Assembly: GCA_963728205.1 (NCBI GenBank)
Contig: CAVSIV010000001.1
Location: forward strand, 1,088,001 to 1,152,000
Origin: an uncultured Chloroflexia bacterium
GTDB taxonomy: Bacteria; Chloroflexota; Dehalococcoidia; UBA2979
Direction: 5' to 3'
DNA length: 64,000 nt
This document shows positions 1 to 64,000 of the stretch, piece by piece. Positions within the stretch are counted from its first letter, which is position 1. Each line of letters starts with the position of its first letter. The notes beneath the pieces are model-generated. The model had not been told where the DNA came from. It did no database searches and worked only from the letters and a program-made list of their open reading frames with translations. Both the position numbers and the translations under genes were made by a program.

Positions 1-5
1 CGATC

Positions 6-455
6 ATGGACGCGCTGCAAGACCTGCCTCCCGATGCGCGCTTCATGCACGCGTACACGAACAGCGCGCACCCGACGGCGTCGGCCGTGGCGCTGCGCAA
101 CCTGCAGATCTTCGAGGACGAGCACCTCGTGGAGAACGCGGGCGCAATGGGCGAGCGGATGGCGTCCGGGCTGCGCAACGCGCTCGGCGGGCACGCACAC
201 GTCACGAACATTCGCAGCCTGGGCCTGATGGCGGGCCTGACGCTCGTGCGCGACGCCGGCTCGGGTGAGGGCTACGACGCGTCGGAGGGCATCGGCGGCA
301 AGGTCGCGCGGCACATGCGCGAGGAGAGTGGCGTCATCACGCGGTTCGTGGGCGACCACATCGTCGTCGCGCCGCCGCTCGTGGTGAACGCGGACGAGGT
401 CGACACGATCGTCGGCGCCATCGATGCCGGGGTGCGCGCGGTCACGGGCGGCTAG
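6..455 (+). CDS. Class III PLP-dependent aminotransferase, C-terminal part (gene begins before window)
   Basis: HAYTNSAHPTASAVAL (H-G-x-T-x-x-G-H-P-like), IRSLGLMAG and IVVAPPLVV motifs typical of the class III aminotransferase C-terminus. Confidence 0.85.
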   Translation: MDALQDLPPDARFMHAYTNSAHPTASAVALRNLQIFEDEHLVENAGAMGERMASGLRNALGGHAHVTNIRSLGLMAGLTLVRDAGSGEGYDASEGIGGKVARHMREESGVITRFVGDHIVVAPPLVVNADEVDTIVGAIDAGVRAVTGG

Positions 456-473
456 CCCCTGAACGTGAGATTC

Positions 474-487
474 GATCAGATCTGATC
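474..487. promoter_or_regulatory. Perfect 14-bp palindrome GATCAGATCTGATC, candidate TF operator
   Basis: Self-complementary, AT-richer than surroundings, 15 bp upstream of a TTGACG -35. Confidence 0.45.
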
Positions 488-502
488 ATCGGCCTGTACG
501 GA

Positions 503-530
503 TTGACGGCTTCCGCGTTCAACCCGTAAT
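503..530 (+). promoter_or_regulatory. sigma70-like promoter (TTGACG-N16-CGTAAT)
   Basis: Near-consensus -35 at 503-508 and weak -10 at 525-530. Confidence 0.45.
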
Positions 531-536
531 GTCGAG

Positions 537-691
537 AGCAGGAAAGGGGGTGATGCCAGTGACTGACGACAGTAGTCACCAAACCATGGGAGTGGACAAA
601 GGCATCTCGAAGGGGGTGCCGTCCAGTTAACGCCCCCTTGGCGTAGTGACACCTGGGCGTCCTCCCTTCGGGGAGGGCGCCCATTCATTTT
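537..691 (+). ncRNA. Candidate structured small RNA or sORF transcript (possible 23-aa ORF 559-630)
   Basis: Bounded by promoter and terminator; extended SD GGAAAGGGGGTGAT; hairpins at 559-579 and 593-625. Confidence 0.5.
654..691 (+). terminator. Intrinsic terminator
   Basis: TGGGCGTCCTCCC-TTCG-GGGAGGGCGCCCA 13-bp stem with UUCG loop, followed by TTCATTTT. Confidence 0.8.
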
Positions 692-752
692 GCCCGACCA
701 CGATGACGCTGCCGCTCGCGCCGATTCCGGTTCGCGAGCACAATCCGACCTC

Positions 753-1542
753 ATGCCGTTCGATCTCGACCGCTACCGCAGCCGCTTCCCGGGCGGGTCC
801 GTGGGCGCCGCTGTGTCGTTTCGCGAGTCGACGGCGTCGACGATGGACGATGCGCGGGCGGGCGCGGACGGCGGCGGCGGCTGCGGCACCGCTTACGTGG
901 CGGGCGAGCAGACCGCAGGCCGCGGCAGACAGGGGCGGTCGTGGGTTTCCGCGGCCGCGGCCGGGCTCTACGTCACGTATCACCTGTGTCCGGCGACGCC
1001 CGAGCGCGCACCGCTGCTGTCGATTGCCGGCGGGGTCGCGGTCGCGGAAGCGATCGAGGCGGCCGCCGGGCTCCGCGTCGACCTGAAGTGGCCGAACGAC
1101 GTGCTGCACGGCGGGCGCAAGCTGGCGGGCATCCTGGCGGAGGCGCGCCACGGCGTGTCGCGGTTCGACGTGCTGCTCGGCATCGGCATCAACCTGCGCA
1201 CGGCGGACGCGCTGCCCGTGGAGGTAGCCGCCATCGCGACGAGCGTGGAGCAGGCGGGCGCGCCTGCGCCGGCCCCCGAGGTGCTGCTCGCGGCGCTGTC
1301 GGGCGCGCTCGGGCGTCGGGCCGCGCAGGCGGAGGCGGAGCCGGCGGCGCTCGTGGCGGAGTGGCGCGCGCGCCTCGTCACGCTGGGGCAGCGCGTGCGC
1401 TTCGAGGCGCCGGCGGGACCCGTGGAGGGCGAGGCGGTGGACGTGACGCCGCGCGGCGAGCTCGGTGCTGCGGCTGCCGGACGGTCGCACGCGGGCGTTC
1501 GCCGCCGGTGACGTGCACACGATCGGCGAACGCCGGGCGTAA
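753..1542 (+). CDS. birA: Biotin--protein ligase (no N-terminal HTH); apparent +1 frameshift near 1464
   Basis: STASTMD, QTAGRGRQGRSW, LKWPNDV, KLAGIL, GIGIN motifs; the C-terminal SH3-like end GEL-VLRLPDGRTRAFAAGDVH continues in a shifted frame to TAA at 1540-1542. Confidence 0.9.
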
Positions 1543-1699
1543 CGCCCGCCGGTCCGCGAGGGCCCGCCGAGTGGGCGCCCCGCGCAAGCCGCCGCGCGCA
1601 AGCCGCTGCGACCGACCGCGAGACGTGCACCCGGTCGCGAGCGCCCGTGGAGCATGCGCGACCCGCGGGCGCTACGCCCGGCGTGCGCCCAGGGGTGGT

Positions 1700-1728
1700 T
1701 TGACCCTGCCGAGGCCGCTGCCTAGGCT
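1700..1728 (+). promoter_or_regulatory. his operon promoter TTGACC-N17-TAGGCT
   Basis: Canonical spacing; -10 of TAnnnT type; 10 nt upstream of the leader ATG. Confidence 0.6.
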
Positions 1729-1738
1729 CGATCTCACG

Positions 1739-1825
1739 ATGAACCGGCCCACCGCCTTCGCCGCCGCGCCCCACGCTCATGTGCATGCGCACTGTGTGCC
1801 GTCGCGCGCCTGCCGGTTCGAGTAG
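1739..1825 (+). CDS. His-rich leader (attenuator) peptide MNRPTAFAAAPHAHVHAHCVPSRACRFE
   Basis: Four alternating His codons; directly upstream of hisZ; followed by a GC hairpin at about 1849-1876 and TCTTCGTCT. Confidence 0.75.
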   Translation: MNRPTAFAAAPHAHVHAHCVPSRACRFE

Positions 1826-1951
1826 CCACACCACTTCGCACCGACATCCGCCGCGACGGCTCGGAGCCTCGCGGCGTCTTCGTCTGTCCGAAACGCCCCG
1901 GGGCGCCTGCGCGCGACAGGTGGCGGGAGCACACGGGGAGGGACACGTACA

Positions 1952-2995
1952 ATGCCCGTCGACGCCGAACCACAGCGAGAGACGAGGGACGCGCCGGTGC
2001 CGGATCGCGGGCTGCGCAGCCGCGGCATGCGGGACCTCGCGCCCGACGAGATGGCGCGCTTCCGTCGCGTCGAGCGCGCGTTCCTCGACACCGCCGGCGC
2101 GCGCGGCTACCGCGAGATCCGCACCCCCGCGATCGAGCCGCTCCACCTCTTCACCGCCGCCGGCGCGCTCTCGCCGCAGGCGCTCGACCGCGTCTACTCC
2201 TTCCTCGACTGGGACGGCTGGAGCGGCGAGCGCGTCGTGCTCAGCCCGGACGCCACCGTCGCCGTCGCGCGCTGGTTCGTGGAGGAGGCGGCGGGCAACG
2301 GGCCGGAGCGCCTCTGCTACGTGCAGCCCGCGTACCGCTTCGCCGACGGCGAGAAGGATCGCGTGGTGTGGCAGTGCGGCGTCGAGCTCTTCGGCCTCGC
2401 CGCGGCCGAGGCCGATGCCGAGCTGCTCGTGCTCGCGCGCGACCTGCTGCAGGCGTTCGGCCTGCGCGAGCTCTCCTGCGACCTCGCGCACGCGGGGCTG
2501 GCGCGCGCGGTCTTCGCCGCCGCCGGCCTCTCGTCGACGGAGCAGCTCGACGCCTACGACCGCATGCTCGACGGCGACGTGACCGTCGCCGAGCAGATCG
2601 CGGCGGCGCGGCCGGAGGGCACCTCCGCGCTGCGGCTGCTCGCCGACGTCGACGGCGCCGCGGCCGGCTACATCGCGAACCTGCGCGCGGCCATGCTCGC
2701 CGTGGTGCCGGGCGCCGCCGGCCCGCTCGACGAGCTGGAGTCGGCCGCGCGCGCGCTCGACGCCGCCGGCGTGCCCTACCGCGTGCTCCCCGGCACGGCG
2801 CGCAACTTCGAGTACTACACGGGCGTGACCTTCCGCATGCGCGCCGGCGACGAGGAATGCGTGACCGGCGGCCGCTACGACGGTCTGGTCGCGACGATCG
2901 GCGGCGACGCCGCGCCGGGCTCCGGCTTCGCCGCCGATCTGCTGCGCCTCGCGCGGCTTGCGCCCGACGTGGCCGTCGACGGCGGCGCGCGATGA
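1952..2995 (+). CDS. hisZ: ATP phosphoribosyltransferase regulatory subunit
   Basis: HisRS-like fold (GYREIRTP, LSPDATVAVAR, QCGVEL, EYYTGVTF, GGRYDGL) lacking the anticodon domain; ATGA overlap with hisG. Confidence 0.9.
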   Translation: MPVDAEPQRETRDAPVPDRGLRSRGMRDLAPDEMARFRRVERAFLDTAGARGYREIRTPAIEPLHLFTAAGALSPQALDRVYSFLDWDGWSGERVVLSPDATVAVARWFVEEAAGNGPERLCYVQPAYRFADGEKDRVVWQCGVELFGLAAAEADAELLVLARDLLQAFGLRELSCDLAHAGLARAVFAAAGLSSTEQLDAYDRMLDGDVTVAEQIAAARPEGTSALRLLADVDGAAAGYIANLRAAMLAVVPGAAGPLDELESAARALDAAGVPYRVLPGTARNFEYYTGVTFRMRAGDEECVTGGRYDGLVATIGGDAAPGSGFAADLLRLARLAPDVAVDGGAR

Positions 2996-4425
2996 GCGCC
3001 GCCGACCCGCGTCCGATCCGCGTCGCGCTGCCGCGCGGCGACCTGCGCGGCCCGCTCGCCGAGCGGCTGCGCGCGGCCGGCTTCGTCGCCGAGGGCTACG
3101 GCGAGGGCTCGCGCACCTATCGCTTCGACGTCGCCGGCCGGCCAGGCGTCGTCGTGCGCGCGTTCTCCGACGCCGACATCCCGATCCAGGTCGCGCTCGG
3201 CCAGTACGACCTCGGCGTCGCGAGCCGCACCTGGATCGACGAGCTGCTCGTGCGCTACCGCCACGACTCGATCGTGCCGCTGCGGCCGCTCGACCTCGGA
3301 GGCGAGCGGCTCGTGCTGGCCGGCGCGCCCGGGGCGCGGATCGACGCGCTCGTCGCGGCGGGGCCGGTGCGCGTCGCGACCGAGTACCCGCACGTCGCGC
3401 AGCACTACCTCAACCGCCTGCGCGTGCCCGACTACCGCCTGTACGAGGTCTGGGCGCAGGCCGAGGCGTGGCCGCCCGACGACGCCGACCTCGCATTGAC
3501 CACCGACGCCGCGGCTGCGCGCGAGGGGCTGGAGCCCGTCGGCGCCGTGCACGCCGGCGGCGTGTGGCTGATCGGCAACCGCGAGGCGCTGGCCACGCGC
3601 GACCTCTCGGCGGCGCTCGAGCCGCTGCTCGCGCTGCCCCGCGGCTCGCTCGAGAGCGGGCTCGTGGAGCCCGCGCCGCTGACCGGCGCGCGCCGCGCGC
3701 CGACCCGCGCGCCGGCCGCGCGCGAGTCCTTCCGCATCGCCGTCCCCGACGGCCACGCGCAGCGCCACACCGTCGCCGCGCTGGCCGCCGCGGGCATCGC
3801 CTTCGCCGGATACGACGAGCAGCGCACGCTGCGCCGCCCCACCTCCGACCGCGAGGGCGTGGAGGTGAAGGTGATCCGTCCGCAGGACATGCCGCGCGCC
3901 GTGGCGCTCGGCCACTTCGACCTCGCGCTCACGGGACGCGACTGGCTGCGCGCGCAGCTCGCCACGTTCCCCTCGGCGCCGGTCGTCGAGCTGTGCGACC
4001 TCGGGCGGTCGAAGTACCGGCTCGGCGCGGTCGTGCCGGAGGATCTGCCGGCGGAGAACATCGGCGAGGCGGTCGCGTACTGGCGGCGCGACGACCCGAC
4101 GCGCGCGATCCGCGTGGCGTCCGAGTACGCCTCGCTTGCCGACGAGTACGCGCGCGCGCGGCACCTCGGCCGCTACCGCGTGATCCCGATCTCGGGGGCA
4201 TCGGAGGGGTTCGTCCCGGAGGACGCCGAGATCCTGATCGAGGGCACGGAAACCGGCACGACGCTGCGTGCCAACCGGCTGCACATGATCGATGTGATCA
4301 TGGAGTCGACGAACTGCGCCATCGGCGCGCCGGTCCGCCCGCCGGGCCGGCGTGGCACACTGCGCGATGAGTTCGTCGAACGCCTGCGGGCGGCCGCGGC
4401 GGTCGCCGAGCGGGTCGAGTCGTAG
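2992..4425 (+). CDS. hisG: ATP phosphoribosyltransferase, tandem duplicated short-form HisG (477 aa)
   Basis: Two HisG repeats: IRVALPRG..DIPIQVALGQYDLGV..RVATEYP, and FRIAVPDG..RPQDMPRAVALGHFDLALTGRD..RVASEY..GASE..TETGTTLRANRL. Confidence 0.88.
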   Translation: MSAADPRPIRVALPRGDLRGPLAERLRAAGFVAEGYGEGSRTYRFDVAGRPGVVVRAFSDADIPIQVALGQYDLGVASRTWIDELLVRYRHDSIVPLRPLDLGGERLVLAGAPGARIDALVAAGPVRVATEYPHVAQHYLNRLRVPDYRLYEVWAQAEAWPPDDADLALTTDAAAAREGLEPVGAVHAGGVWLIGNREALATRDLSAALEPLLALPRGSLESGLVEPAPLTGARRAPTRAPAARESFRIAVPDGHAQRHTVAALAAAGIAFAGYDEQRTLRRPTSDREGVEVKVIRPQDMPRAVALGHFDLALTGRDWLRAQLATFPSAPVVELCDLGRSKYRLGAVVPEDLPAENIGEAVAYWRRDDPTRAIRVASEYASLADEYARARHLGRYRVIPISGASEGFVPEDAEILIEGTETGTTLRANRLHMIDVIMESTNCAIGAPVRPPGRRGTLRDEFVERLRAAAAVAERVES

Positions 4426-4454
4426 ACGGCGGCGGAGAGGGACGGGTCGAGGCG

Positions 4455-5204
4455 ATGCCTTCGCTGGGGTCGCACATGGCACGCGCGCGGGCGGTCGCGG
4501 ACCGGCTGCGGCTGCGCGACATCGACGTCGACCGCGGGTCGTACTACTTCGGCGCGACCGCGCCGGACATCCGCGTGATCACGCGCCTCGACCGCGAGTT
4601 CACGCACTTCTACCGGCTCGACGACTTCGAGCGGCAGGACTCCGTGCGGCGCATGTTCGAGGAGAATCCGGGGCTCGCGCAGCCGGCCGGCCTCGACGCG
4701 GCGACCACGGCGTTCGTGGCCGGCTACATCACGCACCTCGTGCTCGACGAGCGCTACATCGAGGACGTCTACCGCCCGCAGTTCGGGCACGACTCGCCGA
4801 TCGCCGACGACCCGCGCCGCAACGTGCTCGATCGCGCGTTGCAGTACGAGCTCGACCGGCGCGACCGCGAGGACCGCGATGGGATGCTCGCCGTGCGCGA
4901 CGCGCTCATGAGCTGCGCGCCGCCGCACGACATCCCGTTCATCGACGACGAGCACCTGGTGCAGTGGCGCGCCGTCGCGGCCGACGTCGCCGCGCAGGAG
5001 CCCGACTACAGCCGCTTTCGACGCATGATGGTGCGCCACCTGGCCGCCGCCGGACTGAGCGAGGACGAGATCGACACGTACTGCGACACCCCGGAGGCGC
5101 TCGTCCGCAGCGCCTTCGACCACGTGACCGACGAGCGCATCGACCGCTTCTGGGCCGAGGCCGACGCGGAGATGTTCGAGCGCGTGCGGGAGTACCTGCG
5201 ATGA
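4455..5204 (+). CDS. Zinc-dependent phospholipase C/P1-nuclease-like family protein
   Basis: N-terminal MPxxxSH, GATAPD, THF and GYITHLVLD metal-ligand pattern. Confidence 0.65.
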   Translation: MPSLGSHMARARAVADRLRLRDIDVDRGSYYFGATAPDIRVITRLDREFTHFYRLDDFERQDSVRRMFEENPGLAQPAGLDAATTAFVAGYITHLVLDERYIEDVYRPQFGHDSPIADDPRRNVLDRALQYELDRRDREDRDGMLAVRDALMSCAPPHDIPFIDDEHLVQWRAVAADVAAQEPDYSRFRRMMVRHLAAAGLSEDEIDTYCDTPEALVRSAFDHVTDERIDRFWAEADAEMFERVREYLR

Positions 5205-6562
5205 CGCCCCCCACGACGTCGTCCGCGGTGGAGCTGACGCTGCGCATCGTGGAGGGAGCGGAACGGGGCCGCGCCGAGGTGCTGCGCCGCGCACCGCTCT
5301 CGGAGCCCGCGCTGCCGGACTCGCTGCAGCGGAGCATCGACGAGCTGTGGGGCGAGCCGGTGACCGCGCGCGATCACGTCGCGCGGATCATCGCCGACGT
5401 ACAGCGCGAGGGCGACGCGGCGGTGCAGCGCTACTCGCAGCGCTTCGACGGCTCGCAGTACACCGCGATCGAGGTGACGCACGAGGAGTTCGAGCGCGCG
5501 TTCGCGGAAGTGTCGCCGGCCGAGCGCGACGCGATCGAGTTCGCGGTCGAGCGCGTGCGGCACTACCACCGGCTGCAGCTCGAGCACGGGCCGACGTCGT
5601 TCAGCGAGCGCGGCACGGGGATGATGGTGCGGCCGCTCCAGACCGCCGGCATCTACATGGCCGGGACCGACGCCGCGCTGCCGTCGTCCGTGATCCACAC
5701 GGGCGTGCCCGGCGCGGTCGCGGGCGTGGAGCACCTGATCGGCGTGACGGCCGCGCGTGCGGACGGCTCGGTGAACCCGCTGAAGCTCGTCGCCGCGCAG
5801 CTCTCGGGCGTGCGGCGCGTGTTCCGCGCGTCGGGCGCGCAGGCGATCGCCGCGCTCGCGTTCGGCACGGAGACGATCCCGCGCGTCGACAAGATCTTCG
5901 GACCGGGCGGCATCTTCGTGACGCTCGCGAAGCAGCAACTCTTCGGTCGCGTCGGCATCGATGCCATCTACGGGCCGACCGAGACGCTCGTGCTCGCCGA
6001 CGACGCGGCCGCGCCGGACCTCTGCGCGGCCGACCTGCTGGCGCAGGCCGAGCACGACGTGCTCGCCACGCCGATCCTGATCACGACGAGCGTCGAGCAC
6101 GCGCGCGCCGTCGCCGCGGAGGTGGAGGCGCAACTGGAGACACTCGAGCGCGCCGAGATCGCGCGTGCCGCGATCCGCCGTGGGGGCGCCGTGGTGGTGC
6201 ACGACCTCGACGAGGGGCTCGGGCTTGCGAACGAGTTCGCGCCGGAGCACCTCTGCCTGCTCGTCGCCGAGCCGGAGCGGCTGGTGTCGCGCGTGCGCAA
6301 CGCCGGCGGCGTGTTCGTCGGCGAGTCGTCGCCGGAGGTGCTGGGCGACTACACCGCGGGCCCGAGCCACGTGATGCCGACCGGCGGCTCGGCGCGCTTC
6401 GCGTCGCCGCTGTCGGTGCTCGACTTCCTCAAGGTGACGTCCACGGTGTCGCTGAGCGACGAGGACCTCAATCGGCTCGGGCCGTTCGCGGCGACGCTTG
6501 CGCGCGCCGAGGGCCTGACCGCGCACGCCCGCAGCATCGAGCGACGCCTGGAGGGACGATGA
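5201..6562 (+). CDS. hisD: Histidinol dehydrogenase
   Basis: GAQAIAALAFGTE, DKIFGPG, GPTE, AQAEHD, APEHL, GDYTAGPSHVMPTGG motifs. Confidence 0.97.
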   Translation: MTPPTTSSAVELTLRIVEGAERGRAEVLRRAPLSEPALPDSLQRSIDELWGEPVTARDHVARIIADVQREGDAAVQRYSQRFDGSQYTAIEVTHEEFERAFAEVSPAERDAIEFAVERVRHYHRLQLEHGPTSFSERGTGMMVRPLQTAGIYMAGTDAALPSSVIHTGVPGAVAGVEHLIGVTAARADGSVNPLKLVAAQLSGVRRVFRASGAQAIAALAFGTETIPRVDKIFGPGGIFVTLAKQQLFGRVGIDAIYGPTETLVLADDAAAPDLCAADLLAQAEHDVLATPILITTSVEHARAVAAEVEAQLETLERAEIARAAIRRGGAVVVHDLDEGLGLANEFAPEHLCLLVAEPERLVSRVRNAGGVFVGESSPEVLGDYTAGPSHVMPTGGSARFASPLSVLDFLKVTSTVSLSDEDLNRLGPFAATLARAEGLTAHARSIERRLEGR

Positions 6563-7752
6563 CGCCGCCGAACGACCGTCGCGCCGAGCGCGAGCGCGGC
6601 TCCTCCGGCCGTGCGCCGCGCGGGCGGTTCGACCCGCTCCGCGGGGAGCGCGAGCGCTTCGATCCGGAACTCGCCCTGCGATCGGCGATCCGCGATCTGC
6701 CCGGCTACCAGGGCGTCGAGGACCTCGACGCGGTGGCGGCCGAGTACGGCGTGCGCGCCGCCGACGTGATCAAGCTCGACGGCAACGAGAACCCGTACGG
6801 CGCATCGCCGCAGGCGCTCGGCGCGCTGCGCGGCGACTACCCCGTGCACCGCTACCCCGACGCCGAGCAGCGACGGCTGCGGGCGGCGATCGGCCGCTAC
6901 GTCGGGGTCGACCCCGCGAGCGTGGTCGTCGGCGCGGGCTCCGACGAGGTGATCGACATCCTCTTTCGGCTCTTCATCGACGCCGGCGATCGCATCGTCG
7001 TCGCGTCGCCCACCTTCGGCATGTACGACTTCGACGCGCGCCTGCGCGGCGCCGACGTGATCGACGTGCCGCGCGCCGACGACTGGAGCCTCGACGCCGA
7101 GGCGCTGGCCGACGCCGCGGCGGAGTCGCGCGCGGTGTTCATCCCGTCGCCGAACAACCCGACGGGCGGTCTGCTGCCGGTGCCGCTGCTCGAGCGGTTG
7201 CTCGACAGCGGCGCGCTGGTCGTGGTCGACGAGGCGTACATCGAGTTCGCGCACGCGGAGTCGCTCGCGCAGCGGGCGGCGACGGACCCGGCGCTGGTCG
7301 TGCTGCGCACGTTCAGCAAGTGGGGCGGGCTGGCGGGCCTGCGCATCGGCTACGGCGTGATGGCGCCGGCGCTCATCGACCTGATCCTACGCGCGAAGCA
7401 GCCGTACAACGTGAGCATCGCGGCCGAGGTCGCGGCGCTGGCGACGCTGGAGGACACGGCGGTGCTCGACGAGCGCGCGTGCGTGATCGCTGGCGAGCGC
7501 GAGCGCATGGCCGCGGCGCTGCGCGGGCTCGGCTGGGTCGAGCCGTGGCCGTCGGAGTCGAACTTCCTGCTGATGCGCCTCACGCGCGGCACCGGCCGCG
7601 AGGTGCGCGACGCGCTGCGTCGCCGGGGCGTGTTCGTGCGCTACTTCGACACGCCGCGCCTGCGCGACTGCATCCGGATGTCGATGGGCACGCCCGAGCA
7701 GAACGAGCGCGTGCTCGAGGTGTTCCGCGCCGTGGGCGAGGAACTCGCGTGA
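6559..7752 (+). CDS. hisC: Histidinol-phosphate aminotransferase
   Basis: KLDGNENPY, RYPD, GSDE, SPNNPTG, VVDEAY, LRTFSKWGGLAGLRIGY motifs. Confidence 0.96.
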   Translation: MTPPNDRRAERERGSSGRAPRGRFDPLRGERERFDPELALRSAIRDLPGYQGVEDLDAVAAEYGVRAADVIKLDGNENPYGASPQALGALRGDYPVHRYPDAEQRRLRAAIGRYVGVDPASVVVGAGSDEVIDILFRLFIDAGDRIVVASPTFGMYDFDARLRGADVIDVPRADDWSLDAEALADAAAESRAVFIPSPNNPTGGLLPVPLLERLLDSGALVVVDEAYIEFAHAESLAQRAATDPALVVLRTFSKWGGLAGLRIGYGVMAPALIDLILRAKQPYNVSIAAEVAALATLEDTAVLDERACVIAGERERMAAALRGLGWVEPWPSESNFLLMRLTRGTGREVRDALRRRGVFVRYFDTPRLRDCIRMSMGTPEQNERVLEVFRAVGEELA

Positions 7753-7820
7753 TGGTGGTGTCCGCGCGGGAGTTCCGCGCAGTGGGCGAGGAACTCGCGT
7801 GATGGTGGTGTCCGCGCGGG
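7722..7820 (+). repeat. Tandem direct duplication (49-bp unit, period 50) spanning the hisC stop
   Basis: GTTCCGCGC(C/A)GTGGGCGAGGAACTCGCGTGATGGTGGTGTCCGCGCGGG at 7722-7770 and 7772-7820. Confidence 0.9.
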
Positions 7821-7823
7821 CCG

Positions 7824-7988
7824 TCGCCCGCGTTCGCATCGGCGGCATGCTGCCGCCGCTTGCGACGGTCGCACGCGGCACGGTCCCGTCAAGCGGCGGC
7901 AGCATGCCGCCGACGCCGACGCGGGCGAGAGCCCGCTGACCACAGCGGCGGCAGCATGCCGCCGACGCCGACGCGGGCGAGAGCCCGC
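7824..7988. repeat. REP family A cluster: inverted doublet plus tandem third copy
   Basis: 39-bp imperfect inverted repeat 7824-7862/7890-7928 with core CAAGCGGCGGCAGCATGCCGCCGA; 7892-7936 repeated at 7944-7988. Confidence 0.85.
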
Positions 7989-8007
7989 GGCAACGCCGGG
8001 AGCACCG

Positions 8008-8616
8008 ATGACGATGCCGCACCCCAATCCACGCCGCGCGACCGTCGACCGCGAGACCGCCGAGACGCGCATCCACGTCGAGCTCACCGTCGACGGCAGC
8101 GGCCGCGCCGAGGTCTCGACGGGCATCGGCTTCTACGACCACATGCTCTCGGCGTTCGCGCGGCACGGGCGCTTCGACCTGCGCGTCGACGCGACCGGCG
8201 ACCTCCACGTCGACGCGCACCACACGATGGAGGACGTCGCCCTCGCGCTGGGGCAGGCGCTCGACGAGGCGCTCGGCGCGCGCGCCGGCATCGTGCGCAT
8301 GGGCGATGCGCTCGTGCCGCTCGACGAGGCGCTGGTGCAGGTGGTGGTCGACATCTCCGGGCGGCCGTTCGCCGCGACCGCGTTCGACTGGGTCGGCGAG
8401 CGCATCGGCGACGCACCGACGGAGATGGTCGCGCACGTGCTGCGCTCGTTCGCGACGACCGCGAAGCTCACGCTGCACGCGCGGCAGCTCGCCGGCGCGA
8501 ACGACCACCACATCGCGGAGGCGACGATGAAGGCGCTCGGACGCGCGCTCGACGCCGCGACGGCGCTCGACGCGCGCATCGCCGGCGAGGTGCCGTCGAC
8601 CAAGGGGACGATCTAG
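8008..8616 (+). CDS. hisB: Imidazoleglycerol-phosphate dehydratase
   Basis: RETAET, TGIGFYDHML, DAHHTMED, NDHHIAEA, PSTKG motifs. Confidence 0.97.
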   Translation: MTMPHPNPRRATVDRETAETRIHVELTVDGSGRAEVSTGIGFYDHMLSAFARHGRFDLRVDATGDLHVDAHHTMEDVALALGQALDEALGARAGIVRMGDALVPLDEALVQVVVDISGRPFAATAFDWVGERIGDAPTEMVAHVLRSFATTAKLTLHARQLAGANDHHIAEATMKALGRALDAATALDARIAGEVPSTKGTI

Positions 8617-8619
8617 CCG

Positions 8620-9255
8620 ATGCACCTGCTCCTCACCGGCTTCGAGCCGTTCGGCGGCGAGGCGGTCAACCCGTCGGGCGAGATCGTGCGGCTGCTCGCC
8701 GCCGACCCGCCGGCGGGTGTGACGGTGACGCCGCTCGTGCTCCCGGTGCGCGGTCGCATCTCGTTCGAGCGGCTGCTGCCGGCGCTCGGCGGTGACGTCG
8801 ATGCGTGGCTCGGGCTCGGGCAGGCCGGCGGACGGGCGCACCTCTCGTTGGAGCGCGTCGGCATCAACCTGCTCGTCGACCGCGGCGAGGCGCGCCCCGA
8901 CGAGAGCGCCGGGCCGGTCGAACAGGCGCTCGTCGACGACGGGCCGGCGGCGTACTTCGCGCGACTGCCGGTCGGGGAGATCGCCGCGCGTATGAGTGCG
9001 GCCGGCGCGCCGACTGCGGTTTCGAACACCGCCGGCGCCTACATCTGCAACGAGGTGCTGTACGTCGTGCAGCACCACCTCGCGATGACCGGCCGCGACC
9101 TGCCGAGCGGCTTCATCCATCTGCCGTACCTGCCCGAGCAGGTCGCGGGGAAGCCGCCCGGCACGGCGTCGATGGCGCTCGCGACGCAGGTGGTCGGGGT
9201 GCGTGCGGCGGCTGCGGCGATCGCCGAGCGAGCCGCCGCGGGGTATGCGTCATGA
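8620..9255 (+). CDS. pcp: Pyroglutamyl-peptidase I
   Basis: LLTGFEPFGG, NPS, LGQAGG, SNTAGAYICN (catalytic Cys), GFIHLP motifs. Confidence 0.93.
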   Translation: MHLLLTGFEPFGGEAVNPSGEIVRLLAADPPAGVTVTPLVLPVRGRISFERLLPALGGDVDAWLGLGQAGGRAHLSLERVGINLLVDRGEARPDESAGPVEQALVDDGPAAYFARLPVGEIAARMSAAGAPTAVSNTAGAYICNEVLYVVQHHLAMTGRDLPSGFIHLPYLPEQVAGKPPGTASMALATQVVGVRAAAAAIAERAAAGYAS

Positions 9256-10322
9256 TCCTCCGGGCCGGCCACGAGATGACGCTGCCAATCCCGCAGACCA
9301 CGGCTGAGTTCACGCCTGCCTGGCTGGATGCCGCGCTCATGGAGGCGGGCGTCGCCGCTCCGCCGGTCCGCGCGCTCGCGTTCGAGCGGCTGCCGAGCAT
9401 CACGTCGGACGTCGCGCGCGTCCGCATCGAGTACGCGGCGGAGATGCACGGCGCGCCGTCGTCGCTGATCTGGAAGCGCTCGGCCGGCGACCGTGACCGA
9501 CGTCTCGCGTTCGGCGCGTCGTACGCGCAAGAGGTGATGTTCTACCGCGAGTTGGCGCCAGAGCTGCCGATCCGGCTGCCGGGCTGCCTCTGCGCGGACG
9601 TCGATCCAGTCAGTGGAGCGCACGTACTGCTGCTGGAAGACCTCGTGGACTGGCGAGCGACGTCTGCCGGGTCCGCGGTGACGCGGGACGAGGCGCAGCG
9701 GTTTGTGCGGGCCGTCGCGGGACTTCACGCAACGCGATGGGGCGAGGCGCCGGCGCCGCGAGCGACGGACCTCGCGCGCTGGGCTGCGTTCAACCGGGGA
9801 CAGCTCGCATCGGGCATGGAGTACCTGGACGCGTTTCTCGATGAAGAGACCCGACCCCTCGTCGCGCGCTTCGACGCGCGTGTGGACGAGGTGCTGGCGG
9901 GCTTGTTCGCCGCACCGCAGACGCTCACTCACGGAGATGCCCACCCCGGGAACGCGCTCTTCGAGCCGCGGCGCGGCGGCGACGTCGCGCTCGTCGACTG
10001 GCAGGGGTGGGGGTCGGGTATCGGCTGCTCCGAGGTCGCGCGGTTTCTTGTGCTCGGTCTCGCGCCAGCCGATCGTCGGGCAGCCGAGCGCGAGCTGGTC
10101 GACGAGTATGTCGCCGCGCTTTCGGCGGGCGGCGTCACGTACGCACCGGAGGACGCGTGGCGGCACTACTGCCTCGGTGTCGCGTGGCAGTGGGGCTGGG
10201 CGGTGAACTTCTCCCGCCACCGCGCGAACTGGAGCGACGAGACGCACGCGCTGATGCGCGACCTCGTGCCGCGCGCCGTGGAAGCGCTGCGCGACGCGGC
10301 CCGTACCGGCCTGCTCGACTAG
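9252..10322 (+). CDS. APH/ecdysteroid-kinase-like phosphotransferase
   Basis: EVMFYRE, LLLEDL, TLTHGDAHPGN, LVDWQ motifs. Confidence 0.8.
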   Translation: MILRAGHEMTLPIPQTTAEFTPAWLDAALMEAGVAAPPVRALAFERLPSITSDVARVRIEYAAEMHGAPSSLIWKRSAGDRDRRLAFGASYAQEVMFYRELAPELPIRLPGCLCADVDPVSGAHVLLLEDLVDWRATSAGSAVTRDEAQRFVRAVAGLHATRWGEAPAPRATDLARWAAFNRGQLASGMEYLDAFLDEETRPLVARFDARVDEVLAGLFAAPQTLTHGDAHPGNALFEPRRGGDVALVDWQGWGSGIGCSEVARFLVLGLAPADRRAAERELVDEYVAALSAGGVTYAPEDAWRHYCLGVAWQWGWAVNFSRHRANWSDETHALMRDLVPRAVEALRDAARTGLLD

Positions 10323-10332
10323 ACTCGCGCGC

Positions 10333-11136
10333 ATGCCGGGGGAGCCCACCACCGCCGAGATGCTCGCCTTCGCGCTCGACCTCGCCGACGAGGCCGACCA
10401 CCTGACGACGCAGTACTACCGCGGCGACGCCGACGTGCAGGCGAAGGCCGACGGCACGCTGGTGACGCGCGCCGACAGGGACGCCGAGGCCTACCTGCGG
10501 CAGCGCATCCTCGGGCGCTTTCCGGACCACGCGATCCTCGGGGAGGAGGAAGGGTTCCGACCCGGCGCGGCGGGGTCGGCGCGCTGGATCCTCGACCCCG
10601 TGGACGGCACCCACAACTTCGCGCGCGGTATCCCCGTGTGGGCGACGCTGATCGCGTTCGAGCGCGACGGCGCGCTCGAGATCGGGGTGGCGTCCGCGCC
10701 GGCGCTCGGCACGCGCTGGTGGGCCGGCCGCGGCATGGGTGCCTACCGCGCGAGCCTGCCGGCCGGCGCCGAGGCGGGCGAGCGCATCCACGTGTCGGCG
10801 ATCGCCGCGGTCGAGGAGGCACAGGTCCTCTACGGGTCGTACCGGCTCACGCTCGACTCGTGGGGCGGCCGCGCCGACGGCCTGCTACGTCGCGCCTGGC
10901 GCCAGCGCGGGTTCGGCGACTTCTGGTCGCACTGCCTGGTGGCGGAGGGATCGGCCGAGGTGATGCTCGAGGGCCAGATCAGCCCCTGGGACATCGCTGC
11001 GCTGATCGTGATCGTCGAGGAGGCGGGCGGGCGGCTCACGGATCTCGCGGGGACGGCCACGATCGACGCCGGCCACTGCATCACCACGAACGGCACGCTG
11101 CACGATGAGGTGCTGCGTACGCTGAAGGGCGTGTGA
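10333..11136 (+). CDS. hisN: Histidinol-phosphatase, inositol-monophosphatase family
   Basis: ILGEE, WILDPVDGTHNFARGIPVWATLIA, RGFGDFW, WDIAA motifs; his-cluster context. Confidence 0.85.
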   Translation: MPGEPTTAEMLAFALDLADEADHLTTQYYRGDADVQAKADGTLVTRADRDAEAYLRQRILGRFPDHAILGEEEGFRPGAAGSARWILDPVDGTHNFARGIPVWATLIAFERDGALEIGVASAPALGTRWWAGRGMGAYRASLPAGAEAGERIHVSAIAAVEEAQVLYGSYRLTLDSWGGRADGLLRRAWRQRGFGDFWSHCLVAEGSAEVMLEGQISPWDIAALIVIVEEAGGRLTDLAGTATIDAGHCITTNGTLHDEVLRTLKGV

Positions 11137-11145
11137 CCGTCGTTC

Positions 11146-11337
11146 TCACACGTTAGGCGCGTGCCACCGCTTCCACGCAAGCACTGCAAACGTCACCACC
11201 GTCGCGGCCCAGGTGATGCCGAGCGCGAGAGACACGCCATGGCCCACGGAGAGGCTGTCGTAGTCGAGCACCTCCACCAGCACGGTGGCGAATCCGAGCA
11301 CGGTGGCGAGCAAACCCGCGAGGACGATGCCACGCAT
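11146..11337 (-). CDS. Small two-TM membrane protein
   Basis: 63 aa with two hydrophobic stretches; start overlaps the purS stop (TGATG). Confidence 0.55.
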   Translation of the reverse strand: MRGIVLAGLLATVLGFATVLVEVLDYDSLSVGHGVSLALGITWAATVVTFAVLAWKRWHAPNV

Positions 11338-11603
11338 CAGCCTGTCGTGGCCGCCTCCCGCACCTCGAACGCGAACGTCTCGATCACGGGGTTCGCGAGC
11401 AGTTTCTCGCACATGCCGCGCACCGCGTCCTCCGCGGCGCCCCGGTCCGCGGCCTCGACGGTGATCTCGATGCGCTTGCCGACGCGGACGGCCTGCACGC
11501 CGGCGAAGCCGAGGTTGTGCAGGCCGTCGCGCACCGCCAGCCCCTGGGGGTCGTTCACCAGCGGCTTCAGCATCACGTTGATCTGCGCGTGGTACGTGGC
11601 CAC
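11337..11603 (-). CDS. purS: FGAM synthase subunit PurS
   Basis: LKPLVNDPQG, VRVGK, MCEKLLANPVIE motifs. Confidence 0.95.
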   Translation of the reverse strand: MATYHAQINVMLKPLVNDPQGLAVRDGLHNLGFAGVQAVRVGKRIEITVEAADRGAAEDAVRGMCEKLLANPVIETFAFEVREAATTG

Positions 11604-11621
11604 TGGGACTCCTTGGTGCAG

Positions 11622-11700
11622 GCCCTTCGACTTCGCTCAGGGCGAACGGAGAGCGGCGTACTGGATGGTGCGCTCGTCCTTCGGCTTCGCAGGACGAGCG
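11622..11700. repeat. REP-like family C hairpins (CCCTTCGACTTCGCTCAGGGCGAACGG and a degenerate partner)
   Basis: Intergenic imperfect hairpins at 11622-11649 and 11671-11700, resembling the widespread CCCTTCGAC..CTCAGGG repeat. Confidence 0.55.
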
Positions 11701-11712
11701 GGGGGAGAGCGC

Positions 11713-12618
11713 CTAGGGCAGCTCCGACCCCGTCAGCAGCCGGTACGCCTCGCTGTAGCGCTGCGTCATCGCGCTTACGACGTCGTCCGGCAGCTCCGGT
11801 CCCGGCGGCTGCTTGTTCCAGTCGAGGCCGTCGAGCCAGTCGCGCAGCGGCTGCTTGTCGAACGACGGCTGGTCCTCGCCCGGCTTGAAGCCATCGGCCG
11901 GCCAGAAGCGCGACGAGTCGGGCGTCAGCACCTCGTCGATCAGCGTGATCTCGCCGTCGAGCATGCCGAACTCGAACTTGGTGTCCGCGATCAGGATGCC
12001 GCGCTCGCGGGCCACCTCGGCGCCGTAGCGGTAGAGCGCAAGCGAGCGGAGCTTGAGCACGTTCGCCTGGTCGGCGCCGAAGGCGGCCTCGACCTCCTCG
12101 AAGGTCATCGGCGCGTCGTGCTCGGGCGGCTCGGCCTTCGACGTCGGCGTGAAGATCGGCTCGAAGAGCTGCTGGCTCTTCACCAGGCCGGCCGGCAGCG
12201 GGATGCCGCAGACGGAGCCGACCTTCTGGTACTCGCTCCAGCCGGACCCCGTGATGTACCCGCGGACGACGCACTCGACCTTCAGCACGTCGGCCTTGCG
12301 CATCACCATCGAGCGTCCGAAGTACGCCGGGTCCTCGACGCCGAACTCCTTCGCGTTTTCGCGGTCGAGCACGGCGACGAACGCGTTCGGGACGACATCC
12401 TTCGTGCGCTCGTACCAGAAGGCGGAGAGGCGCGTCAGGACCTCGCCCTTGCGCGGGACGCCGGTCGGGAGGACGACGTCGAAGGCGGAAGCGCGGTCGG
12501 TGGCGACGAGGAGCAGGCGGTCGCCGGGCAGCTCGTAGATGTCGCGCACCTTGCCGGAGTGGAGCTGCTTGAGCCCCGGGATGGCGGTGGTCATCACGAC
12601 ATCGGTCGACGTTGGCAT
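11713..12618 (-). CDS. purC: SAICAR synthetase
   Basis: SGKVRDIY, ATDRASAFD, ECVVRGY, ADTKFEFG, DEVLTPDSSRFW, DKQPLR motifs. Confidence 0.97.
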   Translation of the reverse strand: MPTSTDVVMTTAIPGLKQLHSGKVRDIYELPGDRLLLVATDRASAFDVVLPTGVPRKGEVLTRLSAFWYERTKDVVPNAFVAVLDRENAKEFGVEDPAYFGRSMVMRKADVLKVECVVRGYITGSGWSEYQKVGSVCGIPLPAGLVKSQQLFEPIFTPTSKAEPPEHDAPMTFEEVEAAFGADQANVLKLRSLALYRYGAEVARERGILIADTKFEFGMLDGEITLIDEVLTPDSSRFWPADGFKPGEDQPSFDKQPLRDWLDGLDWNKQPPGPELPDDVVSAMTQRYSEAYRLLTGSELP

Positions 12619-12681
12619 TGGGCGGTCTCCTCTTGAATCAGATCGGCACCCTGCCTGGTGCCGCTCGAAAGGTGGCGATCC

Positions 12682-13983
12682 TTACTCCAGCAGGCCCAGC
12701 CGCCGGTACGACGCGTCGACGTGCACCAGGAACGCGCGCGCGTCGAAGAGCGCGTCGAGCTGCTCCTCCGTCAGCCGGCCCATCACGTTGGGGTCCTTCG
12801 CCAGCAGGGTGCGCAGCGGGACTTCGTCGTGCCACGCCTGCATCGAGTTGCGCTGCACGATCTTGTACGCGGCCTCGCGGGTCAGGCCCGTCTCGATCAG
12901 CGCGAGCAGCACCTTCGACGAGAAGATCAGGCCCTGCGTGCGCTCGAGGTTGCGAATCATGCGCTCGGGGTAGACGACGAGGCCGTCCATCACCCCGGTG
13001 AAGATGTGCAGCATGTACGCGAGCAGGCCCGTGGCGTCGGGCAGGATGATGCGCTCGGCGCCGGAGTGCGAGATGTCGCGCTCGTGCCACAGCGCGACAT
13101 CCTCGAGGCCGGTGGTGGCGTAGCCGCGCAGCGTGCGCGCGAGGCCGCAGACGCGCTCGCACAGCTCCGGGTTGCGCTTGTGCGGCATCGACGACGAGCC
13201 GGTCTGCGCGCCCTCGGCGAACGGCTCCTCGGCCTCGAGGATCTCCGTGCGCTGCAGGCCGCGGATCTCGGTCGCGAACTTCTCGAGCGACGCGGCGACG
13301 CCGGCCAGCACGCTCAGGTAGTAGGCGTGGCGGTCGCGCTGGATGATCTGCGTGGTGACGGGCGCGACGGCGAGCCCGAGGCGCTTGCAGGCGTTCTCCT
13401 CGACCGCGGGCGGCACGGTGGCGTGCGTGCCGACCGGCCCCGACATCTGGCCGACGGCGATGTGCTCGCGCGCCTGCGCGAGCCGCTCCAGGTGACGGCG
13501 CAGCTCGTCGACCCAGATCAGCAGCTTCATGCCGAAGGTCGTCGGCTCCGCGTGCACGCCGTGCGTGCGGCCGATGCAGAGCGTCTCGCGGTGCTCGACC
13601 GCGCGGCGGATGACGACGTCGCGCAGCGTGCGGACCTGCGCGATGAGCAGGTCGATGGCGTCGATCATCTGCAGGCACGTCGCCGTGTCCCAGACGTCGT
13701 TGCTGGTGAGCCCGTAGTGGACCCAGCGCGACTCGTCGCCGAGCGAGTCGGCGACCGACCGCAGGAAAGCGGTGACGTCGTGATGGGTCTCGTCGATGTA
13801 CCGCATGATGTCGGGCACGTTGATGCGGGCGTGGTCGCGCACCTTGCGGGCGTCGTCGGCCGGCACGATGCCGGCGTCGGCCCAGGCCTCGACGACGGCG
13901 ATCTCGACGCGGAGCCACGTTTCGAACTTCCGCTCGTCGGACCAGACGGCGGTCATCTCGGGGCGCGAATAGCGGGGGATCAC
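12682..13983 (-). CDS. purB: Adenylosuccinate lyase
   Basis: [10 protein letters not shown] start; [14 protein letters not shown]; [11 protein letters not shown] signature; WHERDISHS. Confidence 0.97.
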
Positions 13984-14080
13984 GGGCGCACCTCGGCCGC
14001 GCGGCCGTCGTTCCAGAGGGGGAGGGAGCTTGGTGGGCGCTTCACCCGGGGAGTCTAACGACGGCCGGGAAGGCGGGCAA

Positions 14081-14102
14081 TTGCACGGGCGCCGACGTGC
14101 AA
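14081..14102. promoter_or_regulatory. Inverted repeat TTGCACG-N8-CGTGCAA upstream of the TA operon (candidate autorepression operator)
   Basis: Perfect 7-bp arms in the purB/TA divergent region. Confidence 0.4.
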
Positions 14103-14175
14103 TACTGCTGGTGCGGCCGCTAAGCGGATCCACTAAACTGCTTGTCGACACGCGGTGACGACCGAGGAGTGCGAG

Positions 14176-14418
14176 ATGGCACAGCGCGTCGTCGTGAGCT
14201 CTCGCAACCAGATCGCGGTCCCGTCGGCGGTCCGGCGGCAACTGGGCATCAAAAGCGGCGACCGGCTGCTCGTCGAAGTGCGTGATGGCTACGCGATCCT
14301 GATGCCGGAGCCCGCGCACTACAGCGAGCACCTCCGTGGGCTGCACGCCGACGTCTGGGCGGGCGTCGAGCCGCAGGCGTACGTGGTTCGCGAGCGTGAA
14401 GCGTGGCCGAAGGACTAG
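14176..14418 (+). CDS. AbrB/MazE/SpoVT-family antitoxin
   Basis: VSSRNQIAVPSAVRRQLGIKSGDRL swapped-hairpin motif; overlaps the downstream PIN gene. Confidence 0.88.
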   Translation: MAQRVVVSSRNQIAVPSAVRRQLGIKSGDRLLVEVRDGYAILMPEPAHYSEHLRGLHADVWAGVEPQAYVVREREAWPKD

Positions 14419-14852
14419 CGGACGTTCTCGGCGGCCACGGTCGCGTTGGCATCGACACGGCGATCTTCATCTACCGGCTCGAAGGGCACTCGCGCCTGGC
14501 GTCGGTCGCCGGTGAGGCGCTGACGACGATGGAGGCGGGCCGCTTCGAGGGCATCACCTCTTCGTTGACGCTGATGGAGCTCGCGGTGCGTCCGCTCGCG
14601 CTCGGCCGGCCGGATGTCGCCGACGAGTACGACGTGCTGCTCGCGAACTTCCCGCACCTGTTGATGGTCGACGTCGATCGTCGCGTCGCGCGCCGGGCGG
14701 CCGAGCTCCGAGCCGCGCATCGACTGCGCCCCGCAGACGCGCTGCAGGTCGCGGCGTGCATCGACGTCGGAGCGACCGCGTTCCTCACGAACAATCGCGA
14801 CCTCCGGCGGATCGACGAGGTCGAGGTGCTGCTGCTCTCGGCGTACGTCTGA
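14403..14852 (+). CDS. vapC: PIN-domain VapC-type toxin
   Basis: GIDTAIFIY, TLMEL, LRPADALQVA, FLTNN..L PIN motifs. Confidence 0.88.
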   Translation: MAEGLADVLGGHGRVGIDTAIFIYRLEGHSRLASVAGEALTTMEAGRFEGITSSLTLMELAVRPLALGRPDVADEYDVLLANFPHLLMVDVDRRVARRAAELRAAHRLRPADALQVAACIDVGATAFLTNNRDLRRIDEVEVLLLSAYV

Positions 14853-14868
14853 CTCCTGACCGGGCCCT

Positions 14869-15207
14869 TCAGTCGTTCGCGAACTCCTCGCGCACCGGCG
14901 AGAACACCTCGACCAGGCGGACGGCGTCGATCGCGCGGACATAATGCGACGCGTCGCCCGGGATCAGGTACGAATCGCCCGGGCCGAGCTCCGTCTCGAC
15001 GTCGCCGATGCGCATGTGCACGCGGCCCGCGTCGACGGTGCCGGCCTGCTCGTGCACGTGCGTGTGCTCGGGGACCTCGGCGCCTGGGCTGAGCGTGACC
15101 TCGACGAGCGTGAGGTTCGCGCCCGAGACGAGCGTGCGCCGCACGACGCCGGGGAACATGTCGACGGGGCGGGTGTCGGCGTACGGGCGGGTTCGGGGCT
15201 CGGGCAT
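14869..15207 (-). CDS. Cupin-domain protein
   Basis: PEHTHVHEQAG and LGPGDSYLIPGDASHYV cupin motifs. Confidence 0.85.
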   Translation of the reverse strand: MPEPRTRPYADTRPVDMFPGVVRRTLVSGANLTLVEVTLSPGAEVPEHTHVHEQAGTVDAGRVHMRIGDVETELGPGDSYLIPGDASHYVRAIDAVRLVEVFSPVREEFAND

Positions 15208-15227
15208 CACGGCGCTCCGCTCATGCG

Positions 15228-15911
15228 CTACTTCGCCTGGATGTCGACGCTCGCCTGGGCAACGACGCTCCCGTCGCGCGGGCTCGTGAACGAGGCAATC
15301 ACGCGCAGCCTCGGCGGCGCCCCGGTGGGGAGGTCGATCGTCGTCGACCACCAGCCCGGCATGCCGACGTCGGTGGCGATGTAGGTCAGCGGCTCGGAGA
15401 CGAGCGCCGGATCGGCCACGGTGCCGTCGGCGTTCACGGCGCGCACCTCGACGAGGACGTGGCTCTCGAACGAGCCGCCCGCGAACCCCCGCACCTCGAG
15501 TGGCGTGCCGGCCGGGAGCACGGCCCCCGGCGCCGGCGCGTCGATGCAGACGAACGGCTTGTCGACCTGCTCGGCCCACGGGTGATCCGCGGCGCAGGAC
15601 TGCGCGTAGCCCGCGGGCGGCGTCGGGCCGGCGGGCGCGGTCGCGGACGGCAGCGGCGGAAGCGTCGCAACGGCCGACGGCGTCGCTGTCGCCGTCTTCA
15701 CGGGCGTCGCGGTCCTGGTGCTCGGGGCCGTCGCGGTGGCGGTCGACGGCGCCGTCGGCGCGACCGTGGCCGGCGCGGTCGCCGTCGGCGTCGAGCCGCC
15801 GCCGCTGCACGCGGCGAGGAAGAGGAAGGCGGCGCCGACCGCGAGCGCGGCTGCCCGGGATCGCCTGCGCGGGTGGGTCACGGTGGACTCGCTCTCGTGC
15901 GGCGCCGCCAT
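15228..15911 (-). CDS. Lipoprotein with T/A/P-rich linker and C-terminal Ig-like (Gmad2-like) domain
   Basis: Lipobox LAAC; GSFESHV and FTSPRDG motifs. Confidence 0.65.
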   Translation of the reverse strand: MAAPHESESTVTHPRRRSRAAALAVGAAFLFLAACSGGGSTPTATAPATVAPTAPSTATATAPSTRTATPVKTATATPSAVATLPPLPSATAPAGPTPPAGYAQSCAADHPWAEQVDKPFVCIDAPAPGAVLPAGTPLEVRGFAGGSFESHVLVEVRAVNADGTVADPALVSEPLTYIATDVGMPGWWSTTIDLPTGAPPRLRVIASFTSPRDGSVVAQASVDIQAK

Positions 15912-15924
15912 CGCCTCGGGGTGG

Positions 15925-16395
15925 CTATCGGTTGCGCTGCTCCTCACGGTACGTCTCGAGCGCCGCCGCGACGTCGGCGTGCTTGAGCGCGAGGATCTCG
16001 GCGGCGAACACCGCGGCGTTGCGCGCGCCCCATGACCCGACCGACATGCACGCGACGGGGACGCCCGGCGGCATCTGCACGATCGAGTGGAGCGCGTCGA
16101 CCCCGCCCAGCGGCGACGACGCGAGCGGCACGCCGAGCACCGGCAGCGACGTGTACGCCGCGCACACGCCCGGGAGGGCGGCCGCGCCGCCGGCCCCGGC
16201 GACGATGATCTCGAAGCCGCGGTCCTTCGCGTTGCGCATGAACTCCGCGACCTTGTCGGGCGTGCGGTGGGCCGACATGATCTGCTGCTCATAAGGGATG
16301 CCGAGGCGCTGCAGCAGCTCGCCGCAGCCCGACATCGCCTCCTCGTCCGACTTCGAGCCCATCACGATCGCCACCAGGGGTGTGCCCGTCGTCAT
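15925..16395 (-). CDS. purE: N5-CAIR mutase
   Basis: IVMGSKSD, SAHRTP, AGAGGAAALPG, SIVQMPPGVPV motifs. Confidence 0.97.
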   Translation of the reverse strand: MTTGTPLVAIVMGSKSDEEAMSGCGELLQRLGIPYEQQIMSAHRTPDKVAEFMRNAKDRGFEIIVAGAGGAAALPGVCAAYTSLPVLGVPLASSPLGGVDALHSIVQMPPGVPVACMSVGSWGARNAAVFAAEILALKHADVAAALETYREEQRNR

Positions 16396-16415
16396 CGGTA
16401 CTCCATTCTGCTCCC

Positions 16416-16508
16416 GGCGAGCGGAGCGCCTTGGGGGGCGTTCCGACTGCGCACCGTTGTTCGCTCAGTCACCGGCCGAGTCGGAAGGCGGCACGCCTTC
16501 CGCTCGCC
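16416..16508. repeat. REP family B inverted doublet (REPIN-like)
   Basis: 16478-16508 GAGTCGGAAGGCGGCACGCCTTCCGCTCGCC matches the RAYT flanks; degenerate inverted partner at 16416-16448. Confidence 0.8.
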
Positions 16509-16533
16509 CGGATGTGCGGACGCGAGGCGCATG

Positions 16534-16962
16534 TTAGAACCGCGGCGCCATCGGGTCCGGGCCCAGCAGCAGCGTCGCGTAGCGGCGCGCGACGTGGTGG
16601 CGCTCGTGCAGGTCGCCGAACAGCGCGGCGCGGCCGCGCGACGGCTCGTCCTCCGCGGCGCGCGGCGCGACCTCGTGCGCGAACTCGCGGGCCGTCGCCT
16701 CCAGCTCGCCGCGCACCGGGTCGATCCACTCCTGCGGGATCTCCGTCGGCCGGACGTTGCGGATCACGAACTCGCGGTCGCCGGTCAGCGCGAACATGAC
16801 CGCCTCGGCCATCGGGCCGTGGGCGCCGCCCCACTCGGTGATGTAGTGCAGGCACGGCAGCTCGGCCGGCTGTTCGGGGAACGGGGGCAGCGCGTCGAGG
16901 TCGATGCGGCGCCGGCACTCCGGCATCGGGCAGCGCACTTCGGTCGTCATGCCGACGATCAT
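16534..16962 (-). CDS. Hypothetical protein with CPMPEC...CLH putative Zn ligands
   Basis: ATGA-coupled to purD; GC3-rich codon pattern. Confidence 0.6.
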   Translation of the reverse strand: MIVGMTTEVRCPMPECRRRIDLDALPPFPEQPAELPCLHYITEWGGAHGPMAEAVMFALTGDREFVIRNVRPTEIPQEWIDPVRGELEATAREFAHEVAPRAAEDEPSRGRAALFGDLHERHHVARRYATLLLGPDPMAPRF

Positions 16963-18248
16963 CGCACCTGGATGCTGGCCTCGAGCGGCTCGGCCGCCCG
17001 CGCCGCGATGTCCGTCCGGTAGTGCGCGCCCTCGAACGAGATGCGGCGCACGTTGTCGTAGACCCGCTCGCGCGCCTCGTCGATGGTCGCGCCGCGCGCG
17101 ACCACGCACAGCACGCGGCCGCCCGCCGTCACGACCCGGTCGCCATCGCGCTTCGCGCCGGCGATGAAGACCTGCACGTCGTCGTCGACGGCGTCGATGC
17201 CCGTAATCGGCTTGCCCGTCTCGTACGCGCCCGGGTACCCGCCGGACGCCATCATCACGCCGACGGTCGCGACGTCCTCCCACTCGACGGGCACCTCCGC
17301 GAGGCGGCCGTCGGCGACGGCGTCGCAGATGGCGAGGAAGTCCGTGGTGAGCCTCGGCAGCAGCGCCTCGGTCTCGGGGTCGCCCAGGCGGCAGTTGAAC
17401 TCGACGACGCGCGGGCCGTCGGCGGTGATCATCATCCCGGGGTAGATCACGCCGCGGTACGGGCGTCCCGCGTCGCCCATCGCGCGCACGACGCGCTCGG
17501 TGACCTGCACGCGGATGCGCGTCGCGGTCGCGCCGTCGAGCCACGGCGGCGGCGAATACACGCCCATGCCCCCGGTGTTCGGGCCCCGGTCGCCGTCGAA
17601 GACCGGCTTGTGGTCGCAGGAGAACGGCATGTGCCGGATCGTCGTGCCGTCGGTGAACGCGAGCGCCGACGTCTCGCGGCCGAACATGCGCTCCTCGATC
17701 ACGACGCTGTTACCGGCGTCGCCGAACGCGCGCGCGATCATCGCGGCGTCGATCGCGGCGATCGCCTGGTCGACGTCGTCGCACACCGTCACGCCCTTGC
17801 CGGCCGCGAGCCCGTTCGCCTTGACCACCACCTGGTACCCGGCGCGTCGGACGTACTCCTTCGCGTCGTCGGGGTCGTCGAACGCGCGCGACTCGGAGGT
17901 CGCGATCCCGGCGTCCGCCATCAGCTGCTTCGCGAAGGTCTTCGAGCCCTCGAGCTCCGCGGCGGCGGCGTTCGGACCGAACGCGCGGAAGCCCTCCGCC
18001 TCGAGGCGGTCGACGACGCCCGCCGCGAGCGGGTCCTCGGGGCCGACAATCACGAGGTCCGCGCGGATGCGCCCGGCGAGCGCGACGACGCCGTCGAGGT
18101 CCGAGGCGTTGACGTGCACGTTCTCGCCGAAGTCGTGGGTGCCGGCGTTGCCTGGGGCGATCCAGAGTTTCGCGAGGTCGGGTGACTGCGCGAGCTTCCA
18201 CGCCATCGCGTGCTCGCGCGCCCCGCTGCCGAGGAGGAGGACGTTCAT
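16959..18248 (-). CDS. purD: Phosphoribosylamine--glycine ligase
   Basis: [45 protein letters not shown] motifs. Confidence 0.97.
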
Positions 18249-19960
18249 TCCCACTCGATGGTCCCCGGCGGCTTCGAGGTGATGTCGTACACAACGCGGT
18301 TCACCTCGGGCACCTCGTTCACGATGCGGCTCGAGATCGTCGCGAGCAGGTCGTAGGGGAGGCGCGCCCAGTCGGCGGTCATCGCGTCCTGCGCGGTCAC
18401 GAAGCGCAGCGCGACGCACGAGCCGTACGTCCGGAAGTCGCCCTGCACGCCGACGGTCTTGGTGTCGGTCAGCACCGCGAAGGACTGCCAGAGGTCGTAG
18501 TACACGTCGGCCCGCTTGATCTCGTCCATCACGATCCAGTCGGCGCGGCGCAGGATGTCGAGCTTGTCGCGCGTTACCTCGCCGATCACGCGGATCGCGA
18601 GGCCGGGCCCGGGGAATGGCTGGCGGTAGACCATCTCGTCGGGGAGGCCCAGTTCCTTGCCGACGCGCCGTACCTCGTCCTTGAACAGGTTGCGCAGCGG
18701 CTCGATCAGCGTGAGCTTCATGTCCTTCGGCAGGCCGCCGACGTTGTGGTGCGTCTTGATCTTCGCGGCCGCCGAGTTGCCGGTGGACGCCGACTCGATC
18801 ACGTCGGGGTAGGTCGTGCCCTGCGCGATGAAGTCGACCTGGCCGAGCGAGCGCGCTTCCGCCTCGAACACGCGGATGAACGTCTCGCCGATGCGCTTGC
18901 GCTTCGTCTCGGGGTTCGTGACCTCGGCGAGCTGCTCGAGGAAGCGGTCGGTCGAGTCGACGTGGCGCAGGTTGATCGCCATGTGTTCGCGGAAGGTGTT
19001 GACGACGCGTTCGGGCTCGCCGAGCCGGAGCAGGCCGTTGTCGACGAAGATGCACGTCAGCTGGTCGCCGACCGCGCGGTGCACGAGCGCGGCGGCCACC
19101 GCGGAGTCGACGCCGCCGGACAGAGCGCAGATCACGAGCCCGTCGCCGACGCTCCGGCGGATGTTCTCGACCGTCTCATCGATGAAGCTCGTGGCCGTCC
19201 AGTCGGGCGCGAGGCCGGCGACCTCGAAGAGGAAGTTCCGGATCAGCTGATCGCCCTGCGGCGTGTGCACGACCTCGGGGTGGAACTGGATGCCGAGGTG
19301 GCCCTGGTCGTCCGCCATCACCGCGATCGGCGCGTTCTGCGACTGGGCGACGACGCGGAAGCCGGGCGGCAGCGCCTCGATGCGGTCGCCGTGCGACATC
19401 CACACTGGCATCTCGTGCGGCAGATCGTGGAACAGCGGGTTCGCCGATTCCGCGACCTGGAGCATCGCGTGGCCGTACTCGCGGCTCTGCGCGGGCGCGA
19501 CACGGCCGCCGAGCACGTGGGTGAGCAGCTGCATGCCGTAGCAGATGCCGAGGACGGGGACGCCGGAGTTGATGACATAAGACGGGAGCGTGGGCGCGCC
19601 GTCCGTGTAGACGGAGGCGGGGCCGCCCGACAGCACGAAGGCGCGCACGTTGAGGTGGTTGAGCGCGCTGGCGGGGGCGTCCCAGGGAATCAGCTCGGAG
19701 TACACGTTCGCCTCGCGGATGCGGCGGGCGATCAGCATTGAGAACTGCGAGCCGTAATCGAGCACGACGACGGCGTTGGGCGCGTTCGGGGCGGGGGTGA
19801 GGACCTGGCCGGGCTCGCGACGCTCGGCAATCTCGAGGTAGGTCGAGACCTCGTTGTCGCCGGAGGTACGGACGCGCGCGGCTTCGCTCTCGATGCTCGG
19901 CGGGGAAGCGTCCACTTGCGCCCTGCCCGCGGAGGGGAGGACGTCGGGCGAGTCGACCAT
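18245..19960 (-). CDS. guaA: GMP synthase (glutamine-hydrolysing), with N-terminal extension
   Basis: [55 protein letters not shown] motifs. Confidence 0.97.
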
Positions 19961-20089
19961 GTCGCTGCCTGATCCGGGGAGTGATGCGCCGCTAGGTGGG
20001 CATCGTATCGGCGGCTATAGTGGCGGTCAACGCGAACGGCCGAAACGGAGCAGGTACGTGATCGAATTGCGCCGGGCGGGCGCACGCTG

Positions 20090-20692
20090 ATGCCGATCGT
20101 GGGCCCGGACCGCATCGACGAGGTGGTCGCGAAGCTGCTCGACGGCGGCGTGGCCGCCATCCCCACCGACACCGTGTACGGCGTAGCCGCGCTCCCCACG
20201 CGGGCCGACGCCGTGCGCGCGCTGGCGCACCTCAAGGGGCGCGACGAGCAGCAACCGGTCGCCGTGCTGTTCGACTCCGGCGGCGCGCTCGCGCCGTTCC
20301 TCGAGGACGCCGAGGCGCTCGACCGCGTCATGCGCTTCTGGCCGGGCGCGCTGACGGCGATCGTGCGCGCGCGGGTCGACGGCGGCCTCGCGCCGGCGGT
20401 CGCGACGGAGGCGGGGACGATCGGCGTGCGCAAGCCGGACGACCAGGTCGCGCGCCTCGTGATCCGCTCCTGCGGCGGGCTGCTGGCAGTGACGAGCGCC
20501 AACCGCCACGGCGCCGCGCCGGCGACGTCGGCGGAGGAGGTGGCCGCGATCTTCGGCCCGGAGCTGCTCGTGCTCGACGGCGGGCCGCGGCCGGGCGGCA
20601 CGGCGTCGACGGTGGTCGACATCAGCGTCGACCCGCCGCGCATCCTCCGCGAGGGCCCGATCACGGCGGAAGAGCTGGGGATTGAACCGTAG
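20090..20692 (+). CDS. tsaC: L-threonylcarbamoyladenylate synthase (YrdC-type)
   Basis: PTDTVYG, KGR, FWPGALT, TSANRHG, STVVD, LREG motifs. Confidence 0.93.
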   Translation: MPIVGPDRIDEVVAKLLDGGVAAIPTDTVYGVAALPTRADAVRALAHLKGRDEQQPVAVLFDSGGALAPFLEDAEALDRVMRFWPGALTAIVRARVDGGLAPAVATEAGTIGVRKPDDQVARLVIRSCGGLLAVTSANRHGAAPATSAEEVAAIFGPELLVLDGGPRPGGTASTVVDISVDPPRILREGPITAEELGIEP

Positions 20693-20727
20693 GGACGACG
20701 ACCGGCCAGTGACGGCCCGTCGCCGGA

Positions 20728-21484
20728 CCGACGGCGAGCGGAGGGCGTGCCGCCCTCCGACTCAATCCACGCTGATCAACCACCCCCGGTCGAGGCTGGG
20801 CGCATGCCAGGTCTTCAGTGGTTCGTGCTGGGAGAGAACGTACCGAATGCCCGCGATGAGATGCTCCTCACCTCGGAGCACGCGCCGCGATCCTGATTGC
20901 GTCCACCAACGCCCGTTCGGAGGACGTGCCGTGGCCGCATTGAGCGCCCTGCTGCTGTAGCTCTTGAAGTCGCGCAGGAGCGTCGCGGGATCCGGATCAC
21001 CTTGGACGCCAACCACCAGGTGGACGTGGTTGCGCATGATCGCGACCGCGATCAGCTCCCACCCGCGGATGCCCGCTGTGATCTGGAACTGGCGCAGGGT
21101 GATCATGGCGTCGCGGCGACTGAGCCAGATCGGCGGCGCCTTCATTCGCGCGCGGGAGGCTCGCTCGAGCCTGGGCGCCGCGTCTCGCATCGGCGTCCCC
21201 GGAACGTTCAGCCATTCCTGTCGGCCGTCGGCGTCGCGTGAGCGCCCGATGAACCCCCGCTCGTCGCCGGGGAGCCACGTGCCGTACGTCGTCCAGGTGA
21301 GGAGCCAGTAGCGATCCACGGACGGAAGGTAGGTCGCGCGTCTGCACGAGCAATCAGGTACCCGTGGGTCTGCGGGTGGCCCGGGCAGAGTCTGCGGGTG
21401 GGCCGGGTCAGAGGTTGCGGGTGCAGAGGTTGCAGGTGGTCCGGGGCAGAGTCGGAAGGCGACACGCCTTCCGCTCGCCGTCGG
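20728..21484. mobile_element. REPtron-like element: Y1 transposase between 36-bp inverted REP hairpins
   Basis: 20728-20763 and 21449-21484 are inverted copies (33/36 identical) with a compensatory stem change. Confidence 0.8.
20762..21319 (-). CDS. Y1 HUH transposase (IS200-like/RAYT)
   Basis: LLTWTTYGTWLPGD, MRNHVHLVV (HUH), KSYSSRAL, WWT and IRYV (catalytic Tyr) motifs; probable leaderless GTG 6 nt after TACCTT. Confidence 0.88.
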   Translation of the reverse strand: MDRYWLLTWTTYGTWLPGDERGFIGRSRDADGRQEWLNVPGTPMRDAAPRLERASRARMKAPPIWLSRRDAMITLRQFQITAGIRGWELIAVAIMRNHVHLVVGVQGDPDPATLLRDFKSYSSRALNAATARPPNGRWWTQSGSRRVLRGEEHLIAGIRYVLSQHEPLKTWHAPSLDRGWLISVD

Positions 21485-21573
21485 CGGGGAGAGGGCGGCC
21501 GGTCGCGCGCCCGTGTCCGGCACGTCGGGTACGATGCCGCCGTCACCCACCGACTCCCCGCCGGAGGACACGC

Positions 21574-22080
21574 ATGCGCATCGCGATCGGGAGCGATCAC
21601 GCCGGATTCGCCCTCAAGCAGCTCCTGGTCGAGGAGCTGCGCGCCCTCGGCGACGACGTCGCCGATTACGGCACGCACTCCGAGGAGTCGTGCGATTACC
21701 CGGACATCGCCATCCCGCTCGCGCGCGACGTCGCGGCCGGCGGGTTGGACTTCGGCGTGCTGATCTGTTCGAACGGCGTCGGCCCGTCGATCGTCGCGAA
21801 CAAGCAGCACGGCATCCGCGCCGCGCTCTGCCACGACGTCTTCTCGGCGCGGCGCGCGCGCGAGCACACCGATGCGAACGTGCTCTGCATGGGCGCGTGG
21901 GCCATCGGTCGCGGCGCGGCCTCCGAGGTGCTGCGGGCGTTCCGCGCGGCCGCCTTCGAGGGCGGCCGCCACGAGCGGCGGCTCGGCAAGCTCCGCGCGT
22001 TCGATGACGCCACCCGCGGCGACGTGTCCGCGCCCGTGCCCGCGGCGAGCCATGCCGCCCCCGCCGCCGTCGAGGCGTGA
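21574..22080 (+). CDS. rpiB: Ribose-5-phosphate isomerase B
   Basis: IGSDHAG, DYPD, CSNGVG, ANK, FEGGRHERR motifs; SD GGAGG. Confidence 0.95.
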   Translation: MRIAIGSDHAGFALKQLLVEELRALGDDVADYGTHSEESCDYPDIAIPLARDVAAGGLDFGVLICSNGVGPSIVANKQHGIRAALCHDVFSARRAREHTDANVLCMGAWAIGRGAASEVLRAFRAAAFEGGRHERRLGKLRAFDDATRGDVSAPVPAASHAAPAAVEA

Positions 22081-24524
22081 GCATGTTGCGCGGCGCGCCC
22101 CCGGCGGGCGGCGCGTCCGCGCGCGCGGCCCGCGCCGTCTCCGATCTCGTGCGCGCCACGCGTGCCGGTGCCGACGTCGCCCGCGCCGCGCGCATCGCGA
22201 TCACCCACGGCGCGCATCCGCACGTCGCCGGCCGCCTGCGCGTCCACGGCCTCGACGCGCCCGTCGAGGTGTTGCGCGACCGCTTCGGCGTCCCGCACGT
22301 CTTTGCGCGCAGCGATGCCGACGCGCTCTTCGGCCAGGGCTTCGTGCACGCGCAGGACCGGCTGTTCCAGATGGACTCGATGCGTCGCCTCGCCGCGGGC
22401 ACGCTGGCGGCAGCGGCCGGCCGGGCGCTGCTCGAGAGCGATCGCTTCATGCGCCGGCTGGGGCTCGCACACCGCGCGGAGGCGGATATCGCCGCCGCAG
22501 CGCCGCCCGCGCGTGCGCTGCTCGAGGCCTACGCCGCCGGCGTGAACGCCGGCGTGGCCACGCTTCCGTCGCTGCCCCCGGAGTTCGCGCTGCTCGGCGA
22601 CCCCGCGCCGTGGCTGCCCGCGGACAGCATGCTCGTCGGGCGGCTCGTCACCTTCGGCTTCGCCGGCAACTGGGACACGGAGCTGCTCCGCGAGCGCTTG
22701 CTGCGCACGCTCGGCGCGCGCCGAGCCGCCGCGGTCGACCCCGCCTACCCAGCGGGCCGCGCCACCCACGTCGGCGCGCCGTCGCGCAGCGGCGTCGACC
22801 GCCTGCTCGCGGCGTATGAGGCCGCCGTCGCGGCCGGCCTGCCGGCGGGCGGCGCGTCGAACGCGTGGGCCGTGGCCGGCGCCCGCACGACCTCCGGCGC
22901 CCCATTGCTCGCCGGCGACCCGCACCTCGAGACACGCCTCCCCGGGCTCTTCCACGTCTCGCACATCGCGGGGGGCGCCATCGACGCGGCCGGCGCGGAC
23001 ATCGCGGGCGTCTGCGGGATCGCGCTCGGCCACAATCGCTCGCTCGCCTGGAGCATCACCGCCGGCATGGCCGACGTCTCCGACTGCTACGTGGAGACCC
23101 TCGACCCCGATGACCCCGAACGCTACCTCGCGCCCGACGGCTGGCGGCGCGGCGAGGTGCGCGTCGAGCGCATCGGCGTGCGCGGCGCGGCGCCGGTCGA
23201 GGAGCGCGTGCTCGTGACGCGCCACGGCCCCGTCGTCGGCCCGGCGCTCGCCGGCGAGGACCGCGCCGTCGCGCTGCGGTCGACCGCGCTCGAGGCCGGC
23301 GACATCCTCGCGCCGTTCCTCGACGCCTGGCGCGCCGAGCGGGTCGAGGACTTCGCGGCGGCGCTCGACCGCTGGCCGGGCGCGACGTTCAACTGGGTCT
23401 TCGCGCATCGCGACGGGCACATCGGCTACCGGCTCGCCGGCGCCGTGCCGCGCCGGCCGCGCGGCGCCGGGCTGCTCCCGCAGGACGGCGCCACCTCGCC
23501 CGGCCCGCCGCCGGCGCTGCCGGCCGACGCGCTGCCGCGACGCCTCGACCCCGCGGACGGAATCGTCGTCTCCGCCAACCACGACCCGGGTGGCGACGCC
23601 GTCGCCGACGTCGAGCTCGGCGCCGAGTGGTGCGAGCCGTGGCGCGCCGAGCGCATCCGCTCGCTGGTCGAGGCCCGCGCGCGCCACGACGTCGACTCCT
23701 TCGCCGCCATCCAGCGCGACCTCTTCTCCGGCCCGCTCGTCGCCCTGCGCGACCGCCTGCTGGCGCGCGACGCCGTGGCCGATCCGGCCGTGCGCGCGCT
23801 GCTCTCGGCGTGGGACGGTCAGCTCGGCGCCGACAGCGCGGCGGCGGCGGTGCTCGAGACGGTCATCGCGGCGCTGGCGCGCGACCTCGCCACGCGGCTC
23901 GCGGGGCCGGAGGCGGACATCGTGCTCGGACGCGGCATCGGCGGGCTCGCGCCGCAGTCCTCGTTCCACTACCGGCTGCAGGGGTGGGTGCTCGATCGCC
24001 TCGACGATCCGGCCGGCGGCGGATGGGCCTCGGCGGGGCGCGCGGTGGCGGCCGGCGGCGACCCCGCGGTCGCGCGCGACCGCGCGCTGCGCGCCGCCGT
24101 CGATCACGCCATCGAGCAGCTCGAGCAGCGCCTGGGCGCCGACCGCGCGCGATGGGCGTGGGGCGACCTCCATTCGCTGCACCTCGACCACGCGCTGCGC
24201 GCGGTGCCGGGCATCGGCCGCTGGTTCTCGCGCGGGCCGCGGCCGGTCGGCGGGGACGTCAACACGGTGTGCCAGGGCGGCTACAGCCTCGCGGCCGGGG
24301 CCGACGCCGGCGGCTTCACGCCGGCGTACCGGCAGGTCGTCGACCTCGGCGACCTCGACCGCTCGCGCTTCATGCTGCCGACCGGGAACTCGGGCATCCC
24401 CGGCCACCCGCGCTACGACGACTGCATCGACGAGTACCTGGCAGGCCGCACGCGCCCGCTGCTCTTCACGCGCGCCGCGGTCGAGGGCGTGGTCGAGCAC
24501 GCGCTGCTGCTGGAGCCGGCGTGA
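22077..24524 (+). CDS. Penicillin acylase family (Ntn hydrolase)
   Basis: RDRFGVPHV, GFVHAQDRLFQMD, GASNAW (nucleophile Ser), GDPHL, TRHGPV, GNSG motifs; exact start uncertain. Confidence 0.92.
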   Translation: MSMLRGAPPAGGASARAARAVSDLVRATRAGADVARAARIAITHGAHPHVAGRLRVHGLDAPVEVLRDRFGVPHVFARSDADALFGQGFVHAQDRLFQMDSMRRLAAGTLAAAAGRALLESDRFMRRLGLAHRAEADIAAAAPPARALLEAYAAGVNAGVATLPSLPPEFALLGDPAPWLPADSMLVGRLVTFGFAGNWDTELLRERLLRTLGARRAAAVDPAYPAGRATHVGAPSRSGVDRLLAAYEAAVAAGLPAGGASNAWAVAGARTTSGAPLLAGDPHLETRLPGLFHVSHIAGGAIDAAGADIAGVCGIALGHNRSLAWSITAGMADVSDCYVETLDPDDPERYLAPDGWRRGEVRVERIGVRGAAPVEERVLVTRHGPVVGPALAGEDRAVALRSTALEAGDILAPFLDAWRAERVEDFAAALDRWPGATFNWVFAHRDGHIGYRLAGAVPRRPRGAGLLPQDGATSPGPPPALPADALPRRLDPADGIVVSANHDPGGDAVADVELGAEWCEPWRAERIRSLVEARARHDVDSFAAIQRDLFSGPLVALRDRLLARDAVADPAVRALLSAWDGQLGADSAAAAVLETVIAALARDLATRLAGPEADIVLGRGIGGLAPQSSFHYRLQGWVLDRLDDPAGGGWASAGRAVAAGGDPAVARDRALRAAVDHAIEQLEQRLGADRARWAWGDLHSLHLDHALRAVPGIGRWFSRGPRPVGGDVNTVCQGGYSLAAGADAGGFTPAYRQVVDLGDLDRSRFMLPTGNSGIPGHPRYDDCIDEYLAGRTRPLLFTRAAVEGVVEHALLLEPA

Positions 24525-24588
24525 GCGCGCGCCCGACCCGGCGCCCGCGGCGAGCGCCGTCCGCGCGGCGAGGCGAGGAGGCGACGGC

Positions 24589-25659
24589 ATGAGCACGAAC
24601 GACGAGCGCCGTCCGGCGCGCGACGCCGACGGTAGCGAGGATCTCGCGGCGCGCGGCGCCCGCTACCGCCCCGCCGTCGTCGCCGAGATGCGCGCGATCG
24701 TCGGGGACCGCCCGGACGCGCTGTTCGCGTGGATGCGCTACCACCTCGGCTGGGAGGACGCCGACGGCCGCGCGGTCCCGCGCGCCGGCGGGAAGATGAT
24801 GCGGCCCGTCGCGTTGCTGCTCGCGCACGAGCTGTGCGGCGGCGCCGTCGACACCGCGCTGCCGGCCGCCGCGGCCGTTGAGCTCGTCCACAACTTCTCG
24901 TTGCTGCACGACGACGTCGAGGACATGAGCGAGACGCGCCACGGCCGCCCCACGCTGTGGACGTTCGCCGGCGTGCCCCAGGCGATCAACACCGGCGACG
25001 GCATGTTCACCGTCGCCCGGCTCGCGATGTTCCGCCTGCTCGACCGCGGCGTGCCGGCCGAGCGCGTGCTCGCCGCGATGCGCGAGCTGGACGCGACCTG
25101 CCTGCGGCTCGTGCACGGCCAGTCGCTCGACATCGACTTCGAGCGCCGCCACGAGGTGTCGCGCGCGGAGTACCTGGAGATGACGGCCGGCAAGACGGCC
25201 GCGATGTTCTCGGCGCCGTTCGCGCTCGGCGCGATCCTGGCCGGCGCGGCCACCGACCGCGTCGAGGCGTTCCGTCGCTTCGGCCACCACGTCGGGCTCG
25301 CGTTCCAGGCCGTCGACGACGTGCTCGGCATCTGGGGCGACCCCGCGGTGACGGGGAAGCCCGTGGGCGACGACCTGCGCCAGCGCAAGATGACGCTTCC
25401 GGTGATCGCGGCGCTCGCGGCCGGCGACGAGGCCGCCGCGCGCATCGCCGCGGTCTACGCCGGGCCCGGCGGGATGGACGACGACGTGCGCACGCTCGCC
25501 GCGCTCGTGGAGTCGGCTGGCGGCCGCGCCGCCACCGAGGCGCTCGCGCGCGAGGAGATGGCGGCGGCGGTGGGCGCCCTGCGCGACTCCGGGGTGTCGG
25601 GGGCGGACCTGCGGCTCTGCGAGGAGTTTGCAGGGTTGGCGGTGGGTCGCGTTGCCTGA
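24589..25659 (+). CDS. Polyprenyl diphosphate synthase (GGPP/FPP synthase type)
   Basis: GGKMMRP, VHNFSLLHDDVED..RHGRPT, GKTA, FQAVDD, GDDL..K motifs. Confidence 0.93.
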   Translation: MSTNDERRPARDADGSEDLAARGARYRPAVVAEMRAIVGDRPDALFAWMRYHLGWEDADGRAVPRAGGKMMRPVALLLAHELCGGAVDTALPAAAAVELVHNFSLLHDDVEDMSETRHGRPTLWTFAGVPQAINTGDGMFTVARLAMFRLLDRGVPAERVLAAMRELDATCLRLVHGQSLDIDFERRHEVSRAEYLEMTAGKTAAMFSAPFALGAILAGAATDRVEAFRRFGHHVGLAFQAVDDVLGIWGDPAVTGKPVGDDLRQRKMTLPVIAALAAGDEAAARIAAVYAGPGGMDDDVRTLAALVESAGGRAATEALAREEMAAAVGALRDSGVSGADLRLCEEFAGLAVGRVA

Positions 25660-25905
25660 TTGCAGGGGCGCGCTGCGTAGCCTCCTCCGAGACTCGCGTG
25701 CGGTCGTCCGGGGTGGCCCTCCCGGCGGCCGCCGCGCGTTGCCTGCCGCGGGGCGCGCGCCTATCATCACGCCCGCCCGGCTCGCGCGCCCGGCCGCGAT
25801 CGATCGCGTCCGCGGGGCAAAACGGCCGGCATCTGCGCGAGCGACGCCCCTGCCCGCGACGCTGGATCGAACCAACGACTCACGGACTGACCGGTGGCGG
25901 TGCCC

Positions 25906-27108
25906 ATGAAGAAGCAGACGATTCGCGACGTCGACGTCCGGGGCAAGCGCGTCCTGGTGCGCGTCGACTACAACGTGCAGTTCCTCGACGGCGAGCTGCT
26001 CGACGACCATCGTCTCAAGGAATCCGTCCCCACCATCGAGACCCTCTGCTCCGCCGGCGCGAAGGTCATCCTGTGCTCGCACCGCGGCCGCCCCGGCGGC
26101 GAGCGCGTCGCCGAGCTGAGCAACGAACCCGTGGCGCAGCACCTCTCGATGCTCGCCGGCCGCCCGGTCGCGTTCGTGAGCGAGTGCATCGGCCCGAAGG
26201 CCGAGGCCGCCGTCGCCGAGATGGCGGACGGCGACGTCCTCCTGCTGGAGAACCTGCGGTTCCACCAGGAGGAGGAGGCGAATGACGACGGGTTCGCGCA
26301 GCAGCTCGCGAAGCTCGCCGACATCTACGTCGACGACGCCTTCGGCACCGCGCACCGCGCGCACGCGTCAATCGTCGGCGTGCCGAAGCACATCCCCGGC
26401 GTCGCCGGCCTGCTGCTCGAGCGCGAGGTGGACTACCTCTCGGAGAAGACGCAGCACCCGGAGCGGCCGTTCGCGCTGGTGCTCGGCGGGGCGAAGGTTG
26501 CCGACAAGATCGGCATCCTCCAGCACCTCTCGAAGAACGCCGACGTCGTGCTGATCGGCGGCGGCGTCGCGAACACGTTCCTCAAGGCGCAGGGCATCGA
26601 CGTCGCGGCCTCGCTCGTCGAGAACGACCGCATCGACACCGCCATCGAGGTGATGCGCAACGCCGCGAAGAACGGCATGCGCCTCGTGCTCCCGCGCGAC
26701 GTCGTCATCGCGGACGCCCAGGGCGACAACGTGCGCACGGTCTCCGTGAACCGCGTGCCGCCGGGCTTCCGCATCCTCGACGTCGGCGAGAACACGCTCG
26801 ACGACTTCCGCGCGGTGCTGCAGGAGGCGCGGACGGTCGTGTGGAACGGTCCGCTCGGCTTCTTCGAACGTGAGCCGTTCGACCACGGGTCGCTGGAGCT
26901 CGCGCACATGCTCGGCGCGATCAAGGCGACGACGATCGTCGGCGGCGGCGAGACCGCCGCGGCGGTGGCCCGCGCCGGCATGAGCGGCGAGGTCTCGCAC
27001 GTGTCGACGGGCGGCGGCGCCTCGCTCGCGATGCTGCAGGGTGAGACGCTGCCGGGCGTGGCGATCCTGATGGACGTCGCCGAACCCGCCGCCGCCCCGA
27101 AGCGATAA
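25906..27108 (+). CDS. pgk: Phosphoglycerate kinase
   Basis: RVLVRVDYNV, SHRGRP, LLENLRF, DAFGTAHRAHAS, WNGPLG, VSTGGGASL motifs. Confidence 0.97.
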   Translation: MKKQTIRDVDVRGKRVLVRVDYNVQFLDGELLDDHRLKESVPTIETLCSAGAKVILCSHRGRPGGERVAELSNEPVAQHLSMLAGRPVAFVSECIGPKAEAAVAEMADGDVLLLENLRFHQEEEANDDGFAQQLAKLADIYVDDAFGTAHRAHASIVGVPKHIPGVAGLLLEREVDYLSEKTQHPERPFALVLGGAKVADKIGILQHLSKNADVVLIGGGVANTFLKAQGIDVAASLVENDRIDTAIEVMRNAAKNGMRLVLPRDVVIADAQGDNVRTVSVNRVPPGFRILDVGENTLDDFRAVLQEARTVVWNGPLGFFEREPFDHGSLELAHMLGAIKATTIVGGGETAAAVARAGMSGEVSHVSTGGGASLAMLQGETLPGVAILMDVAEPAAAPKR

Positions 27109-27115
27109 GGCCACG

Positions 27116-28315
27116 ATGCAGCTCGACCTGATCCGCCGCCTCTCGATCCCCGGCGACAGCAAAGTCGTGCTCTGCGTACTCGACGGCCTGGGCGGCCTGC
27201 CCGGCCCGCGCGCCCGCACGGAGCTCGAGGAGGCGCGCACCGACAACCTCGACCGCCTCGCCGAGCACGGCACGCTCGGGCTCACGATCCCCGTCGCGCC
27301 CGGCATCACGCCCGGCTCCGGTCCCGGCCACATGGCGCTCTTCGGCTATGACCCGATCGAGTACGACATCGGGCGCGGCGTCCTCGAGGCCACCGGCATC
27401 GACTTCGCGCTCGAGCCGAACGACCTCGCCGCGCGCGGCAACCTGTGCACGGTCGACGCCGACGGCAAGATCACCGATCGCCGCGCGGGCCGCGTTGCGA
27501 CCGAGATCACGGCCGAGATCGCCGAGCGGCTGCGCGCCATCGAGCTCCCCGGCGTGCAGGTGTTCGTGGAGCCGGTGAAGGAGCACCGCTTCGTGCTCGT
27601 GCTGCGCGGCGAGGGGCTGTCGCCGGCGCTGACCGAGACCGACCCCCAGGCCGAGGGCGTCGCGCCGCTGGCCTGCGAGGCGACCGCGCCCGACGCACAG
27701 CCGACCGCGGACCTCGTCAACCAGTTCATGGCGAAGGCGCGCGAGCTGCTCGCCGACCGCGACCACGCGAACGCGCTGACGCTGCGCGGGTGGGCGAAGC
27801 GGCCGTCGCTGCCGCAGCTGCCCGAGCTGTGGAAGCTGCGGGCCGCCGCCGTGACCGTCTACCCGATGTACCGCGGGCTCGCACGCCTCGTCGGCATGCA
27901 GGCGCTGCCCGGCGGCGACGACATCCGCGTGGAGTTTGCGGCGGTGCGCGACCACTGGGACGACTTCGACTTCTTCTTCGTGCACTTCAAGAACACCGAC
28001 AGCGCGGGCGAAGACGGCGACTTCCGTCGCAAGTCGCTCGCGATCGGGGAGTTCGATGCGGCGCTGCCGGAGCTGCTCCGCCTGCGGCCGGACGTGCTGG
28101 TGATCGCCGGCGACCACTCGACGCCGGCGGTGATGGCCGCGCACTCCTGGCACCCCGTACCGCTGCTGATGAGCGGCCGCAACGTGCGGGTCGACGACAC
28201 GCTCCAGTTCAGCGAGCAGCAGTGTGCGCGCGGCGGGCTCGGCACGTTCGCGGCGCGCGACGTGCTCCCGCTCGCGTTCGCGCACGCGGGGCGCCTGGCG
28301 AAGTACGGCGCCTGA
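27116..28315 (+). CDS. apgM: BPG-independent phosphoglycerate mutase, archaeal type
   Basis: VLDGLGG, TPGSGPGH, GRGVLEA, HFKNTDSAGEDG, GDHSTP, HSWHPVP motifs. Confidence 0.93.
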   Translation: MQLDLIRRLSIPGDSKVVLCVLDGLGGLPGPRARTELEEARTDNLDRLAEHGTLGLTIPVAPGITPGSGPGHMALFGYDPIEYDIGRGVLEATGIDFALEPNDLAARGNLCTVDADGKITDRRAGRVATEITAEIAERLRAIELPGVQVFVEPVKEHRFVLVLRGEGLSPALTETDPQAEGVAPLACEATAPDAQPTADLVNQFMAKARELLADRDHANALTLRGWAKRPSLPQLPELWKLRAAAVTVYPMYRGLARLVGMQALPGGDDIRVEFAAVRDHWDDFDFFFVHFKNTDSAGEDGDFRRKSLAIGEFDAALPELLRLRPDVLVIAGDHSTPAVMAAHSWHPVPLLMSGRNVRVDDTLQFSEQQCARGGLGTFAARDVLPLAFAHAGRLAKYGA

Positions 28316-28373
28316 CGGAGCGTCGCGCCGCGGGCGCGCGCTCGCGCGTCCGCCCGGAGGAAGGCGGCCGCAC

Positions 28374-29153
28374 ATGCCGAGCGCTCGGACGCCCATCGTC
28401 GGCGGCAACTGGAAGATGCACCTCCCGCGCCCCGCTGCCGAGGCGCTGCTGACGCGCCTGCGCGCCGACCTCGGCGGGGCCGCCGCGTCGAGCGGGGTCG
28501 AGGTCGTGATCCTGCCGCCCGCGCCGTGGCTGCCGCTCGCGGCCGACGCCTTCGCGGGGACGCCGGTCGGCGTGGGGGTGCAGAACGTCTACTGGGAGCC
28601 GGCGGGCGCGTTCACCGGCGAGGTCAGCCCGGCGCTCCTGCAGGGCGTGGCCACCTGGTCGCTCGTCGGCCACTCCGAGCGGCGTCACGTCTTCGGCGAG
28701 AGCGACGCCGATACGAACCGAAAGCTGCGCGCGGTGATCGAGTCGGGGCTGTCGCCGATCCTCGCCGTGGGGGAGACCGAGCGGGAACGCGACGCCGGCA
28801 ACACCGAGTCGGTGATCGAGCGGCAGCTACTCGGCGCGTTTGAGGGGCTGCCACAGATCGCGCCGGGCTTCGTGATCGCATACGAGCCGGTCTGGGCCAT
28901 CGGCACCGGGCGCGCCGCGACGCCGGCCATCGCGCAGGAGGCGGCGGAGACGGTGCGCCGCGTCGTCGCCGGCCGCTTCGATGCCGCGACCGCCGACGCG
29001 TGTCGCGTGCAGTACGGCGGCTCCGTGAACTTCGAGAACGCCGCCGACTTCGCCGCGCAGCTCGGCGTGGACGGCGCGCTGGTGGGCGGGGCCTCGCTCG
29101 ATGCCGACAGGTTTGCCGCGATCTGCCGCGCCTTCGCGCGGAGCGGCGCGTAG
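28374..29153 (+). CDS. tpiA: Triosephosphate isomerase
   Basis: GNWKM, GAFTGE, GHSERR, AYEPVWAIGTG, YGGSV, LVGGASL motifs. Confidence 0.97.
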   Translation: MPSARTPIVGGNWKMHLPRPAAEALLTRLRADLGGAAASSGVEVVILPPAPWLPLAADAFAGTPVGVGVQNVYWEPAGAFTGEVSPALLQGVATWSLVGHSERRHVFGESDADTNRKLRAVIESGLSPILAVGETERERDAGNTESVIERQLLGAFEGLPQIAPGFVIAYEPVWAIGTGRAATPAIAQEAAETVRRVVAGRFDAATADACRVQYGGSVNFENAADFAAQLGVDGALVGGASLDADRFAAICRAFARSGA

Positions 29154-29176
29154 GCGCGAGGGCGGGCACGCGGCTC

Positions 29177-30136
29177 GTGGCGCATCACCTCGTCGCACTG
29201 CTCGGCGCGACGGCGTCGGGCAAGACCGCCGCCGCGTGCGCGATCCGGCGTCGGCTCCCGGTCGAGGTGATCGCCGCGGACTCGCGCCAGGCGCGCCGCG
29301 AGATGCACATCGGCACGGCCTCGCCGACCGCCGCGGAGCTGGACGCGGTGCCGCATCACCTGGTGGGGATCGTCGCGCCCGACGCTCCGTTCACCGTGCA
29401 GGATTGGCTGGACGCGGCGCGCGTCGCGATCGACGGCGTACGGGCGCGCGGCGGGCTGCCGCTGCTGGTCGGCGGCACGGGGCAGTACGTGTGGGCGCTG
29501 CTCGAGGGTTGGCGCTTCCCGCGCGTGCCGGTCGACGCCGTGCGCCGCGCGCGGCTCGAGCGGCTCGCGGCGGACGCGGGACCAGCCGCGCTGCACGCGC
29601 GGCTCGCCGCGGCCGACCCGGCGTCGGCCGCGCGCATCGACCCTGCGAACGTGCGGCGCGTCGTCCGCGCGCTGGAGATCGTGGAGGCGACCGGCGCGCC
29701 GGTGCCGCCGCTGGAGCGCGTGCCGCCGGAGTTCGCGTGGCGCGCCGTCGGCCTGCGCTGGTCGCGCGAGGCGCTTTACGCGCGCGCCGACGCGCGCGTC
29801 GAGGCGATGTACGCCGCGGGGCTCGTGGACGAGACGCGCGCGCTGGTCGCGGCACACGGCCGCGACTTCGACGCGCTGCGGTCGATCGGGTACGGCGACG
29901 CGCTGCGCGTCGTCGACGGGACGGCGAGCGTGGAGGAGGCGGTGGCCGCGACGAAGATCGCGACGCACCGGCTGATCCGCATGCAGGCGACGTGGTTCCG
30001 CGCCGACGACGAGCGCATCGCCTGGGTCGACGGCCGGGACACGGGCGCCGTGGTCGACGCCGTCGCGCGCGCGGAAGCGGAGATGGCGGAGGCGGACGTG
30101 CGGCGCGAGGACGGGACGCGGCGCGATCACGGGTGA
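29177..30136 (+). CDS. miaA: tRNA dimethylallyltransferase
   Basis: GATASGKT, ADSRQ..IGTA, PHHL, VGGTGQY, RRVVRALE, SIGY, QATWFR motifs. Confidence 0.94.
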   Translation: MAHHLVALLGATASGKTAAACAIRRRLPVEVIAADSRQARREMHIGTASPTAAELDAVPHHLVGIVAPDAPFTVQDWLDAARVAIDGVRARGGLPLLVGGTGQYVWALLEGWRFPRVPVDAVRRARLERLAADAGPAALHARLAAADPASAARIDPANVRRVVRALEIVEATGAPVPPLERVPPEFAWRAVGLRWSREALYARADARVEAMYAAGLVDETRALVAAHGRDFDALRSIGYGDALRVVDGTASVEEAVAATKIATHRLIRMQATWFRADDERIAWVDGRDTGAVVDAVARAEAEMAEADVRREDGTRRDHG

Positions 30137-30274
30137 TGGGGGAGGTCACGCCGCGCTCCTCGCCGGCGCCGGTGCCGCGGCGCCGCGGCGCCGCGGCACC
30201 GGCTCATTCCGGGCTCCGCGCTCCGTACATCGCCCGTGGCGCGACCATCCCCCCGCTCGTACCATGGGCCACCC

Positions 30275-31141
30275 ATGGAGCACCTGCCTTTCTGGAAGAT
30301 GCACGGCACCGGGAACGACTTCGTTCTGATGGAGTCGGACCGCGTCGACGACGGCTGGCCCGAGCTGGCCGTCGCCATCTGCGACCGCCACTTCGGCGTG
30401 GGCGCGGACGGGCTGATCCTCGTCCTCCCGTCGGACGTCGCCGACCGCCGCATGCGCATCTTCAACGCCGATGGCTCCGAGGCCGAGATGTGCGGCAACG
30501 GCATCCGCTGCTTCGTGAAGTACTGCTTCGACCGCCGACTGGTGACGAGCACCGACGGTGCGATGACCGTCGAGACGGTCCCGGGTGTGCTGACCGCGCG
30601 TGCGACCTTCGCCGCGGACGGCACCGTGGAGCGCGTGCGCGTCGGCATGGGCGTGCCGGACTTCGAGCCGGCGCACGTCGGCGTGCACGTCGAGCAGGCG
30701 GCGCCGGTGACCGACCTGCAGGTGACGGTGCACGACGACCGCGGCGCGGAGACCGTGCACGTGACGCTGGTGTCGATGGGCAACCCGCACGCCGTGGAGT
30801 TCATCGACGGCGCCCCGGCGGACTACCCGCTGGAGCGGCACGGCCCGCTCGTCGAGCACCACGAGCTGTTCGCGCACCGCACGAACTTCGAGGTCGCGCA
30901 CGTCGGCGACCGCAGCCACGTGACGATGCGCGTCTGGGAGCGCGGCGTCGGTGAGACGCTCGCGTGCGGCTCCGGCGCCTGCGCCGTGGTCGCCGCCGCG
31001 CGCACGCTCGGAACGGTCGACGAGCGTGTGGCCGTCGCCGTTCCCGGCGGCGTGCTCGAGATCGAGTGGGATGGAACGCACGAAGTGACGCTGACCGGCC
31101 CGGCCGCCCGCGTCTTCACCTCCGAATGGGAGCGCGCATGA
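30275..31141 (+). CDS. dapF: Diaminopimelate epimerase
   Basis: KMHGTGNDF, NADGSEAEMCGNGIRC, MGNPH, ERGVGETLACGSG motifs. Confidence 0.97.
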   Translation: MEHLPFWKMHGTGNDFVLMESDRVDDGWPELAVAICDRHFGVGADGLILVLPSDVADRRMRIFNADGSEAEMCGNGIRCFVKYCFDRRLVTSTDGAMTVETVPGVLTARATFAADGTVERVRVGMGVPDFEPAHVGVHVEQAAPVTDLQVTVHDDRGAETVHVTLVSMGNPHAVEFIDGAPADYPLERHGPLVEHHELFAHRTNFEVAHVGDRSHVTMRVWERGVGETLACGSGACAVVAAARTLGTVDERVAVAVPGGVLEIEWDGTHEVTLTGPAARVFTSEWERA

Positions 31142-32016
31142 ACCCGCGACGCCTGCAGGCGACTGCACCGCAGATCCGCAACGTGCCGATGCGACCTCGC
31201 GCGTGGCGCGAGCTGCTCGAGACCCCGGGCATCATCACCGTCGACCGCGAGCAGGGCACGTTGGCTCTCGTCCCCGAGGGCGGCGAGCTGCACCTCTATT
31301 GGGCCTTCGCCAGCGTCGAGGACATGCGCACCTCGTTCGCCGAGATGTTCGCGGATCTGCGCCCGCAGATCGCCGGTGCCGGCGTCGACTACGTCGCGCT
31401 CGACCTCGTCGAAGTGCACGGCAAGGAGTGGCTCGAGCCGATCCTCGACGACGCCGACTTCCGGTTCTTCGCCGAGTGGATGGAGCTCAGCCACCCCGAC
31501 CTCGACCCGAACGCCGTCCCGGAGTTCCCACCGGAGGTCGCGATGCGCCGCGCGAAGAAGGCGGACCTCGCCCGCGTGCGCGCGATCTGGAGCGAGGCCT
31601 ACGACGAGTACGCCGACGGCGAACACGCCATCGCGCACGCTGTCGACACCGCGAGCTGGATCGGCGTCCTCGAGCGCGACGACGAGATCGTGGCGTTTGC
31701 CGCGAACGGCGACACCGACGAGGCGGAGGGGCGCGTTCTCACCGCGGCCGTGGCTCCGGAGTGGCGCGGCCACGGCTACGGCCGGCTCCTGCTCGCCGCC
31801 GCCGCCTACCAGCTGTCGACGAAGGACGCGCGGCGTGCCACGGTGATCGCACGGCCCGACGTCCCGCAGGCGCTGCGCACGTGCACGGCCGTCGGCTTTC
31901 GCCCCGGCCGCATGGGCCTCGAGTATCGCCGCACGACGGACGAGGATGCGATCGCGCAGCGCCGCGAGGAGAAGCGCCGCGCCGGCGTGAAGGCGCGCTT
32001 CGGCGGCTGGCGCTGA
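31138..32016 (+). CDS. GNAT-family acetyltransferase
   Basis: AVAPEWRGHGYGRLLL acetyl-CoA motif A; ATGA overlap with dapF. Confidence 0.8.
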   Translation: MNPRRLQATAPQIRNVPMRPRAWRELLETPGIITVDREQGTLALVPEGGELHLYWAFASVEDMRTSFAEMFADLRPQIAGAGVDYVALDLVEVHGKEWLEPILDDADFRFFAEWMELSHPDLDPNAVPEFPPEVAMRRAKKADLARVRAIWSEAYDEYADGEHAIAHAVDTASWIGVLERDDEIVAFAANGDTDEAEGRVLTAAVAPEWRGHGYGRLLLAAAAYQLSTKDARRATVIARPDVPQALRTCTAVGFRPGRMGLEYRRTTDEDAIAQRREEKRRAGVKARFGGWR

Positions 32017-32109
32017 CCCCGGAGGCGGCGCTGACGGCGCGGACGACGACGGCAGCCGCGTCGATACCAGACCTGCGTCGACGACAGACCCGGCTCGACA
32101 ACGAACCCA

Positions 32110-32136
32110 AAGCGGCGGCAGGCATGCCGCCGACGC
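32110..32136 (+). repeat. REP family A single copy
   Basis: AAGCGGCGGCAGGCATGCCGCCGACGC, intergenic. Confidence 0.75.
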
Positions 32137-32203
32137 GGCGAGGCGCGGCAGCGCCTCATCCCACCAGACAACCCACCGGTGATCGAGGCGTGATGGAGGA
32201 CCG

Positions 32204-33382
32204 ATGAAGCTCGCGCAGCGCGTCGAGCAGCTGCCGCCGTACCTGTTCGCGCGGATCTCCGAGCTGATCGCGCAGAAGCGCGCGACCGGCGTCGACGTGA
32301 TCTCGCTCGGCATCGGCGACCCCGACCTGCCGACCCCCGGCTACCTGATCGAGACGCTGCAGCGCGCCGCCGAGACGCCGGCCAACCATCGCTACCCGGA
32401 GTCCGACGGCCTCCCCGAGTTCCGTCGCGCCATCGCGCGCTGGTACGAGCGGCGCCACGCCGTGACGCTCGACCCGGACGAGGAGATCGTCCCGCTGATC
32501 GGGTCGAAGGAGGGCATCGGCCACCTGCCGCTGTGTCTGATCGACCCCGGTGACGTCTCGCTGATCACCGACCCCGGCTACCCGGTCTACGAGATCGGCA
32601 CGATGTTTGCCGGCGGCGAGACCGTGAAGCTCCCGCTGAAGGAGGAGGACGGCTGGCTGCCGCGCCTCGACGAGATCCCCGCGGAGGCCGCGCGCCGCGC
32701 GCGCATCCTCTGGCTCAACTACCCGAACAACCCGACCGGCGCCGTCGCCGACGTCGGCTTCTTCGAGCGCGCCGTGGCCTGGGCGAAGCAGCACGACGTC
32801 GTGATCGCGCACGACCTCGCCTACGCCGACGTCACCTACGACGGCTACGTCGCGCACTCGATCCTCGAGGTCGACGGCGCGCGCGACGTCGCGATCGAGT
32901 TCAACTCGCTGTCGAAGAGCTTCAACATGACGGGCTGGCGCGTGGCAATGGCCGTGGGCAACGCGACCGTGATCGACGCGCTCACGCGAGTGAAGACGAA
33001 TCTCGACAGTGGCATTCCGCAGGCGATCCAGGAGATGGCAATCGCCGCGCTCGACGACCCGCGCGACTCGATCGCGGCGCACAACGCGGTGTACCAGCGC
33101 CGGCGCGACCGCGTGGTCGCGGTGCTGCGCGAGCTCGGGCTGCGGCTCGAGCCGCCGCGGGCGTCGCTGTACGTGTGGGCGCGGCTGCCGGAGGGCGAAC
33201 GCTCGAGCGGTGACTTCGCCGCGCGGCTCGTCGACCAGACCGGCGTCGTCGTGACGCCCGGCGCGAGCTACGGAGCGGCCGGCGAGGGCTACATCCGCAT
33301 CTCGCTGACGACGCCGGACGACCGGCTCGAGGAGGCGCTCGCGCGGCTCTCGCGCTTCGCACGCGGCGAGCGACCGCTGTAG
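32204..33382 (+). CDS. dapL: LL-diaminopimelate aminotransferase
   Basis: LPPYLFA, SLGIGDPD, GSKEG, NYPNNPTG, SLSKSFNMTGWR motifs; linked to dapF. Confidence 0.85.
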   Translation: MKLAQRVEQLPPYLFARISELIAQKRATGVDVISLGIGDPDLPTPGYLIETLQRAAETPANHRYPESDGLPEFRRAIARWYERRHAVTLDPDEEIVPLIGSKEGIGHLPLCLIDPGDVSLITDPGYPVYEIGTMFAGGETVKLPLKEEDGWLPRLDEIPAEAARRARILWLNYPNNPTGAVADVGFFERAVAWAKQHDVVIAHDLAYADVTYDGYVAHSILEVDGARDVAIEFNSLSKSFNMTGWRVAMAVGNATVIDALTRVKTNLDSGIPQAIQEMAIAALDDPRDSIAAHNAVYQRRRDRVVAVLRELGLRLEPPRASLYVWARLPEGERSSGDFAARLVDQTGVVVTPGASYGAAGEGYIRISLTTPDDRLEEALARLSRFARGERPL

Positions 33383-33396
33383 GAAGCAGTTCGACG

Positions 33397-33423
33397 CAAG
33401 CGGCGGCAGATACGCCGCCGATG
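33397..33423 (+). repeat. REP family A copy
   Basis: CAAGCGGCGGCAGATACGCCGCCGATG. Confidence 0.7.
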
Positions 33424-33520
33424 ACAACGCGGCCCGCGGGCCGCGGTATTGGCGGCATCGACGTTCACGACAGCGCGCCCCCTCCGGGAGCGTCGACCGA
33501 GCGTCACGCGAGGAGCGACC

Positions 33521-34582
33521 ATGCCGCACGCCATCCGCCCGGCACTCGTCTCCCTCATGACCGTTGCGCTCACTGCGCTCGCGGTCGCCTGCGGCTCCGC
33601 GCGACCAAGCGCGACCGCGACCGCGCCGGCTGCGACGACGACCGCCGCCGCGGTCGCAACCGCGCGTTCCATCGACACGGCGACCGCCGCCCGAACCGCG
33701 AGCCCGGCCGCCCCCGCGCCACCGTCTACGTCCGAGCCCGTGTCGACGCCGCCGGCGCTACCGACTGCCGGCCCGACCGCGGCCGTCGTCGCAACCGGTC
33801 CGAAGTGCGCATACCACGGCGTCCTCCCCGACCCCGTGTGCACGCCGGGCGCGGCGGATCCCGCCGTCACCCAGTCGAACATCGACGCCACGATTTGCGT
33901 CCCCGGCTACGCGAGTTCCGTGCGTCCAAGCTCGCAGGCGGACCGCGACCGGATGTTCCAGCTCAAGCTGCAGGAGATGAGCGACTACGGCGTCGGTGAT
34001 CGGGCGACCGGCGACTTCGAACAGGACCACCTCATCCCGCTCGAGCTCGGCGGCGCGCCGCGCGACCCGCTCAACCTCTGGCCGGAGTCCTTCGATGGCG
34101 GGGACAACGCGCGGAACAAGGACCAGGTGGAGAACGGCCTGCATGACGCCGTCTGCGCCGGACGGGTTTCGCTGGCGACCGCGCAGCACGCCATCGCCTC
34201 CGACTGGCTCGCGGCCTTTGCGCTGTTCGGGACCGCGCCGCCGACGCCTGCGCCGGACGCCGCGACGCCGGGCGCCGCCGGATCCGCGGCCTGCGCCGCG
34301 GCGGCGAGCATCTCGAACGCGACCCCAGCGCGCTTCTCCACCGTCACCGTGACCGGCCGCCTCGCCTGCGGGGGCGCGCCGGCGAGCGGCGTCGCGATGA
34401 CCGCTACCTGGCACTACAAGACGACGTCGCCGACGTGTGCCGCCGTCAGCGGCGACGACGGGACGGCGTCGTGCTCGCGCTCGATCGGCGGCGCGAGCGC
34501 CGGCTACGCCGTTGCCGTCGACGTGTGCTTCGACGCGCCCGATGGCGCGGCCTGCGCGCAGACCGGATTCACGCCGCACTGA
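33521..34582 (+). CDS. Lipoprotein with HNH-like domain and Cys-rich Ig-like tail
   Basis: Lipobox AVACG; T/A/P linker; EQDHLIPLELGG..NLWPE..KDQVEN HNH-like motif. Confidence 0.7.
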   Translation: MPHAIRPALVSLMTVALTALAVACGSARPSATATAPAATTTAAAVATARSIDTATAARTASPAAPAPPSTSEPVSTPPALPTAGPTAAVVATGPKCAYHGVLPDPVCTPGAADPAVTQSNIDATICVPGYASSVRPSSQADRDRMFQLKLQEMSDYGVGDRATGDFEQDHLIPLELGGAPRDPLNLWPESFDGGDNARNKDQVENGLHDAVCAGRVSLATAQHAIASDWLAAFALFGTAPPTPAPDAATPGAAGSAACAAAASISNATPARFSTVTVTGRLACGGAPASGVAMTATWHYKTTSPTCAAVSGDDGTASCSRSIGGASAGYAVAVDVCFDAPDGAACAQTGFTPH

Positions 34583-34626
34583 GGCGTGGCCTGGTCGCTG
34601 AGCGCGCCCGGTTGAAGCCGGCTGTC

Positions 34627-34691
34627 GCATCGGCGGCGTGTCTGCCGCCGCTTGCGCCGGATTCAAGCGGCGGCAGACACGCCGCCGACAC
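34627..34691. repeat. REP family A inverted doublet
   Basis: GCATCGGCGGCGTGTCTGCCGCCGCTTG-N9-CAAGCGGCGGCAGACACGCCGCCGACAC. Confidence 0.85.
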
Positions 34692-34827
34692 TGCGAGCGC
34701 CGAGAGGCGTTCCCTCGCTGCCTCCCGGCGTCCGGACCCCGCCCGATCGCTCCGGCGCACCGTATGATGATCGTGTCAACGCAACACCGGCGCGGAGCGC
34801 CGGGACGCCACCGAAGGAGCGCGTTCG

Positions 34828-36111
34828 ATACCTCGAAAGCGGCCGTACCCCACCACCCCCACCGCCGGCGACCGCCACGATCGCCGCGACTCGCACAGCA
34901 CCGCACCTCGCCCCGAGCAGGCCTTCCTCGTCGCGGTCGACGAGCGGAGCGACAGCGGCATGTCCACCGAGGAGTCCGTCCGCGAGCTGGCGCGCCTCGT
35001 GCGCACCGCCGGCGGGCGCGTCGTCGGCGAGACCGTGCAGCGCCGCCCTCGGCCCGACCGCGCGACGTACATCGGCGCGGGCAAGGTCGACGAGGTGAAG
35101 GCCGCGCGCGAGACCACCGGCTACACGATGGTCGTCTTCGACGACCCGCTCTCGCCGTCGCAGCAGCTCAACCTCGAGAAGGCGCTCGACGTGAAGGTGC
35201 TGGACCGCTCGGCGCTCATCCTCGACATCTTCGCGAGCCGCGCGAAGACGCGAGAGGCGTCGCTCCAGGTGGAGCTTGCGCAACACGAGTACCTCCTGCC
35301 GCGCCTGCGCGGCCAGTGGCAGCACCTCGAGCGGATGGAGGGCGCCATCGGGTCCCGCGGTCCCGGCGAGACGCAGCTCGAAACCGACCGCCGGCTGATC
35401 GGCCAGCGCATCGCGCGCCTGAAGAAGCAGATCGAGGCCGTGCGGCGGCACCGCGCGCTGCAGCGTTCCCGCCGCGAGCGGCAGGGGATGCCGGTGGTCG
35501 CGCTCGTCGGCTACACGAACGCCGGGAAGTCGTCGCTGATGCGCGCGCTGGCCGGCGCGAAGGTGCTGGCCGCGAACGCACCCTTCGCGACGCTCGACCC
35601 GGTGACGCGTCGCGTCGGCTCCGGCCGCGAGGAGGCGTTCCTCCTCACCGACACCGTGGGCTTCATGCAGAAGCTGCCCACGCAGCTGATCTCCGCCTTC
35701 CGCGCCACGCTCGAGGAGCTGGAGAAGGCCGACCTCCTGCTGCACGTCGTGGATGTGACGTCTCCGGCGGCGAAGGCGCAGGCGGAGTCGGTGGCGGCGA
35801 CGCTCGAGGGGCTCGGCCTGCAGGACGTGCCGGTGCTGACCGTGCTGAACAAGGTCGACGGGTTGCGACTGCAAGATGGATCGACGGTCACGTCGGAGGC
35901 GGAGCTCCCGCCGGCGCGCGAGCTCAACCCGCTCGGCCCGGACGGCGAGGCGATCTGCACCTCCGCGACCGAGGGCTGGGGCATCGACGCGCTGCGCGCG
36001 CGCCTGCTGTTCGAGTTCTTCGGCACCGAAGCGCGCGACCACGCCGCAACAGTGGCGGCCGCCGGCGCGGCCGAGGATGCCGTGCGCGAACGGCCCGCGT
36101 CAGCGGGCTGA
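34828..36111 (+). CDS. hflX: Ribosome-splitting GTPase HflX (probable ATA start; first ATG at 34960)
   Basis: ILDIFA, QVELAQ, RGPGETQLETDRR, GYTNAGKSS, FATLD, DTVGF, NKVD motifs; EQAFLVAV lies upstream of the ATG. Confidence 0.95.
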   Translation: MPRKRPYPTTPTAGDRHDRRDSHSTAPRPEQAFLVAVDERSDSGMSTEESVRELARLVRTAGGRVVGETVQRRPRPDRATYIGAGKVDEVKAARETTGYTMVVFDDPLSPSQQLNLEKALDVKVLDRSALILDIFASRAKTREASLQVELAQHEYLLPRLRGQWQHLERMEGAIGSRGPGETQLETDRRLIGQRIARLKKQIEAVRRHRALQRSRRERQGMPVVALVGYTNAGKSSLMRALAGAKVLAANAPFATLDPVTRRVGSGREEAFLLTDTVGFMQKLPTQLISAFRATLEELEKADLLLHVVDVTSPAAKAQAESVAATLEGLGLQDVPVLTVLNKVDGLRLQDGSTVTSEAELPPARELNPLGPDGEAICTSATEGWGIDALRARLLFEFFGTEARDHAATVAAAGAAEDAVRERPASAG

Positions 36112-37290
36112 GGCGCCGTCTCGCGCGCACACGATCGCGACGTGGCGCCCGGCGACGCGCGTGAGCGCGACCGTCCGCACCGCCCCGCCGCCGAGCGCGC
36201 GCGTGAGCCGGCGCTCCAGCGCATTCGTGTCGACGGGCGAGCCGCGACGCATCACCTCCGCGCGACCGGCCCCCAGCGCTCGCAGCCGCGTGAGCAGCGC
36301 TCGCTCCGAGAACGGCAGCCACGCCTCGACATGGAAGCGTCGCGCGAACGGCGTGTCGACCGCGTGGTCCGCCGCCAGGTAGGCGATCGTCGGGTCGAGC
36401 TGCCACGCGTCGAGGTCGCGCGCGAGGTGCGCGACGAGCCCGGCGCGGCCGACCGCCGGGTCGGGGTCGTAGAGAAACGTGCCGGGCTCGCCGATGCGGG
36501 ACGGCTCCGGCCCGGTGCCCCCTTCGTCCGCGAGCGACACGCCCGCCGGCAGCACGGTCGCGCGGCGCCGCCCCCGCGCCAGGCGGCCGAGCCACGCGAC
36601 CGCCTCCACGAGGTCGCCGTCGAGCGAGACGAACTCCACCTCCGCGCCCGCCGGCAGCAGCGCGAGGTCGATCCCCGGCGCGAGCTTGATTCCCGCCGCC
36701 GGGAATCGCGCGGCGATCGCGACGGCGACATCGAGCGGCGGCGACCAGCGCCGCGGGTCGAGCGTGCGGCCGCGCGCGTCGCGCCGCGACGGGTCCAGCC
36801 ACGCGGCGTCGCCGTCGGCGGCGCTCACGTCGGCAGCGTCGCCCGCGCGCGTCGCCACGCGCGTGCCGAGCCCGCGCCCGGCGGCGTTTGCCGCCGCCAT
36901 GGCCAGCCGCGCGGGGTCGCGGTCGACCGCGACCACGGGCGCGTGCGCCGCGAGCGCGAGCGCGTCGCCGCCCATCCCGCATCCGGCGTCGACGACGCGC
37001 CGCGTGCCGGCGAAGCGCGCGGCCGTCCAGCGCGCGACCGTCTCGCTCGTCGCCTGCTCGGCGGCCGCGCGGTCGCACCACAGCCGCTCGCCCTCCGGGA
37101 ACTTGCGCGCGGCGACCCGCCGTCCCTCGGCCAGCGCCACGGCGGCGCGCGCCTGCGCGGGCTCGAGCCCGCGCCGCAGGCGTTCGACGACTTCGAGGAG
37201 GGGCGTTCCCGCGGTCAGCGCCGCGGCGGCGTCGGCGGCCGCGCGACCGCCGGGCGGGGTCTGCAGCCAGGCGATGTCGGCCGCGTCCAC
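36100..37290 (-). CDS. Class I SAM-dependent methyltransferase with THUMP-like C-terminal domain
   Basis: AEQATS, DAGCGMGGD, DPSRR, KLAPG, LYDPDPAV motifs. Confidence 0.8.
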   Translation of the reverse strand: MDAADIAWLQTPPGGRAAADAAAALTAGTPLLEVVERLRRGLEPAQARAAVALAEGRRVAARKFPEGERLWCDRAAAEQATSETVARWTAARFAGTRRVVDAGCGMGGDALALAAHAPVVAVDRDPARLAMAAANAAGRGLGTRVATRAGDAADVSAADGDAAWLDPSRRDARGRTLDPRRWSPPLDVAVAIAARFPAAGIKLAPGIDLALLPAGAEVEFVSLDGDLVEAVAWLGRLARGRRRATVLPAGVSLADEGGTGPEPSRIGEPGTFLYDPDPAVGRAGLVAHLARDLDAWQLDPTIAYLAADHAVDTPFARRFHVEAWLPFSERALLTRLRALGAGRAEVMRRGSPVDTNALERRLTRALGGGAVRTVALTRVAGRHVAIVCARDGASAR

Positions 37291-37296
37291 GGCGGC

Positions 37297-38145
37297 TCAG
37301 CGCGACGGGCGGAGCGCGTACGCCTCCGGGTCGCGCAGCCACGGGCGGTCGCGGTAGAGCTCGCCGAGCACCCCGGCGACCTCGCGCAGCACCTGGTCGG
37401 CGGCGGCGAGCACGCGCCGCGTCGCCGCGGCGTCGCCGCCGAGCGCGGCCGCGAGGTCGTCGAGCCACGTCGCCACGCGCTTGCCGATGCGGGTCCCGCG
37501 CGCGACGGCGACGAGCAGATCGAGGGTCGGGTGGTCGCCTTCGTCGTGCACGCACGCGAGCCGGCAGAGCGCCGCCGCCGCCTCGCCGGCGGCGGGGAGC
37601 GCCGCTGCAGCCGGAGCGACACCGATCACCCACAGCGCCCGCACCGCCGCGACGAGCTGCAGCCACAGGGCACGCGTGATGCGCTCCGGGACGTCCTGCG
37701 GATAGCGGCCGGCTGCCGCGATCAGCTGAGCGTGGCGGCCCATGCGGTCGTGCACCACCTGGGCGTGGCGCACCGCCCAGCGCGACTCGAGCGTGCGTCG
37801 CGCCACGCCCTCGAAGGTCGTCGTGGCGTCGATGGTGATCGTGAGGTCGTACCCGTCGAGCGCGTCGCCGGGGCCGCGAGCCCGCTCGCGCGCCACGTAG
37901 ACGCCGTCGCGCTGCAGCGCCGAGCGGTAGGGGTCGGGGAGCGCCCGCGCGAGCGCGGGGTCCACGAGCATCCAGAATGCCGGGACCGCCGGCGCGAACG
38001 CGGCGTCGCCGAGGTCATCGGCCGGCGGGGACGTCAGGAGCAGCGTCGTCCGGTCGGCGATCGATTCGAAGGGTGGGGCGGCGAGGAGCCGGCGACCCCG
38101 CTCGCGCGCCTGCTCCCGCAGCGCCGCGGTGGGGTCGTCGAGCAT
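37297..38145 (-). CDS. Hypothetical protein
   Basis: Long ORF tightly packed between neighbours; GC3 bias. Confidence 0.6.
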   Translation of the reverse strand: MLDDPTAALREQARERGRRLLAAPPFESIADRTTLLLTSPPADDLGDAAFAPAVPAFWMLVDPALARALPDPYRSALQRDGVYVARERARGPGDALDGYDLTITIDATTTFEGVARRTLESRWAVRHAQVVHDRMGRHAQLIAAAGRYPQDVPERITRALWLQLVAAVRALWVIGVAPAAAALPAAGEAAAALCRLACVHDEGDHPTLDLLVAVARGTRIGKRVATWLDDLAAALGGDAAATRRVLAAADQVLREVAGVLGELYRDRPWLRDPEAYALRPSR

Positions 38146-38147
38146 CG

Positions 38148-38363
38148 CTACTCTTCCAGCTGTCCGACGGTCCGCAGCGCGTCCTTCACCTCGTCGGCGG
38201 AGTGGAACATCACGCCCTCGCGCAGGGCGTCGAAGCCGTCGACCACGTCGTCGTCGACGTCGTTCGCGTAGCAGATGTTCAGGAAGTCGGAGCGCGTTGC
38301 CTCGTTGGTGATCGAGAACGTGTGGGTGACGACCGGCTCGAAACCGCTCCACGGTGCGGACAT
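38148..38363 (-). CDS. Small acidic protein (DUF2795-like)
   Basis: 71 aa; ATRSD..A...DDDVVD..L...F.S.DEV pattern; SD-like GGAG. Confidence 0.55.
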   Translation of the reverse strand: MSAPWSGFEPVVTHTFSITNEATRSDFLNICYANDVDDDVVDGFDALREGVMFHSADEVKDALRTVGQLEE

Positions 38364-38471
38364 GCAGAACTCCGTTCCCAGGTGCTGACGGCGCCCGCGG
38401 GCGCGTGACGTAACGGGTGTCGGCCGGGTGCGTCGGCCGGGCGCCACGTTAACAGCGCACCGGCTTCGGGG

Positions 38472-38860
38472 CTACTCGGCGGCCGGCGACGCCGGGGCGA
38501 GCGGCGTCTGCTGATGCAGCACGAGCCGCCAGTGGCCGTCGCGACGCGCGTAGACGGTCGTGACCAGCGCGCAGTACTCGCCGCTGCCGTCGCGGTGCGC
38601 GACGGCGCGATAGGTGAGCGCAGCGGCATCCGCCGCCGGCGTGACGACGCGCGCGTTCGTCAGCCGAACGTCGCTCCACGGCGCGGACGCTTCGACGGCC
38701 GCGATCGTGGCGGGGTAGTCGAGCACGCCGGGCGGCTCCGGGAAGACGAGCAGTCCGTCCGGGGCCATGTGCTCGCGATAGAAGGAGCCGTCGCCGGCGG
38801 CGCGCCAGAATGCCTCCTCCAGGCGACGAGCGTGTCCCGCAGCGCGTGATCGTCGCTCAC
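38472..38860 (-). CDS. NTF2-like (DUF4440) protein; apparent 1-base deletion near 38822
   Basis: EEAFWRAA..FYREHM..., TYRA, TTVY..WRLVLHQQTP; the N-terminus MSDDHALRDTLV is in another frame. Confidence 0.75.
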
Positions 38861-38868
38861 GCCGCGGC

Positions 38869-39138
38869 TCAGCCCTCCGTGCCGGTGCGCTCGTTGATCA
38901 CCTCGCGGATGTGGGTGACCCGCTCGACGGCGTCGAGCGCCGCGTCTTCGTCCGCCTCGAGCGACTCGCGCGCACCCTCGACGAGCGCCGCGGCGCCGCC
39001 GTAGGCGATGAACCACTCGAGGCCCTGGAGCAGGGGAATCAGCGGCGCGCGGCTGCTGCGGCGGTGGCGCAGGTACCCCCACACCACGCCCGCGACGGCG
39101 GCGGCCAGTGCGAATCGGAACTGCTGATTGTCGCTCAT
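38869..39138 (-). CDS. Small membrane protein
   Basis: 89 aa, two hydrophobic segments, SD GGGGAG. Confidence 0.6.
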   Translation of the reverse strand: MSDNQQFRFALAAAVAGVVWGYLRHRRSSRAPLIPLLQGLEWFIAYGGAAALVEGARESLEADEDAALDAVERVTHIREVINERTGTEG

Positions 39139-39257
39139 TGAGGACTCCCCCTGTGCGGACCGCGGTACCGCCATGCTACGGGGGCCCTGCACACCGGTAC
39201 AGGTCAGGCCGGCCCCGGGCACGGGCCGCAGGCGCCGCAGACGCTACACTCCGCGCC

Positions 39258-42200
39258 GTGAACGAGCTGCTCGCCGGCTGGTGGTTCGCGCTCCTCCGCC
39301 TGCGCGCGAGCTGGCGGCTGATGGCCGTGGCGGCGCTGGGCGTGGTCGTCGCCGCGACGCTGCTCGCCGTCGCGCCAATCTACGCGCAATCGATGTCGGA
39401 CCTCGGCCTGCGCTTCCGCCTCGAGCGTGGCCTCCCCACCGCGTCGGACCGCGCCACGTGGCTCGAGGTCGACCACCTCCTGATCGGGGACCCGGTCGAC
39501 GTCCAGACGCGCGAGGCGATCGACCGCGTGACGGCGGCCCGCGTCGGCTGGCTGGCAGCGGGCGGGGAGACGATCACCGAGGAGCGGTCCGGACGCCTCG
39601 ACCTCGGCTTCGTCGGCTACGAGGCGCAGGCGCCGGAACAGCCGGTGGCCGTGACCGGGCAGCCCGCGCAGCCCGTCCGGCAGAACTGGGGTGCGTTCCT
39701 CTACTCGCTCTCGAACTTCGAGCAGCACGTGCACGTCACGGCCGGACGCCTGCCCGGCCCCTCCGCCAACGGCGCCGAGGTCGTCCTGCCCGCTGGCTTC
39801 CAGAAGTTCGCGGCCGTCGGCGACCAGGTGCGCATCGCAGGGCCCGGCTACGACGACTGCCAGCACCTGCCGAGCTCCGACGACCCCCAAATCGCGCAGG
39901 ACGAGGTGCGGTGCCGGCCGACGCTGACGGTGACCACGAGCATGACGGCGACGGTGGTCGGCTTCGTCGCGCCGAACGACCCGCAGGACCAGCGCTGGCA
40001 GCTCTTCGACGGATCGTGGCAGGTGCCCGACGCGCCGTTCCTCCCGCGCCTCAGCCAGTCGACGGGCGAGATCGCGCTCGGCGAGGCCCAGGCAGGCCGC
40101 GGCTCGATGCCGCTGCTCACCACGCGCGACCAGTACTTCGGCGCGTTCGCGCAGCGGCTCCCGGAGCTGCCGACGCGCCACCGCGCCGGCTTCGTGGACG
40201 CGCCGGGCGCGCTGGCGCTGCGCGACGTGCCACGCGCCATCGCGGACCTGCACGCGTGGCGGTCGGACGTCGGCGACACGCTGGGGCTGGTCGCGCCGTC
40301 GCACATGCCGGTGCTCGATCAGCTCGAGCAGTTCCGCAACACGCAGACGTTCTCGCAGGTCCCGCTGCTGCTGATCCTGCTGCAGGTGGTCGGCATCGTG
40401 ATCTACTACGTCGCGGTGGTGATGGGACTGCTGCTCGAGCGGCAGGCGGAAGAGGTCGGCGTCTACCGCAGCCGCGGGGCGAGCACGTCGCAGATCGTCG
40501 GGCTGACGCTGATCGAGGGGCTGGTGATGGCGGTGCCGGCGGCGGTGGTCGGGCCGTGGCTGGCCGCGTGGCTGGTCGGTGCGCTCGGTCGCACGCCGAC
40601 GTTCCACGCGATCACCGGCGGTGCGTCGCTGCCCGTACGCGTGCCGCCCGACGCGCCGCTGCTCGCCGCCGGCGGCGCCGCGCTCGCGCTCGTCGCGATG
40701 CTCCTCCCCGCGCTGGTCGCGGCGCGCCGCGGCATCGTCGACGTGAAGCGCGAGCAGTCGCGCCCGGCCGGACGCGGGCTCGTGCAGCGGTACTACCTCG
40801 ATCTCGCGATCGTCGCGTTCGCGGTGCTGCTGGTCGTGCAGCTGCGGCAGCGCGGCTCGGTGTACGACCCGAACGCGGTCGGCGGCTGGTCGGCCGACCC
40901 GCTGCTGTTGCTGTCGCCGCTGGTGATCACGCTCGCGGTCGCGGCGCTCGTGCTGCGCTTCTATCCGCCGCTACTGCGGATCGCGGTGCGCGGGTTGCTG
41001 CTGCTGAAAGGCACGGCGGTGGCGCTCGGGCTGCAGCGCGCGGGGCGCTCGCCGACCGCGTACGCGCGCCTCCTGCTGCTGCTCGTGATGGCGATCGCCG
41101 TTGGCACGTTCGCGGCGTCGTACGGGCCGACCGTCGACCGCTCGCTCGCGGAGCGCATTCGCTACGAGGCCGGCGCGGACGTGCGCGGGACGCTGGTGGA
41201 CGCGGCGGACCTGCAGCTCCCTGCGAAGCTCGACCGGGTGCGCGGGCTGCCGGGCGTTGCCGACGCCGCGGTCGCATATCGCGGCGCGATCGAGACGCCG
41301 TCGGGGGCGAAGGTCCCGCTGCTCGCGGTGGACCCGCAGCGGGTCGCGTCGATGCTGTGGTTCCGCGGGGACTTCTCGCAGCAGACGCTCGGGGGCCTGG
41401 CGCGGCAGCTGCAGAGCGAGGTGCCTCCCGGCGGCGGGCTCGCCCTGCCCGACGACGCGCAGGCGGTGCGGGTGCAGGTCTACACGGCCGGCGATCCGGG
41501 CCGCGACTATCTCCAGGCGATCCTGCGCGACGGCGACGGACACGCGCACCTCTCCGGCTTCGACACCCCGACGCACAGCGACGACTGGGAGACGCTGGGC
41601 GCGCAGGTCCTGGCGACGCTGCCGCGGCCGGTCACCTTCGTCGGGCTGCGCGTGAACGACCGGCTCGGCCAGAACCTGCGCACCGAGGGCGCGCTCTACT
41701 TCGACAACGTGGCGGCCGTGCGACCGGGCGGCAAGGTCACGGTGCTCGACGACTTCGAGGGGCCGTTCCGCTGGACGCAGTACACGCAGCGCGACGTGAA
41801 CGAGCCGTTCACGCTGTCGACCGACCAGGCAGCGTCGGGGACGCACTCGGCGAAGTGGCAGTGGCAGCGCCTGATCTCGCCGCGCGTGCGCGTGCTGGCG
41901 CTGCAGGATCCCACCGTGCCGCTGGCGGCGGTGATGAACCAGACGGCGCTCGGTCTCTTCGGCACCGCGCAGGGGCGCGAGACCGAGGCCGTGCTCGGCG
42001 ATCTCAAGGTGCCGCTGGACGTGCGGGCGACGTCATCGCTCTTTCCGACGCTCGATCCGGCGCAGGGGTTCGTCGTCGTGAGCCTCGACCAGCTCCGTGC
42101 GCTGGCGTCGACCGTGGGCTTCAAGGACGGCGAGTTCGCCGACGAGCTGTGGCTGAACTTCCAGCCGGGCTTCCCGCTCGCGGATCAGAAGGCGCTCGTG

Positions 42201-42728
42201 CAGGGGCTGACGGATCGCCTCCACTCGCCCCTGCCGATCGCCGAGCAGGTGCTGCACCAGGAGGCGCAGCTCGACGAGGTGGCGGCGGACCCGACGTTGC
42301 AGGCGTCGGGCACGGGGATCCTCGCGCTCGCGTTCGTGTCGGTGCTCGGGCTGTGCACGCTCGGCTTCGTGGTGACGCTGGTGCTGGGCGCGCGCCACCG
42401 CGTGATCGAGTTCGCGGTGCTGCGGGCCGTGGGGTCGTCGGGGCGGCAGATCCTGCGCGCGATGCTGCTGGAGTGGGGCAGCGTGCTGCTGATCGGCGGT
42501 GCGATCGGCGTCCTGCTCGGGCGGCGCGTCGCGGGGGTGATGCTGTCGTTCCTCAACGTCACGGACCAGGGCGCGCGCGTGCTGCCGCCGTTCATCCTCG
42601 AGACGGACTGGCCCGCGCTGGCGCTCGGCGTGGGCTTCCTGACGGTGGCCGTGCTCGTCGGCCTGTGGATCACGTGGGCCGCCGCGATGCGCCGCGCGAA
42701 CGCCGCGACGCTGCGCATCACGCAGTAG
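39258..42728 (+). CDS. Large FtsX/MacB-type ABC transporter permease (two permease domains)
   Basis: ERQAEEVGVYRSRGAS and EFAVLRAVG motifs, many TM helices; GTG 7 nt after TACACT (leaderless). Confidence 0.85.
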   Translation: MNELLAGWWFALLRLRASWRLMAVAALGVVVAATLLAVAPIYAQSMSDLGLRFRLERGLPTASDRATWLEVDHLLIGDPVDVQTREAIDRVTAARVGWLAAGGETITEERSGRLDLGFVGYEAQAPEQPVAVTGQPAQPVRQNWGAFLYSLSNFEQHVHVTAGRLPGPSANGAEVVLPAGFQKFAAVGDQVRIAGPGYDDCQHLPSSDDPQIAQDEVRCRPTLTVTTSMTATVVGFVAPNDPQDQRWQLFDGSWQVPDAPFLPRLSQSTGEIALGEAQAGRGSMPLLTTRDQYFGAFAQRLPELPTRHRAGFVDAPGALALRDVPRAIADLHAWRSDVGDTLGLVAPSHMPVLDQLEQFRNTQTFSQVPLLLILLQVVGIVIYYVAVVMGLLLERQAEEVGVYRSRGASTSQIVGLTLIEGLVMAVPAAVVGPWLAAWLVGALGRTPTFHAITGGASLPVRVPPDAPLLAAGGAALALVAMLLPALVAARRGIVDVKREQSRPAGRGLVQRYYLDLAIVAFAVLLVVQLRQRGSVYDPNAVGGWSADPLLLLSPLVITLAVAALVLRFYPPLLRIAVRGLLLLKGTAVALGLQRAGRSPTAYARLLLLLVMAIAVGTFAASYGPTVDRSLAERIRYEAGADVRGTLVDAADLQLPAKLDRVRGLPGVADAAVAYRGAIETPSGAKVPLLAVDPQRVASMLWFRGDFSQQTLGGLARQLQSEVPPGGGLALPDDAQAVRVQVYTAGDPGRDYLQAILRDGDGHAHLSGFDTPTHSDDWETLGAQVLATLPRPVTFVGLRVNDRLGQNLRTEGALYFDNVAAVRPGGKVTVLDDFEGPFRWTQYTQRDVNEPFTLSTDQAASGTHSAKWQWQRLISPRVRVLALQDPTVPLAAVMNQTALGLFGTAQGRETEAVLGDLKVPLDVRATSSLFPTLDPAQGFVVVSLDQLRALASTVGFKDGEFADELWLNFQPGFPLADQKALVQGLTDRLHSPLPIAEQVLHQEAQLDEVAADPTLQASGTGILALAFVSVLGLCTLGFVVTLVLGARHRVIEFAVLRAVGSSGRQILRAMLLEWGSVLLIGGAIGVLLGRRVAGVMLSFLNVTDQGARVLPPFILETDWPALALGVGFLTVAVLVGLWITWAAAMRRANAATLRITQ

Positions 42729-42784
42729 GTTCGCCCACCCGCGGCGGCGGCGATCCGCTCGCCCACGCCGCGGCGCGGAGGACT

Positions 42785-43282
42785 CTACGGCGGTGTGATC
42801 GGGGGAAGGCCGCGCTCGCGCGGCGACTGCGACGCGCCGATCCCCTGCTCGAGATCGGACGGGACGCGCATGACGCCCACCGGCTGATTGCCGTCGTAGC
42901 GGACGACGATGACGTCGCCGGGGGACAGGGGCGCCGTGAGCGGCGCAAGACGGAAGAACCGCGTGGTCGCGGCGTAGTGCACCGTCGCGACGCTACCGGA
43001 CGACTCGACCGTCACGCTGTGCTGCGCGGCATCGACGGCGGTGACGGTGCCCGTGCGGAACACGTAGCCGCTCAGCGCGGGAGCGCCGCCGAAGCCGGTG
43101 AAGCCGCCGGGCGCGCGCAGCGCGTCGGCGCTGGGGCCGGCGGCGAGGGCCGGCGCGGGGATCACGAGATCCGTGTGCCCGGGCCGGGTCGCCGCGTCGG
43201 CGAGCCGCGCGCCGAGCGAGGCCCCGGCGGCGCCGGCGAGCAGCACGCCGGCGAGCAACACGAACGGCACGAGGCGCCTCAC
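42785..43282 (-). CDS. Secreted hypothetical protein (OB-fold/DUF5666-like)
   Basis: Signal peptide; GTVTAVD and L.PGD.IVV patterns. Confidence 0.55.
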   Translation of the reverse strand: MRRLVPFVLLAGVLLAGAAGASLGARLADAATRPGHTDLVIPAPALAAGPSADALRAPGGFTGFGGAPALSGYVFRTGTVTAVDAAQHSVTVESSGSVATVHYAATTRFFRLAPLTAPLSPGDVIVVRYDGNQPVGVMRVPSDLEQGIGASQSPRERGLPPITPP

Positions 43283-43665
43283 GGGGCCCCGCTCACGACG
43301 ACGATGCCGGACACCACGAGGCCCGTCTGCGTCTGCTCACCGCCCACGTTGACGCCGACGCCCGTCGCGAGCGGTGCGGCGTCCGCAGCGACGTGCTGCA
43401 GCTCGACGGCGGGTACGCCGGCCGGCAGCGTCACTGCGACGTCGCCCGCCTCGGTGTGCAGGTGCAGCGTGCCGTTTGCGACCTCCGACACCGTGCCGGC
43501 GACGACTCGCTCGGCGGTCGGAGTACCCGGCGCGCCGGCGACCGTCACGGAGAGCGTGTCGCGCTGCGGCTCGTGCGTGTAGACGAAGCTCGCGACGAGC
43601 GCGCCGACGAAGACCACGAGCACGATGGCGCCGTAGACGAGGGTGGAGCGCTGGCGGAGCGACAT
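43279..43665 (-). CDS. Membrane-anchored hypothetical protein (similar OB-like pattern)
   Basis: N-terminal TM; VAGTVSEV; GTGA overlap with the downstream gene. Confidence 0.55.
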   Translation of the reverse strand: MSLRQRSTLVYGAIVLVVFVGALVASFVYTHEPQRDTLSVTVAGAPGTPTAERVVAGTVSEVANGTLHLHTEAGDVAVTLPAGVPAVELQHVAADAAPLATGVGVNVGGEQTQTGLVVSGIVVVSGAP

Positions 43666-43681
43666 GCTCGCAGCGCCGCGA

Positions 43682-44227
43682 CTAGTCGCCGAGCAGGGTG
43701 TCGTACCCGAGGGCGCGGATCTCTTCGACGTACTCGGAGCGCCACCCGGGCGACGGGATGCGGCGCCCCCGCTGGCGGAACTCGCGGTGGTACCGGAGGT
43801 ACTCCTCCTCCAGACGCGTTCGCCACTGCGTCTCTTCCTCGAACACCTCCGGGTCGACGTCCTCGAGCTGGTGCTCGAAGTCGTCCGCCGTGAGGTCGTA
43901 GTCGTCGCGCCAGTACTCGGCGAGGTAGTCGAGCGACTCCTCGAGGTCGCGACGGCAGTCGAGCATGTACGTCTCGAGGACCTGGCCGGCGTCGACGGGC
44001 GTGCCCGGCAGCGCTTCGGCGCGCGCGCAGGAGGCGCACAGCGTGATCAGCTTGCGAGCGTCGCACTCGTCGCCGCGCGGGCAGTGCCGGTGGCGGGGGG
44101 CGAAGGCGTTCAGGCTGGGCTTCCGCGAGTAGCCCACGATCAACTCGTCCTGATCCTGCCCGCAGCGCGGACAGGTCAGCTTGTCGACGAAGATGTCGTT
44201 GATCGCCTGTTCCCAGTTGATCTGCAT
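43682..44227 (-). CDS. Hypothetical Cys-rich, acidic protein (putative Zn-binding)
   Basis: CPRC, HCP...C, CASC; SD GGAGGAG before MQINWEQ. Confidence 0.7.
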   Translation of the reverse strand: MQINWEQAINDIFVDKLTCPRCGQDQDELIVGYSRKPSLNAFAPRHRHCPRGDECDARKLITLCASCARAEALPGTPVDAGQVLETYMLDCRRDLEESLDYLAEYWRDDYDLTADDFEHQLEDVDPEVFEEETQWRTRLEEEYLRYHREFRQRGRRIPSPGWRSEYVEEIRALGYDTLLGD

Positions 44228-44354
44228 CTCCCGCTCCTCCGGCTCTTCCGATCGTACGGGGGCCGGTAATCCTGTCAATTTCGCGGTGCCGCGTAACGGC
44301 GACGTTGCGGACGTGTCGGCGGCATGCGCGATGCCGCCGGCGCGCGGCGCTGCC

Positions 44355-44840
44355 TCACAGATCGTCGGCGTAGCCGCCGGCCTGGCCGGGCATCTCCTCG
44401 ACCTCGATCGCGAGGCGGCGGATGTGGGTGTGTCCCTCGGAGCGCAACGCCGACGCGACCTCGCCCCAGATCCACTCCGCGATCAGCTCGGCGGTCGTGT
44501 TCGCGATCGGCAGGGCGACGACGTCCGACACGGGGAAAACATAACGGCGACTCCCGAAGCACAGCGACCAGGCGCCGTCGCTCTCCTCGATCTGGATCAG
44601 CCGCGAGTCGCGCTGGAGGAGGAAGGCGTGATCGAGGCGGTCGCAGGTCTCGCGCACGATGCGCTTGAGCGCGGAGAAGTCGATCACCCAGGCGTCAGGC
44701 GTGAGATCGCCGTCGACGCGCGCGCGGGCTTCGTAGTTGTGACCGTGGAGGGGTTCGAGCTCATCGCCGAGGGTCGCCATGTGCGACGCTGCGAAGCGCA
44801 GGCGCACGCCCTCGACGGCCACGTGACGCTGGACGCTCAC
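44355..44840 (-). CDS. 6-pyruvoyltetrahydropterin synthase family (T-fold), PTPS-III-type motif
   Basis: FAASH, EPLHGHNY, IDF, LDHAFL, TTAELIA, VEE motifs. Confidence 0.88.
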   Translation of the reverse strand: MSVQRHVAVEGVRLRFAASHMATLGDELEPLHGHNYEARARVDGDLTPDAWVIDFSALKRIVRETCDRLDHAFLLQRDSRLIQIEESDGAWSLCFGSRRYVFPVSDVVALPIANTTAELIAEWIWGEVASALRSEGHTHIRRLAIEVEEMPGQAGGYADDL

Positions 44841-45804
44841 CGCGTGCCTCCCGGTCGGCGGGCCGCTCGGGCGGCGCCAGGGTGAGGATACGAGGGCGCG
44901 CGACGGCTGTGTCGCGCGCCCTCGAGCGTGGCTGGATCTTCATCCCGGCGAGCAGCTCGTCGACCGTGTGCGCCTTCGCGCCGGCGCGTGTGCGAGCCCG
45001 CTCCAGGCGCTCGTGTGCCGGGACGCTGTCGGGCTTGCGGTAGAGCAGGCCCATCGGGATGCTCTTGCCGCGCGCCAGCGCCATCGCCGCCATGAAGTCG
45101 CTCGGGTCGTGGTCGTCGGGGATCGGCTTCGCCGCCGGCTCGATGCCCTCCTTCGGGTTGCCCTTGAGCAGCGCGTACGTGTCGTTGTAGGTGGTGCACG
45201 GCGACTGCACGTGCACGATTGAGAAGCCGGGGTACGCCATCGCGTCGAGGATGGTCTGCTGCAGCTCCTTGACCTGCGACGACATGCCGGTGGCGATGTA
45301 GCCGACGCCGGCCGCGAGGTAGGTCTCGAGCGGGCTCATCTTGTCGTCGAGCTTGCCGTACGGGGTCGTCGGCGTGACGACCTCGAACTCGGTGGTCGGC
45401 GATGCCTGGCCCTTGGTGAGGCCGTAGACGCCGTTGTCCATGACGACGGCGGTGACGTCGAGGTTGCGCTTCGCCTGCGGGCCGATGTGCTCGGCCCCGA
45501 TGCTGAGGAAGTCGCCGTCGCCGGAGACGACCAGTACGTTGAGGTCGGGGCGCGCGGACTTGATGCCGTAGGCGATCGGCAGCGTGCGGCCGTGGATGCC
45601 ATGGATGCCGAACGGCTGCGGGCCCTCCTGCAGGTGCACGAGGTTTCCCGAGCAGCCGATGCCCGCGACGATCACGTTGTGCTCGACCGACTCGTTGCGC
45701 GCGGCGCAGCGCTCGACGAGCGCGCCCTCGATCGCGCGCTTCACGCCGAAGTCACCGCAGCCGGGGCACCACTTGAAGTCGTAGACCGGGTTGCGCTTGC
45801 TCAT
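44761..45804 (-). CDS. korB: 2-oxoacid:ferredoxin oxidoreductase beta subunit (true end probably about 44932)
   Basis: WCPGCGDF, GIGCSG, HGRTLP, GDGD, DNGVYGLTKGQASPT, SPCTTYN motifs. Confidence 0.92.
   Translation of the reverse strand: MSKRNPVYDFKWCPGCGDFGVKRAIEGALVERCAARNESVEHNVIVAGIGCSGNLVHLQEGPQPFGIHGIHGRTLPIAYGIKSARPDLNVLVVSGDGDFLSIGAEHIGPQAKRNLDVTAVVMDNGVYGLTKGQASPTTEFEVVTPTTPYGKLDDKMSPLETYLAAGVGYIATGMSSQVKELQQTILDAMAYPGFSIVHVQSPCTTYNDTYALLKGNPKEGIEPAAKPIPDDHDPSDFMAAMALARGKSIPMGLLYRKPDSVPAHERLERARTRAGAKAHTVDELLAGMKIQPRSRARDTAVARPRILTLAPPERPADREARGERPASRGRRGRAPALRSVAHGDPRR
44891..44924. terminator. Perfect 14-bp hairpin just past the natural-looking end of the oxidoreductase beta subunit
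   Basis: CGAGGGCGCGCGAC-GGCTGT-GTCGCGCGCCCTCG. Confidence 0.5.
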
Positions 45805-47516
45805 ACTCGCGCCAACTTCCCGCTGGTAGCCTGCATTTCCTGCTGGATGGACGCCATCAGGCCGTTCACCTTGAACGGCAGGCCGGTGTACTGCCTGATG
45901 GACCGGGCGTTGACGCCCTGCTCGCGCAGGTACGCCGAGAACTGTCCGAGGTAGTTGAGCTCCGGGACGAGGACCAGCTCCTTCGCGCGCAGCTCGTCGA
46001 GCAGCCCGGCGGGGAACGGGTTCAGGTACATCGTGTAGTACCAGCCGAGATCGGCGCCGTCGGCGGTCAGCCGCTCGTACGCCTCGCGGGCGGAGCCCTT
46101 CGAGCCGCCCCACGGCATCACGACCACCGACGCGCTCGCGCGCTCGGCCTCGTACGTGCCGGTCTCGAGCGCCTTCAGCTTGTTGAACCGGCGCTCGGTC
46201 ATGCGGATGTGGACGTCGGGCAGGTGCGTGGTGTCGCCCTGCTCGTCGTGCTCCGAGCCGTTCGCGACGTAGGCGCCCGGGCCGCCCGGCACGGGGAACG
46301 GGGAGCCGCTCTCGCCCTCGTAGCGCAGGTTGCCGCGCGACCCGTCGGACACCGCGCGGTGCTCGACCTTGACGCGCGAGACATCGGGGCGCGGGATGTC
46401 CTGAGACCGTTCGGCGATGGACGCCTCGGTCAGCAGGATCACGGGGCCCTGGTAGCGCTCGGCCCATGCGATGGCCTCGGCCGCTGCGAAGAACGCCTCT
46501 TCGACGTTGCCCGGCGCGATCACCGGCAGGCGCATGTCGCCGTGCCCGGGGTTCATCGCGACGATGAGGTCGGACTGCTCGGTCTTCGTGGGGAGGCCGG
46601 TCGCCGGCCCGCCGCGCTGCACGTTGGCGACGACGAGCGGGATCTCGGCCATCCATGCGAGCCCGAGTCCCTCGCCCATGAGGCTGAGCCCGGGGCCGGC
46701 GGTGGAGGTCATCACCTTCTTCCCGGCGAAGCCGACGCCGAGGATGCTCGTGATCGACTCGATCTCGGAGGAGGCCTGCCCGACGAAGTGCTCGGGGCCG
46801 GTGAGGTTGGCCTCCATGTAGGTCAGCATCGTGGTGGCCGGCGAGATCGGGTAGCCGATGAAGCAGTCGAGCCCCGCGGCCATCGCGCCGAGGCACGCCG
46901 CCTCGAAGCCCTTGATCAGGATGCGCTCGGCCGTCGCGGTCGGCGGCTCGTCGAGCTCGCTGCCGAGGCTGAGGCCGCTCTTCGCCGCCTCTTCCGCGCC
47001 CATGTGCAGCGCCTTGATGTTGCCCTCGATGATCCGGTCGTCCCCGGGCCGGCCGCGGTCGAACCGAGCACGCACGAAGCCCTCGAGGTACTTGAGGGGG
47101 AACCCGGCGAGGTGCGCGACCGCGCCGATCACGATCATGTTCGCGGCGCGCGGGTTGCCGCTCTCGCGCGCGAGCTTGTCGGCCGGGATGCCGACGGTGT
47201 TCGTGCCGTCCTCCAGCTCGAAGTCCTCCGAGTTGTAGATGACGACGCCACCCTCGCGGAGCTCCTCGACGTTGTGGTCGTACGCGTAGCGGTTCAGCGC
47301 GACCAGCACGTCGAGGTAGTCGCCCGACGAGAGGATGGGCTCGGTGGCGATCCGTGCCTGGCCCCAGGCGGGCCCGCCCTTGATCTGCGACGGGTACGTC
47401 GCGAAGGTCAGGACGTGATACCCGACCTGGGCGGCGGCGGCGGCCATGATCTCCGAACCGCCGACGACGCCCTGTCCGCCCTCACCGGCGAAACGGACGA
47501 CGAGATTCTTGCTCAT
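45801..47516 (-). CDS. korA: 2-oxoacid:ferredoxin oxidoreductase alpha subunit (gamma-alpha fusion)
   Basis: AGEGGQG, YPSQIKGG, GYPISPAT, STAGPG, QRGGPATGLPTKTEQSD motifs. Confidence 0.93.
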   Translation of the reverse strand: MSKNLVVRFAGEGGQGVVGGSEIMAAAAAQVGYHVLTFATYPSQIKGGPAWGQARIATEPILSSGDYLDVLVALNRYAYDHNVEELREGGVVIYNSEDFELEDGTNTVGIPADKLARESGNPRAANMIVIGAVAHLAGFPLKYLEGFVRARFDRGRPGDDRIIEGNIKALHMGAEEAAKSGLSLGSELDEPPTATAERILIKGFEAACLGAMAAGLDCFIGYPISPATTMLTYMEANLTGPEHFVGQASSEIESITSILGVGFAGKKVMTSTAGPGLSLMGEGLGLAWMAEIPLVVANVQRGGPATGLPTKTEQSDLIVAMNPGHGDMRLPVIAPGNVEEAFFAAAEAIAWAERYQGPVILLTEASIAERSQDIPRPDVSRVKVEHRAVSDGSRGNLRYEGESGSPFPVPGGPGAYVANGSEHDEQGDTTHLPDVHIRMTERRFNKLKALETGTYEAERASASVVVMPWGGSKGSAREAYERLTADGADLGWYYTMYLNPFPAGLLDELRAKELVLVPELNYLGQFSAYLREQGVNARSIRQYTGLPFKVNGLMASIQQEMQATSGKLARV

Positions 47517-47837
47517 GACGGCAGGCCTTCTCAGGCTCGCCGGTCGCGTTCGGAACCTCGGTTGCCGTGGGGCGCGACAGGGCGCAACAGAGTCGCCTGG
47601 CGGACCCGGGGCCGGGGCTCACGCCCGCGAAGGGCGGGCAGCTCCATCTCTTCCCTACGCCACGTACGGGCCGCAGCGGAACTCACACTTCGAACAGAAG
47701 TGATTATCAATCTCGCGCACCCGTACGCTCAATTCCGCATTCTCCCCTATCTTAACAGCGGCCGCTCGGCTGTCCGGCGGAGGCGCGTGCGCGCCGGGTC
47801 CGCTATTGGTATCCCGCAGGTCCGCGAGGAGGCGCCC

Positions 47838-48071
47838 GTGGTCAAGGCCTACGTCCTGATCGTCACATCGCCCGGCGCCACGCGCCGGGTCGCGCTCGCG
47901 CTCAAGGACATCGCGCACGTGACCGAGGTCCACGAGGTGATGGGCCCGTACGACATCGTCGCGGTGATCGAAGCCGAGCAGCTCACCGACGTCCCGCCGA
48001 TCCTCGCCGAGAACATCCGCACGCTCGACGGCATCCAGTCGACGACGTCGCTGGTCGCGTTCCCGATCTAG
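47838..48071 (+). CDS. Stand-alone Lrp/AsnC ligand-binding (RAM) domain protein
   Basis: KAYVLI, VMGPYDIVA, GIQSTTSLV motifs; SD GAGGAGG. Confidence 0.85.
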   Translation: MVKAYVLIVTSPGATRRVALALKDIAHVTEVHEVMGPYDIVAVIEAEQLTDVPPILAENIRTLDGIQSTTSLVAFPI

Positions 48072-48076
48072 CGCGC

Positions 48077-49384
48077 CTACCCGCCGCCGGCCGTCTCCGC
48101 GGTCGCGCGCGCCGCCTCGAGCGTCGGCATGGCGCGCAGCTCCGCCGAGACGAGGTACAGCGACGCCGCGAACGCCGACACGAGGAGCGCGCCGAGGGCG
48201 ACCATCAGGCGGGTGCCGATCAGCTCCGCGCCGGCCCCCGCGACGAAGCCGCCGACGGACGTGAGGAACCACGTCATCGACCACACGCCCATCACCCGGC
48301 CGCGCAGTTCGTTCGGCACGAGCACCTGCAGCGTCGTCATCCCGAGGTTGAGGTAGACCGACGACACGAAGCCGGCGCAGAACAGCAGCACGAGCGAGAG
48401 CGGCAGCCACTGGCTCATGGCGAAGGCGGCGACGACCAGGCCGTACAGCGTCGCCGCGCCGATCATCAGGGGCCCGCGGTGCTGGCCCCCGCCGACGCGC
48501 ACGATCGACAGCGTGCCGAGCAGCGCGCCCACGCCGGTCGCCGCGCCCATGAAGCCGAAGCCCTGCGAGCCGACCTTGAGGATGGTGTTCGCGAAGACCG
48601 GCAACAGGATCTCGTACGACATCCCGAAGATCGAGCTGAAGAACGACAGACCCATGACGGCGAGGAAGAGCCGGTTGCCGAAGATGTAGCGCAGTCCGGA
48701 CAGCATCCCACGGCCGGGCGTCCCGCCCGACGCGCGCAGCGCATCGGGCGACTCATCGAGCGGACGGAAGCGCAGCCGCCCGAGCAGGAACGTCGAGACG
48801 GCGAAGCCCACCGCCGTGACGAAGAACGCCTGGCCGGTGCCGATGATCGCGATCAGCACGCCCGCGCTGGCGGGGCCGACGATACGCATGCTGTTCCAGA
48901 TCGCGCTGTTGAAGGCGACGGCGCTCGGCATCGCCCGCATCTCGATCAGCCGCGGCAGGATCGCCTGCAGCGGCGGATTCCCGAGCGACGTCAACGTCCC
49001 CGACACCAGCGCCCACGCGATCACGAGCCAGATGTTCACGACCCCCGTGAGGATCGCGATCGCGAGCCCGAAGTGCGCGACCGTCGAGAGCCCCTGGCTG
49101 ACGACGAGGAGCCGCTTGTTGTCGACCCGGTCGGCGAGCTCGCCCGCAGGCACGCTGAACAGGATCGACGGCATCGCCACGCAGAGCTCCACCGTCCCGA
49201 GCCAGAACGGTGACCGATGGAGCACGGAGTAGACGAGCCACCCCGAGCCGAAGATGCGGAACTGCAGCCCGAAGACACGGGCGATCGACGCGAACCAGTA
49301 CTGGCGGTACGCGGCGTACGAGAACGCGCCCCAGCGCGGGGGTGCAGACGAGGGGGGCGAAGGCGAAGGCGAGGCGTCGCTCAC
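48077..49384 (-). CDS. MFS transporter
   Basis: About 12 TM segments; GELADRVDNKR motif A; VPNELRGRVMG. Confidence 0.9.
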   Translation of the reverse strand: MSDASPSPSPPSSAPPRWGAFSYAAYRQYWFASIARVFGLQFRIFGSGWLVYSVLHRSPFWLGTVELCVAMPSILFSVPAGELADRVDNKRLLVVSQGLSTVAHFGLAIAILTGVVNIWLVIAWALVSGTLTSLGNPPLQAILPRLIEMRAMPSAVAFNSAIWNSMRIVGPASAGVLIAIIGTGQAFFVTAVGFAVSTFLLGRLRFRPLDESPDALRASGGTPGRGMLSGLRYIFGNRLFLAVMGLSFFSSIFGMSYEILLPVFANTILKVGSQGFGFMGAATGVGALLGTLSIVRVGGGQHRGPLMIGAATLYGLVVAAFAMSQWLPLSLVLLFCAGFVSSVYLNLGMTTLQVLVPNELRGRVMGVWSMTWFLTSVGGFVAGAGAELIGTRLMVALGALLVSAFAASLYLVSAELRAMPTLEAARATAETAGGG

Positions 49385-49391
49385 CGTCGGG

Positions 49392-50231
49392 TCACCGCGC
49401 GTGCGCGCCGAGGAACGCGTCGGCCGCGGCGAGCCACTCGTGCTCCATATCGAGGTAGGTCGAGTGGCCGGCCTGCTCGAGCGTCACCGATCGTGCGGTC
49501 GGGATGGCCATGTCCATGTCCTGGAGCGTCTGGGCGTCGAGCACCTGCGAGCGCCCGCCGCGGATGAAGAGGATGGGGCGCGAGATGGTGCGCGCCTCGT
49601 CCCACAGGTCCTCGGGTTCCCAGTGCAGCGGCGCGCTCGGGTCGTGCTTCGGCTGGAAGCCGCCGTCGACGGCGCGCAGCGTCTCGCGCGCCATCTGCTG
49701 GTGCGCCCACTCCGGCGTGAGCGGCGATGTCTCGCGGCGCGGCGCGATCCAGTCCTCGACGGTTGCGAACGTGCGATGGCGCCCGCCGGGATACTGCGCC
49801 GCCCGGTCGACCTCCGCGGCGCGCGCGATCGCGGGCGGGATGTCGTTCGCGATCGCGCAGATCACACGGTCGGGATGGCGCGCGGTGTAGGCGATCGTGT
49901 GATGCCCGCCCATCGACTGTCCGACGAGGACGAAGCGCTCGAGCCCCAGCGCGTCGACGAACTGCTCGAGGTCGGACATGTAGTCGGCGGTGCGGTAGTG
50001 GTCGGCCGGCGCCCACTCCGAGTCGCCGTGGCCGCGCTGGTCGAGGGCGATCACGCGGTAGCGCGTCGCATAGTGCTCCGCGACGCGACGCCAGCCGCCC
50101 CAGGCGCTGGTGAGGCCGTGGAGCATGAGCATCGTCGTGGCGCCGGGGGAGGGCTCGGCATACTCGACATAATGGAGATGCAGGCCGTTGATCTCGGTCT
50201 CGTGGCTCGCCGGCTCGACCGCGGTCGTCAT
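49392..50231 (-). CDS. Alpha/beta hydrolase
   Basis: LHG, DQRGHGDS, GQSMGG nucleophile elbow, AGH. Confidence 0.92.
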   Translation of the reverse strand: MTTAVEPASHETEINGLHLHYVEYAEPSPGATTMLMLHGLTSAWGGWRRVAEHYATRYRVIALDQRGHGDSEWAPADHYRTADYMSDLEQFVDALGLERFVLVGQSMGGHHTIAYTARHPDRVICAIANDIPPAIARAAEVDRAAQYPGGRHRTFATVEDWIAPRRETSPLTPEWAHQQMARETLRAVDGGFQPKHDPSAPLHWEPEDLWDEARTISRPILFIRGGRSQVLDAQTLQDMDMAIPTARSVTLEQAGHSTYLDMEHEWLAAADAFLGAHAR

Positions 50232-50375
50232 GGCCTCGGGTCCCCTCGTGCGCGGACTGGCGTCGTCGGATGGGCGCGACTCTACCAGAGGCCGGCGGCC
50301 GCCGGGGCCGCGATCGTGCCGCGCGTGCGTATGCTCCGCCGCACGAGGCGGCGGGCGGCGACGAGGAGGACGCGA

Positions 50376-50855
50376 ATGGCTGTGACGCTGGAGGCGGAGG
50401 ACCGGGCGCCGGCGTTCTCGCTGGCGGACCAGGACGGGAAGACGCACCGGCTCGCGGACTACGCCGGACAGACGGTCGTCCTCTACTTCTATCCGCGCGA
50501 CAACACGCCGGGCTGCACGGCGGAGGCGTGCTCGTTCCGCGACGAGTTCGCGGACATCAGAGATGCCGGGGCGGTCGTACTGGGGGTGTCGACGGACGAC
50601 GCCGCGTCGCACCGCAAGTTCCGGGAGGAGCACGGCCTCCCGTTCCCGCTGCTGGTCGACGTCGACGCGAAGGTCGCAACGGCCTACGGGGCGTGGGGCG
50701 AGAAGACGCTGTACGGGCGCAAGAGCATCGGGATGACGCGGTCGACGTTCGTGATTGGGCCCGACGGGCGCCTGCTCAAGGTGTGGAAGCGCGCGAAGGC
50801 CGCGGACCACGGGGCGGCCGTGTTGAAGGCGCTGCGCGAGGCGAAGGCGGGCTGA
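50376..50855 (+). CDS. bcp: Thioredoxin-dependent peroxiredoxin BCP
   Basis: YFYPRDNTPGCTAEACSFRD, RSTFVI motifs. Confidence 0.95.
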   Translation: MAVTLEAEDRAPAFSLADQDGKTHRLADYAGQTVVLYFYPRDNTPGCTAEACSFRDEFADIRDAGAVVLGVSTDDAASHRKFREEHGLPFPLLVDVDAKVATAYGAWGEKTLYGRKSIGMTRSTFVIGPDGRLLKVWKRAKAADHGAAVLKALREAKAG

Positions 50856-50966
50856 CGGAGTGCCGGTGTGGTCGCGGAGGCGGTCGCCGGGCGAGGGCGT
50901 CGGCCGGCCAGGCGCCTCGAGTGAAGCGACATAACCGGCACGACTGCTGCATCATCACTGGTTGCG

Positions 50967-51209
50967 TTAGGCAGCGAGAGCGATCGGGATCTTCTCGACG
51001 TAATCGAGGACGACGCGACCGCCGCAGCGGGAGCAGCGGAGACCCTGGGCGGTCTCGACGGCGTGCTGCGGGAGCGGTGCGCCTTCGCGTGGCATGACGT
51101 GGATGTCGCCCTTGCCGTGGGTCTCGGGGTGCGATTCGAAGTCCCCGAGGTACCGCGAGCAGGCGAAGCAGTGCATCTCACCGCGCAGGACGTGGACGTA
51201 GCTGGGCAT
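50967..51209 (-). CDS. Small Cys4 zinc-ribbon protein (80 aa) ending IALAA
   Basis: CFAC and CSRCGG; SD GAGG; own promoter upstream. Confidence 0.7.
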   Translation of the reverse strand: MPSYVHVLRGEMHCFACSRYLGDFESHPETHGKGDIHVMPREGAPLPQHAVETAQGLRCSRCGGRVVLDYVEKIPIALAA

Positions 51210-51234
51210 GGGGGCGTTCCTCTCGGGCCTACAG

Positions 51235-51294
51235 TACCCGGGTAGGGTATGAGTCGACGTGGAGACTATACCCCTACCCGGTATCGATTCGCAA
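51235..51294 (-). promoter_or_regulatory. Promoter TTGCGA-N18-TATAGT with two CsoR/RcnR-like operators
   Basis: TACCC-GGGTA-GGGTA (51235-51249) and TACCC-CTACC-CGGTA (51269-51283). Confidence 0.55.
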
Positions 51295-51772
51295 GGGTGT
51301 CCGGCGGAGGGTGAGCCGGCGGTGACGGCGGGCGGCCGCGCCAGGGCGAGAGCGGCGGGTCTGGTCCGGCACCGCGCGGCGCCCCGGTGCGGTCGGGACG
51401 CGGAAGGCTGAGGACAGAGGCGGCAACGCGGGTGGGCCGCGCGCTGCGAGCGGCGCGGAGCGGCGCGAGCGGTCCATGCTCGCGGCGGGCCGGGCTGCCG
51501 GAGGTCGCGGGCGGGGCCGGGCGCACCCGGATGCCGTGCGGGCGAAGCGCGACGGTTCGGCAGCGGGACTCCATGCCGGCCGGGGGCGTCGTCCGGACCT
51601 CCCGACGTACTTCGCACTATTGCAGTTATGTGCGAACGAACCGAGAGCGCTACGGTGCATGCGCCACACGCGGGGCGGCGAGCCCAAAGCTCCTCCATGC
51701 TAGACTGCGCGGACTCCCACGCACGTTTCCGGTCGGCGGACGCCGCAAATCGAGTTCCGCGAAGGGGTTCCC

Positions 51773-53125
51773 ATGAAGGCGGACGCGGCGCAGAAGGCGC
51801 TGGTCGGCTTTGTCGTCGCGCTGATCGCCGTGCTGCTCGTCGCCATGGGGTTCCTGGCGCGCGCGGTCACGGAGCCGCAGGCCGCGACGGTCGCGCAGGC
51901 TCCGGCGGCCGCCAGCGCGACTGCGCCGGTCTCGGCCACGACGCCGCCGGGCTCCGTCGACGGCCGCACGCTCGACGAGATCATCGGCATCCTCAAGACG
52001 GACTTCGTCGACCCGACGCGCGTGAACTCCGAGTACCTCTACGACGCCGCGATCAACGGGATGTTCCAGGCCCTCGGCGACCCGCACTCCACCTATCTCG
52101 ACCCCCAGACCTACACCGTCTCCAAGAGCGACTTCTCCGGCACCTTCCAGGGCATCGGCGCCACAGTGGCGCAACAGGGGAGTTATGTCGTGATCGTGCG
52201 CCCCCTGCCCGGCACGCCCGCCGCGCAGGCCGGCCTCAAGGCCGGCGACGTCGTCCTCAGCGTCGACGGCGCGGACGCGCAGGGCTGGACCGTCGAGCAG
52301 GCCGTGATCAAGATCCGCGGACCGCGGGGCACGGCGGTCGCGCTCAAGGTGAGGCACGTCGACGGCAGCGAGCAGACGCTCTCGATCGTGCGCGACGAGA
52401 TCCAGGTCGACTCCGTCACCACCGACCCGCCGACGGGGCCGCTGGCGACCGCGGACGGCACCCCGATCACCGACCTGGGTTACGTGCGCATCCGTCAAAT
52501 CACGCAGTCGACGCCGCAGGAGGTCCAGGCGGCCATCCAGCAGGCGACGAAGGCCGGCGACAAAGGCCTGTTGATCGACCTGCGCGGCAACCCCGGTGGG
52601 CTGCTGAACGAGACCGTGCAGCTCGCGGACATGTTCCTCGACAAGGGCACGATTCTCTCGCAGCAGGACCGCGACGGGAACGAGCAGTCCGCCTCCGCCA
52701 CGCCGGGGACACTGACCGACGTCCCGGTGGTAATCCTGCAGGACGAGTTCTCGGCGTCCGGCGCTGAGGTCTTCGCCGCGGCGCTGCAGGAGAACGGCCG
52801 GGCGACGGTCGTAGGCACCAAGTCCTTCGGTAAGGGCACGGTGAACCATCTGCGCGAGCTGTCGAACGGCGGAGCCGTGTACGTCTCGATCGGCCGCTGG
52901 CTGACGCCGCTGCACAACCAGATCGAGGGCCACGGCATCACCCCGGACGTGCCCGTCACCCTGACGACGAGCGACATCGAGTCCGGGCGCGATGTCACGC
53001 TGTTCCGCGCCATCGACGTCCTGCGCGAGGAGATCGCGACGGGCAAGCAGCGAATCATCGCGCCGGTCACGCCGACGCCGGTGACGACTGGGACCGCGAC
53101 CGCGACCGCTGCCGCCACGCCCTGA
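51773..53125 (+). CDS. ctpA: C-terminal processing protease (S41A, PDZ domain)
   Basis: LGDPHS, FQGIGA, DLRGNPGG, SASGAE, SFGKG motifs. Confidence 0.92.
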   Translation: MKADAAQKALVGFVVALIAVLLVAMGFLARAVTEPQAATVAQAPAAASATAPVSATTPPGSVDGRTLDEIIGILKTDFVDPTRVNSEYLYDAAINGMFQALGDPHSTYLDPQTYTVSKSDFSGTFQGIGATVAQQGSYVVIVRPLPGTPAAQAGLKAGDVVLSVDGADAQGWTVEQAVIKIRGPRGTAVALKVRHVDGSEQTLSIVRDEIQVDSVTTDPPTGPLATADGTPITDLGYVRIRQITQSTPQEVQAAIQQATKAGDKGLLIDLRGNPGGLLNETVQLADMFLDKGTILSQQDRDGNEQSASATPGTLTDVPVVILQDEFSASGAEVFAAALQENGRATVVGTKSFGKGTVNHLRELSNGGAVYVSIGRWLTPLHNQIEGHGITPDVPVTLTTSDIESGRDVTLFRAIDVLREEIATGKQRIIAPVTPTPVTTGTATATAAATP

Positions 53126-53234
53126 CCCGCTATCCTCTAGGCGGGCCCCTGCCCCATCGCACGCATCTCGTGCCTGTGCCCAATAGAATTATGTCGCGTA
53201 TGGCTGCGCGACGACCGCCCGAGAGGACGCGCGC

Positions 53235-53714
53235 GTGGCGAAGGCGACGAAGGCACCCGCCCGCGGCGCCACCATCACGGCGAACCGGCGGGCCGGCTAC
53301 GAATACGAGATCCTCCAGCGCTACGACGCCGGCATCGTGCTCCTCGGCTCCGAGATCAAGTCGATCCGGGCCGGCAAGGTCAACCTCGGCGAGGGCTACG
53401 CGCGCCTGAAGGACGACGAGATCTTCCTGTATAATGTGCACATCGCCCAGTACGGGCCCGCACGTGAGAATCACGAGCCGACGCGACCTCGCAAGCTCCT
53501 GCTGCACCGTCGAGAGCTCGACCGGCTGCGCCAGGCGCTCGAGGAGCAGCCGAGGACCACGGTGATCCCGCTGCGGTTGTACCTTCACAACGGACTGGCA
53601 AAGCTCGAGATCGGGCTCGCGCGCGGTCGTCGTCAGTACGACAAGCGGCAGGCCATCAAGAAGCGCGAGGCCGACCGCACGATGCAGCGTGCGGTGCGCC
53701 ACGCGCAGCGCTGA
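53235..53714 (+). CDS. smpB: SsrA-binding protein
   Basis: ANRRA, GIVLLGSEIKS, RPRKLLLH, GRRQYDKR motifs. Confidence 0.97.
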   Translation: MAKATKAPARGATITANRRAGYEYEILQRYDAGIVLLGSEIKSIRAGKVNLGEGYARLKDDEIFLYNVHIAQYGPARENHEPTRPRKLLLHRRELDRLRQALEEQPRTTVIPLRLYLHNGLAKLEIGLARGRRQYDKRQAIKKREADRTMQRAVRHAQR

Positions 53715-53766
53715 CTCGAGCAGCAACCAGTTCGTGCCGACTCTGTTGAGTGAGTCGCTCTCTCGT

Positions 53767-54124
53767 GGGGACGACAGGATTCGACAGGTGCGCACGGACG
53801 CGGATTGCGGGTCGAGGTGCCATCACCCTCGTAAATCAGGTGGCAAAAAGTAACTGGCGAAACTCAACTCGCCCTCGCTGCTTAATTAAGTAGCGACGTG
53901 GCGCATGGTCTCCTCCCGACGGGCCATGTGCCGCGACGTTTAGTCGGGATGCTCGGCGCAGGTGGGCTGCAGGCCTGCGTTCGAAAAGATCACTGCCGCT
54001 GGCCACACTCGCCCTCGGTCGACGGAGGGGCTGTGGCGAGATAAACATCCGCCGGCTACACCCGTAGTAGATTCGCGACGCACGTACGCTGGACGGGGAG
54101 TTCGATTCTCCCCCGTCTCCACCA
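53767..54124 (+). ncRNA. ssrA: tmRNA; tag peptide (A)GETQLALAA at 53856-53885
   Basis: 5' GGGGACG..GGATTCGAC; T-arm GTTCGATT; 3' CGTCTCCACCA with G3-U wobble; adjacent to smpB. Confidence 0.95.
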
Positions 54125-55589
54125 ACTCCAAACCCGACATAATCTGCCGGGTCTCTTGCGCTGTGAGGAGCACTGCCCTGGAGTGCTCCGTCCGCCGGAC
54201 GGCATGATCGAGCAGGCTGCGGAAGCCAGCCGTCGGCGTGATCGCACCGATCCGCTGCGACTCGATATCCACGTAGACGCGTTCGACGAGCGGATTGAGC
54301 AGGATCCGCTGCTCATCGCATGTTGCTCGCTCCCAGAGTGCCGGCATGTCCCCGAAGATCTCGGCGGCCTCCTCGTACGAGAGTCCGCTCAGCATCGTGG
54401 CGTTTCGCAGCTGCTGATCGAGCATCTTGCGAAGCCCCAGATACTCCCCTTCGCTGAATCCTCCGTCCGCGTACGCCCGGGCCAGCCGGCGTCGCCGCTC
54501 GTTCAGCTCGCCGATGTCTGGACCCTCGTACTCACGCGATGCGAGGTCGGCCATGCGCTCCCGCCAGTCCGGCTCGAACTCAATCGACCGCCAGATCTCG
54601 GCGATCTGCCAGTCGAGCCGCTCGGCCGACAGGCTCCGTCCGTTCGTCTGGCAGTGCACGCCGTGGCGCTCCCGGTAGAACGGATTCCCCAGCCCGTTTC
54701 GTTCCGAGTGCACCTTGCTTCCGCAGCGTCCGCAGTAGAGCCGGCCCTGGAGCAGTCCATGGCGCCCGGACGTCGAGCGGCGTGAGCGCGCTGGGCCGCG
54801 GCGCGCCTGAACCTCCTGGTACAGGCTCTCCGTGATCAGCGGCTCATGTAGGCCGCGGATCTCCTCCCCGCGATAGCGCACCAAGCCCACGTAGAACCGG
54901 TTGTTGAGCATGTCCTTCACCGCGAACGGTGTGAAGAGCGGGTTCTTCCCGCGCGGCCGGTACCCCTCCAGGTTGAGCCAGCGCGAGATCTCGCCGTGTG
55001 AGGCGCCCGTGGTCCGGCGCTCGAAGGCGATGCGCACTGCCCTGCGCTCGTCGGGATCGGGCACGGGCACCGCGCCGGCGCTGGCAGTTACGTAGCCGAA
55101 TGGGACCGGTCCGATGGGCAGGCCCTTTTCCGCGCGTTCGCGCTGTCCCTTGCTGACGTGCACGGCGAGTTGGTCGGAGAAGAACTCGGACACGCCGCCG
55201 ATCATCGTGAGCATGAGCTTGCCGGCGGGCGTCGTGAAGTCGATGTTCTCGGTGACGCTTGCAAAGCCGACCGTCGCCTCGCCGAGCCGTTGCAGCGCCT
55301 GCCGCTGAACGCCGACGTTTCGCGCCCAGCGATCGATGGTGTGGACGATGACCACGTCGAACGCGCCGCGTGACGCGTCCTCGAGGAGCGCGACGAGCTG
55401 CGGTCGCCGCTCGATCTTCTCGGTATGCGCGCTCACACCCTCGTCGGCATAGACGTGCACGAGGTCGAAACCCTGGCGCTCGCAGTACCGGGCAATCTCG
55501 CGCCGCTGCGCCGCGAGCGAGTGCCCTTCGGTCTGTTCCTCCGTCGAGACGCGCACATAGCCAGCCGCGCGCTGCTGCCGCTTATTCAT
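53940..55589 (-). CDS. Large serine recombinase (resolvase + recombinase + Zn-ribbon); last ~61 codons antisense to tmRNA
   Basis: GYVRVSTEEQ, DEGVSA, RPQL, DRWAR, PFGY, N.FY.G, HEPLI, LQGRLYCGRCG motifs. Confidence 0.93.
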   Translation of the reverse strand: MNKRQQRAAGYVRVSTEEQTEGHSLAAQRREIARYCERQGFDLVHVYADEGVSAHTEKIERRPQLVALLEDASRGAFDVVIVHTIDRWARNVGVQRQALQRLGEATVGFASVTENIDFTTPAGKLMLTMIGGVSEFFSDQLAVHVSKGQRERAEKGLPIGPVPFGYVTASAGAVPVPDPDERRAVRIAFERRTTGASHGEISRWLNLEGYRPRGKNPLFTPFAVKDMLNNRFYVGLVRYRGEEIRGLHEPLITESLYQEVQARRGPARSRRSTSGRHGLLQGRLYCGRCGSKVHSERNGLGNPFYRERHGVHCQTNGRSLSAERLDWQIAEIWRSIEFEPDWRERMADLASREYEGPDIGELNERRRRLARAYADGGFSEGEYLGLRKMLDQQLRNATMLSGLSYEEAAEIFGDMPALWERATCDEQRILLNPLVERVYVDIESQRIGAITPTAGFRSLLDHAVRRTEHSRAVLLTAQETRQIMSGLELVETGENRTPRPAYVRRESTTGVAGGCLSRHSPSVDRGRVWPAAVIFSNAGLQPTCAEHPD

Positions 55590-55790
55590 CCCCACTCCCC
55601 TGCCCGCGCGCCTGCCGTTCGCGTTCCCAGATCGCGCGCGCCACCCGAGCATATTCCCGGCAAAGATACTCGAGGGCGGGCGGCAGCTCCGCCGTCCGCC
55701 CGGCCCGGCGCCGGCCTCGCCCCGTCGCGCGAGGCCGTGACCCCGCCCGAGGCGACTCATTATGTCGCGTAGCCCGGTCCACGCCCAGCC

Positions 55791-55991
55791 CTACCCGGCC
55801 GCCCTGTCGTCAGGGATGCCTGCGGCGCGGAGCCGTTCTTCGAGCGCCGCGCGCGGTACTCGGATAAGCCGGCCAAGCCGAACCGAGGGAATCTCACCTC
55901 GGGCCACGAGCTCGTAGGCGAGGTTGCGCCCGATGCGGAGCAGCTTCGCCGCCTCGGGCACCGTCAGCAACGTTCCAGCGTCGTCCATCAT
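55791..55991 (-). CDS. Excisionase-like HTH (HTH_17) protein
   Basis: LLTVPEAAKLLRIGRNLAYELV..GEIPSVRLGRLIRVP. Confidence 0.9.
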   Translation of the reverse strand: MMDDAGTLLTVPEAAKLLRIGRNLAYELVARGEIPSVRLGRLIRVPRAALEERLRAAGIPDDRAAG

Positions 55992-56022
55992 GCTTCCTCG
56001 CTTCGTCGTGCGCGCGCGTGCG

Positions 56023-57815
56023 TCATCCGCCCACCTCTTCCAACTCCATTCCGAGCAGCCGGACCCGCGCGCCGTCCTCTGCCACGCCTCTCCAGATCGG
56101 GCCCATGAGACCTGCCGGGTGCCCCGAGCCGGGAGCGAACCTCCATTCGCTCGTGATCAGCAGCCGCAGGCGATGCCCCTCGCTGCGTGCGGCGTCGGCG
56201 ACGCGCTCCTCCGCCCGGTCATCGGCACACACGAACAGCACGACTGGCCTGGTCTCGAAGTCGCGTTCCCACACCCGATCCTCGAAGTACTTGCGGTACC
56301 CCTCGAACTTCCCGCGGTAATCGCCAGCGTCGAGCGTGCCCCGGTCGTACTCGAACAGGAACGGAGTGCGCTCACCGCCGATCGCGAGCACGCCCGAGCC
56401 GTCCGGCCGGATGAACCACCACCGCCCGTCGTGCCGGAAGCGTCGCGTCGAGCGCGGCTCGTTCCACCACGCCGCCAGCCGGCCGCCGCCTCGCCGCGCG
56501 TCGCTGGCGAGTCGGGCGAGCGTGCGGTTCACGCCGCGCGTGTGGGCCCCATGCCGAAGCGCTGCCGCGTCGTGATCTCCGTCGAGCACCGTGACGCCGC
56601 CGTGTCTCGCGAACCGGCTCGCCGGCGTGACTGCGCGCGCGGAGAGCAGGCGCATCGCGAGTCCGCTCAGGAGCAGGCCTGTCGCCTCGTCGCCGACGGG
56701 CGCCGTGGCGACGGCCCCGCATCGCGTGAGCCACTCGACGTGCCGCCGGACAACGCCCTCCGCCTCCGCTGTGATGGCGCTCAACTCGTCAGAGGTCACC
56801 AGTGGCTGGGCGGCGATCCACTCGAGGAGCGACTTCTCCTCCGCGCTCGTGGCGGAAGCGATCGCGGCGATGCGCTCCCCTGTGCTCCGTGCTCCACCGA
56901 CCGCCGCGCGCGGCGCCCAGGACCGCAGCGACTCATCGACCGCGTGAAGAGTGCCGAGGGTCGCATTGGCAGGTACGCAGAGCGGCGGGATCGCGGGCGC
57001 GTCGCCCCACCCGAGCGCGGCGCTCAGCGCTTCGCGCCGAGCCGACCCGGGAGCGTGCCACGCCGGTGCCTGCGGATCCGGGCAGCACGTCCCACGCCGT
57101 GCGCGAGCAGCGCGTCGAGGTCCGCCTCGCGCGCTACGGGCAAGCGAGTCTTCCCAGACGCGCCTCCTCGCGATCGCCCGCCGCGACGACCAGGATCACC
57201 GGGAGCCCGTCAGCGCCCCACGCCTCGGCTGTGGAGGCAGCGACGGTGCGCCAGCGCGCAACACGCGCGCGGCGGTGGACGTCCGGCGCCTCTGCGCGAT
57301 CCCACGCGACGAAGAACGGAGCCCACGACCTGCCGGCGCGCACGCACCCGTAGGCCTCGACGCCCGGGAGCCACCAGCCGGTCCGCGGCCGCGCCGGCCA
57401 GCGGCAGCGAGCGCGCATCGGCGAGCTCGTCGCCCGCGTCGCGGGCGGCCGCGGCGACGTTCGCGAGGAAGCGGTTCACGGCCGCCGTGATCTCGACGCG
57501 CGTGGCGCGTTCTAGCAGCTGCGATCGCCGCACCGCCGCCCGCTCAGGGAGCTGCTCCGCCGGCACGCCCGCGGCCTCGGCGAGCGGGGCCAGCGCGCCG
57601 GGACGGAGGTACGAGAGCCGCCGCGGCGCCAGGCCCGGGGCGCCGGGCACGATCCAGTCCGTCCAGCACCGCCGCTCGAGCTCGAGACGCGCGGCTCGCA
57701 CGTCCTGCTCGTGGACGCCGAGGAGTCCCGCCAGCTCGCGATCGCCGAGGAGCGGCAGGCGCGCCACCCACGCGAGCGCCGGCGCGAGGCGCGCCTGCGG
57801 ATCGCGGCCGCTCAT
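56023..57815 (-). CDS. Replication-relaxation family protein, apparently two tandem domains, interrupted by frameshifts
   Basis: C-terminal HTRGVN..IRPDG..FLFEYDRGT..KFEGY; N-terminal ITAAVNRF..FFVAWDR; pieces lie in ORFs 57210-57815, 57134-57418 and 56023-56799. Confidence 0.7.
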
Positions 57816-60297
57816 TGGTCTTCCTCCTCGGAGTCCTCCGTGTCCTTCGCCGGCGGATCGGTGGGCGCGTTGCCCGCACCCGGTCCGCCCTGGCCGTCCC
57901 ACTCGTCCTTGCGATTGCGCGACCGCCCCTTCGGACCGCGGTGCTCGTCGGCGTCCTGCGGCGACCGCTCGCGCAGCACCTGCGAGATCTCCTCGAGGAC
58001 CTCCGCGCGGGGGCGTCCGAGCCGCTCGTGCGAGCGCGCCGCGATCGCCTGCGCCCGCGCGGGGTCGAGCGAGGGCGGCGGGTTGACGGCGAACGAGAAC
58101 ACGGGCGGCCGCCGGTGCCCCTCCGACCAGCGCGCGTAGCAGGTGTAGTCGTCGAGCGAGACGAGGTCGGCGACCTCCACCGGCTCGCCGAGCTCCGGCA
58201 CGAGGTGACGCGCGTCCTCGGCGCTGACCTGGAAGACGGTGAGGCCGTCGCTGTTCCCGAGGATCGTGGGGACGAGGTTGCGGTCGACGTCATCGAGCTT
58301 GGCGAGCGACTGCGTGACCAGCACGAAGTGCGCGCCGTACTTGCCGAGCTCCGAGAGCATGCGCTGGTAGTCGACCGCGGAGAGCGTGGTGGACTCGTCG
58401 ATCAGCGCGAGCAGCGGGCGGCGCTCCGCGGCGGGCAGCGCCACCTGTTCCTCGACCAGCAGGCCGAGCAGGTTGAGGAGCGTCGCACCGACGAGCGAGG
58501 CGGCGCCCTCGCCCAGCGTCCCCACCGCCGTGTTGATCACGAGCACGCCGCCCTCGCGCAGCACTGAGCGCGGATCGAACGTCGAGCGCGCCTGTCCGAG
58601 CACGAGGCGCGAGGCGAGCGTGGTGGTGAAGCGTCCGATCTTCGAAGTGACGGGGTTCGCGGTCTGCTGCTGCAGGGTCCTGCCGGCGCGGTCGTAGTTG
58701 TCGCGCCACCAGGCGGGCAGCGCAGGGTCCTCCACGTGACGGAGCACCTCGCGCCGCAGCCGCGCGTCGGTGAGCAGCGGCGCGACGTCGAGCAGCGTGT
58801 ACTGGTCGGTGAGCGCGCGTGTGCGGTTCGCCTCGATCAGACAGGAGACCGAGGTGCGCAGCGCGCCCTCCATGCGCGGGCCCCAGTTCGCGGGCCACAG
58901 CCGGTTGAGCATGGTCACGACGTGCTCCGTCGTGCAATCGCGGTCGGGGAAGAGCGCCTTGTCGAGCAGGTTGAGGCCAATCGGGTGCTCGTCGTGCGCG
59001 AAGTCGAGGTACGTGGTGCGGTCGGCGAGCGCGTCGGGCACCGCCTCGAGCACCGCCTCGGCCAGGTCCTGGTGCGGATCGACGACGACGAGCGCGGTGT
59101 CCGAGATACCCGACGCCGCGCGCTCCATCACGCCGGCGGCGATGTGCCGCAGCAGCGTCGACTTGCCGCGGCGGGTCTTGGCGACGATCAGCTGGTTGGC
59201 GCGCAGCAGGTCATCGGGCATGCAGACGGCGGCGTCGGTGGCGTCGGCGCGTCCCACGGCGACGCCACTCACCGCGTGTCCCGGCTCGGGCGCGATGCGG
59301 CGCGCCGTCATCGTCCGCGTGCCGCCTCGCGCATCGACCTGGAGCGGGAGGTGCCAGAGCGCCGCGGCCTCGGCCGCGTTCAGCAGCAGCGGCTGCTCGG
59401 CTCCGCGCGCGCGGCCCGGGCGCAGTCCGCCGCCCGCGGCGTCGTCGAAGGCTGCGTACGCGGCGGCAACCGGCTCGCACAGAGCGCGAAGCCGCGCAGC
59501 CGGTCGCCGTGCGATCGCCTACGGCGATCACCTCGAGGCGGGCGCGGAACAGCGGCGCCGCGAGCTTCGCCTCGACCGTGCGCGCCGCCAGCGGCTCCGG
59601 GCGGTGCAGCAGGCGAAGTGCCGTCGCGCCGACCAGCGGCACGCCCACGAACACGCCGGCGCCACCGGCGAGCAGCGGGAGCCACGCTCCCGCGTGGTAC
59701 CAGTGCCAGGCCTGCAGGCCGCCGAGGCCGACCGCCATCGCGGCGGCGATCGGGACGGGACTCGGTCCCCGGTCGTACGCGTAGCCGCTCTCGCGCCAGC
59801 GTTGTTCGCGATCCCCGCGGCGGCCGATCCGCTCGTGCCGCGTGCCCGGGCGCCGGCCCGAGCGCGAGCCTGCAGACGATCCGCTCGTTCCCGCGCGGCT
59901 GCGCGGCAGCAAGCACGCCCGTCAGCGGGTCGGCCTCGTGGCGCCAGTCGGCGTGCAGCGGCAGCGCGGTCTCGCGGGGCGCGCGCAAGACGACGGCAGC
60001 GGTGCGCTCGCCCGCGAGCACGCAACCCGGGTCGAGGTCGGGGCGGGCGGGATCCAGCGGCTCGATGCCGGCCTGCGGGTAGGCGGCGAGCACCTGGTCG
60101 AGCGCCGCCGCGAGCGCCGGCTCGGACTGGGCGGCGACGTACCAGCGCGGCCCGGTGCGCGCGATCACCATCTCGAGCCACCCCCGCGCATCCGGCAGGG
60201 CGGCCAGCGCCGCGCGCATGCCCGCGAACTCCGGGTCGGGAACCCGCGGCGGGATCACCTCCGCGACGAAGCGCCGATCAGATCGCCGGTGCAGCAT
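57812..60297 (-). CDS. VirD4/TraG-like type IV coupling ATPase; N-terminal half frameshifted
   Basis: Walker A AKTRRGKS, VVDPHQDL, WGPRME, LIDE, KYG..LVTQS motifs; TM segment near 59600-59750. Confidence 0.8.
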
Positions 60298-61336
60298 CGC
60301 GCTGCCTCCCCTCTGCCTCGTCGAGCAACCGGAAGAAGGTGTCGCGTCCGTCCGGGTGGACGCCCAGCTCGCTGGGGTCCTTCACGCCGTCCGGTAGGGA
60401 GACGATCCGTGCGCGCTCGCCGAGCGCGGTCGCCAACTGCGCCGCGGCCTCGCGCCCCGCGTCGTCGGCGTCGAGCACGAGCACGACGGAGCGCGCGCGG
60501 CCGAGCAGCCGCAGCGTGTCGCGGCCCGGCTGTGTGCCGAGCAGCGCGCAGGCCGGGAGTCCCCAGCTCACCAGCGTGAGCCAGTCGAACGGTCCCTCGG
60601 TGACGAAGACGCGAGCATGGCCGCGGGCGCGGTCGTAGCCGAGCAGCGGCCGCGGAAGCGAGAGGCCGCGGTACCGCGGCTGGCGGCGGCCGTCGAGCGC
60701 GCGGCCGACCATCCACCCGCAGTGCGCGCCGCGGAGGTCCGGTACGACCACCCGCTCGGCCATCGTCTCGGCGTCCGAGCGGAAGAGCAGGCCGAGCTCG
60801 CGCGCGCGGTGCAGCGAGAGGCGCCGGCGCCGCAGGTACGGCACGAGCAGGCGCCCGTCGCTGTATCCGACACGGCAACGTCGGGCGACCCACTCGGGGA
60901 TCCCGCGGGTCTCGAGGTAGGTCAGGATCCCGGGCGTGCGCAGCAGCGTCTCGTGGTAGAGCTCGCAGGCCGCCGTGAGGATCAGGCGGTCGTCGAGCGA
61001 GAGGCGCCGGGGCGCGGCCTCCGGCGGCGGGGCTGTCGGCGCGGGCGCGGCTTGCGCCGCCGTCGCCGATTCACCGCCGAGCCGCTCCACGGCCTCCCGG
61101 AACCCGATGCCTCGGCGCGGCGCACGAAGTCGATCACGTCGCCGCCGGCGCCGCAGCCGAAGCAGTGGAACGACTGCGTCTCGGGATACACGGCGAGGCT
61201 CGGGCGAGCGGTCCTCGTGGAACGGGCAGCGCCCGACCAGGCGGCGGCCCTGCGGACGCAGCCGCACGCCGTGCTGCTCGGCGACCGCGGCGATGGGTTG
61301 GCGGCGCTTGAGCTCGTCGAGGTCGACGCGGCTCAC
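60278..61336 (-). CDS. DnaG-like primase (CHC2 Zn finger + TOPRIM) with compensating frameshifts
   Basis: CPFHED; [15 protein letters not shown] (shifted frame, 61110-61200); VTEGPFD, LDADDAG, KDP motifs. Confidence 0.85.
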
Positions 61337-63141
61337 GGCGCCGCCTCCTCAGCCTGGCCGGCGAGGTACTGGGGGTCGGACCGGCAGTAGCCGTCCTCGA
61401 GTTCGCTCGCCTCCACCGAGAGGGCGATGTGGTTCCCCTTCGCGAGGAACAGCGCTTCGCCGCGCCGGCACGAGAGCAAGAACTCCCGCTCGCCCGCGGA
61501 CAGCCCGAACGTCTCCGCGACGATCCCGATGGTCGAACTGTCCTGGCGCAGAAGGAGCTGCACGGAGCTGTTCGCGAGGACGGTGTGACCCTCCGGCGAG
61601 TGCAGGAAGTCCTCGACGTCCTGCGTCACGGTCGTGAGGCCGAGCCAGCGCTTGCGCGCCTGCCGGGCCAGCTGCGCGAGGAAGCGGGCGCCCTCGCGGT
61701 AGCGCATGAGCGACCACGCCTCGTCGATCAGCAGCACGCGCGGTCGCGGTCGCGCGCGCACCTCGCGCCAGACGTGGTCGGCGATCAGGTACATGGCGAG
61801 CGGCCGCAGCTCCTCCTCGAGCTCGCGCACGTTGAAGACGACGAACGGGCGGTCGAGCCGGGCCGTCGTGCGCTCCGAGAACACGCGCCCGAGGCTGCCG
61901 TCGACGTAGCGCGCGAGCCGGTCCGCCAGGCCGTGCGGCTCCCCCGACTCGCGCAGCACCGTGAGCAGGTCGCGCAGCACGGGGGCCGGCCGGTCGTGCG
62001 TCGCCGGGTCCTCGGTGATGCCGGCGCGCCGGTACGCGAGATAGAGCGCGGCGTCGAGCACGCCCTGCTCGCGGCGGTCCAGGCTCTGCCCCGGTTCCGC
62101 GAGCATCAGCGTCAGCAGGCCCTGCAGCGCGAGCACGCGCTCACCGAGCGGATCGCGCGCACCGTCGGGCCCGCCGGCCGGCAGGTCGAACGGGTTGATG
62201 CGCTGCGGCGAGGTGCCGGAGAGGCGGATGATCTGGCCGCCGACGGCGTCGCAGATCCGCCCGTACTCATCCTCGGGGTCGATCACCAGGTACTCGATGC
62301 CCCGCAAGAGCGCGCGCAGCGCCTCGACCTTGCAGGCGTAGGACTTGCCGGCGCCCGACTTCGCGAAGACGACCTTGTTGGCGTTCTCCTGGTCCTGCCC
62401 GAAGGGGTCGAAGACGACCAGCGAGCGGTTGTGGACGTTGGTGCCGTAGAGGATCCCGCGCTCGACCGCGAGCTGGCTCGAGGCGAAGGGGATCATCGTC
62501 GCGAGGCTCGAGGTGTCGAGGTTGCGCCGGCGGCCGAGATGGTCCTGGCCGGCGGGCAGGCAGGACAGGAGGCCCGGCATCATCTCGAAGAGCGCCGGTC
62601 GGGCGCCGGCCATCAACCCGCCGAGAGCGCCGGTGACACGCGCCGTGGCACGGTCCAGCTCCGAGGCGGTGCGCGCAGCCACGCGCAGGTAGAGGCTCGT
62701 CGAGAAGACGCGCTCGTCTCCGCGCTCGAGCGCCTCGCGCAGCCGCTCGACGTCCTCGTAGGCCACCTCGCGCTCGACGGAGGCGATGCGCCCGCCGCGC
62801 GCGTCGAGCAGGCGCGAAGACTGCAGCTCGACGAGGCGGCGGGTGAGCGCGCGGATCACCTCCTGCGAGTCGAGCGGATCGAGATGCAGGCTGAGGTCGA
62901 GCGGCTCCTCGAAGTCGACCAGGCGTCCGAGCCAGTTCGGGCTCACGTGTCGCGGGTAGTCGGTGAGGGCGAGCACGCGCGAGGGCTGCCCGTCGACCGC
63001 GACCTGCGTCCGCGTCTCCTCGATCGCCGCCGGCGCGACGAGGTCGGCGGCGGAGCGCTCGCCCGGGGCGAAGCGGTCATAGCCGCGGGAGCGGTGCGGT
63101 GCAGCCGGTGCCCGGCGATGGCGATGCAGCGGGCTACGCAC
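61333..63141 (-). CDS. VirB4-like conjugation ATPase
   Basis: AKSGAGKS Walker A, IDPEDEY, INPFD, IDEAW, ARK..TQD motifs. Confidence 0.9.
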   Translation of the reverse strand: MRSPLHRHRRAPAAPHRSRGYDRFAPGERSAADLVAPAAIEETRTQVAVDGQPSRVLALTDYPRHVSPNWLGRLVDFEEPLDLSLHLDPLDSQEVIRALTRRLVELQSSRLLDARGGRIASVEREVAYEDVERLREALERGDERVFSTSLYLRVAARTASELDRATARVTGALGGLMAGARPALFEMMPGLLSCLPAGQDHLGRRRNLDTSSLATMIPFASSQLAVERGILYGTNVHNRSLVVFDPFGQDQENANKVVFAKSGAGKSYACKVEALRALLRGIEYLVIDPEDEYGRICDAVGGQIIRLSGTSPQRINPFDLPAGGPDGARDPLGERVLALQGLLTLMLAEPGQSLDRREQGVLDAALYLAYRRAGITEDPATHDRPAPVLRDLLTVLRESGEPHGLADRLARYVDGSLGRVFSERTTARLDRPFVVFNVRELEEELRPLAMYLIADHVWREVRARPRPRVLLIDEAWSLMRYREGARFLAQLARQARKRWLGLTTVTQDVEDFLHSPEGHTVLANSSVQLLLRQDSSTIGIVAETFGLSAGEREFLLSCRRGEALFLAKGNHIALSVEASELEDGYCRSDPQYLAGQAEEAAP

Positions 63142-63817
63142 GGCCGGCCTCCAGCGCGCGCCGGGGGCTCAGCACGACGGCGCCGGCCGACGGGCGCTCC
63201 ACGTGCGTGGGGACGGAGGCGGCGCCGAGCGCGTCGCGCCACAGCGTGATGAGCGCGTTGGCGTCGAGCCGCTCCGTCGAGACCCCGAAGGCCACGAGCG
63301 CCTGCGCCACCTCGTTGCAGCGGAACGCCAGCCGGCGGCGCGCGGCGACGAGATCGCTCTGCGCGTGCCGGGCGCTCCGGCGCCGCCAGGGGAGCGGGGT
63401 CCCGCGGCGCTCCGCCCCGGTGTCGGCGCCGGCCGGCACGATCACGTAGAAGCGGCGATCGAGGAGCGTGCGCTCGCGCGCGATCCGCCGCACGAACGTC
63501 CGATGGTCCCGTGCCAGCGACGCGAGCGCCTCGTTCTCGGTCGGCCCCGCAAGGCCGTCGAGGTAGGCCTCGACGTCGGTCGGCACCACGCGCACGAGCA
63601 CCTGCAGCGGGTACGTGAGCGCGTTGAGGAAGCGGCGGTAGCCGGCGACGATCGCCTCCTGCTCGGCTTCTGCCTTGAGCGCGAAGTTGACGCTGCCGGC
63701 GCGGAGCACGGCGCGGTAGTCGCCGCCGCGCAGGCGCACGACGTCGCCTTCAATCTCGTCGAGCGGCAGCAACTCCTGCGCGCTCGCCGGTCGCCGTCGG
63801 CTATTGCGTGGATGCAT
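63134..63817 (-). CDS. Conjugation accessory protein preceding VirB4
   Basis: SVNFALK..EQEAI..FLNAL.YPLQV..RRFYVIVP pattern seen upstream of Gram-positive-type VirB4; SD AAGGAG. Confidence 0.65.
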   Translation of the reverse strand: MHPRNSRRRPASAQELLPLDEIEGDVVRLRGGDYRAVLRAGSVNFALKAEAEQEAIVAGYRRFLNALTYPLQVLVRVVPTDVEAYLDGLAGPTENEALASLARDHRTFVRRIARERTLLDRRFYVIVPAGADTGAERRGTPLPWRRRSARHAQSDLVAARRRLAFRCNEVAQALVAFGVSTERLDANALITLWRDALGAASVPTHVERPSAGAVVLSPRRALEAGRA

Positions 63818-64000
63818 CTGTATCTCCTTTCGCCGCGTGCCCGGAGTCAGCGGTCGACCGAATCGGCTCCCGCAGCACGACCTCCTGCGGTTCATGCGTC
63901 AGGCCGCGCACGTCGCGCGGCCGCCACACGGCGACACGCGGCATCGCGAAGTAGCGCAGCAGCACGAACGCCCAGTCCTCGAGGGGGCGCCCGGCGGGCT
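63801..64000 (-). CDS. PrgI-family membrane protein, C-terminal part
   Basis: Hand translation PAGRPLEDWAFVLLRYFAMPRVAVWRP...; position upstream of VirB4. Confidence 0.65.
   Translation of the reverse strand, partial: PAGRPLEDWAFVLLRYFAMPRVAVWRPRDVRGLTHEPQEVVLREPIRSTADSGHAAKGDTDASTQ

Follow-up and report, generated by a model that had tools for sequence, protein, structure and literature searches.

Why should a short transcription unit, complete with its own promoter, ribosome-binding site, reading frame and terminator, stand immediately in front of the gene for biotin-protein ligase? The unit occupies positions 474 to 691 of the + strand of the window (the whole 64,000-nucleotide stretch of DNA that was analysed, from an uncultured Chloroflexota bacterium), and birA follows it on the same strand. 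To our knowledge, regulation of birA has been described at the level of DNA, through self-repressing BirA, BioQ or BioR, and not by way of an RNA leader; a literature search returned no description of the element and no birA leader. The element looks like an undescribed leader that would control birA in many Chloroflexota. Our preferred reading, to which we assign a probability of roughly 0.6 on the basis of comparative sequence analysis, is that it is a translated, self-closing cis leader in front of birA that limits birA expression.

Results

A complete unit upstream of birA

Every feature that the initial annotation had named was found in the sequence, and its picture of a self-contained unit of promoter, Shine-Dalgarno sequence (SD), small open reading frame (sORF) and terminator holds: all the parts can be read in the window and are conserved in relatives. 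The tie of the unit to birA had gone unrecognised in that account. The parts, with the predicted helices, are as follows.

474-487, +, perfect 14-nt palindrome GATCAGATCTGATC, upstream of the -35 box; candidate operator
503-532, +, promoter; -35 TTGACG at 503-508, spacer of 18 nt, -10 TAATGT at 527-532
541-554, +, extended SD GGAAAGGGGGTGAT, at, or no more than about 2 nt from, the inferred RNA 5' end
559-579, +, start-codon hairpin GTGACT/AGTCAC, in the minimum free energy (MFE) fold; specific to the window's clade
559-630, +, leader sORF; GTG start, 23 codons, TAA stop at 628-630; MTDDSSHQTMGVDKGISKGVPSS
575-590, +, predicted helix B, 5' arm (ORF codons 6-11, GTCAC...CCA.GGG), pairing with 634-650
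593-625, +, predicted inner hairpin P3 (593-597/621-625 and 601-608/613-620), in the MFE fold
612-618, +, SD-like motif inside the ORF, GGGGGTG (in most relatives GGAGGTG), with a GAG/GGG codon that begins 15 nt before the stop
631-639, +, post-stop C-run CGCCCCCTT, an anti-SD-like 3' UTR motif
634-650, +, predicted helix B, 3' arm (CCC.TGG...GTGAC)
654-691, +, intrinsic terminator; stem 654-683, 13 pairs, UUCG loop, T-run to 691
753-1511, +, birA, catalytic-only (group I) biotin-protein ligase (Pfam BPL_LplA_LipB and BPL_C), the presumed target

Since the unit is kept in relatives, we regard it as beyond chance; it is present in a single copy in its own genome. Positions 538-692 fold with an MFE of -77.3 kcal/mol (z = -4.94), a value equalled by 0 of 200 shuffles; the fold includes a 544-552/631-639 helix, the 559-579 hairpin and the terminator. 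The view that this is no named RNA family is borne out by Rfam 15: across positions 1-3000 of the window in E-value mode, the best match over the element was SR6_antitoxin (26.5 bits against a gathering score of 55) and the next CC2171 (18.4 against 75), and in gathering mode 20 homologous loci gave no matches. The sequencing runs found to contain positions 300-1100 of the window number 12, all of them DNA (shares of at most 0.10), with no RNA runs among them.

A conserved promoter that would begin the RNA at its Shine-Dalgarno sequence

The promoter is conserved and of the sigma-70 type. A consensus promoter scan left it uncalled because its -10 box matches at just 3 of 6 positions; the pattern TTGACN-N16-19-NANNNT nevertheless recurs in 52 of the 55 distinct upstream regions from homologous loci. 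In 46 of these 52, the -10 box ends 25-26 nt ahead of the start codon. This spacing would put the start of transcription at about 539-541, and the SD would therefore sit at the very 5' end of the RNA. Repeats of the GATCAG/CTGATC type, inverted or direct, occur just upstream of the -35 box in relatives (GATCAGGCTCCTGATC in L018 and GATCACTTAAGTGATC in G009, for example), with at least one GATC there in 33 of 55 distinct upstream regions, and a search of the organism's own genome with the palindrome pattern revealed no recognisable regulon.

The SD had been described as much longer than normal, and comparison with the organism's own 16S rRNA bears this out. Because its 16S gene ends ...GGATCACCTCCTTTCTA, positions 541-554 can form 14 consecutive pairs with the rRNA 3' tail (12 Watson-Crick and two G-U). 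Sites that reach at least 14 pairs number four on both strands of the 4.1-Mb genome, one of them being the antisense of the 16S gene itself. Within the SD, AGGAAAGGGGGTGATGC is invariant in 40/40 aligned close homologues, and diverged relatives carry the form (A)GGAGGTGATG. The unit thus has what would be expected of an SD-type mRNA stabiliser, a strong 16S-complementary sequence near the inferred transcript 5' end. The ATG at 553, which lies in frame within the SD, was considered as an alternative start and rejected, because in G004 and G008 it does not share the frame.

A reading frame kept without its peptide

Among 52 distinct homologous ORFs, the sORF is 19-24 codons long and opens with GTG (30), ATG (21) or TTG (1) and closes with TAA (31), TAG (18) or TGA (3), so that all 52 have one of these start codons at the start and one of these stop codons at the stop. 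The distance from the start to the internal GGAGG ranges from 42 to 57 nt and is a multiple of three in 51/51. The internal motif, G[AG]GGTG, falls at identical alignment columns in 40/40 sequences, its codon beginning 15 nt before the stop in 48 of 51 ORFs and 12 nt before it in the other 3; the second SD-like GGAGGUG accordingly lies 8 or 11 nt ahead of the sORF stop. In G024, where 60 nt are inserted, a frame of 43 codons stays open through the insertion and up to the helix 3' arm.

The peptide itself fares differently. Differences by codon position are distributed 122 : 179 : 113, with no concentration at third positions, and among single-base codon changes the nonsynonymous number 155 and the synonymous 76 (65 pairs equal in length and 75% identical or more, which are not independent of one another); by these two counts no purifying selection is seen on the amino-acid sequence of the sORF. 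Searches of Pfam and NCBIfam with five of the peptides, at E-values up to 10, gave no matches. No hydrophobic, membrane-spanning peptide of the kind expected of a type I toxin is found among the listed peptides, all of which are hydrophilic, and none contains a run of codons for one amino acid. What appears to be conserved in the sORF, from these comparisons, is the start, the frame and the position of the stop, and not the peptide sequence. A His-rich leader (H-x-H-x-H-x-H) is also present in the window, 1.1 kb downstream.

Helices that co-evolve across the family

Alignment of the whole element with MAFFT and RNAalifold gave only a weak consensus. In this alignment (A1) the columns of helix B and of the outer part of P3 are out of register between clades, owing to an extra codon and to differing arm positions, and those of the inner part of P3 are in register. 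We therefore measured helix co-evolution in a register-free manner, comparing duplex energies of cognate and non-cognate combinations of segments, with permutations.

By this measure, helix B, which is predicted to join the first half of the ORF to the 3' UTR, co-evolves family-wide: cognate duplexes averaged -23.5 kcal/mol against -14.9 for non-cognate ones (0/5000 permutations), and another test gave -23.4 against -16.5 kcal/mol (0/10000). The halves of P3, in which GGCATCTC is predicted to pair with the second SD-like GGGGTGCC, also co-evolve (-15.8 against -13.2 kcal/mol, 0/5000).

The initial annotation had drawn attention to switch-like pairing, noting that AAGGGGGTG occurs twice (544-552 and 610-618) with one complement, the C-run at 631-639. 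Competing pairing of SD-like and anti-SD-like segments is indeed present, and the C-run has as alternative partners the 5' SD (helix P1) and the mid-ORF GGG at the top of helix B. The helix between the 5' SD and the C-run, however, belongs to the window's clade and not to the family: among close relatives 13 of 16 MFE folds contain it, its duplexes are of -13 to -24 kcal/mol, and it is missing from many diverged members. Its co-evolution is not significant (847/5000 permutations), because the SD is invariant. Sequestration of the SD by the 3' UTR is thus a prediction confined to the window's clade. Much the same applies to the GTG at 559, which had been placed within the hairpin 559-579; that hairpin is part of the MFE fold of the window but is not conserved, being broken in L011 and L013. 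Across relatives, then, the SD and the ORF are kept and the start hairpin is not, and it is helix B and P3 that co-evolve instead.

A terminator that avoids its neighbours

A terminator scan found one site, 654-683. A hairpin of -22 kcal/mol or stronger lies 3' of the stop in all 41 close homologues with enough 3' sequence, and a post-stop hairpin is found in diverged members as well, with U-tracts that are weak in several. The terminator arms co-evolve (-27.6 against -13.0 kcal/mol), and in the cognate versus non-cognate comparison the terminator avoids pairing with the parts upstream of it. Duplexes of its 5' arm with the 3' UTR or the ORF are weaker in cognate than in non-cognate combinations (permutations at or below the cognate value: R2:R3, 5000/5000; Rm:R3, 4996/5000), and the terminator-arm test R1:R4 gave 4977/5000; none of the pairings of the arms with the SD, the ORF or the 3' UTR is stronger in cognate than in non-cognate combinations. 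The same duplex test found no co-evolving antiterminator. Antitermination through pairing of the SD/GAUGC segment with the terminator 5' arm, hinted at by truncated folds in some sequences, failed the co-evolution test (R0:R3, 3986/5000) and was rejected. Since no antiterminator was found and the sORF ends more than 20 nt (about 25 nt) short of the terminator stem, classical ribosome-mediated attenuation is not supported; as far as the predicted pairings go, a structural basis for regulated read-through is not yet supported either.

Association with birA

The birA link is the main functional clue to the element. In the window, the BirA product scores 117.9 bits against TIGR00121 (cut-off 83.1), and a domain search found no N-terminal repressor domain in it; an in-frame TTG for birA is also present at 690. 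Among unique close-homologue loci with at least 700 nt of downstream sequence, 36 of 38 carry birA on the same strand 3' of the unit, and the adjacency holds where the upstream aminotransferase is displaced (L008 and L011). That aminotransferase is not BioA by our criteria, an identification we rejected on a TIGR00508 score of 329 bits against a curated cut-off of 405. In L050 and L058 the birA ATG lies about 21 nt past the terminator, which leaves no space for a separate promoter. One locus, L036, departs from the pattern, the unit there being followed by a convergent Mur-ligase gene and not by birA, and L040 may be another exception.

Of 24 genomes sampled from the family, 21 have the unit immediately upstream of birA, and diverged versions occur in other families of the Dehalococcoidia. 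Of 20 relatives missed by BLAST, 16 have a diverged version upstream of birA. No unit was found upstream of birA in 4 of the 8 other-family genomes examined first, nor in any of 14 further genomes of the same class; in other classes of the Chloroflexota, 5 of 26 sampled genomes have a diverged version and the remaining 21 gave none upstream of birA. Matches to the search expression in G100 and G126 were judged false, as they lack both the promoter and the family features, and L015/G033 and L092 were dropped as unrelated.

Diverged members were sought upstream of birA, and their association with birA is therefore partly built into the search. The check on this bias, an unbiased 13-mer search, covered five genomes only; it returned 15 matches, and in each genome the promoter and sORF were present only at the match upstream of birA. 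In an exact 18-mer search of one genome per species (185,579 species), 48 loci were recovered, of which 30 are the element, all 30 in Dehalococcoidia or Chloroflexota metagenome-assembled genomes. No co-evolving pairing was detected between parts of the leader and the birA ribosome-binding site, and pairing of this kind is not supported.

Discussion

How might such a leader work? We envision that the conserved promoter sets the 5' end of the RNA at the 14-nt sequence complementary to 16S rRNA, where a small ribosomal subunit would seize the SD during transcription and go on to translate the 19-24 codon ORF. The act of translation, with its start codon, its frame and a stop just before the helix 3' arm, would then be what selection preserves, and not the peptide. 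The ORF would be buried in structure, its first half paired with the 3' UTR in helix B and its second half folded into the inner hairpin, where the second SD-like GGAGGUG would pair with an anti-SD-like GCAUCUC; in the window's clade, the C-run that follows the stop may pair with the 5' SD instead. An RNA free of ribosomes would close and hide its own initiation region, making translation self-limiting in a manner recalling the 5'/3' UTR interactions of icaR and hbs. The structurally insulated terminator would end most transcripts, and the fraction that reads through would be the birA mRNA, and it is for this reason that the leader would limit birA expression. Structure, or a bound ribosome, may also protect the 5' end that the leader gives to the read-through message.

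We are tempted to go one step further, in what we consider a speculative and rather doubtful extension, and suggest that the leader directly gauges how many ribosomes are available. At the two ends of the hairpin, ribosomes could be held by the 14-bp SD clamp at the extreme 5' end and by the second SD, 8-11 nt before the stop. Closure of the RNA, and the amount of birA message produced or surviving, would then depend on the occupancy of these sites by free 30S subunits or by terminating ribosomes, and not on an amino acid or a metabolite.

Parts of this scheme have counterparts elsewhere. Like attenuators of the trp and his type, the element has a short ORF, here presumably translated, that bears its own start and precedes an intrinsic terminator and a gene on the same strand, and in both it is the frame that is conserved, not a folded protein. 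It differs from them in having no run of codons for a single amino acid, such as the neighbouring his leader has, in lacking an antiterminator and in the distance that separates its stop from the terminator stem. The STAB-SD of cryIIIA is said to be a 5' mRNA stabiliser built on an SD-like sequence. There too, a sequence with extensive complementarity to the 16S 3' end lies near the transcript 5' end, where it could hold a ribosome and protect the RNA downstream; that sequence, however, is not known to be followed by a start codon, whereas here the SD would drive a conserved sORF, and here a terminator stands between the SD and the downstream gene.

Long-range closure of an mRNA upon its own initiation region has precedents. 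In the icaR mRNA of Staphylococcus aureus, pairing of a 3' UTR motif, UCCCCUG, with the SD prevents initiation and yields a substrate for RNase III (PMC3868564). The element, too, has a C-rich 3' UTR motif (CGCCCCC or ACCCCC), which could pair with its own SD, and a predicted long-range duplex would hide the initiation region and make double-stranded RNA. Unlike icaR, which encodes a regulator protein, the message here would be about 150 nt long with a drifting ORF of 19-24 codons; across the family it is the early ORF that pairs with the 3' UTR, the SD doing so in one clade only; and a terminator and birA come next. For hbs of Bacillus subtilis, the published account describes control of decay by a strong SD, an initiating ribosome and a 14-bp interaction of the 5' UTR with its 3' counterpart (PMC5737220). 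The likeness lies in a very strong SD at which a bound ribosome could shield the 5' region, and in a long-range 5'/3' interaction within a short mRNA that may couple stability to initiation. The hbs mRNA encodes an abundant protein behind a long structured 5' UTR, whereas here the SD would be at the extreme 5' end, the reading frame is very small, and it is the downstream gene, reached by read-through, that is proposed to benefit.

Other explanations of the unit deserve consideration. It could be a stand-alone small gene, the terminated, structured and briefly translated product of which, an sRNA of about 150 nt, acts in trans, for example through its C-rich or anti-SD-like segments or by occupying ribosomes, with birA relying on leakage through the terminator and the two kept adjacent for that reason. 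A strong promoter of its own and a terminator that avoids upstream pairing are what such a gene might be expected to have, the duplex test found it no antiterminator, the unit in L036 is intact with no birA after it, and attenuator-derived leader RNAs and peptides with roles in trans have been described (rnTrpL/peTrpL). Against this, the same-orientation adjacency to birA across classes of the phylum is typical of a cis leader and uncommon among trans sRNAs, we identified no conserved single-stranded seed region, and conservation is highest at the SD-like motifs themselves. A role in trans is possible, in our estimation, though unlikely. Alternatively, the product that matters might be the micropeptide, an acidic, Ser/His-rich chain of 19-24 residues (M-x-D-D-S-S-H ... 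S-E-V-x-x-x) that could be a partner or regulator of BirA or bind metal, the RNA structure merely gating its synthesis. The conserved ORF, start and stop, the very strong expression signals, the recurrence of N-terminal D-D/G-S-S/H and C-terminal E-V motifs, and the frequency of Cys and His near the N-terminus of some members (L014 and G166) would all be explained. Yet the recurring residues overlap base-paired or SD-like motifs (AGUC, GGAGGUG and GCAUC), E-to-G changes preserve the purine run, between clades the central part of the peptide does not align, the peptide of G024 has 43 residues, and there are the codon counts and the empty domain searches given above. The initial annotation had suggested a ribosome-binding or sequestering RNA, which the element may be, or a tightly gated micropeptide; with the frame kept and the peptide showing no purifying selection, we now think the latter highly unlikely.

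Least probable of all, and to our minds barely credible, is a leader of the riboswitch or protein-binding kind, whose folded RNA would bind a metabolite (one related to biotin, for instance) or a protein, translation of the ORF being incidental or a mere read-out. The conserved position upstream of a vitamin-handling gene, the co-evolving helices, the palindromic, operator-like site and the unexplained constraint on the conserved GUAGUC and GUGAC motifs are in keeping with the idea. It is difficult to reconcile, however, with the absence of conserved internal loops or junctions resembling a ligand pocket, the invariant nucleotides being SD-like; with the variability of the enclosed region in length and sequence, including the insertion in G024; and with the lack of an expression platform that competes with the terminator. 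It would also leave the maintenance of the reading frame unexplained.

Read as a translated, self-closing leader for birA, the element has an unusual anatomy, combining a 5'-terminal SD of 14 nt, a conserved frame without a conserved peptide and a second SD just before the stop with a co-evolving pairing of ORF and 3' UTR and a terminator that avoids alternative pairings. It would offer a compact natural system for studying the contest between long-range mRNA folding and ribosomes that are initiating or terminating, and it gives RNA databases a candidate family from a phylum whose regulatory RNAs have hardly been studied by experiment. If the leader does gauge ribosomes, it would represent a new leader logic, needing neither an antiterminator nor regulatory codons, and the first control of a biotin-protein ligase at the level of RNA, conserved phylum-wide. 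In these Chloroflexota, whose BirA proteins lack the repressor domain, a conserved RNA or translational device of this sort would show how the level of the ligase is set.

Results

Anatomy of the element

The element is present as a single copy in its own genome. Its neighbors are a class-III aminotransferase gene, with its 3′ end towards the element, and birA (753..1511, + strand), which encodes a catalytic-only biotin-protein ligase. The aminotransferase was considered as BioA and rejected, as it falls below every curated BioA cut-off.

Features of the element
474-487, + strand: perfect palindrome GATCAGATCTGATC (read in the sequence)
503-508, + strand: -35 TTGACG (read in the sequence)
527-532, + strand: -10 TAATGT (read in the sequence)
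544-552 and 610-618, + strand: two copies of the repeat AAGGGGGTG (read in the sequence)
559 (GTG) to 630, + strand: sORF of 23 codons (translation of the sequence)
631-639, + strand: CGCCCCCTT, single complement of AAGGGGGTG (read in the sequence)
654-683, + strand: terminator of 13 bp with a UUCG loop, then a T-run (terminator scan)

The palindrome, promoter, repeats, ORF and terminator described in the initial annotation were all recovered at these positions. Its unusually long Shine-Dalgarno (SD) sequence is likewise real: the genome's own 16S gene ends in GGATCACCTCCTTTCTA, so that 14 consecutive pairs are possible between 541-554 and the 16S tail. Only four sites in the genome offer at least 14 such pairs, one being the antisense of the 16S gene itself; two of the four longest lie on contig C3 (24.6 kb), at about 32 (-) and at 14723 (+). 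An ATG at 553, in frame and inside the SD, was rejected as the start because it is out of frame in two relatives (G004, G008).

Of 55 distinct upstream regions, 52 match the pattern TTGACN-N16-19-NANNNT; 46 of these have 25-26 nt between the end of the -10 and the start codon, a spacing from which transcription would be predicted to begin no more than a few bases away from the SD's first G. Many relatives have, a short way upstream of the -35, palindromic or repeated GATCAG/CTGATC half-sites (e.g., GATCAGGCTCCTGATC, GATCACTTAAGTGATC; window 474-487; loci L018, L028, L052, L010; genome G009 in L165), which suggest a candidate operator for a dimeric factor; no recognisable regulon for these repeats emerged when the own genome was searched.

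Conservation and distribution

By BLAST, 10 of 40 relatives carry the element, 9 of them among the 24 from the same family; L015, one of these ten matches, was later dropped as unrelated. An exact 18-mer scan, with one genome per species, returned 48 loci, 30 of them the element, with all 30 from MAGs whose titles name Dehalococcoidia, Chloroflexi or Chloroflexota, and a 22-nt pattern scan of metagenomes returned 79, among them 18 complete members and one truncated. The homologues collected after these three scans comprise 42 unique sequences with a common order: TTGAC-N17/18-TAnnnT, the invariant AGGAAAGGGGGTGATGC, two free bases, ATG or GTG, an ORF of 19-23 codons, stop, an immediate C-run, a GTGAC-like motif and a GC-rich hairpin. 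Lack of conservation in relatives had been named as grounds for abandoning the unit; SD, ORF and GC-rich hairpin are common to all 42.

A diverged version, with a perfect (A)GGAGGTGATG SD, an ORF of 19-24 codons, GGAGGTG a little ahead of the stop, a long helix and a terminator, precedes birA in 16 of 20 relatives chosen from those missed by BLAST. Summed over both searches, the unit occurs in 21 of the 24 sampled genomes of the family; the remaining three are G002, which lacked a birA match, and G018 and G021, whose sequences were not retrieved. Outside the family its spread is patchy: 4 of 8 genomes from other families of the class in the first set, 0 of 14 further same-class genomes upstream of birA, and 5 of 26 from other classes (G047, G086, G080, G166, G139). 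The unpublished genome G077, counted in a genome tally, was not fetched, and no claim depends on it.

Several variants were seen. Ahead of birA in genome G024 (L148) the leader ORF has 43 codons, a roughly 60-nt insertion inside the hairpin staying in frame, and the stop codon is still just ahead of the long helix's 3′ arm. In the clade of L009, L045 and L082 a tandem duplication 3′ of the unit repeats the terminator hairpin together with its tail (GGGGCGTCCC...GACGCCCC twice, about 45 nt apart). The extended SD pattern AGGAAAGGGGGTGATGCNNRTG (22 nt) also precedes small hydrophobic ORFs (MSDMLALVQVLLGVASLIVAIL...) in metagenome loci L064-L142 (e.g., L069, L073, L093/L094, L101/L102), frequently in pairs separated by about 2.3 kb on contigs from gut metagenomes, and short ORFs of the holin-like-toxin type (e.g., L066, L119, L122); both kinds were rejected as members, being unrelated to the birA leader.

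Co-evolving pairings

In minimum free energy folds of close relatives, the SD pairs with the C-run after the stop in 13 of 16, and an inner hairpin (P3; 593-625 in the window) joins GGAGGUG to GCAUCUY. Duplex searches revealed a longer pairing, helix B, between ORF codons ~3-13 and the 3′ UTR (575-590/634-650 in the window). Diverged members form an equivalent ORF-3′ UTR duplex of 15-25 bp from entirely different sequences, reaching -32 kcal/mol in genome G019. Since clades fall out of register in MAFFT alignments, co-evolution was tested by comparing cognate with non-cognate duplex energies, using representatives picked ahead of any energy computation. For helix B, cognate pairs averaged -23.4 against -16.5 kcal/mol in 25 representatives (0 of 10000 permutations at or below cognate) and -23.5 against -14.9 kcal/mol in 29 (0 of 5000). 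The halves of P3 gave -15.8 against -13.2 kcal/mol (0 of 5000), and the terminator arms, our positive control, -27.6 against -13.0 kcal/mol (0 of 5000). With an SD that hardly changes, the SD-3′ UTR comparison (-14.1 against -13.6 kcal/mol; 847 of 5000, not significant) carries no information. No part of the leader co-evolves with the birA ribosome-binding site.

Discussion

We favor, with a probability of roughly 0.6, the view that the element is a cis-acting translated leader of birA. birA lies downstream on the same strand at 36 of 38 unique loci with at least 700 nt of downstream sequence, and the link holds also where the upstream neighbor is not the aminotransferase. An unbiased 13-mer search of five carriers gave 15 matches, with promoter and sORF only at each genome's birA-upstream match. 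At two loci (L050, L058) the birA ATG is about 21 nt past the hairpin, so birA transcription there must cross it. A stand-alone small RNA, with birA dependent on leak-through, would also have its own promoter and terminator, and we consider it unlikely. Two loci, L036 and L040, have no birA assignment downstream. At L036 (contig shared with L136), which alone among the 38 is a clear exception, the gene after the intact unit is a convergent Mur ligase; the 6.9-kb contig may have been rearranged or misassembled here.

The initial annotation also offered a micropeptide. All 52 distinct ORFs begin with ATG, GTG or TTG and end with TAA, TAG or TGA; the distance from start to internal GGAGG is 42-57 nt and divisible by three in 51 of 51, and the GAG codon lies 12 or 15 nt from the stop, so that reading frame and stop position are evidently maintained. 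The frame is kept, but neither differences by codon position (122 : 179 : 113 for positions 1 : 2 : 3) nor single-base codon changes (155 nonsynonymous and 76 synonymous), both drawn from sequence pairs that are not independent, reveal purifying selection on the peptide. Its recurring residues (D-D-S-S-H, G-I-S, E-V) overlap paired or SD-like nucleotide motifs, and no Pfam or NCBIfam model matches it. We read the pattern as the signature of a leader ORF, in which the act of translation probably outweighs the product; a functional micropeptide seems improbable. Least probable of all is a ligand- or protein-binding RNA. The fold of 538-692 is stable (-77.3 kcal/mol, z = -4.94; equalled by 0 of 200 shuffles). 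None of the terminator-competing pairings co-evolves: those of the terminator 5′ arm with 3′ UTR or ORF (R2:R3, 5000 of 5000; Rm:R3, 4996 of 5000) and another terminator-arm pairing (R1:R4, 4977 of 5000) are weaker in cognate than in mixed combinations. The terminator is insulated, with no switching by RNA structure. No Rfam score in the window came near the gathering threshold, and neither the window nor any of 20 homologous loci matches a family; the initial annotation likewise recognised no named RNA family.

The putative birA leader would combine known features, a translated leader and 5′/3′ mRNA pairing. Its closest mechanistic precedents are icaR, where pairing of a 3′-UTR UCCCCUG with the SD prevents initiation and generates a substrate for RNase III (PMC3868564), and the hbs mRNA, whose decay is governed by a strong SD with an initiating ribosome and a 14-bp 5′/3′ UTR interaction (PMC5737220). 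It is not a classical trp/his-type attenuator, since it has neither regulatory codon run nor antiterminator and its stop lies more than 20 nt ahead of the terminator. No such element ahead of birA was found in the full-text literature covered (main texts, few subscription journals).

A separate leader ORF rich in His, MNRPTAFAAAPHAHVHAHCVPSRACRFE, is found in the gap that separates birA from hisZ/hisG (window 1739-1825, + strand), with a promoter-like TTGACC-N17-TAGGCT about 35 nt upstream. A comparable H-x-H-x-H...PSRA ORF precedes hisZ in 11 of 11 relatives examined, and the arrangement resembles a leader-peptide attenuator of the his operon in Dehalococcoidia; the Rfam scan of the window gave no His_leader match there.

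At many birA start codons that follow the unit (start regions such as window 725-761; L009, L012, L132) no SD can be recognised, as in ...caatccgacctcATG, which is consistent with very low intrinsic birA translation. As a translated leader of birA, the element would load a ribosome on its 5′-terminal SD during transcription, and that ribosome would translate the sORF as far as a stop that sits immediately ahead of helix B's 3′ arm. The internal SD (612-618, within P3) stands 8 or 11 nt ahead of the stop, an initiation-like spacing from the last sense codon, which suggests that it may hold the terminating ribosome. With no ribosome present, the RNA would fold closed on itself. The insulated terminator would end most transcripts, and the fraction that reads through would be the birA message.

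Follow-up and report, generated by a model that had tools for sequence, protein, structure and literature searches.

The window analysed here, a 64,000-nucleotide stretch of a high-GC (72% GC), Dehalococcoidia-type genome, contains a tmRNA gene, ssrA, at 53767..54124 on the plus strand, identified by ARAGORN and encoding the tag peptide GETQLALAA. (In three related loci ARAGORN overlooked the tmRNA, and blastn recovered it.) The 3' end of ssrA includes a 17-bp sequence, CTCCCCCGTCTCCACCA (54108..54124), an exact direct repeat of which lies 54,127 bp downstream, beyond the window, at G000:C1:1196235-1196251. We refer to these copies as attL and attR, respectively; a terminator-like hairpin follows the latter. 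Genome-wide, the 17-mer occurs twice in the forward and never in the reverse orientation, compared to 0 occurrences of a control pattern, and no third copy was found in 140 kb, even with up to 4 mismatches allowed in 20 nt.

Next to attL, the first-pass annotation had described a single string of genes, PrgI-accessory-VirB4-primase-VirD4-like-Replic_Relax-Xis-serine recombinase. All eight are present and co-directional on the minus strand, each with Pfam support except the accessory gene, which has no family match. Closest to ssrA lies a large serine recombinase, the putative integrase (53940..55760; Resolvase E 8.8e-35, Recombinase E 4.5e-14). Its ORF crosses attL by 61 codons and stops inside ssrA, giving 606 aa in the integrated state versus 586 aa in a simulated circle. 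It is followed by an excisionase-like HTH protein (55791..55991; HTH_17 E 3.4e-15), a putative directionality factor that scores 53.2 bits against TIGR01764 'excise' (cut-off 28.8). The candidate relaxase, a tandem Replic_Relax protein (MOBC-like; 56023..57791; Pfam PF13814 and tblastn), is spread over three frames here, with pieces at 57791-57396, 57388-57170 and 57075-56023 in a tblastn search with an intact relative. Three frames are likewise needed for the type IV coupling protein (57812..60297; TraG-D_C, TrwB_AAD_bind), for which tblastn with an intact 851-aa relative placed the pieces at 60297-59836, 59834-59511 and 59434-57818. What had been called a VirD4-like gene does encode a coupling protein, but the ORF concerned (57812-59311; TraG-D_C 23.9 bits, cut-off 22) is not the full gene: it represents the last two thirds of a protein of ~850 aa, the first third of which (59380-60297) lies in two other frames. 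We also considered orfB and VirD4 as same-frame genes broken by a stop, and rejected this, as their pieces are in different frames.

Upstream of the coupling protein is a DnaG-type primase of 352 aa (60278..61336) with a zinc ribbon and a Toprim domain (Zn_ribbon_DnaG E 8.4e-6, Toprim_2 E 5.6e-12); its match to TIGR01391 dnaG (E 2.1e-25) is under that model's cut-off. Then come an intact 602-aa VirB4 ATPase (61333..63141; P-loop_TraG E 5.1e-18) and a conserved T4SS accessory protein of 253 aa (63134..63895), which has no Pfam or NCBIfam match and yet has homologues, 30–64% identical, at the same position in relatives. The window closes on the 3' part, the last ~65 codons, of a gene for the VirB3-like protein PrgI (63801..64000; Pfam PrgI 27.5 bits, cut-off 27), which runs on to about 64190; PrgI of the copy in genome G024 scores 36 bits. 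Overlaps of 4 to 20 nt join the accessory gene to VirB4, VirB4 to the primase, and the primase to the coupling protein.

Over the whole element, one strand carries the T4SS, a Tad operon, the coupling protein, primase, Replic_Relax, Xis and integrase; on the other arm are ArdC, RadC, a primase-Rad52 fusion and a Phd/PIN pair. The T4SS had been called Gram-positive-like, and its parts are indeed of the monoderm kind (PrgI, TrbL_4, T4SS_pilin and SLT), with no outer-membrane parts seen. This likeness is one of family-model scores and gene content, both VirB4 and the pilin falling under the cut-offs: VirB4 scores 324.3 bits against the NCBIfam CD1110-family model, just under the threshold of 325, and against the Mbov_0395 family model the pilin gives E 6.6e-9. 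The element resembles MPF-FATA and other monoderm systems in a VirB4 that scores near the CD1110-family cut-off, in a putative counterpart of the Mycoplasma ICE pilin-like protein, and in PrgI, TrbL_4 and SLT; it differs from them in having a Tad pilus operon and a primase inside the module. A site-specific recombinase at attL, flanking 17-bp repeats at a defined target, and VirB4 (intact) together with a coupling protein and a candidate relaxase (both frame-split) are the attributes of an ICE. We consider it probable that the window contains the left arm of a 54.1-kb ICE integrated in the 3' end of ssrA, as the first-pass annotation had proposed, and that this ICE belongs to a family conserved across Chloroflexota. 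That the window holds the left arm follows from the recurrence of the ssrA-end repeat 54,127 bp downstream.

It had also been noted that no canonical relaxase was in view. This is correct for HUH relaxases, none of which was found in window or genome, but not for relaxases in general, as Replic_Relax (PF13814) corresponds to MOBC, a recognised non-HUH relaxase family (PMC5357655 and the T4SS review PMC12857230, available portions). In the available text of Coluzzi et al. (2017, PMC5357655), CONJscan reports PF13814 as MobC, and the part of the review accessible to us describes MOBC relaxases as PD-(D/E)XK enzymes with a winged helix (PMC12857230). Scores against PF13814 (cut-off 25.3) range between 51.4 and 83.6 bits; the lowest of these scores belongs to the 258-aa ORF of the window (56023-56799), which is the catalytic C-terminal half of a ~600-aa protein with the rest in other frames. 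In 17 aligned relatives the protein is a single ORF of ~590–620 aa. Its N and C halves are homologous to each other (hhalign 99.7%, E 7.6e-26). Across the classes of the phylum, H, PD, ExDRxT, K and Y are invariant in the C half, and the window copy retains all of them; in the same alignment, the D of WDR is all that is left in the N half. In the intact 613-aa protein at L036:9285-11126, the invariant residues include D476, E493, D495 and K507, with D174 in the N half. We folded the nuclease domain alone because the winged helix, which is MarR-like (Z about 12), dominated fold searches of the full 613-aa model. The resulting C-domain model (pLDDT 87) matched PD-(D/E)XK nucleases, with VIA-align Z scores of 8.8 to 7.8, moderate by the tool's own caution, and Foldseek gave PaqCI a probability of 0.99–1.0. 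The assignment to MOBC is made by family model through Pfam PF13814, equated with MobC via Coluzzi 2017, and by fold through the PD-(D/E)XK core, the invariant D, E-x-D and K, and the winged helix, a Z near 8 making the structural resemblance a moderate one.

PF13814 is the only relaxase-type family detected in the genome; six others, including HUH, HD and Rep_trans, gave 0 matches genome-wide. Because the tandem protein had no tblastn match in the 72,556 plasmids of PLSDB, it is the Pfam model and the fold that connect it to the MOBC relaxases studied so far. TraX of pAD1 and MobC of CloDF13 (Francia et al. 2013, via PMC12857230) are similar in combining a winged helix with a non-HUH PD-(D/E)XK domain and in being encoded beside a coupling protein, as the review describes them in its available part. 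Compared with these descriptions, the Chloroflexota protein is distinct in being a fused ~600-aa tandem in which the first nuclease copy is degenerate.

The gene order of the window, with its primase, was also found in 48 public Chloroflexota loci. A primase between VirB4 and the coupling protein, previously remarked on as unusual, is real and a conserved trait of the family: of the 41 loci that extend far enough, 39 have the primase after VirB4, in 35 of them at a distance of ≤200 nt. The coupling protein was present in 36/37 loci and Replic_Relax, directly after it, in 33/34. The Tad operon is part of the same module in 8 related loci. The integrases differ between loci, and each adjoins a tRNA or tmRNA gene. 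Varied integrases beside such genes are typical of ICEs. Our full-text literature search found no paper on conjugation in Chloroflexota. The first-pass annotation had allowed that the remainder of the element might encode a standard MOB relaxase and match a described ICE family; no such relaxase was found, and no described ICE family matched in the literature and plasmid searches. The element is an undescribed Chloroflexota version of a known element type. With conjugation in this phylum essentially undescribed, the locus offers a conserved, phylum-wide set of transfer genes that can be annotated and counted in metagenomes.

Two known arrangements come close. The streptococcal IME_Class_8 (Coluzzi et al. 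2017, PMC5357655) has a co-directional VirD4-type protein, PF13814/MobC, excisionase and serine integrase; however, as presented in the available text, it lacks a T4SS and is mobilisable only, whereas our element has a full T4SS, a primase and an attached Tad operon. The coupling protein and integrase of IME_Class_8 are of other lineages, and a tandem form of the relaxase goes unmentioned in that portion of the paper. The nearest plasmid-borne VirB4 (39–40% identity) is found in Embleya/Streptomyces plasmid T4SS clusters (NZ_CP108778.1), which run PrgI, small protein, VirB4, ~810-aa coupling protein and 'replication-relaxation family protein', with a SAF-domain (CpaB-like) gene nearby. These clusters differ in being plasmid-borne, in that no primase separates VirB4 from the coupling protein, and in their Replic_Relax, a single 331-aa module as opposed to the tandem of Chloroflexota. 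MOB-suite types the Embleya plasmid (NZ_CP108778.1) as 'non-mobilizable'.

The ssrA site invites comparison with the ssrA islands of Dehalococcoides, described in 2011 (PMC3146451; statements here follow the part of that report available to us). Those islands also integrate at the 3' end of ssrA, and our 17-bp repeat coincides exactly with the terminal part of the published one: reverse-complemented, the island repeat primer REC_001eR ends in these 17 bases. Common to both is a large serine recombinase, CcrB-like and encoded on the reverse strand adjoining attL, and the element's integrase overlaps attL and ends outside the island, as described for dsiB (PMC3146451). CcrB is the best NCBIfam match of our recombinase (E 8.3e-42, under the cut-off). 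Over its full length the protein shares 33% identity with the recombinases beside the repeats in the low-GC genome G085, which has 7 tandem repeats, and it forms a sister clade to them with 100/100 support in an 18-row tree that is midpoint-rooted only. Loci L036 and L052, with trimmed ORFs that were too short, and L037, the same locus as L024, were left out of this tree. Likeness to the islands ends with the integrase and site. According to the available text, the islands lack conjugation genes and share a six-gene module of DsiB, DsiA, a RecF-like protein, ParB, Mom with an embedded tRNA-like locus, and a 700-aa protein (PMC3146451). On the element we found no DsiA, RecF-like protein, ParB, Mom/tRNA-like locus or 700-aa protein, and a scan of 127 ORFs gave no second resolvase, ParB or Mom; instead, the element carries genes for an excisionase, for MOBC-like and coupling proteins, for a primase and for a T4SS, in a host of 72% GC. 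Because the rest of the module was not found and a T4SS is present, we do not file the element with the ssrA islands. The kinship with Dehalococcoidia islands suggested in the first-pass annotation therefore survives for the integrase (same 17-bp site, attL overlap, sister clade) but not for the gene module. The further notion that such an element may serve as a helper to mobilise islands is a conjecture; no VirB4 of this kind was found in any of 10 sampled genomes of the family with classical tandem ssrA islands. How ssrA islands move from cell to cell has been an open question since 2011 (PMC3146451, available portion). In this element, transfer machinery is combined with the integrase lineage and the ssrA site of islands that, in Dehalococcoides, carry vinyl-chloride reductase genes.

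As assembled, this copy of the element cannot transfer. Frame changes number 2 in the coupling protein, 2 in the Replic_Relax protein and at least 1 in TrbL, and CpaF and ArdC are also split. A rival reading is that of an ICE in decay, a remnant that has lost self-transfer, with only integration and excision perhaps still working. The density of lesions, at least 5 frame changes in ~12.6 kb of core transfer genes versus ~11 in ~86 kb of conserved chromosomal genes, speaks for decay, as do an IstB fragment, a truncated IS701-like transposase, a low-GC insert, an internal acc253'-VirB4' remnant and a second, heavily broken copy on contig C5. On the other hand, 9 of 75 conserved chromosomal orthologues are split across frames in the same assembly; indel errors are thus common in it, and the frame changes do not settle whether this copy has decayed. 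Intact genes encode VirB4, the primase, integrase and pilin, and the 253-aa protein; the nuclease half of Replic_Relax keeps its invariant residues, and, frame changes aside, no premature stop was seen. On balance decay is the less probable reading, though it is the strongest of the competitors. Nor is the 54 kb pristine, since its low-GC 66–76 kb region holds the IstB fragment and the acc253'-VirB4' remnant (element coordinates 73835-74499). This remnant raises the somewhat slimmer possibility that the 54 kb is an accretion of at least two elements, for instance an ICE joined by an island or by part of another ICE, and not one unit. Such an origin would fit the 9.6-kb lower-GC stretch that separates TrbL from the Tad operon, which closely abut in relatives, and the tandem ssrA islands known in G024 and G085. 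In G024, two tandem islands occur alongside two copies of the ICE. It fits less well with the absence of an internal repeat copy, even at 4 mismatches in 20 nt, and with the inclusion of the Tad operon in the same module in the 8 related loci.

Two further alternatives concern function. Replic_Relax could be a replication or regulatory protein, with the true relaxase being an unrecognised protein of the element or one supplied in trans. Four sizeable ORFs of the element (376, 433, 204 and 229 aa) have no family match; Steczkiewicz 2012 predicted a regulatory role for the family and described fusions to HTH domains; no covalent intermediate has been observed for the MOBC prototype, according to the available part of the review (PMC12857230); and nicking by Replic_Relax is itself something we infer here. 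Set against this are the position of Replic_Relax directly after the coupling protein in nearly all loci, a catalytic-type motif that is invariant across classes of the phylum, the failure to find any further relaxase family in the genome, and the fact that in streptococcal IMEs the same compact module is interpreted as serving mobilisation (PMC5357655, in the text available). We regard a different relaxase as unlikely. Far less likely still is a T4SS that serves not conjugation but protein secretion, or DNA release or uptake. VirB4 relatives in Patescibacteria (37–43% identity) do occur without the rest of the string, the 253-aa protein being present in 3 of 32 loci there, but throughout the Chloroflexota family the T4SS is tightly linked to genes for coupling and relaxase-family proteins, for an excisionase and for ArdC, and the integrases sit at tRNA or tmRNA genes.

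The gene content, repeats, conserved gene order, fold and motifs are direct observations; for the preferred reading, a conjugative element of a conserved Chloroflexota family, they suggest the following mode of working, in which every activity is predicted from gene content. The serine recombinase and the HTH_17 protein would excise a circle through the two 17-bp repeats. The ~600-aa tandem Replic_Relax protein would bind the origin of transfer via its winged helices, and its single intact PD-(D/E)XK site would nick one strand, in the manner of a MOBC-type relaxase. The ~850-aa coupling protein may then pass the DNA to the monoderm-type T4SS, made up of VirB4, the PrgI/VirB3-like and TrbL/VirB6-like proteins, the VirB2-like pilin, the SLT hydrolase and the 253-aa accessory protein, with the linked Tad pilus operon probably providing cell contact. 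The in-operon DnaG-type primase could prime the complementary strand, in the recipient or during circle replication, and the recombinase would put the element back into ssrA.

A more ambitious synthesis, which we offer tentatively and think improbable as a whole, would take the tandem Replic_Relax protein as a pseudo-dimer nickase and new MOBC subclass, working within a Chloroflexota-specific conjugation machine that doubles as a vehicle or helper for ssrA islands. One live and one dead restriction-endonuclease active site on a single chain would constitute a built-in nickase; the machine would combine this protein with the in-operon primase and the Tad pilus; and ssrA-specific members would be the long-sought vehicles or helpers for the non-conjugative Dehalococcoidia ssrA islands. 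A tandem nuclease with one degenerate copy provides an idea for how MOBC-type relaxases may cut a single strand, and a pseudo-dimer nickase, if true, would explain how the fold of a double-strand cutter turned into a relaxase.

When searched for an origin of transfer, the divergent intergenic region yielded only short repeats no better than chance, and no such origin was identified. We also looked for an empty ssrA site. The right flank of the element had no match beside ssrA in the same-genus genomes G001 and G003, nor in G023 and G007, and gave just short, weak matches in 30 family genomes; i.e. the flank is not conserved. At ssrA, G001 carries its own recombinase, where the contig ends, and G007 the remnant of one.

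We regard the 54-kb element that begins near the end of the window (G000:C1:1088001-1152000 in the source genome) as a genuine ICE, belonging to an undescribed Chloroflexota family of such elements. The first-pass annotation had listed genes from PrgI to a serine recombinase and proposed an ICE integrated in ssrA, and both claims held. The last 10 kb of the window, whose GC content is 72-73%, contains a densely packed, co-directional string of minus-strand genes. Pfam identified a serine recombinase (53940-55760), an HTH_17 excisionase-like protein (55791-55991), Replic_Relax (56023-56799), a TraG/TrwB-type coupling protein (57812-59311), a DnaG-type primase (60278-61336) and VirB4 (61333-63141), followed by a 253-aa protein (63134-63895) that matched no family and, at the end of the window, the 3' end of PrgI. 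ARAGORN places ssrA on the plus strand (53767-54124), with the recombinase ORF terminating inside it. As every named gene was thus recovered, the list is correct. The reading as an integrated ICE is borne out by the element's ends, together with its T4SS, Tad and integrase genes: the final 17 bases of ssrA, CTCCCCCGTCTCCACCA, have one exact second copy 54,127 bp downstream, and this copy precedes a terminator-like hairpin. No further copy was found in 140 kb with up to 4 mismatches in 20 nt tolerated, and the whole genome holds only these two (reversed control pattern, 0).

We searched the 127 ORFs of the repeat-to-repeat interval against Pfam. Beyond the string, the minus strand encodes PrgI, T4SS_pilin, SLT and TrbL_4, and then a complete Tad pilus operon (prepilin peptidase, BTAD regulator, LysM, TadE/G, Flp, TadB/C, CpaF and CpaB). 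The plus strand carries a primase-Rad52 fusion, ArdC, RadC, a Phd/PIN pair and LuxR regulators. DUF6788 and a truncated IS701-like transposase lie close to attR. Judged from sequence, this content is that of an ICE with a putative leading-region-like arm. In the fusion (element coordinates 94700-96427, beyond the window), the zinc ribbon and catalytic core of a DnaG-type primase are joined to a Rad52/22 single-strand annealing domain in a protein of 575 aa; the primase portion and the primase of the T4SS operon share ∼42% identity. A 9.6-kb stretch of reduced GC lies after the T4SS genes and precedes the Tad operon. Besides a LuxR-type gene and a methyltransferase, this region (element coordinates 66000-76000, beyond the window, between TrbL and Tad; GC 62-69%) contains an IstB fragment and a remnant of the 253-aa protein and VirB4 genes (73835-74499). 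The remnant and the IstB fragment point to some insertion or accretion in the element.

Of 24 same-family genomes sampled, 6 encode close VirB4 homologues (71-82% identity), often in multiple copies, and there the entire gene order is preserved; a seventh (G008) has a homologue of 38% only. A scan of species-representative genomes yielded 80 loci. The string is present in 48 of these, which are not independent, several coming from single genomes; nearly all are labelled Chloroflexota (VirB4 identity 47-82%) and they span Dehalococcoidia, Tepidiformaceae, Anaerolineae, Chloroflexia and Ktedonobacterales. The other 32 loci, mostly Patescibacteria (37-43%), have VirB4 alone in common, plus the 253-aa protein in three. 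These next relatives (L073-L104) include Peregrinibacteria/Peribacteria, Gracilibacteria and Staskawiczbacteria, without the remaining string. The coupling protein was found in 36 of 37 string loci and Replic_Relax in 33 of 34. Of the 41 string loci long enough to judge, 39 have the primase after VirB4, at a distance of ≤200 nt in 35; its place between VirB4 and the coupling protein, earlier called unusual, is therefore real and a fixed trait of this ICE family. A Tad operon lies immediately upstream of TrbL in 8/48 loci, many flanks being too short to judge. Eight loci (L038, L040, L043, L044, L047, L050, L051 and L065) have a 0.8-6.9 kb insert between the pilin gene and PrgI, which looks like a variable cargo slot within the T4SS operon. 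A class-wide search also revealed a second, distinct VirB4 family, 36-39% identical to that of the element (e.g. G225:C1, G196:C1), widespread among the class's other families and often present in 2-4 copies per genome; G008 and G017 hold it beside the close family.

The claim that no canonical relaxase was in view stood only in part. A six-frame search of the whole source genome gave no match to Relaxase/MobP, TrwC, MobA_MobL, Rep_trans, TraI_2 or Mob_Pre, but Replic_Relax, matched twice (in the element and in a broken copy on contig C5), is a recognised non-HUH relaxase family, since CONJscan reports PF13814 as MobC (PMC5357655). The same paper places PF13814 of streptococcal IMEs in a compact coupling protein/relaxase/excisionase/serine integrase module. 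Two other papers assign the family a PD-(D/E)XK fold (PMC3424549) and describe MOBC relaxases as having a winged helix and binding at a distance from nic, with no covalent intermediate observed (PMC12857230). In most relatives, Replic_Relax is fused to the upstream "unknown ORF" as a single ORF of about 590-620 aa. The two halves of this tandem protein are homologous (hhalign 99.7%, E 7.6e-26, 256 columns), and its full-length model is confident (pLDDT 86, pTM 0.84). Across 17 aligned relatives, H, PD, E-x-D-R-x-T, K and Y are invariant in the C half, all of them retained in the window copy, while in the N half the D of "WDR" alone is left. Modelled alone (pLDDT 87), the C-terminal nuclease domain has matches that are nearly all PD-(D/E)XK nucleases, with moderate scores for Cdn1 (Z 8.8), AF1548 (8.4), VC1899 (8.2), the nickase N.BspD6I (8.2) and its small subunit (8.0); Foldseek, likewise moderate, returned PaqCI (probability 0.99-1.0), then FokI and Nt.BspD6I. 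We infer that the two halves form a fused pseudo-dimer in which a single site is live, so that one strand would be cut. In three loci (L026:15415-17277, L027 and L046), an apparent in-frame stop, placed after the second winged helix and before the nuclease core, splits the gene into 379-390-aa and 234-259-aa ORFs.

Set against intact relatives, the element has its coupling protein and its tandem Replic_Relax protein in three frames each, and its TrbL split near element coordinate 66384; CpaF and ArdC are also split. Either decay or assembly error could produce this pattern. As a control, we took 156 long ORFs of a complete same-family genome; 106 had hits, 75 of them with an orthologue ≥45% identical in the source genome. 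Among these 75, 55 were intact, 11 partial and 9 frame-split (e.g. C2:416696-418087, C6:1484393-1485974). The split orthologues suggest that indel errors are frequent in this assembly, which bears on any pseudogene call in that genome. By our own count, frame changes look ∼3 times denser in the ICE core than in chromosomal genes. A second, heavily fragmented copy of the transfer module, from TrbL to Replic_Relax, lies on an 18-kb contig (G000:C5:2200-12400), with VirB4 in three pieces (63-75% identity).

The top NCBIfam match of the recombinase is CcrB, and its ORF runs across attL, giving 606 aa when integrated; a simulated circle shortens it to 586 aa. The ssrA gene ends in the 17-mer in 172 of 301 class genomes (including one unpublished, G265). 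Related ICEs L027, L032 and L036 lie at ssrA with the same geometry and recombinases ≥48% identical; others lie at tRNA-Asn, tRNA-Val and further tRNA genes. McMurdie et al. (2011, PMC3146451) describe Dehalococcoides ssrA islands as having a 20-bp repeat of the ssrA end and no conjugation genes; the element's repeat equals the end of theirs, as in primer REC_001eR. Genome G085 (1.5 Mb, 41-44% GC) has 7 tandem copies of the 17-mer, and three of its recombinases at such repeats are 33% identical to that of the element over the full length. In a tree of 18 rows, the element's recombinase groups with ssrA-adjacent enzymes of two related ICEs, a non-conjugative ssrA-island enzyme of G024 and one tRNA-Val enzyme (98/100); under midpoint rooting, the only rooting used, the G085 enzymes form the sister of this group (100/100). 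Recombinases of the same ICE family that are linked to tRNA-Asn are placed away from it. G024 holds two ICE copies and two tandem ssrA islands of 29.7 and 13.9 kb (C11:36740-80715), bounded by three repeat copies and containing only cargo, plus in one a recombinase. The first has metal-homeostasis genes and no integrase; the second combines a two-component system and a Ser/Thr kinase with a recombinase that shares 52% identity with the element's and whose ORF likewise overlaps its repeat. VirB4 matches at E ≤ 1e-30 numbered 0 in 10 sampled genomes of G085's family versus 54 of 301 class genomes, which counts against a helper role for classical ssrA islands. As the element has transfer genes and lacks the module of the Dehalococcoides ssrA-GI family, it is not filed there.

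By its gene complement, the element would function as an ICE of the monoderm (FATA-like) type that relies on a MOBC relaxase and a serine integrase. Full-text searching turned up no publication about conjugative elements in Chloroflexi or Dehalococcoidia, although subscription papers and large ICE surveys with their supplements may list such loci; for Tad pili and ICEs it yielded one general review. Novelty at the level of variants lies in the presence of the primase throughout the family, the half-dead state of the tandem nuclease, the linked Tad operon and the shared integrase lineage. The nearest plasmid-borne cluster, from Embleya, shares PrgI, a small protein, VirB4 (40% identity), the coupling protein and Replic_Relax, but lacks the primase. 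MOB-suite types this Embleya plasmid (NZ_CP108778.1) as 'non-mobilizable'; systems like it are probably undercounted.
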